In this document: positions 1-64,000 of the stretch, in pieces
How the letters are laid out: every line of letters starts with the position of its first letter
How positions within the stretch are numbered: position 1 is the first letter of the stretch
Assembly: GCA_051294905.1 (NCBI GenBank)
Contig: CM119383.1
Span: forward strand, 11,532,001 to 11,596,000
Source of the DNA: Botryllus schlosseri
Taxonomy: Eukaryota
DNA length: 64,000 bases
Direction of reading: 5' to 3'
Program-made: the position numbers and the translations under genes
The notes under the pieces: model-generated
Seen by the model: the letters and a program-made list of their open reading frames with translations, nothing else
Databases searched by the model: none
Told to the model about the DNA's origin: nothing

Positions 1-626
1 TAATATCTTTGTCAAATGACGTAAATGCTCTGTAGATGCTTGAATGTTTGGATTCAGTTTTGGCGGTAGGCCTCTATGAAATCTCGGTTCATTTTTAGAT
101 ATAAATCCTGCATGACGAGAGGTTTTCTGCATAGAATAATTAAGTAAATAAACAGAAAGCTCTGCGTGACGTTGCCACCAATTCTACTCTGGTTGGTAGG
201 GTTCGCCGGAAAAAACTCGGGATTTCAATAAAATTCAAATAAGATCAAGTTAAGGTGTTACATCTTCTGTTATTCAAGGATATGTAGACACATAATTGAT
301 TGGTGGCTCGTATTGTCGTCAGTGTGATCACGTATAAATATTTTATAGCAAAGACTATGGCAACATCATTATAGGTTCTAGAATACATAGGCGATACTTC
401 AATAGTATACCTTTTCTTCAGTATCCTGCACCTTTGAAGCAACTGCAGCAAGAGATCTTCCGAACGATGTATGAACATGACGACCGCAGGGCCGGTGAAC
501 CTGAATAAGCACCAAATTACACAGCAGAAAAAGAGGCAAGAGGCATAGCCGAGATTACAGTCGTGCAAAACTTACGGTTGTCTTTCTACTAGACTCTAAC
601 ACGAAACGACGCAAAATCAAAGACAT
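1..626 (-). CDS. 5' part of a spliced gene running off the left edge, product unknown. Candidate exons 626/595-576, 500-411, 126-<1.
   Basis: Canonical sites on the minus strand: donor GTAAGT at 575, acceptor TTATTCAG at 501 (75-nt intron), donor GTATAC at 410, pyrimidine-rich acceptor ATTCTATGCAG at 127. Exon 126-1 is open to the edge only in phase 2 (KPLVMQDLYLKMNRDFIEAYRQTESKHSSIYRAFTSFDKRY). This joins the phase-2 reading of exon 500-411 (MFIHRSEDLLLQLLQRCRILKKR). Start codon ambiguous. Confidence 0.45.
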
Positions 627-989
627 GATGTGATTCTGTGGTATTTCGAAACTTCAAATGTAGACTTGAACGTAGTTCGAATGAAGACAACACAACAGAA
701 CCGAACCAAACAATCACCAACAAACGAATGACTAGAATGAGAACTGTCACGTTGCACTCGGCAATTCGACAACACTGATTGATCTGCTGATTGGCAAAGA
801 GGGAAATCACCATGAAATATCACCACTTACTAAATTATGATAATGTGCACGAGAAACATTGTTTGCAACGAGTAGTATCATTGAAGCCTGATCCAACCAT
901 GCTCCAATTATGATCCTTACACAGTCTATGTATCCTAAAATTGACCCCGCGTAAGTAAGTGGTGATATGTGTACTCGGTTGAGTGTCAT

Positions 990-1440
990 TAGGGTTACCA
1001 TATTCTGGAATCGGGAAAGGAGGACACTTATCAAATCATAAAAGCCATCAGGACATTCTCAGAAGCAGCACTTTCACGGGAAATTTAATTTATAATTCAA
1101 ATCTTTGATGCTCTCTTTTTTGATGGATACTTTCATCACCTAGGTCATGGTGCTCTGCTCTCAGTCTGAACGCAGACAGAGATATAGTCCTATATAAATA
1201 TATAAAGTTAATTTACCTAATATATATCATTGGTTTACCGAAATTGAAAACAGCTGATTTTGATATATTTACTACGAATCTTGTTTTGTCGACTAAAGAA
1301 AATGAACGTCTTTCGTGGTCGTTGGGTGCATTTTAGGCTAAAAAGTAGGACAAATTGTCAAATGGGGGACATTAGGACGAAGGGGGGACACTTCTTCAAA
1401 AAGAAGGACAAATCCTAAAGGATGACGCATGGTAACCCCA
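990..1440. mobile_element. Non-autonomous hAT (Tip100-like) MITE
   Basis: TIRs TAGGGTTACCATA (990) / ATGGTAACCCCA (1440). Subterminal AGGAC(A) motifs are shared with the element at 1684-2149. No TSD recognisable. Confidence 0.65.
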
Positions 1441-1568
1441 CATTCGTGGCTATGCTTTACATTCTATAGTGTCATCATAGCAATTTAAAACATTGTATGG
1501 TATCACAACTCTCGTGGTAATCCTTCAGATTTCTGACCACAGTTAAATTCACTAAGGAACAGGGGTGG

Positions 1569-2345
1569 AATTACTACTAAATAAATACAGTCCATCCTCA
1601 AGATTACCGGACCACGACTGACATATCGATCTCGCTTTCCATGACATGCCGCCTTATTTCTTGTCGCTTTCTTTTTCCTATACTAGGCTTACCATAATTT
1701 GGAAATCTAAAAAGAGGACACTTTTTCAGAAATTTGAGACTTGCAAAACCGGAGAAGAATTCTCAAAAATCGGTGAATTTTTCCCACTTTGTGATCGGTT
1801 GACTAAAAAAAGGTCAACTTTCCGCTCAGAGCTCAAAATACCGTTTTCTCTCCACATTGCTAGGTGGTTGACTAAAAAAAGGTCAACTTTCACACTCAGA
1901 GCCCAAAATACCGTTTCTTCCTCCACATTGCCGCGGGGTGGTTGACTAAAAAAAAGGACAACTTTTCGCCCAGCCGGCCGGAGCGTCACTTCTGTACTAA
2001 TTTACGGCATATCACTTGCATTCTGCTCTCTGCTCTAAATATGACCTAAATTTTCAAAAAAGAGGACAAAAGGGCGTCCTCCGAGGACACTTTCAAAATA
2101 GTCAAAAAAGAGGACAAATCCTCTTAAAAGAGGACGTATGGTAACCCTATTCTACACTATCTTCTTTACCCTTTATCTTATTCAGTGTGCATGCCTCCTC
2201 TTTACATCGCCTAGGCCAAGGTGGGTGTCTGATTCCATCGACTACTCCAAGTCGCTTCGACATCTTCCTGTCTTTTCATTGTATCGCATTTTTGTGGTGG
2301 ATTGAACTGATAAAAATTACTAATAAACCAATGATGATGATGATG
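1569..2345 (+). mobile_element. 3' tail of CR1/L2-like LINE, interrupted by a hAT MITE at 1684-2149
   Basis: 1569-1683 plus 2150-2345 aligns with 8920-9247. It ends in AATAAACCA(ATG)n. Confidence 0.8.
1684..2149. mobile_element. hAT (Tip100-like) MITE with an internal ~70-bp tandem triplication
   Basis: TIRs TAGGCTTACCATA / TATGGTAACCCTA. Degenerate 8-bp TSD TCCTATAC / TTCTACAC (6/8). Units starting GGTTGACTAAAAAAAGG at 1797, 1866 and 1940. Confidence 0.8.
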
Positions 2346-2390
2346 CTACCACCGTATCCGACACCACTCCTCCGAGTTGGTCTTCGATCA

Positions 2391-2606
2391 TAATATGGGG
2401 GAGGGCGCCATATCATGATATTTTCTAAATCGGGGTGTTCGAGTAAACATAGGATTAGTATCGCATTCCCATCAACGCTATCATTTTCATCTCATGATGC
2501 GGACGAATGCTGATGCTATCGAAAATTTATAGGCCTACCTTCCGAGATGCAATAATATGAATCCAGCTCTGCACCTTCTTCATAGCTCAATTTGCAGCTT
2601 TTGACA
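2391..2606 (+). repeat. ~210-bp dispersed repeat, copy 1 (copy 2 at 4972-5181)
   Basis: Colinear similarity from TAATATGGGGGAG through GGATTAGTATCGCATT, ATGATGCGGACGAATGCT and GCTCTGCACCTT to CATAGCTCAATTTGC..TTTGACA. Confidence 0.75.
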
Positions 2607-3205
2607 TTTTTTAAATATTTTTACATAATAAATATATATATTAATTATATTATAATAAATAGAAACATTCTTCTCCTGTAGCAATGCGGCTACTGGTGGG
2701 AATTGAACCAAATTTGGTACGTAGGCTTAAATACAGAGGTGGTCAGTAACGAAGGACTTATATTTTTTCGAAATACTCAAGTAGTTTTCCTCTACTTCTG
2801 GTACTTACTCAAGTAGATTTGATTTTCGCTACTTCTACTTCGTAATATTTTGTGATCCACTTACTTACTTTTCGCTATTTTCAGTTTGTCAAGTAGAAGT
2901 AGTTAAATCCACCAATCAGGAAGATAGCATTTCGGGGCTGTTTTCACGGAATATCAACATTTAATTTTCATAAAAGTTGCGTAAAGCCCAGAATTTTCAT
3001 CGCGCTTCGCGCTCAGTCGATGATACGAAGTAACCATTCTGATTTCACGATGGTATCGGTGAATATAATTTGGGTAGCGGGTGGGTGTGGTTCCATTCAC
3101 ACCACATTGTCGCCCTTCGCCCATATGAAATATCTCATCACAGTATTATATATTTGACTCATCGTAACGTTTGAAACCGATGTTTCGCAATCTAGTATTG
3201 ACCTA

Positions 3206-4583
3206 GGGGAGACCGGGGACAATTGTAACACTTTTCGTATTTTCCAGCATTACGTGTTTTTCTCGTGGAAATTTCACTTCCAAAGTTTTTTATAAAGAAG
3301 CCAGCAACTCGATAGTTGATATGAAAACTAAATTGGAACTCAATCAACAATCAATCATAGAAATTTTGGGTCGCAAAAATCGCTATGCTCAAATGTTACA
3401 ATCGCCCCGTACCCAGGGGCAATTGTACCACCCTTGCGGGGCAATTGTAACAGTGTTATTTATAACTAAACACAAACTAAATGAACAACGAAAACGGAAG
3501 CACAAATTATAACATTGCATGAAACTAAAGGAAGAGACGTTTGAGCGCTTCTAGGCTACGCCCCATCGCATTTATGGCATCTGAATGCAATATCACCCTT
3601 CGTGTCTTGTTCAAGCTTAAAGTGTACAAGAGACACATTTATTCCATCATCTCCCTACACATATTCGGCTTCTTTTACCAAGGTTCTGTTGTTAAGCGGG
3701 CATAATGGGTTGGTCATTCGGTCACCTGCGAAGGTGCGAAACCGACCTGGCTAACATATCTTGGTTGAATGGGCCGATGATAGTATAGTAAAACGAGGAC
3801 GCAACATTGTGTGGCGTCAAAGCTATAATGACATTTATCTGTGCTGTAGAAAATTAACATAAATTGTTCACATCAAATATCAAAATGTAAGTGGGCCATG
3901 ATCAAAGTCAGAGGACGAGAATTAAGTCATGACTATTGAAGTTCGACACACCAAAAGTCGATCAATATGAGAAAGGGTGGTTGAATCACGAAAATAACCG
4001 AACCGTCAGATTCACATCACCACTATTGTATGGACGTTTCGACAGATGATAATGTTAGAATTGGTATCGCAAGGCAGTATCTGTTCTGGTGAACTTCTGT
4101 CTGTTGCAAGATTATTCGGCAGTAGATGAATGGTAATACCAACATATGAACAAAGACTTTCAGAATTGATAACATATTGTAACGGGGCAAAAGTAACAGA
4201 GTGTTACGATTGCCCCTGACACGCTCGACCATGATTAGTGTCTTAGTATGGTACCTTCCCGGTGATGCAAGTCCTATTCTTTCTATCACCACGGTAGACT
4301 ATAGTAACATTGTTCCAGCTACACATATTACGTTGTAACTACTTGAGGTACTATTCGTCTAGACAAATTATTCCAGACCAGAAAAACTTTACTCAAGGGT
4401 CAGAAATTTCGTTTTTTGCAAATTTTTCCGGGGTTTCGCATCGTAGCTCAACGTAACTCCAGGTATAATAGGAGAGATAACTACTGCATGCACACTTGAA
4501 ATATCAAGCTGATTTCTCCATCCTACTAGCGGTGAGGTCGATTGTTACATTTGCCCCTAGTTACATTTGTCCGCGGTCTCCCC
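3206..4583. mobile_element. Non-autonomous TA-flanked DNA transposon (Tc1/mariner-pogo type ends), 1378 bp
   Basis: TA|GGGGAGACCGGGGACAATTGTAAC ... GTTACATTTGTCCGCGGTCTCCCC|TA. Internal GGGGCAATTGTA(A/C)CA-type repeats at ~3417, ~3438 and ~4184. No intact transposase ORF. Confidence 0.8.
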
Positions 4584-4971
4584 TACTTATTGTAATCTAG
4601 CAGTTCATGAAGTGTCCTAATCTGGAAAATTGGACTCTGACTTTCATTTTAGTTTTAGATCTGTTTTAGCACACCACTTTTGAAATTTTCTGGACTAAAG
4701 ACATGAAATACATTTTCCGCTTTTAGAAGTAGTATTTATATTTCACTTTCAATTCCCCGTATCATATACTTTAAGTTTTAATTAATATCAGTTCTTTTTC
4801 CTGGATAACATACATGTTGAAGTATAAAAGCAAGTGGATTAATGCCTTTAGTTTCCGGAAATAAAGCTACACAATATGGCATGTTTACCACCCACCATAT
4901 CGCGTAAAGTGTTTACACCGTATCCTATACAACTTCCTGGTATTGTTCTTCAGCTAAAGCTACGGGCCTTA

Positions 4972-5181
4972 TAATATGGGGGAGTGCGCCATACCATGAT
5001 ATTCTAAAACGTGCTGTTCGATTAAACAGAGGATTAGTATCGCATTTCCATATCAATACTATCATTTTCATCCATGATGCGGACGAATGCTTATGCTGTC
5101 GAAAATTGAATACCTCCTGGCATGCATCAATATGAATCAAGCTCTGCACCTTTCGCATAGCTCAATTTGCGCTTTTTGACA
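4972..5181 (+). repeat. ~210-bp dispersed repeat, copy 2
   Basis: Colinear with 2391-2606. Confidence 0.75.
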
Positions 5182-5489
5182 ATCCATGCGAACGAATTAC
5201 GATCATTTTCACAACTACTTACTTACTTGAGTAGATTTAAAGTCAGTCAATTCTACTTCTACTTCAAGTAGTTTTAGGTTGCTTATGGAAGAAGTACTTC
5301 TACTTGTACTTGAGTAGATTTTTCCGTCGCTACTTCTACTTCTACAAGAGTAGTTTTCTTGACTACTTTGATAACCTCCTGCTTCAATTACGGAACCTAA
5401 CAATTTTATCAAGTAATAGCCAGTGCAATTTGAGAAAAAAGTCAATTTTGAACACCCCTAACGTACAGTCGCCTAACTCTCAAAGCCAT

Positions 5490-5607
5490 AAAAGAGAGGA
5501 CGAATTGCGAAAAAGAGGATATTTGGGCGCAGCTTACTCGGGAGGACATTTTACATTTCTTGAAAAAAGAGGACAAATCCTCTTTGAAGAGGACATATGC
5601 CCTAGAT
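5490..5607. mobile_element. Right end of a Tip100-like hAT MITE (same family as 1684-2149)
   Basis: AAAAAAGAGGACAAATCCTCTTTGAAGAGGACATATG-CCCTA matches 2105-2149 with GTAA missing from the TIR. Confidence 0.55.
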
Positions 5608-6968
5608 CAGGGGTTCTCAACCCGCGGCCCGCGGGCCGCATGCGGCCCGCAGAGGTTTATTTTGCGGCCCGCGACACCTTTCATCATGAACGCAATTATT
5701 ACTGACACGATATTGTTACATATTAATTTAGCTGCTTAGCTATCTTATCGCACCGTCTCTGTTTCATTTGATTACTCATTTTTGATGTGTTCTGGTTTCT
5801 TGATATATGCTCGAGTTTCGATTGTTATTGTTTTGAATCTGTATTCGGTTGACTCTGGTTCAAGAGAATCCCTCTACGTAGTACACTATTTAAAGAGTGT
5901 TTCACTCACCGCGAATGGCTTGAACAGAAACAAGAATAAGGAATGGCAAATTAAACGACGAACACTGGGTTTGTAACTCAGCGTGGAACAATGAATTTGC
6001 TTTCTTAGATATAAATGGAAAACCGATGTGTCATATTTGTCGAAAAACAGTTTTCGTAAGGCGTAACGAAGCGTTGAAGCTCAAAATTATACCACGACAG
6101 TTTTGTCTGGAGTTATAAATATCGCCTGATATTAGAAAAATGTTGCCAGCTAGGTGTCAAGCCCATAGCAATCCATATTTTGAAGCATTGTAAAATTGCC
6201 GACGACGTTGCAGACACATCGTTCAAAATTGCTGGGAATATCGCAAAACCCAAGAAATCTGCTAGCTAAGCTGTGATTTCAATAAAACTGTGCTAGTATT
6301 CGCTGTTTCCGGAATTTAGCGGCAATGACAACATCACCTGACATATTCCGAAGCTGCAGTTGTCTGATTCAACCGTGACCAAATGAGTAACAACAATGTC
6401 AGTCGATCTTTTATCGCATGTTCTGAAACACGTTGCCGCCTAGACTACTTTAGCCTAGCATTGGACGAATTCACCGTCTCCACAGACACTGCATAGCTAA
6501 TTACCCGGGTGCATTTTATCAGAGTGGACATATTTGCAGAGGAAATGCTGGCTGGGCAAACGTGGGAGGGTGACCAGCGGAAATACATCAACTTGACAAA
6601 GCTAACTTATGTGACTAATGGTGCAGGGCCCCCGCTATGGAATGAAAAGAGAAGGGTTGATCGGTTTGCTCAGAAATGACCCCGAACGCCAGACTTCTTC
6701 TTATATCACTGAGAACTTAATGTGATAATGGCCTCTGTTACGAAAAAGTGACCGTAATTTCATACATGCTCGCTCACGCTTTGAAGCAGAGAGTTCGGTT
6801 CTCTGGTGGAAGGGTTTAAGGCCAGCATACGACTGGTAAATAGGCTACAGTAGCCTTAATTTCATAGTAACCCACAAATACATGGTAATGGTAATAATGT
6901 TCTGCGGCCCGCAGCGTCTTTTGCCGTTAAAATGCGGCCCGTTATACAAGGGAAGTTGAGAACCCCTG
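5608..6968 (+). mobile_element. hAT-Charlie type deletion derivative, 1361 bp
   Basis: TIRs CAGGGGTTCTCAAC / GTTGAGAACCCCTG. Perfect 8-bp TSD CCCTAGAT. Subterminal GCGGCCCGC motifs. A broken reading ~5950-6100 (NSAWNNEFAF..NGKPMCHICRKTV) resembles the Charlie/SPIN transposase N-terminal zinc-finger region. Confidence 0.9.
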
Positions 6969-7859
6969 CCCTAGATAGATCGGTGTCATGTCATCAGTAG
7001 GATTCTACGATGTTCCCTTTCTATCTTCAGATATAAGATAAAAAAGTCGAATAAGATATTTATACTGAAATACCCGAATATTTTCGGCTGACACTCATCA
7101 GGGTCACACCAGGGACACTCATCATGACGCCACCGGCATCAAATTTTAAATAATCTAGCAGAAGAAATCGCTTAAGATCGATGTAACCTCCTTCCGCTGG
7201 CACAAACTAGATTGGCGTAATTTGATAAAAGTTAACTCCAATAACAGTCACACTATTGAATGTGTAAATACACTGAATAGTCACATTCGATAGTCACACA
7301 AATGGAAGTGTGAACTGCCTCTCTCGACGACGCGAAATCTGCAGTCTCGATATTTTTCCCACAAACAGAATCAACCAACAGAGAGTCTTTATTTTTCCTC
7401 TAACCAAAATACATAATAAATAGACGTCAATGATGGTGGTACAGAAAATAATGCATGCACTATTGCATAGTATTCTGTATCAGAAAGGAATGATTGATAC
7501 GACCGTGAAGGTCAACTAGTATGATAACACAAATGTTTGTCAATGTCAGAATTAATGGCCTTTGCCTGTTCTGAATCAAGGATCAGGGCATGAGTCAAGA
7601 GCGAGCCTTTCCCGAGCGTGATACCACTGTTCTGCTTAATCTAGGGAGTAGGGGCATGCTGTTTTATGCAGATGCAGTCCTGCAAACGTTATGTCGTTCC
7701 TCCCACGTAGCCACAATCACAGTGAAGTCCGATGAAGAGCGTCTTTACGTGTTGCAGCCCTTGCAGGGTTGTCGTTGCGGAGCCGTTGTCTCTCTCTCTT
7801 TCTCATCTGTATATTACGTGATTTATGTCTTTCTTCTCGTACCACGTGACTGACCATTT

Positions 7860-8136
7860 ATCATCATCATCATCATTGGTTTATTAGCAATTTTATCAGT
7901 TCAATACACCACAAAAAATGCGATACAATGAAAAGACAGGAAGATGTCGAAGCGACAAGGAGTAGTCTATGGAATCTGACACCCACCTTGGCCTAGGCGA
8001 TGTAAAGAGGAGGCATGCACACTGAATGAAAGTAAAGAAGATAGTATAGAAAAAGAATGCGACAAGAAATAGGGCGGCATGTCATGGGAAGCGAGATCGA
8101 TAGGTCAGTCGTGGTCCGGTAATCTTGAGGATGGAC
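7860..8136 (-). mobile_element. 3' tail of CR1/L2-like LINE
   Basis: Reverse complement of 8946-9247, with the (CAT)n tail at 7860-7876. Confidence 0.85.
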
Positions 8137-8284
8137 CCGTGGCCCGTGCATTTGAATTAAAAGCCAGACATCCTACTGTATATTCCATGCCTATCGACCA
8201 CTATATCTATCTGAGGCAATACTGTCGTTGCGTTCACGTTGAAGTTGTCAGATCAAGGACTAACGCAAGGAACGAGTGTCTACC

Positions 8285-8615
8285 TATAGAATGTAAACAT
8301 GGAATGGCAACGACCGATTTTGCAGCTTCGTTCCGCTTCGCTGAGGCTGTATTCAGAATTGTTTTCGCGTAAGCGACTGTAGGATTTCTGGCAATCTTCC
8401 AGAGCGCAGAATTTACTTAATCTATCTTTTTGGAATCAGTGCAACAGTAGCTTTGGATCAAGACCAGATTCAGTAAATTCTGCGCTTTGGAAGATAACTT
8501 TTGGATTGCCAGAAATCCTACAGTCGCTTACGCAAAAACAATTCTGAATACAGCCTCAGCGAAGCGGAACGAAGCTGCAAAATCGGTCGTTGCCATTCCA
8601 TTTTTACATTCTATA
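8285..8615. mobile_element. Palindromic (foldback) MITE, 331 bp, 7-bp TSD
   Basis: Ends TATAGAATGTAAAC / TTTACATTCTATA. Arms are near-perfect inverted repeats of ~130 bp. Flanked on both sides by GTCTACC (8278-8284, 8616-8622). Confidence 0.85.
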
Positions 8616-8639
8616 GTCTACCACTGCGAGCTATAAGCA

Positions 8640-9247
8640 TTATCTATACCCAGCCACACTACGTGGAGCTCAGGTTACAACTCTAGCAGGTTATCAGACG
8701 ACACGCACCTTCCATATGGTGCCCCTACTGACCGCAAAAATCAATAATTTTTTTCAAATCGGGTGGAAATAGGACCAACCATCGCATATGATCGACCGAA
8801 AAGATCATCGCTCGATCAAATATGCCGGACCTGATGTGTTGAACAGTATCCCGCCGGCTATCCGACAGTCGACGATGAGCATGAACAGCGTACTGTACAC
8901 ATTCAAGTCGAAATACAAGCAATTACTACTAAATGAATACCAGCTGTCCATACTCAAGATTACCGGACCACGACTGACCTATCAATCTCGCCTTCCATGA
9001 CATGCCACCCCATTTCATGTTGCTTGCTTTTTCCGATACTATCTTCTTTAGGCTACTTTTCATTCAGTATGCATTGTGCAATTGTGCATGCCTCCTCTTT
9101 ACATCGCCTAGAGGCCAAGGTGGGTGCCTGATTCCATAGACTACTCCAAGTCGCTTCGACGCCTTCCAATCTTTTCATTGTATCGCATTTTGTGGTGTAT
9201 TGAACTGATAAAAATTGCTAATAAAAACCAATGATGATGATGATGAT
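8640..9247 (+). mobile_element. 5'-truncated CR1/L2-like LINE (end of ORF2 plus 3' UTR)
   Basis: The ORF at 8788-9000 contains SIKYAGPDVLNSIPPAIRQS..FKSKYKQLLL, typical of the CR1/L2 ORF2 C-terminus. The 3' UTR ends ATAAAAACCA(ATG)n. Confidence 0.8.
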
Positions 9248-9798
9248 ATGGATATTGGTTAGGTAGGCTCTCGATGCAGCGGTTGATGACGAATTAAGGG
9301 CTACCGTTATCAATTAAGATTTTGCGGATATTGTCAAGCAATAAACTCGTCAGTTCGTTACCCGAATATAAAAATTGAGGAAATTGATGACTGAATTTGA
9401 ATAATTATTATATTCATTGTCGTGCACAAATGCAGAACATATTTAGATGAAACAGAATTCGTAGTTAGTATATACAATTTTTTCAGATTTCTGACCTTTA
9501 ATTAACTTCAATCAGAGAAGGAAAAGGAAAAGAGGAGAAGCGCACACAATCCTCAGCCTCACAGTTATCTGCTTATCTATTGTCTTTTTATAACAATGGA
9601 AATAATTTCATTTCATGGTTGAGCGCCAATGTTTATACACCGTAGCGTGGTATCCATAGCTATAGCTGAAGCCATGAATGAAACATTGTTTGAGCTAGTG
9701 TGAGTGTAGTTGTCTTCCCATCGATAACAGCTCGATTTGGACGCGTCTCTTTGCGGAGGCAGGGCGTTTGAAGCGAAATAGTTCATGCTGTCGTGAGG

Positions 9799-12700
9799 AT
9801 GAAAGGGTTTCTCTGTAGTAAAGATGGAACAGTTATTCTTATCGGTAATTCGATGACGATTGGACGCAATGGTTGTAATATCAATATCGATGATCCGCGT
9901 ATAGAATCATGTCATGCTGTATTGGAATTCAACCCTGCGAAATATTGTTATGTCTTACGTGATCTTAACACCTCTTCTGGCACATACGTGAACGAAAGCA
10001 AAGTACAAAACAGCGCTGTTTTCGTGACCCATGGCGACACCATCAGATTTGGCCAGGCTGGAAAACCCTATGAATTGAAATTAAACGAAGAAATGGATAC
10101 CCAAGATAAACCAAGTTGTAGTACGCCGCAACGTCCGATGTCTGCTCATGTAGTAGGGTCGAGAGACAGGTACTCTCAATGTGCTTCAATTAAAAATTCG
10201 CTGCCAAGCATTCATGGGCGAAAATCTCAAATTAAATCAGTCTCTTCACCAAAACCCCCAACCAGACCAAAATCGGCTTGTGAATACACCTCACTACAAG
10301 AAATTCATCAACAAGTACCTGGCAACAATGCGACTGCCACACAAGCGTGGAGTGGCAACCACAGTCTGGATGCGCTAGTGAAGCCTAAGCTACAGAATTT
10401 ATTACATATGGTAGATGAGATGAACACATTTAGCGATTGCGCGTGTCATAGAGATAACGTGATACAAAACATGAGAGATCAAATTATGGAACTATACTGT
10501 AAAGCAGACGAAACCGCCAAATTTGAAGCCAATCAAAATTTCACCCATCAATTGTATCACATGGAGAGAGAATTGGACGAACGGAAATCAGAGATATGCT
10601 TGCTGCGTCAACAGCTTGAATCGACAATGCAGTCGTCTCCGACAATGACATCACAAATTGCTGAGAAAGACAAACTAATCCATGAATTGCGACACGATTT
10701 AGACAAATCAAAGCGCGAATACTCGATGTCTCAAGGCTTGGTTCAATCATTGCAACGTGAGCTTTCGGTGAAGGAAGCCGAAATAAAACGTAAAGCATCG
10801 GAAGTATCGCAGCTCCAACGTAATTTACGAGATAAAGATATCCAATTCCAGTCTCTATCGGCAAAATTTGTGCGTGTTCACGATTGTAAGACAAAAGACG
10901 ACGCGATAAACTCAGTCAATGAAGAGATGAAGTCATTAAAGCAAAAGATACGTCGTCTGGAATCAAGGTCTGGCGATCACACGAGTCTCATAAACCGCTA
11001 CAAAAACGATATAACGCAGCTCAACGAAACTATAAAACGGATGCAGGTTGAAAAAGAAGCGTCCACGAAAGATATGGAGCAGCAGAAAGGAAAATACTTA
11101 GAAGTGCAACGAGCTGAACGTCTATTACGGGTTGATGTCGAACAAGCAAGATGCCGAGTCAACCGATTACGCACAAGAATAGTCAAGGTTCTTTATTCTG
11201 TCTCAGGTGTGAGAGCGCCTGATCATCCAAACGATGTGGAAGACAGCAAACTCATTGTCGATTTAGAATCAGTTCTGAATGACAGAGAAAAGGATAAGAT
11301 TGAGATTAGAAGCCTGAAATCGGAAGCAGAATCCAACCAAAAATTGGAGGCTGAAAAACAATCTTCTGTCGAGTTATTGCAAGAAACGGCCGCAGAAATT
11401 TTGTTGAGTTTTGCAGAAAACGGGCACCACGTCGAGGTTCTTCGCAACAAGCGAGATGATTTATCGAATTTGGAATTGGAAAAACCATTTTTATGGGTGC
11501 GTAAAGCATTCATCGACCTTATCAAAAGCGAGGAACAGTGGCTCAACGAAATATACACGGCATTACGAAGATCTGGTTGTGTCGTAGAGGTATCCGAAAA
11601 GAAGCCCGGAGAATTTATTCTGGAACTGCATCAAGAATTGTTGCAATCGCAAAAGCGCGCGCAAGAGTTGGAACAGTCCATGGCTGAGTTAGTGGAACAA
11701 CACAAGATCGCGTTGTCTGCCAAAGCGGAAGAGATGAGAAGCATTTTCGGAGTGGAGATTGACAAAATGAGAGAAGAGGAAAAAGAAAAAAGGGAACAGC
11801 TCATTCAAGAATTGAAATCACAATTGGAGTCGGACAATGATATCAAGTTACTCGAGGCATCGAGTAAATTTGACGATGCCCAAAGCACAATAGATGATCT
11901 GAAGGCTGAGATCGAAGAGAACAAATCACAAATCGACGATCTCAACCGGGAGATCGAAAGTCTGAACGCGAGCTTGGAGAAAAGTAAAGACAATGAGACG
12001 GCTATTAAAGAGGATTTGAAAACGGTACTGGCTCAACAGAATGATAGCAAGAAATTACTGTCTGAAGAAAGCGAAATAGAGAGGCAAAATCTATTGGCGG
12101 AGGTAGAGCAATATAAAGTCGAAAGTAAACAGCACGCTGTCACGATTGTGAAAATGGAGGAACGCATACAGGATATTATGAAACAATTGGAGAAAGCGCA
12201 AAACAATGCCGAATCTCTACGTGCCGAGTTACGGGAATCAGACGCAGCTAAACACCGACTTCCGCCGACTCCTCCCATTATCGCTCCGCCTCCCATGTTC
12301 GATATCAACGGGTACGAAACCACGATCGCGGCCCTGCGTTCGGAATTAGTAGGCGCTCAAACCCAACTTCACATACAGCAAACTGAAATTTTGGCATTGC
12401 GCAAAGACCTGGCTGGCTCGGAAGCGAAAATTTCCGACATGCGCGGCGAATTGAGCGAACCTTTGAAAGAACAGCTTGAAAACGGCAATCGACTTATACG
12501 CGAGAAAGAAATCGAAAACGCAAAGCTACGGGAAAGCATGCGCGGACTGAACAAGACTGTTGACCGACAAAAAACCGAAATTCGATTGGCCAGAGAAGAA
12601 ATCAAGGAATTAAAGCAAGCGGTTGTACCACACGAAAGCAATGTAGAGCCGACAACCATGCCGGTGGTTACCAAAGTAGAAACAGCGGAAGCATCGACGC

Positions 12701-15700
12701 AAGGTAGTCGCACAGGCAGAATCAACGCAGAGCTCACGTCGTTAGGCGCGGAATGCAAAGGTGAGCGTCACTCTGAAGTAATATCCCGGCAGAGAGAAGC
12801 GCTCGCGGAGCTACGTGCCCGAATCAAAGCCCTCAACCAAGTCCAACCGGTAAGTCCAGGCAATGAGGAACTCGTACAGCAAGTGATGCTCCTTAAAAAA
12901 GAACTGGCTGAGATACGCGCTAGACAGGTTATGGAAAACGATTCGGCTTTCCGCGAGCAGCTTGCGTTCTCTCTCGATGAAGATGCGCCCGCACAGCAAA
13001 ACAATGCTGCTGGTTCAGGGCCGTTAGAATTACAAATTGAAAGAGCTGCGCGTCTGCAATTAGAAGAAGCGCTCGACATGAGCGAGCAGTGCTACCTCGA
13101 TTTATGCAACAACGTCGGCGGGCTGGTGTCGATAACCAGCCTGTCCGGCATGAGATCGGCCAATCACTTGCCCGAAGACGAGCGAATGAGACTCGCTGAC
13201 GACAGGAGGCGTGACCTGGAAGCGATCTCGCAGCGAATCAAATCTCTCACGACGAGATTGGATCGGAAAGACAACCTGTTGCAGAATTACGACAAAGACT
13301 TGGCGAGACTGAGAGAGGCAGAAGAGAAGGCGTCGCAAAAGACGGCACGAGTGAGTTGTTGATTGCGTTGTGATCACGGTCGAGTTATATTGTGGCAGGG
13401 CTCTTCAGCCATGCTCCTCATGTAGAAGTAGACGTCACGTAGAGGTATTTCTACTCAAACTGGAAGCAGTGATTTCCAAGACATGTCCAAGATATTTATT
13501 TTAAGTAGAGAAATGAAGATCTGAAAAGTAAGCCTACTCAAGTAACTACCGGTAGCTTTGAAAAGTAGATTTGGCGATGGGTAAATATGAACATGATGAT
13601 AAGTTCCATCCATATGTAAACTTACTGTAATGATAGTTGGAGGAAAGTATTGAAAATTCCCGTGCTTGCTTTATAGGCTGTTATCAATGGAATACAATCA
13701 ACAAGGAAATAAGACTCCTACTAGCAATCACCGCACTTGCAGTCGTGCGTAAATTATTGATCGCTTTCCAATGTTGCTTTCGGCATATCATACACATGAA
13801 AACGCGAATATGTTAAATATTCATATGTATAATCGAGTCTTTCCCTTGCGGCGGTTCTTGATTGCTGTCTTGAGTTGCAATTTGTTTGACGGCTGTTTTC
13901 ATTTTATTTTCAAAGTCAATCCTATTTTCTCAAATTGAAAAGATTGGTTGCATCAGGTTACTCATGAAAATTTTCCTGACCGCACCATCCAACTTGTATT
14001 AGTCGCGTTTGATTGCATTCAACTTGCTGGCATAAGGATTAGGATTCCAAATGAGCCTTGTACCTGCAATTGTCATCATAACCCATTCTCCCTTTCAATG
14101 TAATTTGACATTTTGTTTCAATGTGGTTGCGATGAGACAACGACAATTTTCTACAACTACAAGTAAATTTCACAATTCGATTTCTTTACCGGCATAACAA
14201 CCAGTAATTACATTCATTATATTGTGTTTGAGTCAAAGCAATGTTGAATGTGTGTGTCGTAGAAAAGGCGGTGTTGAATTGGTAGTCACTCCACCCTTAA
14301 CAACATAACCTTTTGATACAATACGCGCCATTGTTTTGTACATATATAATTGTATATTGTCATTTAACATTTCCATTGCTTTTTGCCCAGGTAAGCGTGT
14401 TGCTTGATGAGATCACAAGCAAGAATGAAGAAAATTCATATTTACGAGAAGCACTTAAACGAACGGACGAGCGTCTGAATCAGGAGAAGCGACTGAACAC
14501 GGCAATCAAGCAGAAGAAGACATTCCATCTTGAAAACTTGGACAAAAGATCACCCCCACCAAGACATGCAAGTAAGCGTTTAGAAGCACGGATCGTTTCA
14601 GGACTCATGTCTGCTTTGCCATTTTACGCGGTCCATTATGGAGCATGTGATGACCTTATCAAGATTTTCGCCCCAGTTATTAAGAAGTAAACTGGATTAA
14701 TAGTTCTTCTGAGTAGCCTACTGCTGTAAGCTGCTTACTCTGGTTTTCAAACTACTTCGAAACATTCAATTTATATTTGAAGACATGCTACAAAGTACTA
14801 TTTCCACATGAATAATATCAGTGACTACATTTTTAAGAGTCAATTACCTAAACTATTGGCTTTGCTGAAGGTAGTTTGATGAAAAAATCTCACTGAAAGT
14901 TCTCCGGCTCTGTTCGAACTTTACGATCGCCGATATAGTGCTTGGATGTTAATTAGTTTGTTGCGATAATGTTCCTATAACTCCAATTCAGAATGCCAAA
15001 AGTCCGAATTTGAAATCGAAGCAGAGAAATCTAAGAAGCGACGAGAAAAGACAAATATTATGAAGAAAGAATATGAAATACAAGTAAGAAATAAGCTATT
15101 GACAACTAACCCTTGAGGTACTGCTATTAGCAAATCATTGTCGGTGACTCATCTAGTCAAGGGCTTTGCTTCTTTCTCAAGTACTAAACGAAAAGATTGT
15201 TTAATCCCAGTTCAAACACACCATGCACTTCAGTGTTAACTGTTTACTGACCGATCATTTTTTCGACTCCCAAATGTATATGTACAAAAATGCCCGGTAG
15301 TTAAACACTAAATCACTCATGTACTCTATTTACAAGACAATCTTTTCTGTTTGTGCAAGAGTGTAAATCATGGCAGATTTCACATTTAATCTCCCTGTCA
15401 TTTGTGAGAGCCATGATCAATTGATCGATGACAAATCCTAGATGTTTGGATAGCTAGTGTAATCTGTGTCGTTGCCAAGGGTGGCAGTCGTGCTTTATGT
15501 ACTGAATTCAAGATGTATTCATTTGTAACCGCTCGGCTCCGGAGCCATAATGACTCCGGACTATCTGGTTGCAAGACCAGTCATGCGTAGGGTAGCATGC
15601 GGTATTGGGAAAGAGGAAGTGATTGGAGTTAGTCTTTTGCATGTAGTTGGATTGCAGTTGGTCTTGATATGGAGTTGGTCTTGGATTGTCTTTGTGTGGA

Positions 15701-18700
15701 GTTGTTACTGTGTTAAGTCTTGGATTGGATTGGAAGTGTTGATGTGTTTATTGTGCCTGCCTTCGTTGTAATATATCCGCCGAATCTGCAATGTGTCTCT
15801 GGATCCAGTCGAACCTGAAGTAACTTAGCCGCATTCAGTTAGATAGCGAAGACTACGACCGAACGGCTACAAATGGCGAGCACGCACCCTGATGCTGGAT
15901 CCGGTATAGAGATGCCGCTTGCAGTAGGAGACGGATGCGGTGGACTTGGAAAAATACATTTATTGAAGAGGAAAGAAGAAGTTGCACTTGCACGGTTTTT
16001 TAACAAGTTGGCAAAAGGAATGCTTGGGAAAGAAGCACGACAGATTGTGCAGTTGTTGGACACTCGTGCTGTTGGGGAAATGGATACTGTGACACATGAT
16101 GGCTTGGAACATATGTCGGTATGCTCGTCTGTTGGAAACTCTGTTGTTGATGTGACCTTGGAAGAGGAGGATTTTGAAACACCGCATGTAAAGGAAATCG
16201 TTCATGATATGTCGGCATATGAGAGTAATATGGACTCAGTGTCTGAAGAAACTGTTACTGCGCCTGTTGTTGATGATGTTGGATCCGAGATGGTTGTCAT
16301 GGTACCATTGAAGTCGTGTGACAAGATGAATGATGATGTTCATGGGGAAGAAAGAAGCGTGGTGGATGACTCTTTGATGGAAGAACAATTGGCTGAGGAT
16401 TGTGGAGGTGAAAGTGCTACAGTGGCTTCGTCGAATGGGAACAAGGGCTTGGTTGGTCGAGAAGTAAATGTATTGGATATATTTGGTACTTTGAAGTTGT
16501 TGGTGGACTGTAAGCTGGCCATTGAACGTTTCAATGTGAATATAAAGGAGCCCTCACACCTTAAAGCGTTTACTTTGAGAGATATTTGAATGAGATGGTG
16601 GGTCATTGAGATTTGACACTGGACTTGCACTACGCCCCTGATGTTGAGATGTTAAAACTGTGATCTTGATTTGATAACGAACTGCTATTGTTGATGGGTA
16701 TTGACTCCTCGTGTTTTTGTTTGTTGTTGGCTTGGTTTTTGGCGCACGGTGTTATGTTGTTGGAATCTGTCTGTGGCACATGGTTGCTTTTACGTTGTTG
16801 GTGGATTGAGTATGTTGTTTTGTATTTTGACAGTTGAGTGAACTTTTGGAGATATTGGGGTGGCTGTCTTTACGTTGTTGGGGGATATTGTGAAATTTCG
16901 TATTATTGGCAGTTGTAGGACGTTGTAACTGGTTTTGCATGATCATATTTCTTTGTACATATTCTTGCCATTTTTATACTCTTTGCATTTTTATACTTAT
17001 TTTTATTTTTTTATTTGTGCTCCCTCTTGTCGCTTGTGAGTGATCTTTGCTACTAGATCACTCAACTTGGGAACGGGGATGTGTAACCGCTCGGCTCCGG
17101 AGCCATAATGACTCCGGACTATCTGGTTGCAAGACCAGTCATGCGTAGGGTAGCATGCGGTATTGGGAAAGAGGAAGTGATTGGAGTTAGTCTTTTGCAT
17201 GTAGTTGGATTGGAGTTGGTCTTGATATGGAGTTGGTCTTGGATTGTCTTTGTGTGGAGTTGTTACTGTGTTAAGTCTTGGATTGGATTGGAAGTGTTGA
17301 TGTGTTTATTGTGCCTGCCTTCGTTGTAATATATCCGCCGAATCTGCAATGTGTCTCTGGATCCAGTCGAACCTGAAGTAACTTAGCCGCATTCAGTTAG
17401 ATAGCGAAGACTACGACCGAACGGCTACAAATTCCCTGTTTGGACTTGGGTCCATTGTTCCGAAACGTTATCATGGCTCTACTCTGGCATATCCACCGCT
17501 GATGCTAATGTTCTTCGACTGGCCTCAATAAGTGCTCGGTAATCAGCAGTGATCAAATACAAGTTCATTGTTGAAAGCACCTGTGCTTTGAAAGACATTT
17601 TGACTTTATAGTTTATAGTATGAAATGGCAACTCATGTTACTATGGTACCTTTATGGATATTATAACTCTATTTGCAAAGTTGTGCAAGGTTAGCCTACA
17701 TTCAACGCTGAAAAAAATCTCTGTCCAACTTTACATAGCTTTTAGCCTTCTCCTACGAAGTGATTTCATAGAAGTGCCAGATGTCTTTGTAGATCTAATT
17801 CCAAACGCAACGATGCTTGTCACTGGGGTGTTTTTTTACCTAAAAAATCAAAATTTTTACATTTTTTGACCTAAAACTTAATTTCGACAAATTTTTTCCT
17901 CATGTATGTACATTAGGTGTTTTCGCACATATTGCTATAATTGTACTACTTATCTTCATTTCTGGTTGGAACTGTCAGTCCTTACGAAGTAGTTTAGCCT
18001 AAAAAAAACTGACAAATTTTTACATGAAAAAACTTTATTTCAACGAAACCTGGACCTATCAAGAATTCCAGTAGTTATATCACGCATTATTGTAGAAATA
18101 ATTAAAATATCTTGTAGTACAACAAAAGATACTTTCCTGCATTCTCGGGTAGAAAGTGTCTGTCCTTACTAAGTAGCTTGCCAAGAATGGAGAAAGAAAT
18201 TTCAATAGCAGCAGTTGTTGGCTGACAACACTGAACTTGTGCTTATACTGCTGGTGACACACCGTGTTGCTTCATTCTGACAATGTTGTCTACACTGCAT
18301 CAGTGGTTCTCAACCTTTTTCACCTCGCAGACCGGTAAAATTTCGAAAAATATTTGGCGGACTGGTGGACTTTCAGAAATTGAAATTAAGCCGAAATGTA
18401 AAGTATGCCACCGTTTTATTGCAAGTATATGGTGCTAGAGAGTGACATTTTGAGGGTTTTGATCGAAATTAATTATGTTCATGATGGCATCCATGTCATT
18501 TTACGGTAGTGGGTCTGCTGAGTCAAGGTAAAATTGCCTTGCCTGGAGCTACTACCGCCGAGAGTCGTTTGCAGTCTTTCGTTCCGAAGGCCGCGGATTT
18601 AGCCAACCACGCCAACTCGAAGAATATTTTTCTCTTGGACAACGTCGAGAGAAGCAGCGTTTCGGAGTCTAACCAAGCACCTTGTCGTGCTAGATAGCTC

Positions 18701-20161
18701 ATTGCCCACTACTACCGGACGTATAGGCTACTCTAGCTACCACTACTACAATGTGCCGCGCGAATACAGCTGACAACAGCTACACCTGGCCATCCAAAAA
18801 TTAAGGTCCAAAAAATCTCTTCGTCAGCTCCCCCCCCCCCAACCCACGTTTGTCTTGCCCCCCCCCCCACACACACAGGGTGATAAACCTAAATTCTAGG
18901 GGGCTTCATCCCCCAGACCGCACAGCTGCATGGATGTTTCCCTACTTGTGAGCACATTCATTCTATTCAGTGTAGGCAAAGAGGTTATACGTGAGCGAAT
19001 CACGCGAAGCGCGAAAATTTACTGTAATTTATGACTGAATCGGCCAATAATATTGATAATTGTGTGTATATTGCTATAATTTTCATGATTCCAAATTGGA
19101 AGGCTATTTCTACGCTGGCAAATAATTTTTGTCGGTGGTAAGGTATTTGTGTTGTGGGGTGTAGATTGCCAGGACAGCGAGATTCGTCGTCCGCCATTTA
19201 GGCATCTATGGACAATTAGACATATATAGATATATATCAAAGTTTCCCGTCAACAAATGACAATCCTTTTCGGCCAAGGTTTTCTCCCTGCCGAATTTTT
19301 GGCCGACTTGTTGGAGTCCCACGTTATAGCCACTTCATTATGTGTTGGTGCGTTGTGGCACGGTAATGGCTGACGCCGAAATGCCTATTTCTATAAATCA
19401 TGCGTATTTCCTGGGCGCTTCTTGATATGCGAACCAATGCCCACGCAGTCTTGCTTCAGTTAGAATAATGCAGTACGTTGAGCATAACACCATGTCAACC
19501 TATTTGTTTCACTTGACGGTTTGTGATTCACAATGAGCAGACAATGGGCCGTCTACAACGGTAGGCCTATAAAGTAGGCCACAAAATGTATAATGTCAAA
19601 TGATAAGTTTACCGACAGTGCAAACATCTACCATACAAACGAAATGCTGGTTGCAAAAAACTTTTGTCTTTGTAAACAATTTAGACATAACAATAAAAAA
19701 TCGCCCTACTCATTAGTTATTCTGCGTTACAAAATCGCAAGATGTAGCTACACGAGCAAGTAGCCATCACCGACTACCTGCTAAAAGTATGCGACCCCTC
19801 AACCAATTCTACTTCTTTGAAGTACTAGCACTACATGCACAGAAATCACTACTTCCACATGTAATTCAGTAGAAATATACAGGTTTTACTCTCCTACTTG
19901 ACTAACAACGCTGGCTAATGTGACTACCTCTGAGAGATTGTCATGATTCAATCTTTATATCTTTCACAGGTACTTAAACAGAAACTCCGTTCTCAAGAAC
20001 AAGAATTGTGCCTAGCGTCGGCGCGTACCGCTAATTTAATGCAGCATCAAATAAAAGCCCCGCCACGGAGACCAAAGTCATCTCGGACAGCGTCGTCATC
20101 CGATTCCTCATCCACAACATCGACTCAAAGCAGGAAGTCAAAATCCAAAGAGTTGTCGTAA
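9799..20161 (+). CDS. FHAD1: Forkhead-associated domain-containing protein 1-like (N-terminal FHA plus long coiled coil), ~1338 aa. Exons 9799-13350, 14391-14571, 14992-15083, 19970-20161.
   Basis: N-terminus MKGFLCSKDG..TIGR..IESCHAVLEFN..YVLRDLNTSSGTYVNE..VQN..GDTIRFG is an FHA domain like vertebrate FHAD1. LGAECKGERHSEVISRQREALAELRARIKAL is a recalled FHAD1-conserved block. All introns are GT-AG with consistent phases 0/1/0, ending in TAA at 20159-20161. Confidence 0.9.
15524..17429 (+). mobile_element. Young non-autonomous LTR retroelement (1906 bp) in FHAD1 intron 3. LTRs 15524-15871 and 17082-17429.
   Basis: Two 348-bp direct repeats differing at one base (TTGCAGTTG vs TTGGAGTTG). TGT...ACA ends with an 11/13 terminal inverted repeat. 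PBS-like TGG 2 nt after the 5' LTR. Polypurine tract GGGAACGGGGATG (17069-17081) abuts the 3' LTR. Flanks CATT / AATT (3/4). Confidence 0.92.
15873..16589 (+). CDS. Orphan 238-aa acidic ORF inside the LTR element, no recognisable gag/pol motif
   Basis: Uninterrupted ORF whose ATG overlaps the PBS-like TGG. D/E/V/S-rich middle. No CCHC knuckle, DTG/DSG protease, YxDD or integrase motif visible. Confidence 0.55.
   Translation: MASTHPDAGSGIEMPLAVGDGCGGLGKIHLLKRKEEVALARFFNKLAKGMLGKEARQIVQLLDTRAVGEMDTVTHDGLEHMSVCSSVGNSVVDVTLEEEDFETPHVKEIVHDMSAYESNMDSVSEETVTAPVVDDVGSEMVVMVPLKSCDKMNDDVHGEERSVVDDSLMEEQLAEDCGGESATVASSNGNKGLVGREVNVLDIFGTLKLLVDCKLAIERFNVNIKEPSHLKAFTLRDI
18301..18480. mobile_element. 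Left end of a hAT-Charlie type MITE (partial)
   Basis: CAGTGGTTCTCAACC at 18301, identical to the TIR at 40765. No matching right TIR found nearby. Confidence 0.5.
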
Positions 20162-21113
20162 CATGTTGAGATTTGGAGACAACACTGATTTCTTCCAGCA
20201 TATTGCTGCTCTATTAATGCTAATCAATACTATGCGTGTCAGCTTGAGAAGATAATATTCAGCATTGTAGACAGTGCGGCCTCCTCACTATTCAATACCT
20301 ATTTTGTTATAGCGCAAAAAGCATTGTATTTTTAGTGACTGGGTATAAAAATGTCACATCCTTACTTTTCTAGTCGTATATTTTGCATCGTGCTTTCATT
20401 CATTAAAGTGTAAGCGATTGACTATTGATATTGAATGAAATTTTAACAGCAATCCAAAATCAATTATTAGATCCTGTGGGAATTTGTTTCATTTCTTCTA
20501 TCCCACAGCGGCCGATCATACTTGGTATTTGGATGTGAACTTCAGAAAAGCTTAATGCTGCAAACAATGTAGTAGTCTTGTAGCGTATAACGTATCAATG
20601 ATTTGAGATCAGTTCCGATATGGATTACAACAGGACTAGAGGCATAATGACGCAACGTTGGCACCGAAAACTGCCAACGACAACTCTCTACACTGTGGCA
20701 ACAAACAGATCATCGAATGTCTAAGATAGAAGCATTCCTGAAGCTTATTTTTAGCGTTCTCATGCTCGCAACTAGTGAAATATGTCATCTGTGGTGGTAA
20801 TTGTAATGAGCATATTTTAGTACGTTGATTTTCAGAAATGATTTTTTGTACATTCCATGTTATGTAGAAATCTGTTATATTTACACTGTGTGGTTTGAAT
20901 GTACGTTTGTGTAAAAGCATGTCCGCAGTAAATTGTAGTTTTAATCTGTGGTAAACTGGGACATGGAGGGCTTACTGCTTCCTATAATACAGAAATTGTG
21001 AGGAAGGGCAGAGCGCAGTACGTTATGGCATTGCAGCATAGAGTCCAGACGTCAAATCTGAAGGCTATTTTAGTTTGAAAAATAAAGGGTACCGCATGTC
21101 CGACTCTAGTAAG

Positions 21114-21238
21114 CAATGTTCCCTCTAAACTGCACAATTGCGCAGTGCTGACTCGGTCTCCGCGCACAAAAAATCCAAGGGACCCCGCATTAAGCTGGTG
21201 AGTGCACGCAGACTCGTGAAAAAGTAGAGGGAACATTG
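21114..21238. mobile_element. 125-bp hAT-type MITE
   Basis: TIRs CAATGTTCCCTCTA / TAGAGGGAACATTG. Flanks CTAGTAAG / CTGGCGAG (5/8, all mismatches are transitions). Confidence 0.7.
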
Positions 21239-23192
21239 CTGGCGAGGTGTGCCAATGTTGAGTGAATATGGAGTCGGCAGTACGTTTTCGAATCGGGCAA
21301 GAGTAGGAACCAACATGCCTATCTGACATCTCATCAATTGAAAATCGCAATTTTGTTTTAAAAATGTATGACATTGAAACCGATTAACATTTCTGCAACT
21401 CCAGGCCCTATAACCGGTGGTGCGAAAAGCAGTTATATCTCCACCTGGAATTCTTTATACTGTAGCACTACCCAACAAAGTGCACTATTGCTCCTGAAAA
21501 GTGGGGAAGTCAAAAAGTCTTTTTGCAGTTTCTCCAACTCTCTCTACAGTGTCTGAGCTAGCTATCTTCCTCTCCACAACGAAAACCAAATGTGTTTCAA
21601 ATTGATTCTTTTAATGCAACACAGAAGTACAGGAACTAGCCGAAATCGGAAACAAGATGAGTAGCGTGATGACAAATACGACGTCTAGAGATTTCGAATT
21701 CAAAGCTAATATCGATTGTTTCTAAATAGTTGAAAAAGTTTAATAAAACAGAAAAATAACACATCGACTTAAATATCACCGAATCGATTGCGAAAATCTG
21801 CTAACCGAGTGACAAAAATTTGTATACAACAAAATAAGAAGACATAGAATGGGGAAGAAATCAAAAGGGTGTACGTCTTTATAGCTAACAATCAACAGAT
21901 CTTTCCCTACTGTAATTGGTACAGTCTAAGTTCTTGATACACTTACAGTTCTCTGTCAACTAATTACTATAACATTACCAGACAGCAATTGCGTTAACAG
22001 TGACGATGCGATAACTTGTGATTGAAAGAGTTTGCCTTCTCCACGAGTTAAAATATGCAGATGACATGCCTTTGTGTCTATTGGTAAAGTACTCGTTCAT
22101 ATTACAATCACAACCAACGCGTGTCTGTCTAGAGATAGGGATGTGACACTGCACCCGTACACATAAAAATTGCGATACTAAATCTCGGCGTAATGGCAGA
22201 TACACACCGACAATCCGACATATTGCAAGATTCCACACGGCCACCGCACAAGAGCAAATCGGCATTGTAAGAAAAATATCCAGTAACAAAAGACGCCGAA
22301 AGTGTAAATTGATAACATGAAGTGCCGTGAATGAACAAGATTCATTAATAACGTTACAGTTTACGGATAGACAGAAACTTGATTTTAACATGGGTAATGG
22401 TTCCTTATATATACAAAAACATTAGGTACAAAACAAAATCTATCCGATAATAGCAAGAAAGCGTTGTGAATATATATATAAATATATATATGCATATTTG
22501 TAATAATACGACAAAACCGTGAATCCATGCCTTTCAAGGAGATTAAATCGTGTAGCGACGCATAAGTAATACAGAAACAACACCTTCGTGTAAAGGAAAA
22601 ACGCAGTGTCCATACAAGATTTCGTAATAACAGTTGCACATCAGCCTGCTTTGCATTTTGACTACAGCGGTGGGACGAATGTGGCGTGGTTCACCATTGT
22701 AAACACTGCCCTTCTGGGATTGATTGCAGCACTTCGGTAAGACAGTGTTTGCATCTGATAATTCCGAATACAGCGGTCTATCGCAAACGATACAAGCATC
22801 GTGACTTTGAGCCGCAATAGCAGAATCAGTAGATATAAACTCATGCCCGAAATATGATTCATTTTTGCTTTCTCGGACCCCTGACTTTTTTAAATAATCT
22901 TCGTGGAAAACCTGAAAAATTAAGGGTGTTACATAATACTCCACAGTCAAATGAAATCAGAACTTCACAGCTAAGCAAATGATCCCAACTTGCATCAGCA
23001 CAGAGGAGACTTCTAAATTGAGTACCTATTTTTGCCAAGCTATTGATTGACCTTCCATGATGTACTAATGGCTGGGTACAGTTTGCCGGTCCAGCTCATA
23101 TGACTGGGACGAGTGTACTTCTAACACCGAACTCTGTAACTTTAGTGACAATTGTCACATGCATAATACAAATAATAATACTATGGTTATAA

Positions 23193-23856
23193 GGTGACCA
23201 ATGAACTCGGCCCATGGCGAATCTGGCCCATTGAACTCGGGATTCGGTGAACTTGGCCCATGGTGAATTTGTTGATAAAAATTATTAGAAACGTAGTGAT
23301 TTGTATCAATTATTGGAGACAATGGGAACTCGGTGATGGTGGTGGCCATGTCGTATAAATGTTATTCCCACTGGGGGGCGGTATCGTATGTCGCATGAAT
23401 GTTATATCATAGTGTCCTACATTGGTGTGAATATAGGCAAATCTCACGGCTTACTGCGACTGGTTAACGAGTTGGGATATATTAGGGTTGGGAGAGGGTT
23501 TAGGGTCAGGGTTGGGGTAAGGGTATCCGAAGATTAGGGTTGGAGGGGGGATATTAGGGTTAGGCTATCCCAAGATTAGGGTTGGGGGTGACGGATATCA
23601 CCCCAATACCCCCACCTTTAACCTTGATATCCCCCACATCCAACCCTATTATCCCCTACCCCAACCCGAATATCTGTCCTTCTTAAGGCGAAAAACAATT
23701 TATTTTTACGTTTATAAATTTTGACGCGTGCACAGGAAATATTTATTGGTGTCGTGGGAGAACACTGGCTTGCTATGATCGTGAAACGAAGAAGCGCCAA
23801 CAAATTCACCATGGGCTGAGTTCAATGGACCGAGTGGGCAGAGTTCACTGGTAATC
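23193..23856. mobile_element. Foldback element with TTAGGG-containing G-rich/C-rich core
   Basis: Terminal inverted repeats GGTGACCAATGAACTCGGCCCA / TGGGCAGAGTTCACTGGTAATC with subterminal GAACTCGG repeats. Core 23480-23680 is a G-rich arm followed by a C-rich arm. A related piece lies at 43986-44130. Confidence 0.7.
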
Positions 23857-24060
23857 GGTTGAAAGGTTCATTAGATTGACATGATGTGAGTTGTCCATGT
23901 GAGTCATGGACACAGCATTGAATTCAAATCTGTATTAATCATCACCATCATAGTCCGTTTTAACGACGCCTATTCACATCATTTTCCAGGTACAGATAGT
24001 AAAGAGTAACGATTGGCAATAAATCGCAGTCTACCTTCTGAACTGTTGATTAATCTAGGT

Positions 24061-24900
24061 CAGTGGTTCCCAACCATTTTTTCCTTCATTCCCCACTTTT
24101 GATTTGTTCAGACCTTCATTCCCCACAACCTAAAATTCCTCTATTTAACCTAACCCTTAAAAATGCTCTAGCCAACATAATTTGGTAATACCTTGTTTGA
24201 AGAGCTTCTTGGAAGTACAGAACTTCAATATGAATATACTATTCAATTGTATAATACCTTGTTTCGTAAAGACTTTCTATTGGTGCAAGGTAAGACAGTC
24301 AGGATTTATACTTAAGATCCGTGTAAAGTCAACCGATAATTGTGACAGTTTCTAATTTTTTTTCAACAAACGTGAATCCGAGGTGGAGTTAATATGGTTG
24401 TCTTTTTATTCAACTTTAGTAATTATACGTTTTCATAAACTTCAAGTTAACCAGAGTGATATCCTTAGAATACTGGAGTAAAATCCTGAAAAAAACACTA
24501 AATTTTACCCGAGTTTTTGGTCGGTTGATTAAAAAAAAGATATGCTGGATGTAGATGTAGCGGACTAGCTGCTTGCTTATTCGAGTCCTGCATCAAATAT
24601 CCCTGGGACGTAAAACTTGGTGTATTTGTATCCCGCAAAATTATGCGAAAGCCTATTGCACGTCATGCTGCTCGGGCTAAACGAGTTTGTGACCCCAATA
24701 TTGGTTATCCATAATTCAATACTAGATTTTGTGAACAATACACCATAAAATTAGGGACCAATACAGTCCAAACCAGTGAACTGGTAACCGTAATCGTGAT
24801 GTCAAGTCAGCTTATATATGTATATACTATATATATTGATTTTGCAATGCGTCTGTTCCCCACCAGAAACTCTTGAATCCCCACCGGTTGGGAACCACTG
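24061..24900. mobile_element. hAT-Charlie type MITE, 840 bp
   Basis: TIRs CAGTGGTTCCCAACC / GGTTGGGAACCACTG. Flanks ATCTAGGT / ATCCAGAT (6/8). Confidence 0.85.
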
Positions 24901-25833
24901 ATCCAGATGGAAACATTTTGTTCGGATGAGAGGGCATAAATACCAATCATGTGTTGATATTGTCACAAGTTGATGACTGTGGACCAAAAATTCATTTACA
25001 GAGCACATGAAAATGTGCACAAAGAAGTCTAAAACATTAGTAACAGGATGCTATTAACATCTTTTTGTGAAACATTGAAAATATGAGAAGTGCTAGAAAA
25101 CTTACTCATGTCTTGTCCATTGTACACCCGTGCCTCTGGAGTATACGAAGATTTTCTGTCATCTACTGTGGAAATGGGGGTTCCTCCTCCAGTGTCTTCG
25201 AATATAAAAAAAGTCGCTTGAAAAATGAAGTAATTGCCCGCAGAACACTTAATTCTGTTACTGCAAGCTCAAATGAATATCACAGAATTGGCACTGTGAT
25301 GTCACAATGGGTGGAGTGTACACAATTAGAAAAATTGCCAGGATCTAGGAATGGCAATGTAGGGAGGCCTGTTGACAGCATCGGCAGCTTAGGGATTATA
25401 ATTGGTGTGTCACCCTTTTATGGGGAACACGGTAGGGTCATATTGGGTGGGAAAATATCGGCAGGCTGATCAAGCAAAATTAGAAGGTGAGTGGTTATTG
25501 TAAATCAACAGATTACACCAAGCAGATTTTCCACCACATTTTGCAAGATGCTGGGAATTTCTCAGTGGTGTGATTGATTTATTGATGGTTATAATCTAAT
25601 GCAGGAGAGATGATAGGTAATACTGATGAATATTTTCAACATTGCCATCAATGTTACAGTGAGCTTTTATACGTTACAAAATTACTTGAGCATACTATGA
25701 ATGACACAGCAATGTGTAACTTGTTGTCAGTGTTTTCCAGGCACCAGAAATAGGTAACGGACTACAACATACGGTATCCTACTTTAGCATTCTTTCAGGC
25801 ACATTCAAGCCCTTAACGGCGTTATCGAGAAAC

Positions 25834-28800
25834 ATGAAGAGAGTTCTGGAAAATTGGGAACCGAAAACAAACACAACAAAGAAAACTAAGGTAGGAAAGC
25901 AATAATGAAATGAAATTATGACATAAGACGTTCTGATCTCGTCACCTACAGTTTATCCTTGGTGATACTATGGTATGATCAGACTACAATATTTGGTGAA
26001 GGTAGTTGTGTACTTCAGAGATTGTTCAGCAACTCACAAGTCACGAATATATTGTTGTAATATCAATCACAATATACCAGTGACATGCGAGTCGCTGAAT
26101 ATTTCACTGTAAAATTTTGATCCTTAATATCTTTGTGTAAGTAATTTTGACATATGTCAAACAAAAATGACATCACACTATCTCGTTGGTTGTGTGTTGA
26201 ATACACGACGTTTATGTAACCTAGAACAAGCAACGCGGCACATACGGAAGAAAATGCCTGCCCAGTGGGAAACCCCGAGTTCGCAGAGAAAGTCAACTGG
26301 TGAGAAGTCAAACGGCGTTCAAGAATGGGAAGCATGTCGGCAAAAAATCGTCGAAGGCCGCGCTGCTCAAGAAGTCTAAATCAACACGCCGCGTACCCAC
26401 AACTGACAAAGACGCCAATGACCCTCTGATCAATTCTTTCAATGTACAACCCCGAAATTCGTCAAGCAAAAGGTGGGGAAGCAAGGCCATTTACTGACAC
26501 TACATGAACCTAATTTCGGGTGGTGATAGCCTACTGCCTGAAAGCAGAGCGAAGATATTGATATGCTTCGTGGTCCAAAATTCCAATTATAGCATCCAAC
26601 CATGTATAATCAAAAATAGCTCTGGAATATCCTGTTGCTTTTGAAATCCTTCAATGCAGTCACTGCTTCAAGATTTGGATCACGCATCTTGCCCCAAATA
26701 ACCCAAGTGAAATGATGACAAACTACTTTCGATAACCAGCCGATCACCGAAATGGATGCGGTCGCTATAGAAACACTTATATCTGCTATAGCTATAGTTA
26801 TAAATCAAGTGATTATTGAGTTCTGGACATATCTTTGTCACAAAGATTATTAACCATAATTCTTGATAACCGAAGATATCAAGTTCTTTCTGAAAAAGCT
26901 TCTTTGGCATTACGGTAATATTTAAATGTAAAATTGAATGTCTAGTCTTTTTCCTACATAATACACTATTCATTCATGGTGTTAGTGTATTCAGCTCAAA
27001 ACCAAACTCCTCAGGTTTCCTAGACTCAATTCCACCCCAAATTCATTGCTATCACTCCCGTTCAGATGTCTTGAATGGGTGCAGAATTTACCACATTCGT
27101 CATCTTGGGACACCCATCACACGCTTTCCGGGACGGACATAAGCAGGACCAAGGAACAAACGAAACAGCAACGGAGGAATATCGCGAAGAGGACCTCTCA
27201 ACGAAAGCTGCTCATGCAGAAAATCATGGACGACAAGTTCAAAAAGCTGGACAGCGCCAAGAAAAAGGCGAGCAAAAGACTGGCCAGAAAGGACTCGATG
27301 TTGTGCTCGCAGTTGAATATAAGCAGTGGGGAGCTTGACCTTAAGGGTAAAAGAGGTAAGGCACATGATATTGGCACGCTTTTTCCAAATCTGGATGGAT
27401 TCGCCCTGGCAATATGTGATAAGAGCGGGATTACCAGTTCTTGGGTTTTAAATTTAATGTATACTTAGTACACGGCAGCTATGTGGTTGAATAACATTAG
27501 TCATGTTGTAGCAGGAAAAGTTTTTAAAACAAGAATAAGCAGGCCTCGATTCAAGTAAATTTTGGGCGACCTCTAGTCAACATCACTAATGCTATTTGTG
27601 ACTTTTTGTCTTCAAATTAGTTCTTGGCAAATAATTCCACAAACCACCGAGTCGAAATTTGGACTGGATATAATGATAACATGGAGTTTGGGCTGGAGCA
27701 AAATGTTCTAAAAGTCGTCAGGTATTCAGGTATTCTTTGCGATTTACACGAGCAAATACCTAACTGTAACATAACATAACTGTAACATTGGTAAAGCACG
27801 CACACCAGATAATATCACAACCCCATTGCTCATCCGTTACTGCCTGTCCTCAATCCCGTTATATTTTAAAGAAGTAACACCGAGTCTGTTTCGCAGGCCT
27901 GGGCAAAACAAACTTTTCAAAAAAGCAAAAGAGGAATGTTGACGAAGAATTCGAGCTTGACAAGTCCGTCGCAGTCCCAAAAAAGAAGAAAAAGGTGTCC
28001 AAACGCAAAACCCCAAAAGCCAAACCCGAATACTCGGAAACGGAGAGTTCCAGTCAAGACACTAGTTACGATGACGAGTCTTCTTCGTTCGCTACAGAAT
28101 CGGAAAATCCCTCTGTAAATCCAGACGCTAAAATCGTCGTACCATCTAGTAAAAACCACAAGGCTTCAGAACCAAGGGTTGAAAGTGACGATAACGCGTC
28201 GGTCGGTACGTCCACACTACAAGGCAGAGCAGAGGACATTGTGAAGCGAATGTTTTCCGAAACGGACGTGTGCAGCGTTAGAGAGAGTGGAAAACAAATC
28301 GCGGCATTGTGCTGTCAGACTCTCAAGTCGAGCAAAAGTCAATCCAACAACAAGACTAAATACGCCGATTCAAAATCGTATCAGAGCGGCTCTTCGTGCG
28401 ACAGCAGCCTTTCCGACGACACACAGAGTTGCGCCTCTTCGCTAACTCAACGCGGCAAGCATTACGCGAAACAAACTCATTGCCTGAAAGCCATACAGAA
28501 ACGCAAAGTCAATCTCAAGAAGCAGAAGAGGCGTGGACAGTTGAAAAAACGCCTTGAAGAATCTTGCAAGTCCAAGCCGCGAACCAGAGACGCCACCGAT
28601 CGGATATATGCCAGAAAGCACAGGGCAGGCTTGTATCTGAGTCGCGAAAGACGTACGTTTGTGAAATCGATCTTATTTTTTGCATTGATATTTATATCGT
28701 ATCGACTTTCAGAGAAAGTGTCGCTGGGCTGGGCTATCCTACAGTCCGTCAAACTGTTGCAACAGAAGGCGATACCGTATCCGCTGGCGATTTTGAATAT

Positions 28801-29053
28801 CATGCAGCAGCATTGGCAATTCAGAGACCTGACTCTGGTGTATGTATAAAATCGGCCCCGGATGAGATGATATGAGCTACGTTATATTGTGTTTTCAGCC
28901 AATTGAAGCAAGCGTTGCGTTCCATGGAGAGCAAAGGCGTTTTGAAAAGTACGACGATAAGAGACAACGATAGGGTGTTCACGGTTTTCAGACGGTGAGC
29001 GCTAGTCCATGTTAATCTGGTTATCGATTCTTTTCAGGATAATAAAAATATAG
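25834..29053 (+). CDS. Uncharacterised K/R/S-rich protein with SV40-type NLS and C-terminal winged-helix (H15/SAMD1-like) domain, 529 aa from ATG 25834. Exons 25834-25890, 26225-26472, 27066-27355, 27897-28652, 28713-28839, 28899-28994, 29038-29053. May extend 5' via 25799 and 25420-25486.
   Basis: Seven exons join with GT-AG introns and consistent phases (0,2,1,1,2,2) into 1590 nt ending in TAG. PKKKKKV at ~27978-27997. Spliced C-terminus QKVSLGWAILQSVKLLQQKAIPYPLAILNIMQQHWQFRDLTLVQLKQALRSMESKGVLKSTTIRDNDRVFTVFRRIIKI. The domain call is by eye only. Confidence 0.7.
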
Positions 29054-31485
29054 CCAGAAATGCCAGCCACTCCCGTATTGTATATACATATATCATACGC
29101 ATATACATATATCATGATATATAATTCAAGATGTAATATTGCAAATCATGCAAATTTATAAATTCAGTAAAAGAAATAGATACCGCAGTCAGCAAGAGAA
29201 GACACCTGAATAAGAACACTTTAGTTTGATGCCATCGCGACGAACGGTGGTTCCAAAAGTATAGATGATGAAGGGAAAAAACTTGAGGGTGACAACGCTA
29301 CACCGGAAATTCTTGCAGTCGGAATAATATTTTTATAAATTCTTCACTCGATCTAAGCTACAGCTATCGCGTACTGTACATTTTCATTTTCAAGTCCTCT
29401 GCGTTGTTGCAAAGTTTACGGATTTAATGGTCGATGAGCTTGAAAAATGCATTTCATGTGTGAGGCTTGGTCTTGGTCGTCAGACGCTCATAAAACTCGG
29501 TTTTGGGTCGCGTTTCAAGAAATCTGATAATCACTGTCCAAGGACTTTGTCGAACGTAGTCATTACACAGGCTATCTCAATTCAGAAATGACAAACCCAA
29601 GAGAGCGCAAAAGAGACCCAGTCAACATCAAGGTTTCTCGAGAAGCAAGTCGTCCGTCAAATGCGGCATCCCGATAAAGAAACGAAAAGGCCCGATGCGC
29701 GTCAGATTCCAGCACGGAGAGAAAGACTTCACTTCGGTCAAATGCAAGAGAAACGGAAGCCACTACCTGGACTGCAAAAAGCCGCGGCAAAAGAGATGAT
29801 GCATTCATGTCTTGTTTTAAAGCTAACGCATGAAATAAATGGAATTAATTTCTCCAGCAGGTCGATTTGCTTGTCCTTCTATTATGTTGCAAGTTATTTT
29901 TATGATAGCATGTTGGATTGTGATTCGAGTATGTTGGGCTTTTGGGCTTAGTGACTTGCCAAGACAATAACTACGTAACAGCATGCGATGATTGGTACGA
30001 TGTTAGTCAAAAGGTCGTCGACTCGAGACCATGACCAGTTGGCAACTTGAACTACCGCTATGCAACTAGCAAATTGGTCAAAATTCATGCCTCAATTAGA
30101 AAAAGTAACGTCTGCATTAAAATGAAAAAAAGAGTATCTCAATTTTCAATTATGACCACTGGCAGGAATTGTTTTCAATAAAAATTCAGCAATCCTATTC
30201 AGATCTTCGAAATCTGTGTGCAGTAAATTAGATCAGAAATTGTGACACACATCTTTAATTAACGAAAAACGATTAATCACAAATTAGCACCAGGAGGTCG
30301 CCTCTACCCTCTACCCATGCCTTACAACACAATCAAACACGTCACACACCGTAGTCCAAAATAACAGTAAAAGAAGTACAGGTAACGAATTCGATAAACG
30401 GCCAGTTAAAAAAAAACGCGAATCTCAATTGAGAAACAAGCAAGCGGCATGCAAATGTACGGCCCACAAATCGATTCTATTCCGCCGTTCACAGCAAACT
30501 CACCGTCACCAGTCTTAGAGATTGTCGCACCAACTTTAGAAAACACAGAAGTGGTCTGCATGCAATACACAAATTCAATATTTGGAAGTATCAGTGTACG
30601 GCACCAGGAAGGAAACTATATCGGTTAAATTGCAGGAATGTCCAAGTCAGCTGGCTAATTTCCCCAGCAAGTAAGCCTATCACATCCTGCGTTCTAGCAA
30701 TAGGCCTATAGCAAGTCAGAACATGAAAATTCAGCCTAAAATGTATCCCCCTTTTCAGTGAGCTAGCAAGAAACGTCTGCACAAATGATATTTGTTTTCG
30801 GTACACTACCATTACATTTATAGGACTGGAGGCATTAGGATAATGTGCAACACCTGTAACTACCTCTCGCATCAAATATTGGTTGCAGTGCAGGTATTTA
30901 TATTTCGGGACAGGCCACGCAAAAGTCTGATACGGACGGATATCGTAAACTGGGATAAACTCAAGAGATGAACAAGAGATTGCTAATAAGAAGTAGGGTC
31001 GTTTGTAATTTCAAGCAAGTGCGGTGTTATTGGCAGCCCTTAGGTTAGCATAGCATTTCAGCAGCAATCATATCTTGCATTGCAATATGCATTGTGGCGT
31101 AAAAAGCATGAATAGATCCGGTGCCCCAGCAGATTTCATTAAATGATCTCAAACCACATACATATATTATACGCCAGCCAGTCAGTCAAAAACGATTAAT
31201 AACTCCCCAAACACGGCTTCACTGAACAATCAAAATTATCTAGCACGCAAATATACTCGACAGGATGTAAATGACAACAACGATGGCTGGATTGCAAGGT
31301 AGAATAGGAAAGGAACCAAATCCTAGAAGACTTCATATTATATTTTTATACTTAATCTTACACACGCACACAGAAATCTAATGAAACGCAGTTCATTATA
31401 TTACCGGCATACAATGCCAGATTGTATACCTTACCTTTAAGCATGCCCCTATCAATTTATGCAATAGCAAAGTAACATCTCTCAC

Positions 31486-34400
31486 CGCTTTATCGAAAAG
31501 GTTCTTCAAGGCATTGTTTGGCCCTGGAGAAGGAGCAGATAGTCGGCGTGCACTAAAAGCAAGAAAATTATTGTGAATTGTAGATAGATACAAGTTCTAC
31601 TCTGTGGGGATTCTGATTCATTCTGTTCTGATTTTATTGAGGCTGGTGGTGAAAGTTGGCATTGTAATTTTGGAATGGCAAAATGAGTCAAAAGGAAATT
31701 TTGAAATAAATACAACTGTACATATATTTATCAAGTTACTGGGCAATTGGAAGCTGTTCAAAGAACACTGCACTGATGGTGCCAGGTTGCCTGCATTTGG
31801 AGAAAGATTTGGTAGAGTTTATACAGGAAAAACATTCCTTTTCCGAATCGTAACTGTTTCGAGAGCCATCTCATGTGAGCTTGTAATACAAAAATATTGA
31901 ACTATGCTTACAATAATAGGGGGCAGCAAATAAAACCTCATTGTATGGTGCATATGGAAGGTATAAACACACAGAGATGTAAACTAATCGGAAATGTAAC
32001 TAAATGGACAGAGAAATATTAGGTAAACGATCAAAACTTTCCTGTGTTAGCATGAGCAGGTTCATTGAACAGAGTTCAAATAAGCCATCCGAATATGGCC
32101 ATGACTGGCATGTTGCGTCGAAATAGGATTAGACCCAGACTTGCATTGTTCCTCTCATCTCAAGACACTATATGAAGTTTTCGATATTGTTTTCCTTTCG
32201 TAATGTAGGAAATTAATTACTCCAAACCCACACCTTCAGAGCATATTTAATGACAATTTCTAATTTCTTGATGTTCTAGTCGACTGGTGGGATTTAGTCC
32301 CGACAGCATAAATACACGCTGAAAAATCATAGCTACCGTACATATTTCGAGGTGTCCTAAAACTAGTCTGCAAGGGTCCAGATATCAGATCTTTTATCAT
32401 AATCCCTACGCCTACGCGGACCATATCAGAAAGACTCACTCCGCGTTTTCTGGTGTGGTGACAGGCAGTGTGGTAGAGTCAAATGATTCGTAAGTTTGGA
32501 CATCGGTTTCGCTGACTGCAAATGTAAGATAAAGATATTTGTTAACAAAATTTTCATCCAATGAATAGACAAGAGCAATCGGGAAATTGGTGACAGGCAG
32601 CACAGAAATACAATTACATCAAGCTTATCCTGGCTCTCGCACACAGTGCACGTTTTGAGCAGCCAATGTAGAATTGTAAATTCGATTACCAGCTATATTC
32701 GGCAGTGTACATTACGGTACCATGCATTTGACTCCCGTAAACATCAGTAGCATATAAAATTAAATGTCAGATCGTTCTGCTCGATATACAACAAGCAACA
32801 CACATAGACTACAGACCAATATTGCGATTGCAGATATTGTTAGTGACAAACATGATGCAATAGAATTCTACAAGCTCAAACAATATTACAGACACCAAAC
32901 ACTACTACTAAAGCAATTACGATTAGATAACAGAACATCCCAGTTGGTAGCAACGGAAATGAAGAACACTTCTGTAAATCACAAGCAACAAAGGAAGATA
33001 AGATATCAAGGCTACCAATAAAATTCGTTAATAGCGTTCAAGTATACTAAAATACTGACGCCATGAGTCATTATAATCTCAGTGTGAAGGTTGACAATAA
33101 CTAGCGCTTGTCAATCCTTCTGAACGTAACTACAATGGGTGGTTCAAAGATATTAGACAGGATGTAAGTAACTACAAGATTAGGAGGAGACCGACGTGTA
33201 ATCCACAGTCAGGGCTTCTCCAGGTTACCGGCATTGGCCGAAATCTCAGTCAATACCGGTACATAAAATGAGCTTCACGGGCATATCTTGCAAAACATAT
33301 TTGAAAGAAACACGAATTTACAATGAATTTATAGAAAAAGAGATTCAATATAGTATAAAACACATTTCTTAAAACACATTCCCTTAACTTGTTAGCAGGG
33401 GACTCGCCTTATGCTTATTGCTTAGTGAGACACTGAATTACGATCATTATCATGCAATTTCAATTCTACTATCTCGGTAAACTCGTAGTCGGGTCTACGG
33501 AAATAATCACCAAGCAGCAAGTAGAACTTGCACATCGAAATCAGTCATGCTACGAAAAATTGATATTTCATTACAACAATACAAAGAGATGCTCAATGCT
33601 CTCATGTTTTTCAATGTCACAAGCGGTTGTGCAAAAGAACCATGTTACGTGAAAACGTAACATGATAATCGATTACAGCGTCCATACCAATATTTCTATT
33701 CAGTCTTGGTCTTGTATCTGAATTAAAATTCATTGACATCAAAACATCTGCTTCGGGCTGCTAGTTTCAGAATGCAAATCAAAACACATTCAGACTGTCG
33801 GTTATAGCATGTAACATTGACCCACTTCCGAGAACACAAAGACTGGGATTAGGTCAAACGGTTGTCAGGATATCAACTACAGCTCGCGTCCAAGTAGTAT
33901 GAGACATAATAGTGAGGCAGTAGAAATTGGTAGTCATTCAAAAGAACCTAAGCTAACCAACCTCACCCCTAAACCTAACACAAGCTCAGCCGATTTAATC
34001 CCCAATTTTTAGCACTGTTCCAGTGGAGAAAAATCGACCAATCCCTTTCAAGTGAAATTTGCTTACCCTTAACCCGGTAGCAGTACAAGAAATAGAATAC
34101 TGCATCAGGATTTTCAATGTCAGATGTCCAGTGACATCATCAACCAAGTCGGTCGCCTTTACTTCCATGACTTGACTGATAATCAACATATATCGCTTAG
34201 CAAATCGCCTCAATATCGAATCGTTTTTAATCAAAATTGGCCATTCTGTGATTCTCAATGGAAAGGGTCTTGAATATTCAAGGTTTTTATAGGCTCGCAG
34301 TAGCATCTGGCATCCTTTGACTGTTGCTATCAAATTACTGGTGACAGACTAAAACCATGGATAAAGCATGGACGTGTAGTGGCGTCCAGGCAGAAATTTG

Positions 34401-37400
34401 AAATATCAAATATTACGACATCATCACAACGAATAGCCAGCATTGACATATTACATCACCCCAGAAGGGATTAAACAACGCGCAAATTATTCAGCACTAA
34501 TGAAGTCAGAAAAGTCTTATTCGCATTTTTTTCTGAACTTCCATACGCCACATGTATGACAGCAAATTCTACTTCATAATGAAATTGAAAACAAATGCTA
34601 ATTACGACATTTAACAAGCAGGATAGAAATAGTGCCCACTGACAACTTCAATCTACATTACACAGCAATTAAAACACGCAAGATGCCTGCGTCTACAAAA
34701 GCACAGTTCACAACGGCAAGCAGGAGTAACGGAACACGGAAGCAACTGGTTCAGCGCATCAGTATAATCGCGATTTTTATCATGGGAATTCCATATCACG
34801 TGACCTCACCTTGTATAAACTGGTATGAGTCTTCAGTCCTTTCTGGCAGAGCTGCAGTTAGAAAATGAACAAACCAAAATTACATGCAATGATATCAAAA
34901 CATGAGAAGCTACAATATGCACGGTTAGGATGCGTGAAATCATGGATTAGCGGAACTACCTTGTTATAAACGGCACAAAGCAAGATGAATATTTTGGGAA
35001 ACATCGCGCTGAGCTGGTGTCCTACTCTTTATTTATTTGCTCGCATCTTTAGTGTGCCATAGTTCATAATGTTACAAGTATTGCTGCATGTATTTCTTCT
35101 AAGAAGTAGGTATTCATGATTTACCGTAGTCCATCAAAATATTTTTATGCATACAATAGAACACCTGTGATAAAACAACATGGACAGATCTCCGCATCTC
35201 ACGTAAGGTACCTATTTGAAGATTGTCCATGGATACAACAACAATGGATAGAGTAATTCAAGACAAAATTAGTTGAAAATTTGTGAGGTAAGAAGCAAAC
35301 TCCGCCTGTTTTTGTTAGAAATTAACAAATGGTCAGCTTTATTTAATCGTGTCTATTTTACATTCATTTGGAAGAAAGATACGGTATGGTTCATTGCAAT
35401 AAATTTAAAATACTTTTATCATAGTGCTTACATTATTAGTATTCTTTGAAAATATACCTTGCGTCACAAGGACTGCCGCTAAGGGAAGTTATTGCAGAAT
35501 ACCCAGCCAGGAAAATTGTACCGGTATTATTACAAAAATCATAGATAAAAGAACACCTACACCAAAACTACTACATGCTAGATATTAGTAGAACTAGATA
35601 TTTTGCTACAATTCACCATACTTTCATCAAACTAAAAACTAGATAGATTGTGTCAAATCTTACGAGGAGCATCATCGTCAAGAGGTATCTGAGATTCCAC
35701 AGTTTTGATCGGTACTGTCGGAGGCAGATCTCTTCTACCTGCGATATATACATAAAATCAGAACACTACAGACACCCTCACTGATCAGCATCGTGCTAAA
35801 ACCAAAAACACATCTCACATTGCCAGCAAAGACAAAAAAACTAAATATGTTTGATAAATAATCGTATTGAAGATTCACTGTGCTTTCAAATTCGTCAAGA
35901 CGTACCTTTTGTAGAGTTGAAGACCGTTTTTACTTTATGTACGTCAGCATAGATATCCATAATATTCAGCATCAACATTAGGTAGATGATAACTTATCAT
36001 CCATTATTGTGAACACCGACTATAAATATGCTCTAAGATTGCAATGCACGATTGCAAATCATAGGCCATGCTTCTCTAGAAGGACAAAGGCAAACCGCTG
36101 CTACTACTTTTAGGAATCATTATAATCGCCACTGCACGATAATTTGTTACACACTATGACTCATAGAACAATTTTCATGCAGCACCAATTACAAATTTCA
36201 TTACTACCACAATTTTTCTACCGTAGGAAATCATTGACCAAATCTAGCAGACATTATTCAATATGCGTTCGTTCAATTCGTATCTAAAGCCTAAGATCAT
36301 CTGCCGCATACTATCTGTATATGACCGGAATGATAGCAAAAAGGCCAATGGCCTCACGAGACAAGGCATTCAAACATTGAATGTTACAAGCATAACGTCT
36401 TCCGCAAAGCTACATGCATACGCAACTCCACTTGCTATCAATTTCAAGAAGTAAAAGTTGCTGTGTACACGAAACGGAGTGTTTCCTGGTACTACGTCTA
36501 CTGACAACAATTCGCACTTGGGCCTAGCAAGCACCAGCAGGCTGTGAGAAAGAGAAGAAATGAATTACCGTTCGCATCGACTTCGTTGTAAAAATTATTC
36601 TTTTTATATTTTTGAAAATTATTTCCACTCTGAATTCCAGGTGCGGCGTCTGGTAGGGATGCAGAGGAAACAATTATAAACACAGGAAAGAAAAGTTACG
36701 ACAATGACAAGGATTAATGAATTACAATGCAATCCGATAAATTCAATCCTTTAATGAAACAAATTGATAAACGTACGCTTATATCATTGTGCATGACTTC
36801 ATCGGCACGGCCGACTTTGCAGTCGAATAGCCGCATGAGCAAATAATCAAATTACATTACTATGGCCACTTTATGGAGACGTCTTATTCTGCGTGAACCA
36901 CGGATGTACGCAGTCCTTTTTGGATTCAAGAAATATGGAAGCTTGATGCCACGCAAACTTGCTTCTTTTATATATGCAAGTTTCGTTCGCAAAAAGCGAG
37001 TGATTTGAAGATTGGAAATAAATCCATGTCCTTGCACCGAATAAAATATATAAATAGTCATTTCTACCACAGAGTGCACAACGGGAGTAATTCAGGATTG
37101 GGTTTATGAACCATTAAAACGTAGTGCTGTACTAGTGACTCAATGAAATTGGCTTCAAAAGCAACATATTTACAGAATAGATTTGATTATGTGACATGTT
37201 GGCTGCGAATAGAGTAAAAAATATGGTATTTTATCAATCCACTCATCACACGTCCTATTACTCATCTATACAAATTCATCGCTTCTACATTGAATGCGTT
37301 AGTAAAAGAACCGAAACCAATTACCATTTGTGTTAGGAAGAGTAACATCACAGTACTGATGTTGCTTTGTGTATGTTTGAAGTTTTGCCTGACGGACCGG

Positions 37401-40400
37401 AGAATTTGGAGCACTATCTGAAATCGAATCATCCCAATATTGCAGAGGTCTGCAGTAAACGTGACACAAATCCCATTATTAGACCTTGACTTGGAAAAGG
37501 GGTGATTCTACTATGTTTATAGGAATACTAGACTACTATAAAACTCCAGAAAGATTTATTCTTTGATCATTACAAAATCAGTTAATTGATGACTGACATA
37601 ATATCCCTTGTGATATTATAAAATGCAGTGTCCTTTTCACGATATATTGGTACTCCATTGTTATTTGAATATCGGACGATAATGGTGAGCAGAATCACTA
37701 CAACCTAACAAATCAGCCTCAAAGTTTATGTAGCCATCTGTAAGTTGAGATCCATGAAGAATACGCTACCAGTAATGTTGTGAACCCGCGGTTATGCGGA
37801 TGTCAAGCTTTTTTGTAATAGCTCGAAATTTCGTGAACATGAAAGGGTAATAGAGCATACACTATGCTAATTCCATTCGGATTTTCAAGTCAAGGTCTGG
37901 CAATGGGGTTTGCTGTGATTCACCGCCACAACGAATTAATTCAAGCACCTTCGCCTGACGAACGATCTGGCAAACGCCTAATTGACCTTCTGGGCTTTGT
38001 TGGCACCGGCCTCTTCACTTCTTCAAAACATGACAAGTTATAAAACAGAATAACAAAGAAAAACATACCAGAATCACAATCACAACAAAATGTCAAAATA
38101 ACGGGATGGCATAAATAAAAAAAGTCTCGGGCAGATTGTAAAACCGTTAACCTCCCTGTGCCATGTTTAGAGCACAGTGTTTTTGATAAGTAGCTGAGCA
38201 AGTTTACAGAACTTGGACGGACTGGGAACGACTCAATTCCCTGATTTCTCTTTGTTGCAATCAACCATTGAGAAAACAGCTGACAAAACTCGCCATGTAG
38301 GCAGGACTAGTGTTTCTACTTTTCCTACTTTTCAGCCAGACTCCGTAGAGACAGGTGGACTTGTTTGGTGCGGGTGTGATCAGACTAGTTGACCTCCAAG
38401 GTCGTATCGATGATTCCTATCTCATACCCAATGCCGTGCATGCGTATTTTCTGTACCAACATTATTGCTGACTGTTTGTTATGTATTTCGGTTGGATGAT
38501 AATGAAGACTCTTTCTCTCTCTCATCATCAGGTTATTCTTATGTGAGACGAATGTATTTGCATGGAATCGAACGGGCCTGATGCTATGCTTTACACTGCA
38601 TTGCACATTGCAATGCTTACATTCATCTCTCCAAATCTTTCTTCCAATCGGCTATGGAATTCCGAGACTCCATCACCAAAGCAAATCAGAAAACGAAATG
38701 TAGATTAATATAAATCAGGTACAGCATTGCAGAGATCACACAGTCCAGGAGTGGGCCACTAGCATCCAGGATCGTTCAAGAAAAGACAACTTAATCATAC
38801 TTGCAGTTGCAAACACAGGTCAGGTTGATTGGAATTATCATCCGATATATCGTAATAAATGGGCAAAACGTAGCATAGAAATGGTTGAAACTATAATATT
38901 CACAGTGTAGCATTGCAATAGCATTATGTCGGGCCCAAAGCACATCCAGTCACGGAACAGCGAGATATCTGATCCGGCAGAGTAGCTAATTTATGGCTCA
39001 TTTCAACTTCAAGCAAAGGATCTCGAAGCTAAAACACACTCTCTCTCTCTCTCGGATGAAAAATCAACAGATTACAACTCAAAATCATACTGTACATTGT
39101 GCATTCAACGAAAAAAACGACTAATACCGCATATGCAAATTGCAAAACCACACTCAGGCTACAAACCAATCAAACAGACCATCCAAAATAACCGATTCGA
39201 AAAAATCTCGTGCCAATAAGAACATGCATCAAATAACGACAAATCATCACAAGCAAGCGTACCACAAAACGCAAAATCAAAAAACTGACCTTCGACACAG
39301 GCAGTACCAACAGAACCATGCGAGTCACTCCTATTGCTTCGACTGACGACAGAGTCATTGACATAATCTTTGTGTGCAGGCTCAACACTTTGGGGCGGGT
39401 TCATGCCGGGCGCGTCACCGTAACTCATATTATCCAACGCGTTACCGATGGCCACCGGTGGCAGAACGTGGTTTACATACGACTGCGGCGCGTCGTTCAC
39501 GTTTTGAAAACCAGATTCGACGGGCTGCGACCGATCACGCGAATTTACCGGCAATCCGTAAGCGGGATTTGAAGCGCAGATGGCCGGATTAGAATCTACT
39601 ACGTCTCGACTCAAGCTATCCGTGGGCGAATACGGGTCGGACACAAGCCTAGGTCTCGCGGCATAAAACGCTGCGGCATTGCCGATTTTTGTCTCGACCA
39701 CTTTAACGTTATCGGGCGTGGTCCTGCCCGGCGTGCCATTCTTACCGCGCCACTTAGCGTCATTCGACCGGGACAAAACAAACCGGTCAGTGTTAGAAAC
39801 CGACGCGGACCGAAAGACCGAGACAACTTTAGGTTTTACTCCTGGAGGCTTCTTTTTTATTTCAGGTTTTTCTCCAGATATTTTAGAGTCGGAGTGTGGT
39901 GGCGAGTCATGCGGGCGGGGCCTTGGGTTCAAAGGTCGTGGAACTGGTTTGCCTTCAAACAATTTTTTCCTATCTTGCACTGTCGTTTCGCCGGTACTCT
40001 CGGTGGTGGCCGGGTTTTGGGGTTTAGGGGTGACCCTAGGTTTTGGCTTTACTGGGGGAGGGCCTGGTTTTAAACCGTCAAAATTAGCCTTCGACAAAGG
40101 CGAGTCGGCCTCCGACTCGCTCGTTAAATCGTCCTCTTCGCGAATCTTAAGTTTAGAATCATGTTTCGACTCTGGCGATTTTATCGGCGCTTGCGATTTG
40201 CTTTTGACTTCGAAAAAATTCGCTTTCTCTTGCACCGGGCTTTTCGCGTGCTGCCGTCGCGCGGCCGGTTTCGGTTTAGTCGCGCCATTGTCGTTTTTGG
40301 AATGCGTTAGTGGGACGGTTGTGCTGTTAAAGGAACTCAAAACGGGTGCAGTTTTGTCATGCATGGGTGATGTGGGACACGCGATTGTACCTTGGGCCTT

Positions 40401-43400
40401 GGCAGGCGGCGCTGGTTTCGCGGCAGGATTCGGTCTGTGAAAAGAAGTTTCGATTCATTCCGCGCCAAAATTAGGTACCTGGCACATTTGTAACTAGTGA
40501 ATTGATTAAATGTGCAACTAGAACTAGAACTACTCAAAAGACCAGTCAAGGCTACGTCTCCAGAAATTTTTAATATACTGACTACGGAAACTCCTCTTAT
40601 TTTTTCACAGAACTCTAATTCCGACTACAACATTCCCGTAAATCTACTCAAACAGTTCTAACTCGATTGGTATTAGATGCACCAAGTTAATCAACCTGCT
40701 TCATGAATTTACAGGAAATTGTGCACGTAGAAAGAAAGTAAGTTTGTGAAAATCCTATCTAGAACAGTGGTTCTCAACCGGGGGTCCGCGAAGCATTTTC
40801 GGGGGGTCCGCGAAGCCTCTAAATTTACACAATAGTTGAGATCCTAAATTGTATTTTTCAAAATTATGAAAATCACAAGGCAGTTTCGCTTACCAGAGCT
40901 CACATCAACAGAATGAATGGCCGTCAGAAATGAAATATCCTACTGTGCAGACACATTCTGATTGCTAAATTACCAATAGCCTACCGATACATATATTTTA
41001 CTGTTTAGAGATATTTTGTTGGGGATTGTATAAAAAATATAAAGTTGGATTAGTAAGGTCAATCACGATGACTTCGAAATGTTTACAAAGATCCATTTTC
41101 CCTGTGATATTCTTAACCATTTTCCGTGATAACTTCAAGATGAGCTGCTAGATAAAAATGACCAGCAGGCTTGACGTATTATGTTCATCAATAAAATTGT
41201 TTGTGAATTTTAGTGCTATATTTGTTGCGATCATACCTAAATGGGTTGTTGGAAGCGTTATGCGTTATTATCACGTTCACCACCACCTATCTTTGTGAAA
41301 ATGGATTTTCGGCACACGTTGGTATCAAATCGAAGGCGCGGATTTTCAAGATACAACAACGTATTCAAGAAATGCCATAGCAAAATTCACTTTAAAATAA
41401 TAAAAGTCAACCCAATTTCTATAGAAATAGTATGACGTTATTTTCAAGAAGAGTCTTTTTGTTGCTGTTTATCACTAGCCTATACAGATATCATTTGCAC
41501 AAGACAGTATCGATTGCATGATAATGGACCTGAATTTGAACTAAAACTTCGGGGGGGGGGGGTCCGTGACGGTCTAAAAGGGGTCCGCGAAGACAAAAAG
41601 GTTGAGAACCACTGATCTAGAATGAGTACAGTGGATACTATGGCAATTGAAACAGCACTGGGCACAACAATCAAGTAGTCGAATCTGAACTTAGTATCAA
41701 CATTTTAGAGTTCAGGAGTTATATGCTCCTTGAGAATGATTCTTGCAATAGTATATCCAGGCATCAGTTTACACATTTCCAGGCTAGGTTGCGTGTCCTT
41801 ACTTTTTTATCAATGTCGATGGCAACCCTGATTATAGTTACTGTTTACAAGTGTTTTTAGATTTCATTCGAAATTTGGCTTCATTTGATATTGTTCAGGT
41901 GTAATTACATACATACAATACATACTCGAAGCCTTGCTGCTATCTACAACGGCACGACGAGCGCTACTCAAATACTTTGGACGTCGCGCTACACTCACTA
42001 GGAATCGACACAGTCTGATTTGAGATTTCGAAAGAACGCTAAGTAAAGCATTTTGAAATGCTAAAATTGATTTCAGTTTCAAAATATTCTTGTTGCTGTT
42101 CGAAATAAGCTACTCTCTTGCGCCCAACATCAAAATTCGTCACCAGCTGATACGGCTTCAGCGATGGTAATAGCACTCCATGGAAGAAGAATTAGCTGAT
42201 ATGAATGGGGGCCCATTGCCCACTGCCAAAACCAAATCGCTTAGAAAATGACCTGTGGCTTCCCCACAAGATCAAGCTTTACGAGGAGATAGTTTTCCAG
42301 CAAGTACTGAGTCTAGCTAAACCCAATATTAATTATTTAGCCGCTGAAAAGTGTTGTAAGGTATCGTGCGCCGCTCATGGTTAAAATTAGAATGAATCTG
42401 ATGAAAAGAATATTTTTTGTTGCATTTGTATTTCTTTAGCAAGATATCATTTCTACTGTGATAACTATGCCCGTCGCCGTTAGAGAGCACAGCGTTGTAC
42501 TGGCGTAAAGTTTAAAAACGTGGTTGTCAATCTATGTGGCTTATTTTAGCTCGATATTGAATTCATGCGGCCCGCGGCCTGTACGTAATTTTAAAAGTGA
42601 CCCGCGAACCGTTTTGAGTTGGCGACACTTGCTCTACATATACATCAGCCCGCGAAGGAAAAATGACATACTTAGCAGGCATAACTTCCGTCGGTGGCGA
42701 CTTCACAGGCGCCAGGGCCGCTGACCTCTGTCGTAGATTGAGCTTTGCCGGCGGGCCCAGCACCGCGGGCATGCTCTGCTTCCTGGAATTTGCGGTGATG
42801 TCGAGGTTGGAGGACGGCGGAAACATCGTGGACAATGGCCTTTTCGGCTTGGGCGGCGGTTCTTCGGGGGCGTCGGCCAATATCTGAGCTCCGACCCCGT
42901 TCGACCTGGGCTCGAAGTTTTCGTATTGGGCCGTACGCGGCAGGCTGTTGCCGTTTCTCGGCTTGTCTTTGCTTATGCTCACGTTGACATATTCCTCCTG
43001 TAGACGAAATATTTATTATTTAACGTCTCAAATCCTGTTACTCGGTGTTGTTTTAAAGGAATTGACTTGAGTTAAAACTGTAGAAGTAAAATTGACTTGT
43101 GACTCGGAACCTTATGACTTGGCTACAACCCTGATGTCGTGTAAGCCTGGAAAGGATTCAAAACCACAAGAGGTCAGCAAAGAAGTACTAGCGTTGCCGA
43201 CCAACCCTATTTACTCAGTTTTCAGTTTTTCAAGCAAATCAGGTCTAGAACACTTACGTTATACTTACTCGGGTATCGCTACTTCTATTTGTGCTTTACT
43301 AGAAATTTCCATTGCTACTGCTACTTCATTACAGTGGTGGTCAGGAAAGAAGTAATACTACATTTCCCTAGTACTCGAGTACTTTCTTATTTCTTCTGAT

Positions 43401-46400
43401 ATTCAAAACCGGAGATGCGTTATCAGCAACAGTCTAAATCTCACCCCTTGATATCCCACGCTGAATTCTTTATACTTCAGGGTTTGTGTGCGCATGTAAA
43501 TCCGAAACAATTCGGATATCGCGACGTTTACAAACTCGTATTGTTCCTGCAAAAACACAAACGGTACAAAAACGATCAGGGGTTGCTTTTAAACTTCTCT
43601 GGCTGTTGGTTGTTTTGATAAGCGCAACCCAGGAAGAGCAACCGTCGTTTTCCAGGTGGATCATGAGCTAAATGGTCTGGAGGCTGTGGTTCCCATATGA
43701 AAATTCAGGGTAGTGTAACCACAAAATTTGTAAACTTGTAAACTGATGACTAAAAAAAAGGTCCTTATTTCCCCCATTTCAAAAATCAGAATCAAACTAC
43801 GGTTAAAAGTTGAATCAAGTTATTTGCAGCTTTTTTGTCAACTTCGGGCAGCTTCCTAAATACTCAGAAGTTACGCAGTATGGTGTTTTAAGCTGTTTGG
43901 GGGAATCTTGGCGCTTCTTCGAAATACCCCCGAGATCAAAATTTATAAACAGTAAAATAAATTCTATTTCGTGTTGGGATTGAAGTTGTGGGTGCTGGAT
44001 ATTAGGGTTGTGAGTGGGAGATATTAGGGTTAGGGTCATCCCCTAACCGTAACATCTATCACCCACAACCCTAATATTCCATACCCAACACGAAAAAAGA
44101 ATTTATTTTTCCGTTTATAAATTTTTATCTCGGGTGTATATCGAAGAAGCGACGGAATCTTATATAGCCACTTTTTACAACTTTTCTTTAATTTTTCATG
44201 CAACTTTCCGCCACTTTTTCGAATTTTCGTGCAGCTTTTTGCAAGTTTTTTTCGATTTTTTGAAGGCCTTTTCTGATTTGACGTACATTCAGGCGAAACC
44301 GCCAAAAATTATAATTTCACTGGGTCAATTCTTTCAGGTTATTGATTTTGTTAAAGTCGCCAACATCTAGTTTTGCTACGGTGCCTCTTTTGTGAAAATT
44401 AAATGCAACTTTTGTGAAAAATAAGGGCAATTTTCCACGGATGTGACTGCAACAAAAACTTGCCTTAAATTAATTACAAATGTCATAAATACCAAGGACA
44501 ATGCAGTTTCATAAGACACCCTTCATGCCTTCAAAAAAAGTAGAAATCTCGGAAATAGGGACAGCCCAGTATCCGGCATTCAATATTCTGACGGTATCCG
44601 AATGAAAATAATATCGTGTACCAGTGTATACTGACTGAGTTTGTAACTAATTACTGTGTCACGATTCAGATTTCATGTTAGGCTCGGTGATGAGATCTCT
44701 TCATCAGAGTCGTTCAAGTTTCTAACTCGTCAACTAGGCAAGCATGACCGGTATTACCTTTGTCTGAACAATAGCGGGCCTCTGCCTTCTCATCTGCGCA
44801 ATGATTTCGAAGGTTTTGAAATTTGGAGGTACCCTCTGAAAATGAAGTTTCGTTGAACACACACCGAGAATCTCTAAACTCGTAAATATTCATCAAGAAT
44901 GGCGTTCGCTGATTATTAGTAGGGCTGGGCAAAATCAACTAACAGGGTGATTCGATTACGAGTCCTGTATCAAGCTTTGAGTCAAGTATTTGAGTAATAT
45001 AAGTAATATTCACTAAAAATTTCTTCTTTGCTAGTATCTTTTCTGTGGCCACAAGGAAAATGATGCCAGCTACACGTCATGAAAAACAAGAATAGGACGT
45101 AGCACATAGTATATCTTTTTCCTTGATGTTTTTGCAGCATATACAGTGACTCATGATATACATAAACACAATATGTGCATATGCATACCATCAGTGCATA
45201 ATGTGCATATGCTGACGAACAAGGAAGGTGCAGATAAAGGCTCTGTAACGCTTTCTAGGTCTTGCACCACCACTCCAAGCCCGGACACCAACATCAGGTC
45301 TTTGGCCTGACCCGGCTGGTGATGAAACCCACGACCTAACGACCAAGAAGCCGGACGCTCCACCCTTACGCTATCTTTTCGATAAATAATATTGTATTTC
45401 CGGAGTATGTACACTTTGTAGGTTTTTGTGTCTATTGCGAGGATTGCAACTTGACAGAAATGTCGTTCCATGAATACTTGTGGGCATGAACAACATGTTT
45501 TTTATGGCGCTGAGATACTGGTTACGGAGTTTTAGAGGCTCACACGACGGAAATGAAGTATTGAAACTATATTTTTTGTGCTAAGGCGTGTATTTTGGTT
45601 ACTCAAAAAATATGGAATATCACTACCGTACTCGACTCGTATCACTACAATTGAGATTCGACTTTGATGACAGTACTTGAATCCGTGTACTCAGTCCAAA
45701 TAGTTCACCTTACGTATAACCCACACACGTACCTTGTGATAGAGTAAATTCCTGACGTAGTCCAACACAATCGCCGCACCAGTACGGCCGCACCCAGCAC
45801 TGCAGTGAATGCATAGCGGGGTCCTTACATCTTCACTAAAACAGAGGCACACAATTTTCCAAAAATCACTTCCAGTAACTGCCTAGAAAATCACTAGAGC
45901 CACGCAGTACACATCATGATCCTGTTTGTACCAGAACAGAAAGGGGATTCGCCAATAGCTGCGTCAAGTGTTTTTCAAACATTTGTTCTTATTCAATTTG
46001 TATGCTACAGATACACTGGGCGTTGCCGTAGGAATTCCTGACATCTTAACATTTCCTGAAGCATCTCCTGCTACCCAAGCAGAAAAGATGCAGTGAATTT
46101 GAACGGAGAACAAGCACCGATGTATCGCATCCTGAAGCAGATCAAACTAATGAGAGTAGAGTGGTTTTGAGTGGAATGTATCAATGTGTTGGATTTTGTT
46201 TTCCAATAAATTATGTTGAAAATATGTGCATTATCATTGACAACCTCATAAGTAGAAGAGTAAGCAGCCTAAAAACAAATCCGAGCGTAGGTCGTATATC
46301 TACTTAGCAGTGTTATTATAAGAGGTAACTGAATACATATAACTAGGCTACTATGCATTACTGACCGTGATCGCATCTGCAAAAAGGTATGCTATAGTAC

Positions 46401-49400
46401 TAGTCTATGGTTCATAGCAGGGACGGGCAACTTCTCCGGTCGACGGGTCGGATATCGCAAAGTCACTCAGACATCTGTGGTCGGTCAAATTTGCCAATAA
46501 GTTCTTTGAACTCTGGCTGCATGTCGCATGTAGGAACCTTTAGTAAAGACTGCACGTGAACATCTGTTATACTGGAACGCAGTCTTGTCTCGTTGATTTT
46601 CATGGTCGAAAATGTATGTAGATCCGAGCAGAGCAAGTAGTTTCTTGTCCATCCTTCTCGGGTTGGCAAAGTTGGATTCATTTTGTGACGCATAAAATTT
46701 GTCAATACTTTCAGAATACATTTCACTTTCAGGGTAGAAACTCTCAGCGGGTCGGATATTGCCCGTCCCTGGTTTATAGTCACAATTGATAATATGAATA
46801 CAGATGTCCGCACAGTGAGAAGCATACATTTTGTTTCGTATTGAATTCATAAACGCAATCATTTTAAACCTACAGAGTACTCCCATGATGTAACATGGAG
46901 TCCAGAATCTAGGTAAAGCATTTAGAATTATAGGGAAATGTCTGAATGTCTTACTGTACTCTAGTTGGCAATCGAACGGAGTGAACACATCATCAATTCA
47001 CACATTTTATCTCATCAATGGAGATGTGAAAGACAGTATCAATCATAAATTAATGTTTCGTTCTTCTGTTGGCAGGCGACGCACTGAACAAACAAATTGT
47101 GATTACATTGGCGGAGAACGCTACTACTTTCTCTTGATTTTGCAGCATCAAATATTTAACAGGAGTGTTGAAGACTTGACAACACAAGTGCCGGCACATT
47201 ATTAGTTCCGAGTCGGGCAATTCCCAAAGCACAAGTGAAATTTGTACAGATTTGAAAAAAGGGAAAAAATTTTAACATAATAGTATTGATTAGAAGAATT
47301 ATTACACCAAAATTATCAGCACAAGCTAAACTTCTACTGAATTTGTTGTTTTAGGAACAATTCCATTCGGAATATCAACAATAGTAGTCCTTCGACGCTC
47401 AAAAGGATTTGAATTTACCCCGTTCCAGACTAAAAGAATACCTCGACAAATACAATTTTATATATTGAATGAAGTCTAGAAAAACAGCAATTACTATTCC
47501 AGGTATTTGGTCGGAAAGCCACCAGTTATCTCAAACACATAGTAGGCTTTGAAACCAGACCAGTGTAATAGCTGCAGTATCAACATACCCGATCAAGTTT
47601 ACCAGAAGATATTCAATACACTGTCAGTTACTCATACCGAGCAGTCATAGCACACTTTTCGGACATACCATAAGATGAGCTTAGTTTTGTAAAGTCATAT
47701 TGTTTAGTGTTGATATAGCCCTACCCTACCTTAATGCTGAAGCAATATGGTACATTGTAGAATTCAACCGAACTTGCAACGTCTTAGAAATTACAAGACC
47801 TTGTTAGGTCTGCTGTGGAAACTAACAAGGTCTTATATATATCGTCTGCTATCGGCGCAACAAAGTATTAAAATTACAGTGATTTCAATCAGTGAAATTA
47901 AACTGAACGCGATAGGTAGAACCAATCTCACAACTAAAAATGTTTATATCTGGAAATGGAGGGTTACAATATATTTGTGTATGTTGTATAGTTGCATGTA
48001 TAAGAGAACCCCCGAAAGATACAGAGCAATTTCAACAAAGAACTGGATTTTGAGAGTGCGACCAATTAATCTAGTATTGACGTAAAGGACAGCAAAAAAG
48101 TACAACTCCCTATTACTCCCTATTAGTATTCTAGTTTGACAACTTGATATCAGGTCACATAATTGTGTGCTAACTTAAATATAGTGGCATAGTAAATCAG
48201 GTGATCCTGTGTGCCGAAAATAGACCTATTAGAATTTTGCAAACAAGATCATGAAGGCACATAAAACTGAAGTCACTGACACCAAGCGCGCTGATGTCTA
48301 TACTATTTGGGCTACAGACAGCATTATGACATCCCGTGAATTATAAAAGTTTGAGTACTTTTTAAGAGTTTGCACTCACCAGTATCAACCTAAACATAGT
48401 GTACAGAATTCAATTTTCAGCATATAATTTTAGTTACTGCAATAATGTATAACTGAAACCCTGTGTGAATTACCAGCTCCACCAAAATGAACAAACTTGA
48501 CCACTTCAGTACTGGAAAAAATCTGATTGCAGTTAGACATAACAGCGACCTGAACAATCAATACAAAAACCAAACGTTTGAAGCATCAGGTTTTAAAATT
48601 AACGTAACTACGGAAGTGAAATCTTCAATGACCTTACAGCGAAGAATTGTGTCAACCGTGAATACGGCTGTAGTGAGTCAAATCAGCAACAACTTTCAAA
48701 GGGCAACGCAAGACCAATCAATGGTCAAATGTTGATCACTGCCTAGTTACCGAGCTATTATTGAACACCAACAGTCCTCTGTGAAACCAGATCACAACCA
48801 GTCATCATATCTAGTAGAGAGTATCTCTGAACCTCCTCTCTAGCTAACAGAAAGTTAGCAGGATGCATGCAACACACGACGCGCATTGGGAAAGTCCCAT
48901 TAGACCTGCGTTGAGAGCAATCATAACCATCACTTTTTAGAAAGGTAAAAATTTTCACCTATCAATAATATTAATAGCCTGTTTAGTTGATATGAATACA
49001 ACTAATCACTGCGCTGAAATTTTCGGCATGCCACAGTATTGTAAAACATGGTGGTGGGTTGGGTACTGTAGTATAATACCTTTGAAGGTGTGGCTGTATA
49101 GAGAATATCAATGGAATTTAGGTTTAGCCCTTGGAGAGTATGACTCTCAGGCACTAAGAAACAGACACTACCTTTCTTAGGTTTCAACAGTTCAAAAGAA
49201 CTTATCTCCGACGGTTGCCGAGCTGAGGCAAACACAATATTTAAGCCAACCTTCCCTTGCAATCCCACGGCCATTCATACCTGTACTGGGGCCTAACTGT
49301 GCATGATGTACAGGGTTGGACCATACAGCACACCAGAGCGACACTACACCGGTACATTCTAGATGGCGTTAATCCACAAATTTGATTTGTCAACTTTAAG

Positions 49401-52400
49401 AAGCATATTTATTATATATATAGTTAATACAAGAATCATTAGCAGCCTAAATTAGTAATAAATAGTAGACAAATGAATACCTGTATGATTGCACGTCACG
49501 GACATGGTTGATTAATGTAATGATCTCATAGCAAGTCTTCGGCACACCATGATCCGGCCAACTGGTGTAATGAAACTGTTTGATGTAGCGAGTTTCCTGC
49601 AAATAGCAAATTGCGAAAAAAGCTGAATTGCATTCAACAGCATCAACGTTAACTAATAAGATAGTCCGCATTAGACCACGCTAAAATTGATCATCTGCCG
49701 ATAAAAACAATGTAAATCATATCCTGTGATTCATGAAGATTTTTGGGCTTTTAATAATACCATAAATACAAAATACTGAATACTCAATCACAAATTCCGG
49801 GGCGTTATCGTGATTACAATGGTTGACAACATAATGCCAACATCTCTTCTCTGGAAGGGAAGTGTTTAATACATGCAAATGATATGAACAATCTCTTGAT
49901 TCTTCCATATTGCTGCACTCACAACAAATACTTATTGGAACGAGTGTCCTACAAAAAGGCGGCATCTTATTGATAAATGGGAAGCCCTACAATTTAGACT
50001 TCAGATCAAGGTCTATGCAAAAATGAATGCGGAAAGCACATTTAACACATAAATGACAGTGACGCCACATGAGCAATGACATGCAGCTCAATGGAGACAT
50101 TCCAGCGCCCAAGTATATCATAGTTCATTGACACAAGGCTCCAAACCACATCTTTCACACTTCTAGGCTAATGCCACAATAAAGCATGTCACACTGGGAA
50201 GATAATGTCACAATGGTAAGAAATAAAAAGAGGATTACCTGGCCATTAACTACTTTCATCACTCGTAAGCAGTAGCCCTCTTCTAAATTATCATCACTTT
50301 CCTGCCAAAAACAAAAGAACAAGGGAATTACGGACAAGTTGAACGTAACAGGCATTACTGAAGTAAGAAACTCGGCCGTATCATGCACCCAATATTGTGC
50401 AAAGATTTCAAAGGGCATGACCTGTTGATTATATCACTTCACGAAATAAATGGTGGCAGGCAGTCTTGGAATTGGTGAATTTGGGAGCGTTCCCTGTCAA
50501 GACAGGCGGGCGGATATGGAATCTGAGTCCAAGGACCTGGTGAAACGTTTAAAAATAGGTATGGTATCTATAAATTCCCAGCAGAGAGAGCAAAATGATC
50601 TGATGATTATCAGGTCGATAAATTATCTTCATCCAAATTCGCTAGATCTCAAATAAAATTCTTCAAATAAACAGCAAATACACATTCAATAGCGATTGTT
50701 GCCAATTAATGCACACGAAGACAGAAGAAATCAAAGGAATCTCATTGTTTTTACACGTTGGAACAACATGACGCATCAATGACACGATGCCTGCTTCAAC
50801 ATGATACAACAGTTCCTGCTATGATACATACCGACTGATCAGATTTGAACTTGAAACCAATGATCCACGTCAGGTTATTCAAATTTCTTAACGTTGTTTT
50901 CAAAGGATAATCCTAAATGTTTTCACGGGATAGATCGAGGAAATATTCATATATATTCACATATTTTACATGCAGATGAGTGTCTTTTACATCAAAAATG
51001 CTGTGATTACCTATTTGATGACCTGTGAACTTAGTGGAAGCATGAATTAGCCTACTCAAATTGTTATTTCACTTTCAACATCCAGTGAATCCAACGACTC
51101 AATTTCAAACTGAACTGTACTTTTGTGCAAGACATCCAATTATTACATTGCAAACCATGCCTTTATGCTCATTACTCAAATAAGTATCTCAATCAATCCC
51201 AAATCACTGTGTCATCAGCCAGGCTTCATTTCCCTAGTCGAAAGTAGTTGAGTCGACAGTAGGTATTACTCATTTGCAGTGGTCTTAGGGAAACAATGTC
51301 AGCTGTAGAGGCCATCACTAACAGGCTTAATTCTCCAAAAGTGTCAACAAGCTGGTCAGGTATTGGTGTGATAATTAAATTCCAGTCAATCAGGAGGGAC
51401 TGTTTCGCGGCAATATGGATACTTCAATCGCTATATACACAAGACTCCCCGGGCATAACAAACACACTGTGTTCTGCTCGAAGTGTTTCGGTTTGGTATG
51501 TGTGCAGACACTGCCTTGAATGTTTACCAATAAACATTACATCGCTTACAGAGCCTAAACACTGTGCGCTGCTTTCTGTTCAAAAGCGTACAGAGTACTA
51601 CATATCACATGAAAATAATTATTCACTATAGAATGTGCCTGTGGAGGAGTATGCCAACTAGATAACAGTCACATCCCGTGAACAAGGACTTCACGTAAAT
51701 TCGATTTCTCTACAACGTGCGACTGACGAAAAGAGATTCATAATAGTTTTCTTTTTTCAGTAGGAATCCAGTATAATGGTGTCTGTGGCACCTTGCGCAA
51801 GCATTAAGGCAGCTGGTTCCATTGTATAGGAAACAGCACCCGATATCCAACGATCAGCTTAATTACACGATTTGCTGTGCGTTTATCATGGCTGTCTGCA
51901 GTATTCTGCATATCCCATGGACGACTGATCTATTCGTATCAATGCCGCTACACTCAGCATTTACTGGTACCATTATCAAGCAATTTAGCCATTAAATGCA
52001 GACGTACCGATGTTACAGTAATAGATCCGAAGGTCTTAGTCTCTCCTCTGTTCGCCCAGTACCTGAAGAAAAAGTTATTTTCATGACGTGTTTAAACATA
52101 TTAGCGGTATCAATTTGCTGCAATTACGTGCGTATAAAACAAACTTTTCACATTCACATTTTCACATACTTGGGGCCTCCAAAGTGGAATCAGTCAATTC
52201 CAAATATTTAGGCTATTTATTAATACATTAATACATTTCAGCCCGTCAATTTAAATGGCTAAATCGACCTGTCTGTCATACAATTTTATTAACGCAAAAC
52301 CAATCCTGTATTTGAATGGCAATTGCTGGACCATGGAGACCGTTTCAAAGTTTAATTAGATGGAAGAAACATCAATGACTGTCAAATTTCAACAGAAATA

Positions 52401-55400
52401 GGATCACAATGTAGGAAGCCATAGAATTTGTGACAATAGAACTAATGCAAGGCAGCAAGAAGACAGCATACGACACAGCTGCCGGCAGTTTCCTGCTTGC
52501 TAAACAAGACGTTTCGATCATAACACAATGGGATGACAGGATAGTGTAATCAGCTATACAATGTGTCAACTGATACCAAATGAGATATTTGACATTACTG
52601 CGACACTGTCACAAAATCTGGGCGTCGCAAGCATTGCTGATCAGGGTTGGCGAGAAGTCATCCACTAGCACACGGAGTGGGCAAAAATTGTCAAGTGCAA
52701 CACATGTTACAGTGAGGTGTGGTTGTGAGAATATGTAAATACCATATGCAATGTTTATGTCGATATGTAGGCGTGAGCCTAGGTACAGAATGATTGATAG
52801 TATGGGATAGCATTTGGGAATTGAAATCAGTAACAGTAAAAGTACAATACTAAAGCAGCTATCCTTAGCTTCAATCCATTCCCAATTTCCATAAAGCACA
52901 TTTATGTAGTGATTTTACTGTACCATTGGGACATTGAATTGCTCTCCACTTCAATAGTGTAGTGCTGTACTCGAGCCAAGTCTAGGGCTCCTTTATATAC
53001 TGTACTACCGCAATCGTTATTGTGAAAGATAGAAAAGCGATAACATACGCAAATAACGAGTAGACGCGGATTACCTTTCACATTTCTTCTTGCCAAGCTC
53101 AATTTCCCGGCACACCATGACAACGACGTTGACATTGTACTGCCATAGCATTTGCCAAAAATCCAAAACTGTGTGTGGGAGCGGTCCTTGGGAGGCGATA
53201 TAGCTTTTTCGGTTATCAGCACCCTGAAAATGTGAATTGATACTGTCTATTTTTTCAATTAATGATGAAGATTTAAAATTTTTGTCTGCACCATCGTGGT
53301 TCTTGGACGATGGAGATGAGAAGGAACCATTATCAAGTCAGCATCACCATTTTCCATTCTACGCTATCCCGGAGTGCTGAGGCCTAGTAGGGAGGATGCG
53401 GATACCAGTTTCATAACAAGTCTTTGGTATGACCTGGCTGGGGATTGAGCCCATGACCAACCGATGAAGAAGCTGGACGCTATGTCAGGGACAAATTACC
53501 GTACCAATCAGTTGTCGGGGAATTTAAGTCCAAGACAACCAATTTGAGCATTACACTTCCATGTTTCGATTCATACCAAAATGGATTGTTCAATTTCAGA
53601 GCTTTAATGGATGTAGTGAGAAAATTAGGCAAAACAGCACTTCCCACAACGAGAAACTGAAAATTGAGACACAGGAACTCTCAAACAATGTTGCCAGTTG
53701 TTTAATATATCAATCCCAATGGCCTATGCATTGTCTTTGTGAAAAAATGCAAGGATAACCTTGGTGAGAAAACATTGAATACTAGCTCGATATGCGTTCT
53801 TCAATTACCTGAGTGTACTTTTTCCATTCAAAGAGTTTACGAGAAAAATGAATGGAAAAGTGATGAAGTCATTTCAAGCAACATAAGTTCCTACTGCTCA
53901 AGCTTTTTGGGAATTAAAGAAAAACAATTTGACACAAATAATAAGAAATTGGGCGATTGACGGTTTTTCTCAGGTATTTGTTCTGGAATTCATGATCTGC
54001 ATGAAGTCAAACTATACCTTTCAAGAGTACATCCCCCAGGGAGCAACCTACTAGAGCAGTCTAGGTATGCAGACTCAGTGCTTAGGAAATCAATAAGTAG
54101 GTTTTAGGTTATGTCTTAGGTGGTATACTTAGTTGACCTGATATACAAGGCCAAAAATCAATAATAAAAATCGTTAAATTCCCCAAAATGTCAACGACTT
54201 TATTAGAGTAACCTGTTACTGGTGGGTGCCTTTCTTTCACCTAGACTTATATATATAATTTTACAGGACTAAAGCCGATGGTGTACAATGTATGTATAAT
54301 ATATAAGAAAATATCAACATCACCGGTTTTCCAATGTGGCACCGTCACACAAATTATCACTATCAAGATTGTGAACATATGTAAAGGTTATGTTGATCAA
54401 CTCTCATATAGAATCTGTTTTAATGACAGAATACCCCCTTCCATTCCAACCATGCAGTTACCATTCCAAGTTTTGACTATGACCTACTGAGTCAAAGGCC
54501 AACTCATAAGGCACAACAGTAATAGGAAATGACATATATTTTTCTTTTGATGTCTGTCCTGCCTTGGATCCCCAACTCAAAAACTTTTCCAAGGCCACTG
54601 TTGACATTATAGTCTCGACAAAAAAATTGATGTGTATGATGTATATGACAACTGAGACTGGCCCGCAACAAAGCAATTCATCGAATTTTAAAATTGGACA
54701 TATCCTTAGATTAACACAAACAAAAAGAGCTGGGGAAATGGGAGGTATTATAGGAGAAATGAGGAGAGAGTGTCAGAGATTACCGACATTTTTTGATAAC
54801 AATGCAAAGGAAATGGATAGCAATTAGATTAAAAATGGCTGAGCCAACATTTAAATAGTAGCATAGAATAGGAGACTAGGTACTCGGTGGCAAATTGGCG
54901 ATTCAACTGGCTATCGTGGTGTTTCTATGCAGTGAACACTGAACACGCATCTTTTTGTCTATCAAATAATTCACACACTAGATCACATCTAAATGACAAA
55001 GCGAAAGTTGTTCTGCACATATTGCAATTAACAACAAGACATATGAAGTTGTTACATATGTCATCATCCTTATCATTATGTTGGGTTTGATATGTTATAA
55101 GAACAGTCTGAAATCTCCACGTCTGGCTATGTGAAGTAGGTTTCTGCTGTGAGTCCGAAGATTTGTCACAGCACTGAAAGCACGTTCTTATAAATATAAG
55201 CCAGCAGGGGCAATGAGTAAAAATTTAACCCGACTCCCGGGAGAGTACTTCTATATGATTCAATTGTGTTTCAAGAACGATTGATAGTAAGAGATAATGA
55301 ACTTGGGTGTGAGCGCAAAATTGTTCTATAATGTAGACGGCTCTTAAACTTGCATAATTTCATGCTCGGAAATTTCACGGAATGTACTGATTATCCAGCG

Positions 55401-57733
55401 AAGAACTTCTGATTGAAATACATCCTGAAATCAAATTAGCATGTATCCTTGTGCAGTATTTCGAGATGAATGCTGTATGCTATTACGTCGAAATTCGATA
55501 GGCTTTTGCAAACAGGACCGTTATCAAGCCCAGGCAAGCTTGAGAGTCGGAAAAGTTGACGTCTTGGTGAATCTCGCTCATCTATCATAGGCTTCGTACT
55601 GAATCCAGACAGCTCCATTTTCACCTTGATCAGATTTCATCATTAACAAAAAAGGATAAATTTGACTCACAAAACCTGATGAATAACCTGTGTTCGTCAA
55701 TTATAACTTTATAAGCGATATCTTTTCTTGCAACCAGAACTTTTCTGGGATAGGGTCGTATCAGATTGAAATTTCATGACCGTTTGAAACAGAGTAAAAT
55801 TGCGGAAGGCGGTTTTCCTAAAGCCATTGCACCTAACTGTGCAATTGTGCATCAATATAAGTGTTCAAATACATCTTAGTTCTCACCACACAATATACCA
55901 CACTTTATGGTGATTCTGCCGACAGTTGAATCAGTCCATTGATGGGCAGGATATATATTGTTGAGCAACGATCGAATTTTCCGGTACTGCTCTTGATCAG
56001 ACCGACGCCTGGATCGACCATAAATTGCCTTGACATAACCGATTTTGCAGTTTTTACTGCATATTTTGCTGTTTTCTTCATCAATCGTTTCAACACTACG
56101 CAGCATTTTACCTCTAAACCTCCACCGCCCCCAATCCCCCATTTCGGGGTCAGCGCCCCTTTCACGCTCGCCAACGCCCCCACTTTGGGAACCACTGCAC
56201 TAGATATTAAAATTCTGTACACTTTACCAACAGAGGAGACTGGGAATAATTCTTCCGAAAAGGAAATGACATATAGCAGGGATACTCAACACTGTGTCTA
56301 TGACATTCTCAATTAAAGAATAATTATTATGATTTCTATGCCACAATATCCAGTACATAAAACTGAGAGGGGGCAGGAGCATATTCGGGTCTTTGGCTAT
56401 ACCACTGACAGAGACATATAATTGTAGATCATACCTGAATGAAGCTGGCATTGATATAGTCCGAGTTTGGATCATTATTCGTCATTGTCAGCTTCACTCT
56501 TGTGGCATCGACTAAAATTAAAAGTCATGAATGTCTAAATTCGGAAAGATATCCGGTAATGATGCTATTGAAAAGATGTCTAGTTGAAATATTAGTTGCT
56601 AATTATACAGAATTAATATTACTGTACATAACGATACAGCATGCAAACAAATCTTAACATTATTTTATCATTGGTATATCACGTGTGTAAACAATTATTT
56701 TGGTCTAAACATTTCGATATATGTCGTGATAAGTGGTGACAAGTATAAAATCGAAACGGGATAAGGAATCTTTGAACTTTACAGAACCTACATGCAAAGC
56801 ACACGTCTTCCAGAGATATCTCAAGCTTACGTGACATATGTGTGTCCTATGCTTGAGTATTCGCACTTCGCAGTAGGCCATACATAACAGGCGATATAAC
56901 AAGCAGGGATAGCGAGACTACAGAGCATGATTATATCTCATATTATAAGGAAGCTCATGCATTAGGCTTTACATTATTAATGCAAACTACAGGCAATATG
57001 AATAGCAACAGTCCAAGGTATCCTGCGATACTTCACTGTTAGATAAGTGACAAGATCGACTGGACCTGTGACTTAAACATTTGTTACAGTATTCATGATA
57101 TGAGCCAAACTTACATGGAGCAATATCCTTGTATCGATTTTTCTTCCGATTTTCTGCAATCATTCCGGCACATGACTGGTATTCTATATCGTCGCTTTGC
57201 TTCAAGTCTTGGCTAAGGTTTTTCAAGTCCTTTAAAACACAAAATTCATTTAGAATACGGCGATATATATAGCAGTATGGCATTTAGTGGTAAAATAACA
57301 TTGAATTTTATGCTATTATGTGAAAAATGTGTATAAAGTATAATATTACTTTTTATTCAACGGTTGGCAAAATAATAAATCTTTATCTCTCTCATACCAG
57401 AATATCAATGTTCAATGATACAAGAGTTGAGCCAACGGCAATTAAATTGAGCAATTACTAGTTATTTAAAGTAATGACACAGTGTTTGTCTCCTAAAACA
57501 TTACAAGCAGAATAACCTATTATAGGTCTGCCAATTCACTGCAAAAATAATTAGCAGACGCCTTACTAGCATTCCCGATTGTAACTGATCGGATAAAAAA
57601 CAGCAATACAAGAGAAACTTACCCTAAAGTCAATTTCATACTGAGTGGCCGGTATACGACTGCTGGATACAATTTGGTAATAATCAGCAACACGTTGGAT
57701 GAATGAATTTAAACAGCTATTGTCCTGTGTCAT
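31486..57733 (-). CDS. PTPN12: Non-receptor protein tyrosine phosphatase, PTP-PEST family (PTPN12/18/22-like), >=951 aa traced. Exons 57733-57623, 57229-57115, 56511-56435, 53223-53075, 52062-52008, 50301-50239, 49596-49481, 45835-45733, 44835-44758, 43546-43445, 42997-42672, 40434-39290, 38020-37949, 36649-36569, 35738-35664, 34851-34810, 32515-32440, 31552-31486. Last exon(s) unresolved.
   Basis: Spliced product has FIQRV near the N-terminus (as in PTPN12), KNRYKDIAPF, DYINASFI, YIASQGP, DFWQMLWQY..VVVMVCREIELGKKKCERYW, FHYTSWPDHGVP, LCIHCSAGCGRTG and QMRRQRPAIVQTKEQY. A Pro-rich tail follows, containing APPLPERT. All junctions are GT-AG and phase-consistent. No signal peptide or TM segment. 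The small tail exons (38020-31486) are less certain than the catalytic exons. Confidence 0.88.
40765..41614 (+). mobile_element. hAT-Charlie type deletion derivative, 850 bp
   Basis: TIRs CAGTGGTTCTCAACC / GGTTGAGAACCACTG. Perfect TSD ATCTAGAA. Remnant FTTTYLCENGFSAHVGIKSKAR (~41277-41340) matches the hAT C-terminal dimerisation motif. Confidence 0.92.
42540..42631. mobile_element. Right end of a Charlie-type hAT element (partial)
   Basis: GCGGCCCGCGGCC...GAGTTGGCGACACTTG resembles the right end of 5608-6968. Left end not found. Confidence 0.45.
43986..44130. repeat. TTAGGG-containing imperfect hairpin related to 23193-23856
   Basis: GATATTAGGGTTG..GATATTAGGGTTAGGG / CCCCTAACC..CAACCCTAATATTCC is followed by CGAAAAAAGAATTTATTTTTCCGTTTATAAATTTT, which matches ~23688-23722. 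Confidence 0.6.
45280..45374 (-). mobile_element. tRNA-derived SINE head (degenerate)
   Basis: Minus strand TAGCGTAAGGGTGGAGCGTCCGGC..GTCGTGGGTTTCATCACCAGCCGGGTCAGGCCAAAGACC has A-box-like and decayed B-box-like motifs. Second copy at 53420-53482. Confidence 0.5.
46418..46771 (-). mobile_element. 354-bp hAT derivative retaining only the transposase C-terminal coding segment
   Basis: TIRs CAGGGACGGGCAA / TTGCCCGTCCCTG. TSD GTTCATAG / GTTTATAG (7/8). The minus strand reads KKLLALLGSTY and, in another frame, FSTMKINETRLRSSITDVHVQSLLKV..QPEFKELI. Confidence 0.88.
53290..53482 (-). mobile_element. tRNA-derived SINE (degenerate)
   Basis: GTCTTTGGTATGACCTGGCTGGGGATTGAGCCCATGACC..GAAGAAGCTGGACGCT is colinear with 45297-45360. 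Confidence 0.5.
55990..56197. mobile_element. Right end of a hAT-Charlie type element (partial)
   Basis: Ends CCCACTTTGGGAACCACTG followed by CACTAGAT, a CTAG-centred target like the other hAT sites. Left TIR not found. Confidence 0.55.
56800..56930 (+). mobile_element. Decayed CR1/Jockey-group LINE reverse-transcriptase fragment
   Basis: Reading QAYVTYVCPMLEYS..*..I*..LQ resembles the AY.T.VRP.LEY...W.P....I..LE.VQ motif. Stops are present. Confidence 0.35.
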
Positions 57734-60700
57734 TTTCTTCTGCGTCTACCTTTCAGCAAACTGATGGAATAATTCCAATAATCGACCCCCGAAAGCATAT
57801 ATATTTAGATTCAATTTCACAAAGATCTGAAAGAAGTACATTTTTAGTGGTAAAAGATGATATCTCTCTTGAACGGCTTGTAAAGTAATGCCTATAAAAT
57901 ACCAGAACAAGATATTAAAATTTCAATAGACAAGAAAACTTTTCTGTCAGCAGGTCAACACACATCACATTTAATGCACAAGTGTGTACTGTACTGTACA
58001 GTGTACAGTCCTTTCGAGATGTCATGTTGGTCAATTTTGTTGGAATGGATTATTAGCATCTGAAAATAAGTGCAACTAAGAATGGCAGTGCTTAACACAA
58101 TACCAGAAAACACCAGCTAACAAATTTGAACTAAACAAATGAAAGCCAAGCAGCTGCAAAATCTATACCATAAACCAGTTGCTACATAGAAACCGACCGT
58201 GATTAAATAACTATACTATGATATCATACATGCTGCTAGCATGTAAGCTTAGTTTTGTCATCATTAAAATAGCTCTAAGTCTACAGTACACCAAATCATA
58301 CAAACATTAAAAAGCTATGTTAACATATCGGCAATATAATTTCTTTTGATAATTTTCACAATATTTAGTGTACCAGAACTTATGTGCAGAATTTCACATT
58401 GACAAACGCATTCCACATCCAGCGGCATTTGACATAGAATGCTTAAGATCACAGGCGAAAGAAGAAGAATCAGGCATTTAGAAATTCCGTGTGTTGTTAC
58501 AGCTCCTATTTCAAAGAAAAAGCGGTGGACCGAATATTTTGCTAAGATTATCTCACCGTCCTGCTTCAACCAACACTGCAAAGACATCACTACACAGACT
58601 CAAGATAACAATGACCATGCTATGTCAACTACTACAAATTATTAATTTAGAAAACAAAGGCCAGGCAATACCCTGGTAGGCCTACCAAACAAACACAATT
58701 TGTAACTATCAAGTACTAAATAGTAGTATTCAACAGAGATGTTCATAGTAGTATTAACTAGAACAGACTTCTCAAGAAAAACCTAAACTAATAGCAACAT
58801 TCAAAAAACAAAACTACTAACATCGTAAAATCCTTCCGTGTTCAATACCATCGAGTTGCAGGAGTCATCTTTAAACTCCACATCTTACAAAACTCAAAAA
58901 CGACAGCACATGCCGGATAAATGTTAGCCTGTTGAGTTTTTCAAATGGCCCCGAGCAACACAACTATGAAATGCTACTAAGTACTAATCCTTACAAATTC
59001 TGAGATATCAATGAAATCATAGTGCTTCGAGTGAAGACTGTCAACTACCAAACAAGGGGGAACATTGTGTAACAGATGGAAGTCAGCTCGTAATGCCACT
59101 AGGTACTTGAATGTTGAATCACTGCTACCATTGACTTATTGGGATTCAGCAACTGCATATCTTCGGTGTCATATGCCAGAAGGAAGCAGTATTAGTCGAT
59201 TGAATCAAGATTAACACATTTGGTCAACGGATTATTCCCAATAATAATCTTTAATACATTCAATATATTTAAGTTCCCATGCATATCCAACATATGCTAC
59301 AGATGGTAAATGATTTTGACAACTAAATCCCATATCACCACCATTGAGATCAAATTTATATGTACTACCTGGGCTTAACTTGATTTCAACCGACTGCATT
59401 ACTCGATGATTAACGCAGCTCCAGGTATCAATCTGGCTTGTGTTGAAAAGTGACATCGTACAGTGATTTAACCAGATACGGTAAAGGGAAAAACTAAAGA
59501 AGTCACCAAAAGCATGGTGCAGCAGTTTATACAGTAGGTCACTGGCTTAGAAATGTCTTAGTCACCTATTCTGCGGGTCGATATATAATTGCAATAGGGA
59601 ATTCACCAATGCCTCAATCAGGTCCCATAAATTTCAGTAACCTAAATATCTATATAACCTGCCATGAGAATTAGTAATCAATGGCAGCTTTCGGAAAAAA
59701 TACAAGCATTTAATAACGAAGATCTAGTTAAATCTGCTCCAACAAGAAAGGTATCGACTTGGTGGCATGTAACAACAATGTCTCATGTCATAGCCACCAT
59801 GAGAAATGGTAATACAGGACATGAATCACATAGCTGCTACACAGCAATCTGAATAACGCAAAAGATGAAATTGCTGATTAACATAAAATAACTGCTGACA
59901 TAATTGATCATAAAATCCCTATCCTCGACTAATAGCCTACAAGTATAGCTAGACTAGGAAAAACAAGTACAACATCTATCAATTTCCTAAATTGAATAGT
60001 TTTAAATTACATACAATTATATGGGATCATGGATAAATATGAAAAAATTGTGCATAATCATGGGACATTTTGGGTGATATGACTCTCAGATCCTATGTCT
60101 TTCATGCATGCATATCAATATATACCAGCATGATAATTACATCAGAGATACGAGAAAACACAGCAATTTTGCATCCACTGAGTCAACTTGCAAATCATCG
60201 AATAGACTACATCATTTTAGTCATCACACATCGTTTACACTCCTACCAGATGTTGTTGGTTGTCCCGTTACGCTTGATTAGTCAGAGAACAAGCAGTCTA
60301 TTATGATGGAACAGCAGGAAACATCTTTGCATGATATGCTTGTTGAAATTGGACGTGATATTGTACAGATTCTAAATAAACTGGATTATGACAGATATTC
60401 ACATCTAAATTTTGAAATTTTGATCAATCACTATTGCCAAAGAAAATTAATTTGCACATTTACACTCGTTTTTTTTGCCTATACTATACTTGATCATAAA
60501 AACACATTGCATAAACAAAATTGCTATATCATACATTAAGAATAGGCCACTATCTCACGACGCAAGCTATTTTATTCATAAACAAATTGTTATTGGTGAC
60601 TTGAATTCATTAATTCCATTTAGTCTGACGATGAGGTTAACAATCATGCAGTTCAGTAATGAAATATATGCCACTAGTTGCAATGTCATAAACTGATATC

Positions 60701-63231
60701 TTTGATATAAGCTCCCTTTATAGCAAATGATTGCCTCCTCTCGCACTTGGGATCATACTCAATCCAACACCACTTTTTTATCAGCAGGTCGTCAGTTAAA
60801 TTCCTGGATCGGTCAGACTAAAAACCAAATAGTAATACAGGTATCCACTACTTGCCCGCTGGGCACTCCGCACTTAGCGATAGGAAGGAAAGGAATAATA
60901 TTGGTACTGATTTAATAACCTTCGAGTCTCCAAGCATCAAACAACCTCAATGATGCAGATGAAAATGAACTGTCTTCCTCCTGTTCACAATATGCCAAAA
61001 TCTTTCAAACAATGGAAAAATTGTACTCCAATCACCAATCAAGAACTTAGTTAATCCTAACCTAAGTGAAAACTATTTTACCCCTAACCTTGACAGTTAC
61101 TGTCACAAAAGCTAGCCCTAATACAAGTTAAGCCAACTTTACTTCTAAACCGAATCTTACCCAAAACCATAACTGCAACACAAGCTAGCAGTAACCTAAC
61201 CCCCAACCAAGCAAGGTTCCCCGGTTATTTACCTCCGTTGCATTCTCAGGCATCATGTCTGTCAAGAGAGGGGCGGAGACTGTTTGATTCACCGGTATCA
61301 CTCTGGTAACGTGTCTGGACTGTGTTTACATCTGTTGGATACTCGGTGTCATATCTGGAGTATGTACATTGTACAACTTTGTTTGGCACCCAGATATATC
61401 AGTCATAATATTGAAGCTAGTTGTGGTCAAAGTAGTTATTGTTGGCACACAAGCAGAAGTAGAAAATGACAGTTCCGAGAAGTAATCAAGTTTGCAGAAG
61501 ATGATTTGGAAAAGTGTTGACAAATTGTTAGGTCAACCGCCATTGTCAGTTGTCGAAATAACACGATGCAAATTTGTGACGAACGCATAATCACTAACAG
61601 AGATGTGGCGAGACAGCGTTGTGGTATCATCCACAGCTGCAACACCAATTAGTTGCGGATTCGAGTCAGACCGAGGTCGACTGCTGACGTCCTAATTAAG
61701 TATTGTAGGTATCAAAATGAAGAAAGTCGGCCTGGTGTAAATTACCATAGTAGTTGAAAACACCATGAATACCACAAGCAACAATTAACGGTGATGGAAA
61801 TCAAATAGGTGCAATCGGAAACATAAGAAGTATGTAGTTTGCTTCAAAACTGCTGATGTAGAAGTGGAAGTAATCTGAGAACGTAATCAATAAATAGGTC
61901 TACATAGTGGAGATGAACAAAATCCCCTCGAGTACTTATAAAAGTAGGTTGCTCTGATGAAAGCCACAAAATTATTTCAACTCCCATGAATGATTGGGTT
62001 GTAAATTAATATATAGAGTTGAACAGGTCTCATAGTCCACGTACGATGGCTAAGTTTCAAAGAGGCGTAAAAACACTTCAGCCAGACTTCGAATATCATA
62101 CAGGGAAGTCAAACAGACAGAAACACACCTCAGGCATTAGGGTGTCCATTCCAACCAAATATACTGATGCTTTTGGTTAAGTCATATTAATATTAGATGT
62201 ATATATAAGATTAGTTGATGTCAAACCAGACATGCGTAACTGATGAAAATGATTTGACAAGTTACAGATGGGATCGATGTCCTGTACTCACACAATTCTT
62301 CATTTATTTTTCAATAAATTACTTCAACTTGTAGAATCATCGCTGCTTTAAATAAATCAGGAGTATTCGATATATAGGCTACCGTATATGAAATATGGAG
62401 AAGCCGACGTAATCCTGCTTGAGAATAGTATAATTCCCAATTCACTGCTACAAAGTTTTGACACCTTCTTTAGTATATTCATATTCTATCGCAATTTTGT
62501 CATGTTTTGAACGAAACTCGATATTTTCGCAACTAAACTTACTATACGGCTGGGCCGTTCAGACTGCTCTCTTATCCACCTCCCACATATATACATCATA
62601 GATCTCCCTATTACAAGCTAAATAGCTATCAAACTTGGCATTCCGCATTCGTATCTCTATATAGTACCGGTTTCCGCACCAAAAAAGTCAATCTTGCAAC
62701 TAGGCAATGCAACTGCAACTATTTTGGTTTGGTTCCTAATGAGGGCCCTCCGATGGACGACAGCAGAATTTAATGTTGACATACTTCAGTGCTTGCGTCT
62801 ACTGAAATTAGATATGCGCTAGTGGTCCGCACATTTCGCAAACACGAGCAGAGCGAGGATTTGAAAATTTTAATCGAATTTTGATCTAGGTAGTTAGACA
62901 TGATATTTCTACAGATTCATTTCATGCCGTTTGAAATCAAGCCGTTAGCGAACAGTTGGATATTCAATGTGCATGTGCAGTGCATGTGCTATGTTAGTCA
63001 GTGCATGCCTTGCCTTGTTCATTATGCTCTTTTATCATAGTCTGACGGCCATGGCGGTCTTTGACAGAAAGACTGTTCCAAGTCGTTTCGACTTTCGATT
63101 CCTTCATATCTTTACATTCTATCGCAATTTTATGGTGTTTTGAACTGATGAAAATAATAATAAGGGATGATGAAATGATGATCATATTTCGATTCGATTT
63201 TTAGGGATCAGACAAATTTCAATTTGCTCGT

Positions 63232-63570
63232 TCATCATCATTGGTTTATTAGCGATTTTTATCAGTTCAATACACCACAAATGCGATATAATGCGATACA
63301 ATCAAAAGATAGGAAGGTGTCGAAGCGACTTGGACTAGTCTATGCCCTATGGAATAAGACACCCAACTTGGCCTAGGCGATGTAAAGAGGAGGCATGCAC
63401 AGCACACTGAATGAAAAGTGAAGGAAGATAGTATAGAAAAAAGCAAGCGACAAAAATGGGGTGGCGTGTCATGGAAGGCGAGATCGATAGTTCAGACTTA
63501 AATGAAGACATGGACAATGGACATGCTCGTCGACTGTCGGATGGCCGGCAGGATACTATTCCACACTGTA
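63232..63570 (-). mobile_element. 3' end of CR1/L2-like LINE with internal deletion
   Basis: (CAT)n tail at 63232. 63232-63495 matches the 3' UTR at 8980-9247, and 63523-63565 matches 8836-8880. Confidence 0.85.
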
Positions 63571-64000
63571 ATATAGTTCAATGTATTTCAAACGTTTGAG
63601 TAAAATACGCACAACCAGTCCTCGAGCCCGTTCTGTCGATCGCGTGACCGGGGCGTCGGGAGCACACATCTAATAAGTACGTTAATCACAATCACACTTC
63701 CCCTTGATCTAGAGATCACAAGGGAAACCAACACATAACGCAACGATGTAACTTCAAACGTGGAAATCAAGTGAAAAATTCTAACACAGTGTATATATGA
63801 AACGGCAAACTTCCCCTTGGTCTGAAAATCGCACGGGAAGCTAAGTCAACGTGATAAGCGTGAAAACGAAAACACAAATACGTAGGCTACTGTACACATT
63901 CGATACATCAAACTGCAAGTTAAATTTTGATATATATGGCTTTGATTTATTGACGGGGAAGGGGAATCATTTATTGGTCTTCCTACCCCCGTGATCAATT

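What the first reader, a model, noticed from the sequence alone, without database searches (positions are those of the whole stretch)
25834..29053. Orphan chromatin-type protein: long basic/Ser-rich region plus C-terminal winged helix visible only after splicing
Seen: ~450 aa of K/R/S-rich low-complexity sequence with PKKKKKV, then a ~75-aa domain split over three tiny introns (60, 59, 43 nt) that the ORF track hides. By eye, WAILQSVKLLQQKAIPYPLAILNIMQQH..QLKQALRSMESKGVL fits the linker-histone H15 pattern (I..AI..L......AI...I......LK.AL......G.L). It also fits the SAMD1/KAT6-type CpG-binding winged helix (WIL..I......RP....I...V...H). Established: H1-derived basic proteins act as ascidian sperm nuclear basic proteins, but with the basic tail C-terminal to the fold. 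Here the order is reversed. Inference: an undescribed lineage-specific linker-histone-like or CpG-reading protein, possibly germline.
Basis: partly seen in the sequence, partly recalled or inferred. Interest (0 to 1): 0.72.

Follow-up and report, generated by a model that had tools for sequence, protein, structure and literature searches.

The report
Sea-squirt basic protein with hidden winged helix
This is a real, spliced, single-copy sea-squirt gene for a very basic 629-residue protein whose best-conserved part is a small winged-helix-like domain closest to the linker-histone and KAT6/SAMD1 types.

Summary
The 43-nt last intron is not supported. The same donor joins an exon 591 nt downstream that adds a 71-residue basic tail, so the fold is not C-terminal.

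The coding region probably also starts 34 codons earlier, at ATG 25420. That start gives MGNTV, which matches MGNIV in the Styela homologues. The corrected protein has 629 aa and a pI near 10.4, and the gene is single copy.

It is not a strict orphan. Homologues exist in Styela clava (an annotated "uncharacterized protein"), in another styelid, and in two closer relatives. The fold region is the most conserved part (49-69% identity, against 27-45% elsewhere).

No Pfam or PDB sequence search gives a significant hit. Four weak lines agree on a winged helix of the H15 / SAMD1-KAT6 class:
- two AlphaFold models with a three-helix core (pLDDT 84-86), though the wing is not modelled;
- Foldseek, which ranks KAT6A WH1 first for both models;
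- language-model neighbours, which are SAMD1_WH and Linker_histone clusters;
- an hhalign match to this genome's own H1 domains (P about 1e-3, reached by 0 of 400 shuffles).

Most likely this is an ascidian-restricted nuclear DNA- or chromatin-binding protein. A germline role was not tested.

The parts
25382..25486 (+). First exon seen in transcripts. The probable true start codon is at 25420 (MGNTVGS...), with an in-frame TAA at 25399 upstream.
   Evidence: The joint 25486>25799 is present in X1 and X5 contigs. The X5 contig reaches about 105 nt upstream of the joint, as worked out from record coordinates and depth. Frame and stop were checked. Styela homologues start MGNIVNT.
25799..25890 (+). 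Exon 2.
26225..26472 (+). Exon 3, basic region.
   Evidence: Joints; frame.
27066..27355 (+). Exon 4. It carries the conserved blocks C-x-x-W-V-x-N-[LI]-P-x-S-S-x-W...H-T-L-S-G and S-Q-R-x-[LI]-L-M.
   Evidence: Joints. Alignment with P0003 and P0004. Single copy in the genome.
27897..28652 (+). Exon 5, the Ser/Lys-rich low-complexity body. Its end holds the conserved RIYARKHRAGLYLSRE block.
   Evidence: Homologues P0001 and P0002 are 42-45% identical.
27977..27997 (+). PKKKKKV, a motif like a monopartite nuclear localisation signal. It lies in a stretch that the Styela homologues lack.
   Evidence: Sequence read. Alignment gap. The NLS reading is an inference from the SV40-type pattern.
28713..28839 (+). 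Exon 6, covering helices 1 and 2 of the winged-helix-like domain (SLGWAILQS...IPYPLAIL...).
   Evidence: The 60-nt intron before it and the 59-nt intron after it are confirmed. Single copy. Helices modelled on homologues.
28899..28994 (+). Exon 7, covering helix 3 (QLKQALRSMESKG) and the presumed wing (TTIRDNDRVFTVF).
   Evidence: The orthologous exon in L002 has the same intron positions. The wing is inferred from the sequence pattern and is not modelled with confidence.
29586..29856 (+). True last exon. It encodes a 71-residue basic tail, with a stop at 29797-29799, AATAAA at 29835-29840, and the contig end at 29856.
   Evidence: Joint 28994>29586 in X1 and X5. Translation. Sequence. The tail aligns with the Styela C-termini.
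29698..29748 (+). Conserved C-terminal motif R-[VIL]-R-F-Q-H-G-x-K-[DE]-F-T-S-V-K-C-[KR].
   Evidence: Alignment of own protein, P0003 and P0004. Single copy.
29038..29053 (+). It is not used in the observed transcripts.
   Evidence: No joint 28994>29038 appears in any run, and X1 and X5 have zero depth over 29025-29555.

Best explanation
An eight-exon, single-copy ascidian gene (window 25420-29799) encodes a 629-residue, pI about 10.4 protein with four parts:
- a conserved MGN-x-V N-terminus;
- about 450 residues of basic, Ser-rich and probably disordered sequence that carries several short conserved blocks;
- one roughly 73-residue winged-helix-type domain (residues about 485-558);
- a 71-residue basic tail that ends in a conserved R-V-R-F-Q-H-G...F-T-S-V-K-C-K motif.

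The most likely mechanism is that the protein is nuclear. The winged helix, which belongs to the structural class of the linker-histone globular domain and the KAT6/SAMD1 WH1, would dock on DNA or nucleosomal DNA. The flanking basic regions would add non-specific electrostatic affinity, and the conserved short motifs would recruit partners.

Shown here: the gene model, transcription, single-copy status, conservation across ascidians, and a three-helix core whose structural neighbours are all winged helices.

Inferred: the wing, DNA binding, nuclear localisation, and any partner.
For: Gene model: spliced contigs and one raw read; frames.

Single copy.

Homologues:
- P0004 is Styela clava LOC120339341 (563 aa).
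- P0003 is 558 aa.
- P0001 and P0002 are partial.
- L002 is a genomic contig of a relative with the same intron positions.

Conservation: the WH is the best-conserved part. Identity is 68.5% against 42-45% in exon 5 for the close relatives, and 49-51% against 27% in the N-terminal part for Styela.

Fold:
- Model 2 has mean pLDDT 72, with the three helices at 84-86.
- In VIA-align, all 50 top rows for both models are winged helices. SAMD1 6lui scores Z 7.1 and 6.8, GH5 1hst 6.7 and 6.8, ZMYND11 9loa 6.7 and 6.5.
- In Foldseek against the PDB, the top three rows for both models are KAT6A WH1 (E 0.28-0.6, prob 0.94-0.97, 21-24% identity), with H1 and H5 rows lower in the model 1 list.
- The AlphaFold DB rows include H1, H15 and KAT6 proteins.

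Language model: the nearest clusters are SAMD1_WH (0.81, 0.80, 0.78) and Linker_histone (0.77).

Profile comparison: the family WH against this genome's own H1 domains scores 23.3, P 9.5e-4, over 66 ungapped columns that span the whole domain. None of 200 + 200 column shuffles reach that score. The scores are 14.5 against SAMD1-like, 12.5 against Forkhead and 8.4 against La.

Composition: pI 10.4, tail K+R 34%, WH pI 11.
Against: - No sequence profile is significant. Pfam finds nothing at E<=10 for the joined domain, its pieces or the full-length homologue.
- PF00538 and PF21524 scans of the genome find true H1, KAT6-like and ZMYND11-like loci but not this one.
- All structure-search E-values are above 0.01, and all Z scores are below 8, a range the tool itself calls common.
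- The models were made on Styela-group homologues with only 4-7 alignment rows.
- The wing region has pLDDT below 65 and is drawn as a helix.
- The related ZMYND11 WH did not bind DNA in EMSA (PMC9881136), so the fold class does not guarantee DNA binding.
- A conserved Gly2 start fits N-myristoylation, which would point to membranes as well as, or instead of, chromatin.
Confidence: 0.45

Rival explanations
1. The protein is a scaffold or adaptor rather than a DNA binder. In this reading the winged helix is a protein-protein module, as in ZMYND11, cullin WHB or Stn1. The protein would work through its short motifs: an N-terminal myristoyl anchor (MGN-x-V) and a C-terminal R-[VI]-x-F type docking site for protein phosphatase 1.
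For: - The MGN-x-V start is conserved in own protein, P0003 and P0004, although the next 30 residues diverge. All three fit the PROSITE-type N-myristoylation pattern, which I cite from memory.
- The R-V-R-F (own) and R-I-R-F (S. clava) motifs fit the loose RVxF consensus, also from memory.
- The ZMYND11 WH lacks DNA binding in EMSA (PMC9881136).
- Structural neighbours include the non-DNA-binding winged helices of cullin, APC2 and Stn1 at nearly the same Z.
Against: - P0003 has R-L-R-F, which falls outside the usual [VI] position.
- No partner was tested.
- The extreme basicity, the NLS-like motif, and the specific profile signal to H15 rather than to other winged helices favour nucleic-acid binding.
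- AlphaFold gives the tail motif no structure.
Confidence: 0.25
2. The protein is a germline linker-histone-like or sperm nuclear basic protein.
For: - The best profile-profile match is to H1 globular domains of the same genome.
- The domain is followed by a basic tail.
- The AlphaFold DB Swiss-Prot rows are mostly H1 and include a mussel sperm protein, PHI-2B.
- A literature on H1-derived sperm proteins in tunicates exists (Saperas and Ausio 2013, cited in PMC12216123).
Against: - The architecture is wrong for H1: about 484 residues precede the fold, the tail has only 71 residues, and overall Ala is only 4.9%.
- The protein contains acidic, Ser-rich stretches.
- The genome has many canonical H1 genes, including one with KSPKKKK repeats (L003).
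- The PF00538 profile does not score the locus.
- Tissue of expression is unknown, and the bulk RNA run X23 gave only 4 reads.
Confidence: 0.1
3. The protein is a fast-evolved orthologue of a known metazoan gene, and only looks lineage-specific because tunicate proteins diverge quickly.
For: - Own protein and Styela share only 27% identity outside the fold, so deeper relatives would escape HMMER.
- The searches either needed shared 5-mers or used a low-complexity query.
Against: - An exhaustive phmmer search of 1.84 billion representatives found only three ascidian-type proteins.
- Pfam finds no family on the full-length homologue.
- A phmmer search of the full-length homologue against PDB sequences found nothing at E<=1.
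- A language-model search of the whole protein, and of the conserved N-terminal blocks, found nothing.
- The genome has separate KAT6-like, ZMYND11-like, H1 and ELL loci.
Confidence: 0.1
4. The domain is not a winged helix. It would then be a plain three-helix bundle of the Myb/SANT or another HTH type, and the similarity to H15 would reflect only helical periodicity.
For: - The wing is unmodelled, with pLDDT 43-64, and is drawn as a helix.
- Foldseek also lists Myb-type PHR1 and ARR1 domains at E about 1.
- Column shuffles destroy amphipathic periodicity, so they are a lenient control.
Against: - The hhalign alignment to H15 is ungapped over all 66 columns, including the wing. It beats the real Forkhead and La domains of the same genome.
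- The wing sequences show a beta-type alternation, V-F-T-V-F, I-L-T-I-F and Y-S-[VI], in register with F-R-L and Y-R-I of H1.
- All 50 VIA rows in both searches are winged helices.
Confidence: 0.1

Closest known systems
SAMD1-like winged helix group (KAT6A/KAT6B WH1, SAMD1 WH, ZMYND11 WH; Pfam PF21524)
   Same: - The domains have about the same size and the same helix order.
- KAT6A WH1 is the first Foldseek match for both models, and SAMD1 6lui is at or near the top of the VIA lists.
- The language-model neighbours are SAMD1_WH clusters.
- The end of helix 1 reads Q-K-x-I-P. This genome's KAT6-like locus reads Q-K-Q-R-P at the same place. The Lys is invariant in all four family members. In KAT6A the corresponding Lys24 is the main CpG contact (PMC9881136).
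   Different: - The PF21524 profile does not score the domain.
- The residue after the Lys (Gln25 in KAT6A) is Ala, Ser or Gly, and the Arg before the Pro is Ile.
- The domain lies near the C-terminus rather than at the N-terminus.
- There is no SAM, MYST, PHD, bromo or PWWP partner domain.
- hhalign against the two SAMD1-like sequences of this genome is weak (P 0.06; 9 of 200 shuffles reach it).
Linker histone H1/H5 globular domain (H15, Pfam PF00538)
   Same: - This is the best and most specific profile-profile signal: score 23.3, P 9.5e-4, 66 ungapped columns from helix 1 to the wing.
- GH5, H1.8, H1 and Hho1p all appear among the top VIA rows at Z 6.1-6.8.
- A basic tail follows the fold.
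   Different: - The PF00538 profile does not score it, although it finds 19 loci elsewhere in the genome.
- About 484 residues precede the fold, against about 20-40 in H1.
- The tail is short, is not Ala/Pro/Lys-rich, and carries a conserved Cys/His-containing motif.
- The gene has seven introns.
Styela clava LOC120339341 "uncharacterized protein" (P0004) and its styelid relative P0003
   Same: They share the same architecture and the same conserved blocks from the N-terminus to the C-terminus: MGN-x-V, C-x-x-W-V...H-T-L-S-G, S-Q-R-x-L-L-M, Y-x-R-K-H-R-x-G-L, the WH, and R-x-R-F-Q-H-G...F-T-S-V-K-C. These are true family members.
   Different: - Identity is only 27% outside the fold.
- They lack the acidic, Ser-rich insert and the PKKKKKV stretch of the window protein.
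- No function is recorded for them, and no paper mentions the locus.

Membership tests
Linker histone H15 domain (PF00538 / PROSITE H15) | Significant match to the family profile. | tested here: not met
   hmmscan of the joined domain, its pieces and the homologue finds no PF00538 row at E<=10. A genome-wide PF00538 scan at E<=10 lists 19 loci, none in this window. Only a sub-threshold hhalign signal exists (P 9.5e-4, probability 22%).
Linker histone H15 domain (PF00538 / PROSITE H15) | Three helices followed by a beta-hairpin wing in about 75 residues. | tested here: inconclusive
   The three helices are modelled at pLDDT 84-86. The wing region is at 43-64 and is drawn as a helix. The sequence pattern of the wing is compatible with a hairpin.
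Linker histone H15 domain (PF00538 / PROSITE H15) | Tripartite histone architecture: a short N-tail, a central globular domain and a long Lys/Ala/Pro-rich C-tail. | tested here: not met
   About 484 residues come before the fold and 71 after it, and overall Ala is 4.9%.
Linker histone H15 domain (PF00538 / PROSITE H15) | Binds the nucleosome at the dyad and linker DNA. | not testable with these tools
   This needs a biochemical assay.
SAMD1-like winged helix (PF21524) | Significant match to the family profile. | tested here: not met
   No PF21524 row appears at E<=10. The genome scan finds a KAT6-like locus (48.6 bits) and a ZMYND11-like locus (22.3 bits) but not this one.
SAMD1-like winged helix (PF21524) | Closest solved structures are KAT6A, SAMD1 or ZMYND11 WH. 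| tested here: inconclusive
   KAT6A 7y43 and 8h7a rank 1-3 in Foldseek for both models, but at E 0.28-0.6. SAMD1 6lui at Z 7.1 and 6.8 is tied with Fur, MCM, Stn1 and GH5.
SAMD1-like winged helix (PF21524) | [quoted passage not shown] | tested here: inconclusive
   The Lys is invariant in K-x-I-P-Y-P across four species. The next residue is Ala, Ser or Gly rather than Gln, and the Arg before the Pro is Ile. The register was set by eye against the KAT6-like locus L015 and the papers.
SAMD1-like winged helix (PF21524) | N-terminal position, combined with a SAM, MYST or PHD-bromo-PWWP module. | tested here: not met
   The domain lies at residues about 485-558 of 629, and no other Pfam domain is found in the homologue.
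Winged helix-turn-helix fold (general) | Structural neighbours are winged helices over most of the domain. | tested here: met
   All 50 top rows in both VIA searches are winged-helix domains, with 49-69 residues aligned and Z 5.5-7.5. The ESM Atlas shape search returns mainly Fur, PadR, BlaI-type, H15 and HARE-HTH clusters, among some unnamed ones. Model confidence is moderate.
ELL N2 winged helix (PF10390) | Profile match, or an alignment in register with the ELL fold. | tested here: not met
   The only PDB sequence hit, ELL2 2e5n at E 0.3, aligns my helix 1 with what I recall as ELL2's helix 3 and wing. Pfam shows no ELL row. The genome has its own ELL gene on another contig.

The most novel reading that the evidence does not exclude
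An ascidian-specific chromatin tether. In this reading the protein is N-myristoylated and membrane-anchored, its H15/KAT6-like winged helix and basic tail hold DNA or nucleosomes, and the conserved R-V-x-F tail brings protein phosphatase 1 to that site. I know of no described protein with this combination of lipid anchor, linker-histone-class fold and phosphatase docking site.
Probability: 0.08. Interest if true: 0.6.

Novelty: new variant of a known kind. Interest (0 to 1): 0.35.

Why it matters
If the reading holds, ascidians have a conserved and so far uncharacterised nuclear protein family. It would carry a linker-histone / KAT6-class winged helix too diverged for any profile to recognise, set in an architecture unlike H1, KAT6, SAMD1 or ZMYND11. 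That would add one more independent use of this fold and give a concrete candidate for a lineage-specific chromatin function in a chordate model group.

On the practical side, the corrected gene model and the list of conserved blocks make the family testable. The changes are a start at 25420, a 591-nt last intron and a 629-aa product. This is not a surprising kind of discovery, because taxonomically restricted basic proteins with one cryptic domain are common.

Tried and rejected
I did not send it to any other remote tool and modelled the Styela-group homologues instead.
- Weak Pfam rows were treated as noise: KNTC1 ARM (E 0.04), Flu_M1_C, DUF7413 and KELK. All lie below their cut-offs and in low-complexity or helical stretches.
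- PDB sequence hits to complement C1r and KdgR (E 0.17-1.5) were rejected as chance.
- ELL2 2e5n (E 0.3) was rejected. The alignment is out of register with the fold, and the genome has its own ELL gene.
- All three word-seeded protein searches and the one exhaustive search found only ascidian-type relatives.
- The contig that carries P0002 could not be fetched.
- MAFFT repeatedly placed the exon-7 pieces on helix 1 instead of helix 3, so these rows were left out of the modelling alignments.
- Language-model searches of the whole homologue and of its N-terminal blocks gave nothing.
- I did not find the upstream exon of the KAT6-like locus L015 within 1.5 kb, so the SAMD1-like comparison set stayed poor.
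- Complex prediction was not used, because no suitable partner sequence was available by reference.
Full report
**Observation and gene model**

I laid public runs on 24600-29900. Runs X1 and X5 come from two studies and are labelled only as probable RNA, but their contigs are spliced. They carry these joints:
- 25486>25799
- 25890>26225
- 26472>27066
- 27355>27897
- 28652>28713 (60 nt)
- 28839>28899 (59 nt)
- 28994>29586 (591 nt)

One raw RNA-seq read in X23 also spans 27355>27897.

The 43-nt intron and the 16-nt terminal exon (29038-29053) are not used. X1 and X5 have zero depth between 29025 and 29555. From the same donor the frame continues at 29586 for 71 codons, to a stop at 29797-29799. 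An AATAAA lies at 29835-29840, just before the contig end at 29856.

At the 5' end the transcripts contain one more exon. The X5 contig starts near 25382, and the exon ends at 25486. This exon holds an ATG at 25420, in frame with the rest and preceded by a TAA at 25399. The 34 added residues begin MGNTVGS. I take 25420 as the start, which gives 629 residues and a pI of about 10.4.

**Copy number and relatives**

Three exons searched as protein against the whole 495-Mb assembly each match only this locus. The gene is therefore neither a repeat nor part of a family within the genome.

- A word-seeded search with exon 5 plus exon 6 found two open frames of the exon-5 type from other sequencing runs. 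They are 40-45% identical by the search tools and 42-45% in my global alignment.
- The contig of one of these (L002) also carries the two domain exons, with introns at the same codon positions.
- An exhaustive phmmer search over 1.84 billion cluster representatives added one full-length protein, P0003 (558 aa).
- A search from P0003 found P0004, annotated by NCBI as "uncharacterized protein LOC120339341" of Styela clava.
- A profile search of the whole family found nothing more.

The alignment of own protein, P0003 and P0004 shows conserved blocks along the whole length:
- the MGN-x-V start;
- M-[KR]-R-x-[LV]-x-x-W-E;
- C-x-x-W-V-x-N-[LI]-P-x-S-S-x-W...H-T-L-S-G;
- S-Q-R-x-[LI]-L-M;
- [IV]-Y-x-R-K-H-R-x-G-L, directly before the domain;
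- the domain itself;
- R-[VIL]-R-F-Q-H-G-x-K-[DE]-F-T-S-V-K-C near the C-terminus.

The domain is the best-conserved part. Identity is 68.5% with the L002 species, against 42-45% in exon 5. It is 49-51% with the Styela group, against 27% in the N-terminal part.

**What the domain is**

Sequence profiles are silent:
- Pfam finds no family for the pieces, for the joined domain or for the full-length homologue at E<=10.
- PDB sequence searches give only chance-level rows.
- Genome-wide scans with PF00538 and PF21524 find the true H1 genes, a KAT6-like locus and a ZMYND11-like locus, but not this locus.

- Model 1 (P0004 405-563) is poor, with mean pLDDT 52 and a disordered tail.
- Model 2 (P0003 414-498) has mean pLDDT 72, with three helices at 84-86. 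The stretch where the wing should be is at 43-64 and is drawn as a helix.

Structure searches gave the following:
- Foldseek against the PDB puts KAT6A WH1 (7y43, 8h7a) at ranks 1-3 for both models (E 0.28-0.6, probability 0.94-0.97, 21-24% identity). H1.0, H5, Hho1p and ZMYND11 appear further down the model 1 list.
- The Foldseek-independent VIA-align search returns only winged helices in its top 50 for both models. SAMD1 6lui scores Z 7.1 and 6.8, GH5 1hst 6.7 and 6.8, ZMYND11 9loa 6.7 and 6.5. These are tied within 1 Z with Fur/Nur, MCM and Stn1 winged helices.
- The tool warns that Z below 8 is common, so this shows the fold class and not the family.
- The AlphaFold DB rows are dominated by H1, H15 and KAT6 entries at weak E-values.
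- The ESM Atlas shape search gives mostly generic wHTH families plus H15.

The protein-language-model search of the domain lists three SAMD1_WH clusters (0.81, 0.80, 0.78) and a Linker_histone cluster (0.77). All of these are below the 0.9 level at which the tool calls a hit more than a lead.

For a test that does not depend on a model, I built two alignments. One holds the four family domains. The other holds four H1 globular domains taken from this genome's own H1 genes. I compared them with hhalign. The result was a score of 23.3 and P 9.5e-4, over 66 ungapped columns from helix 1 through the wing.
- None of 200 shuffles of the H15 columns reach this score (maximum 18.3).
- None of 200 shuffles of the query columns reach it (maximum 20.2).
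- Real winged helices of other families from the same genome score much lower: SAMD1-like 14.5, Forkhead 12.5, La 8.4. No other pair among the five families exceeds 14.6.

The hhalign probability is only 22%, so this is a specific but sub-threshold signal.

Taken together, the domain is very probably a winged-helix-type domain, and its nearest kin are the H15 / SAMD1-like class. Membership in either Pfam family is not shown.

One detail bears on the CpG-reader idea. The end of helix 1 reads Q-K-x-I-P-Y-P with an invariant Lys. This genome's KAT6-like locus reads Q-K-Q-R-P at the same place. In KAT6A, Lys24 and Gln25 at this position make the CpG contacts (PMC9881136). In SAMD1, Arg45 and Lys46 do so (PMC8115922). 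Here only the Lys is kept. The same paper reports that the ZMYND11 WH does not bind DNA in EMSA, so the fold class alone does not predict DNA binding.

**How it most likely works**

Shown:
- a transcribed, conserved, single-copy gene;
- a strongly basic product, with pI 10.4, a domain region of pI 11, and a tail with K+R of 34%;
- a three-helix domain of the winged-helix class under stronger constraint than the rest of the protein.

Inferred:
- nuclear localisation, from PKKKKKV at 27977-27997 and other basic clusters;
- DNA or nucleosome binding by the domain, helped by the basic flanks;
- partner recruitment by the conserved short blocks.

Two motifs are worth testing, though I read them from consensus patterns recalled from memory. 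The MGN-x-V start fits N-myristoylation. The R-V-R-F / R-I-R-F tail fits the loose PP1-docking pattern, but P0003 has R-L-R-F. I put the nuclear DNA/chromatin-binding reading at about 0.45 and a non-DNA scaffold reading at about 0.25. The remainder is split between a germline H1-like role, a hidden orthologue of a known gene, and a domain that is not a winged helix.

Three parts of the interpretation fail:
- The protein is not an orphan in the strict sense.
- The fold is not C-terminal.
- The "reversed order" contrast with H1 does not hold, because a basic tail does follow the fold. The roughly 484-residue N-terminal part is, however, unlike any H1.

The germline idea could not be tested. Run names and tissues are coded, and the one bulk RNA run gave only four reads.

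**Novelty and score**

No paper mentions the Styela locus, and no database family covers the protein. It is an undescribed, ascidian-restricted family that uses a known fold class in a new architecture, so I rate it a new variant of a known kind. This is useful for annotating tunicate genomes and worth a bench test, but it is not surprising in kind. Interest is 0.35.

Noticed in passing
window 25420-25437; P0003 and P0004 residues 1-6: The family's N-terminus is MGN-x-V in three distant ascidians, although the next 30 or so residues diverge. This fits an N-myristoylation signal (Gly2, with a small residue at position 6), which is unexpected for a protein that otherwise looks nuclear.
   Followed up: partly
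window 25104-25196: Contigs of X1, X5 and X15 cover just this 93-nt stretch, with unrelated sequence on both sides. It looks like an exon of another spliced transcript, lying about 200 nt upstream of the gene's first exon and inside the mechanical ORF 25083-25469. Its strand and gene are not determined.
   Followed up: no
window 9793-13362 (+): A 1189-aa uninterrupted ORF upstream of the gene. By eye it has an FHA-like N-terminus followed by a very long coiled-coil region. It was not searched.
   Followed up: no
L003 (G000:C10:16831575-16831790) and the tandem loci L009-L014 on C8: The genome holds many canonical H1 genes. One has a tail of KSPKKKK repeats, which looks sperm-H1-like. There is an array on contig 8 with copies about 5.8 kb apart, and another group on contig 1.
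   Followed up: partly
L016 (G000:C2:10342096-10342245): A 562-aa open frame starts with a weak SAMD1_WH match (22.3 bits). By eye it continues into PHD-like and PWWP-like sequence, which suggests a ZMYND11-type gene carried in one long exon.
   Followed up: no
window 28745-28786 versus 28900-28941: Helix 1 (AILQSVKLLQQKAI) and helix 3 (QLKQALRSMESKGV) of the domain resemble each other enough that MAFFT placed the exon-7 piece on helix 1 three times. I could not tell whether this reflects an internal repeat or only shared amphipathic periodicity.
   Followed up: no
window 29704-29772: The conserved tail motif holds His, Cys and His at fixed spacing (H-x10-C-x5 or 6-H) in all three full-length proteins. 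The window protein has a further Cys four residues later. This could be a small metal site. AlphaFold gives it no structure.
   Followed up: no
window 27277-29900 in run X15: The genomic-type contigs of X15 differ from the window at many intron positions, including small deletions at 27617, 27620 and 28676, and at few exon positions. This is ordinary polymorphism and is consistent with constraint on the exons.
   Followed up: no
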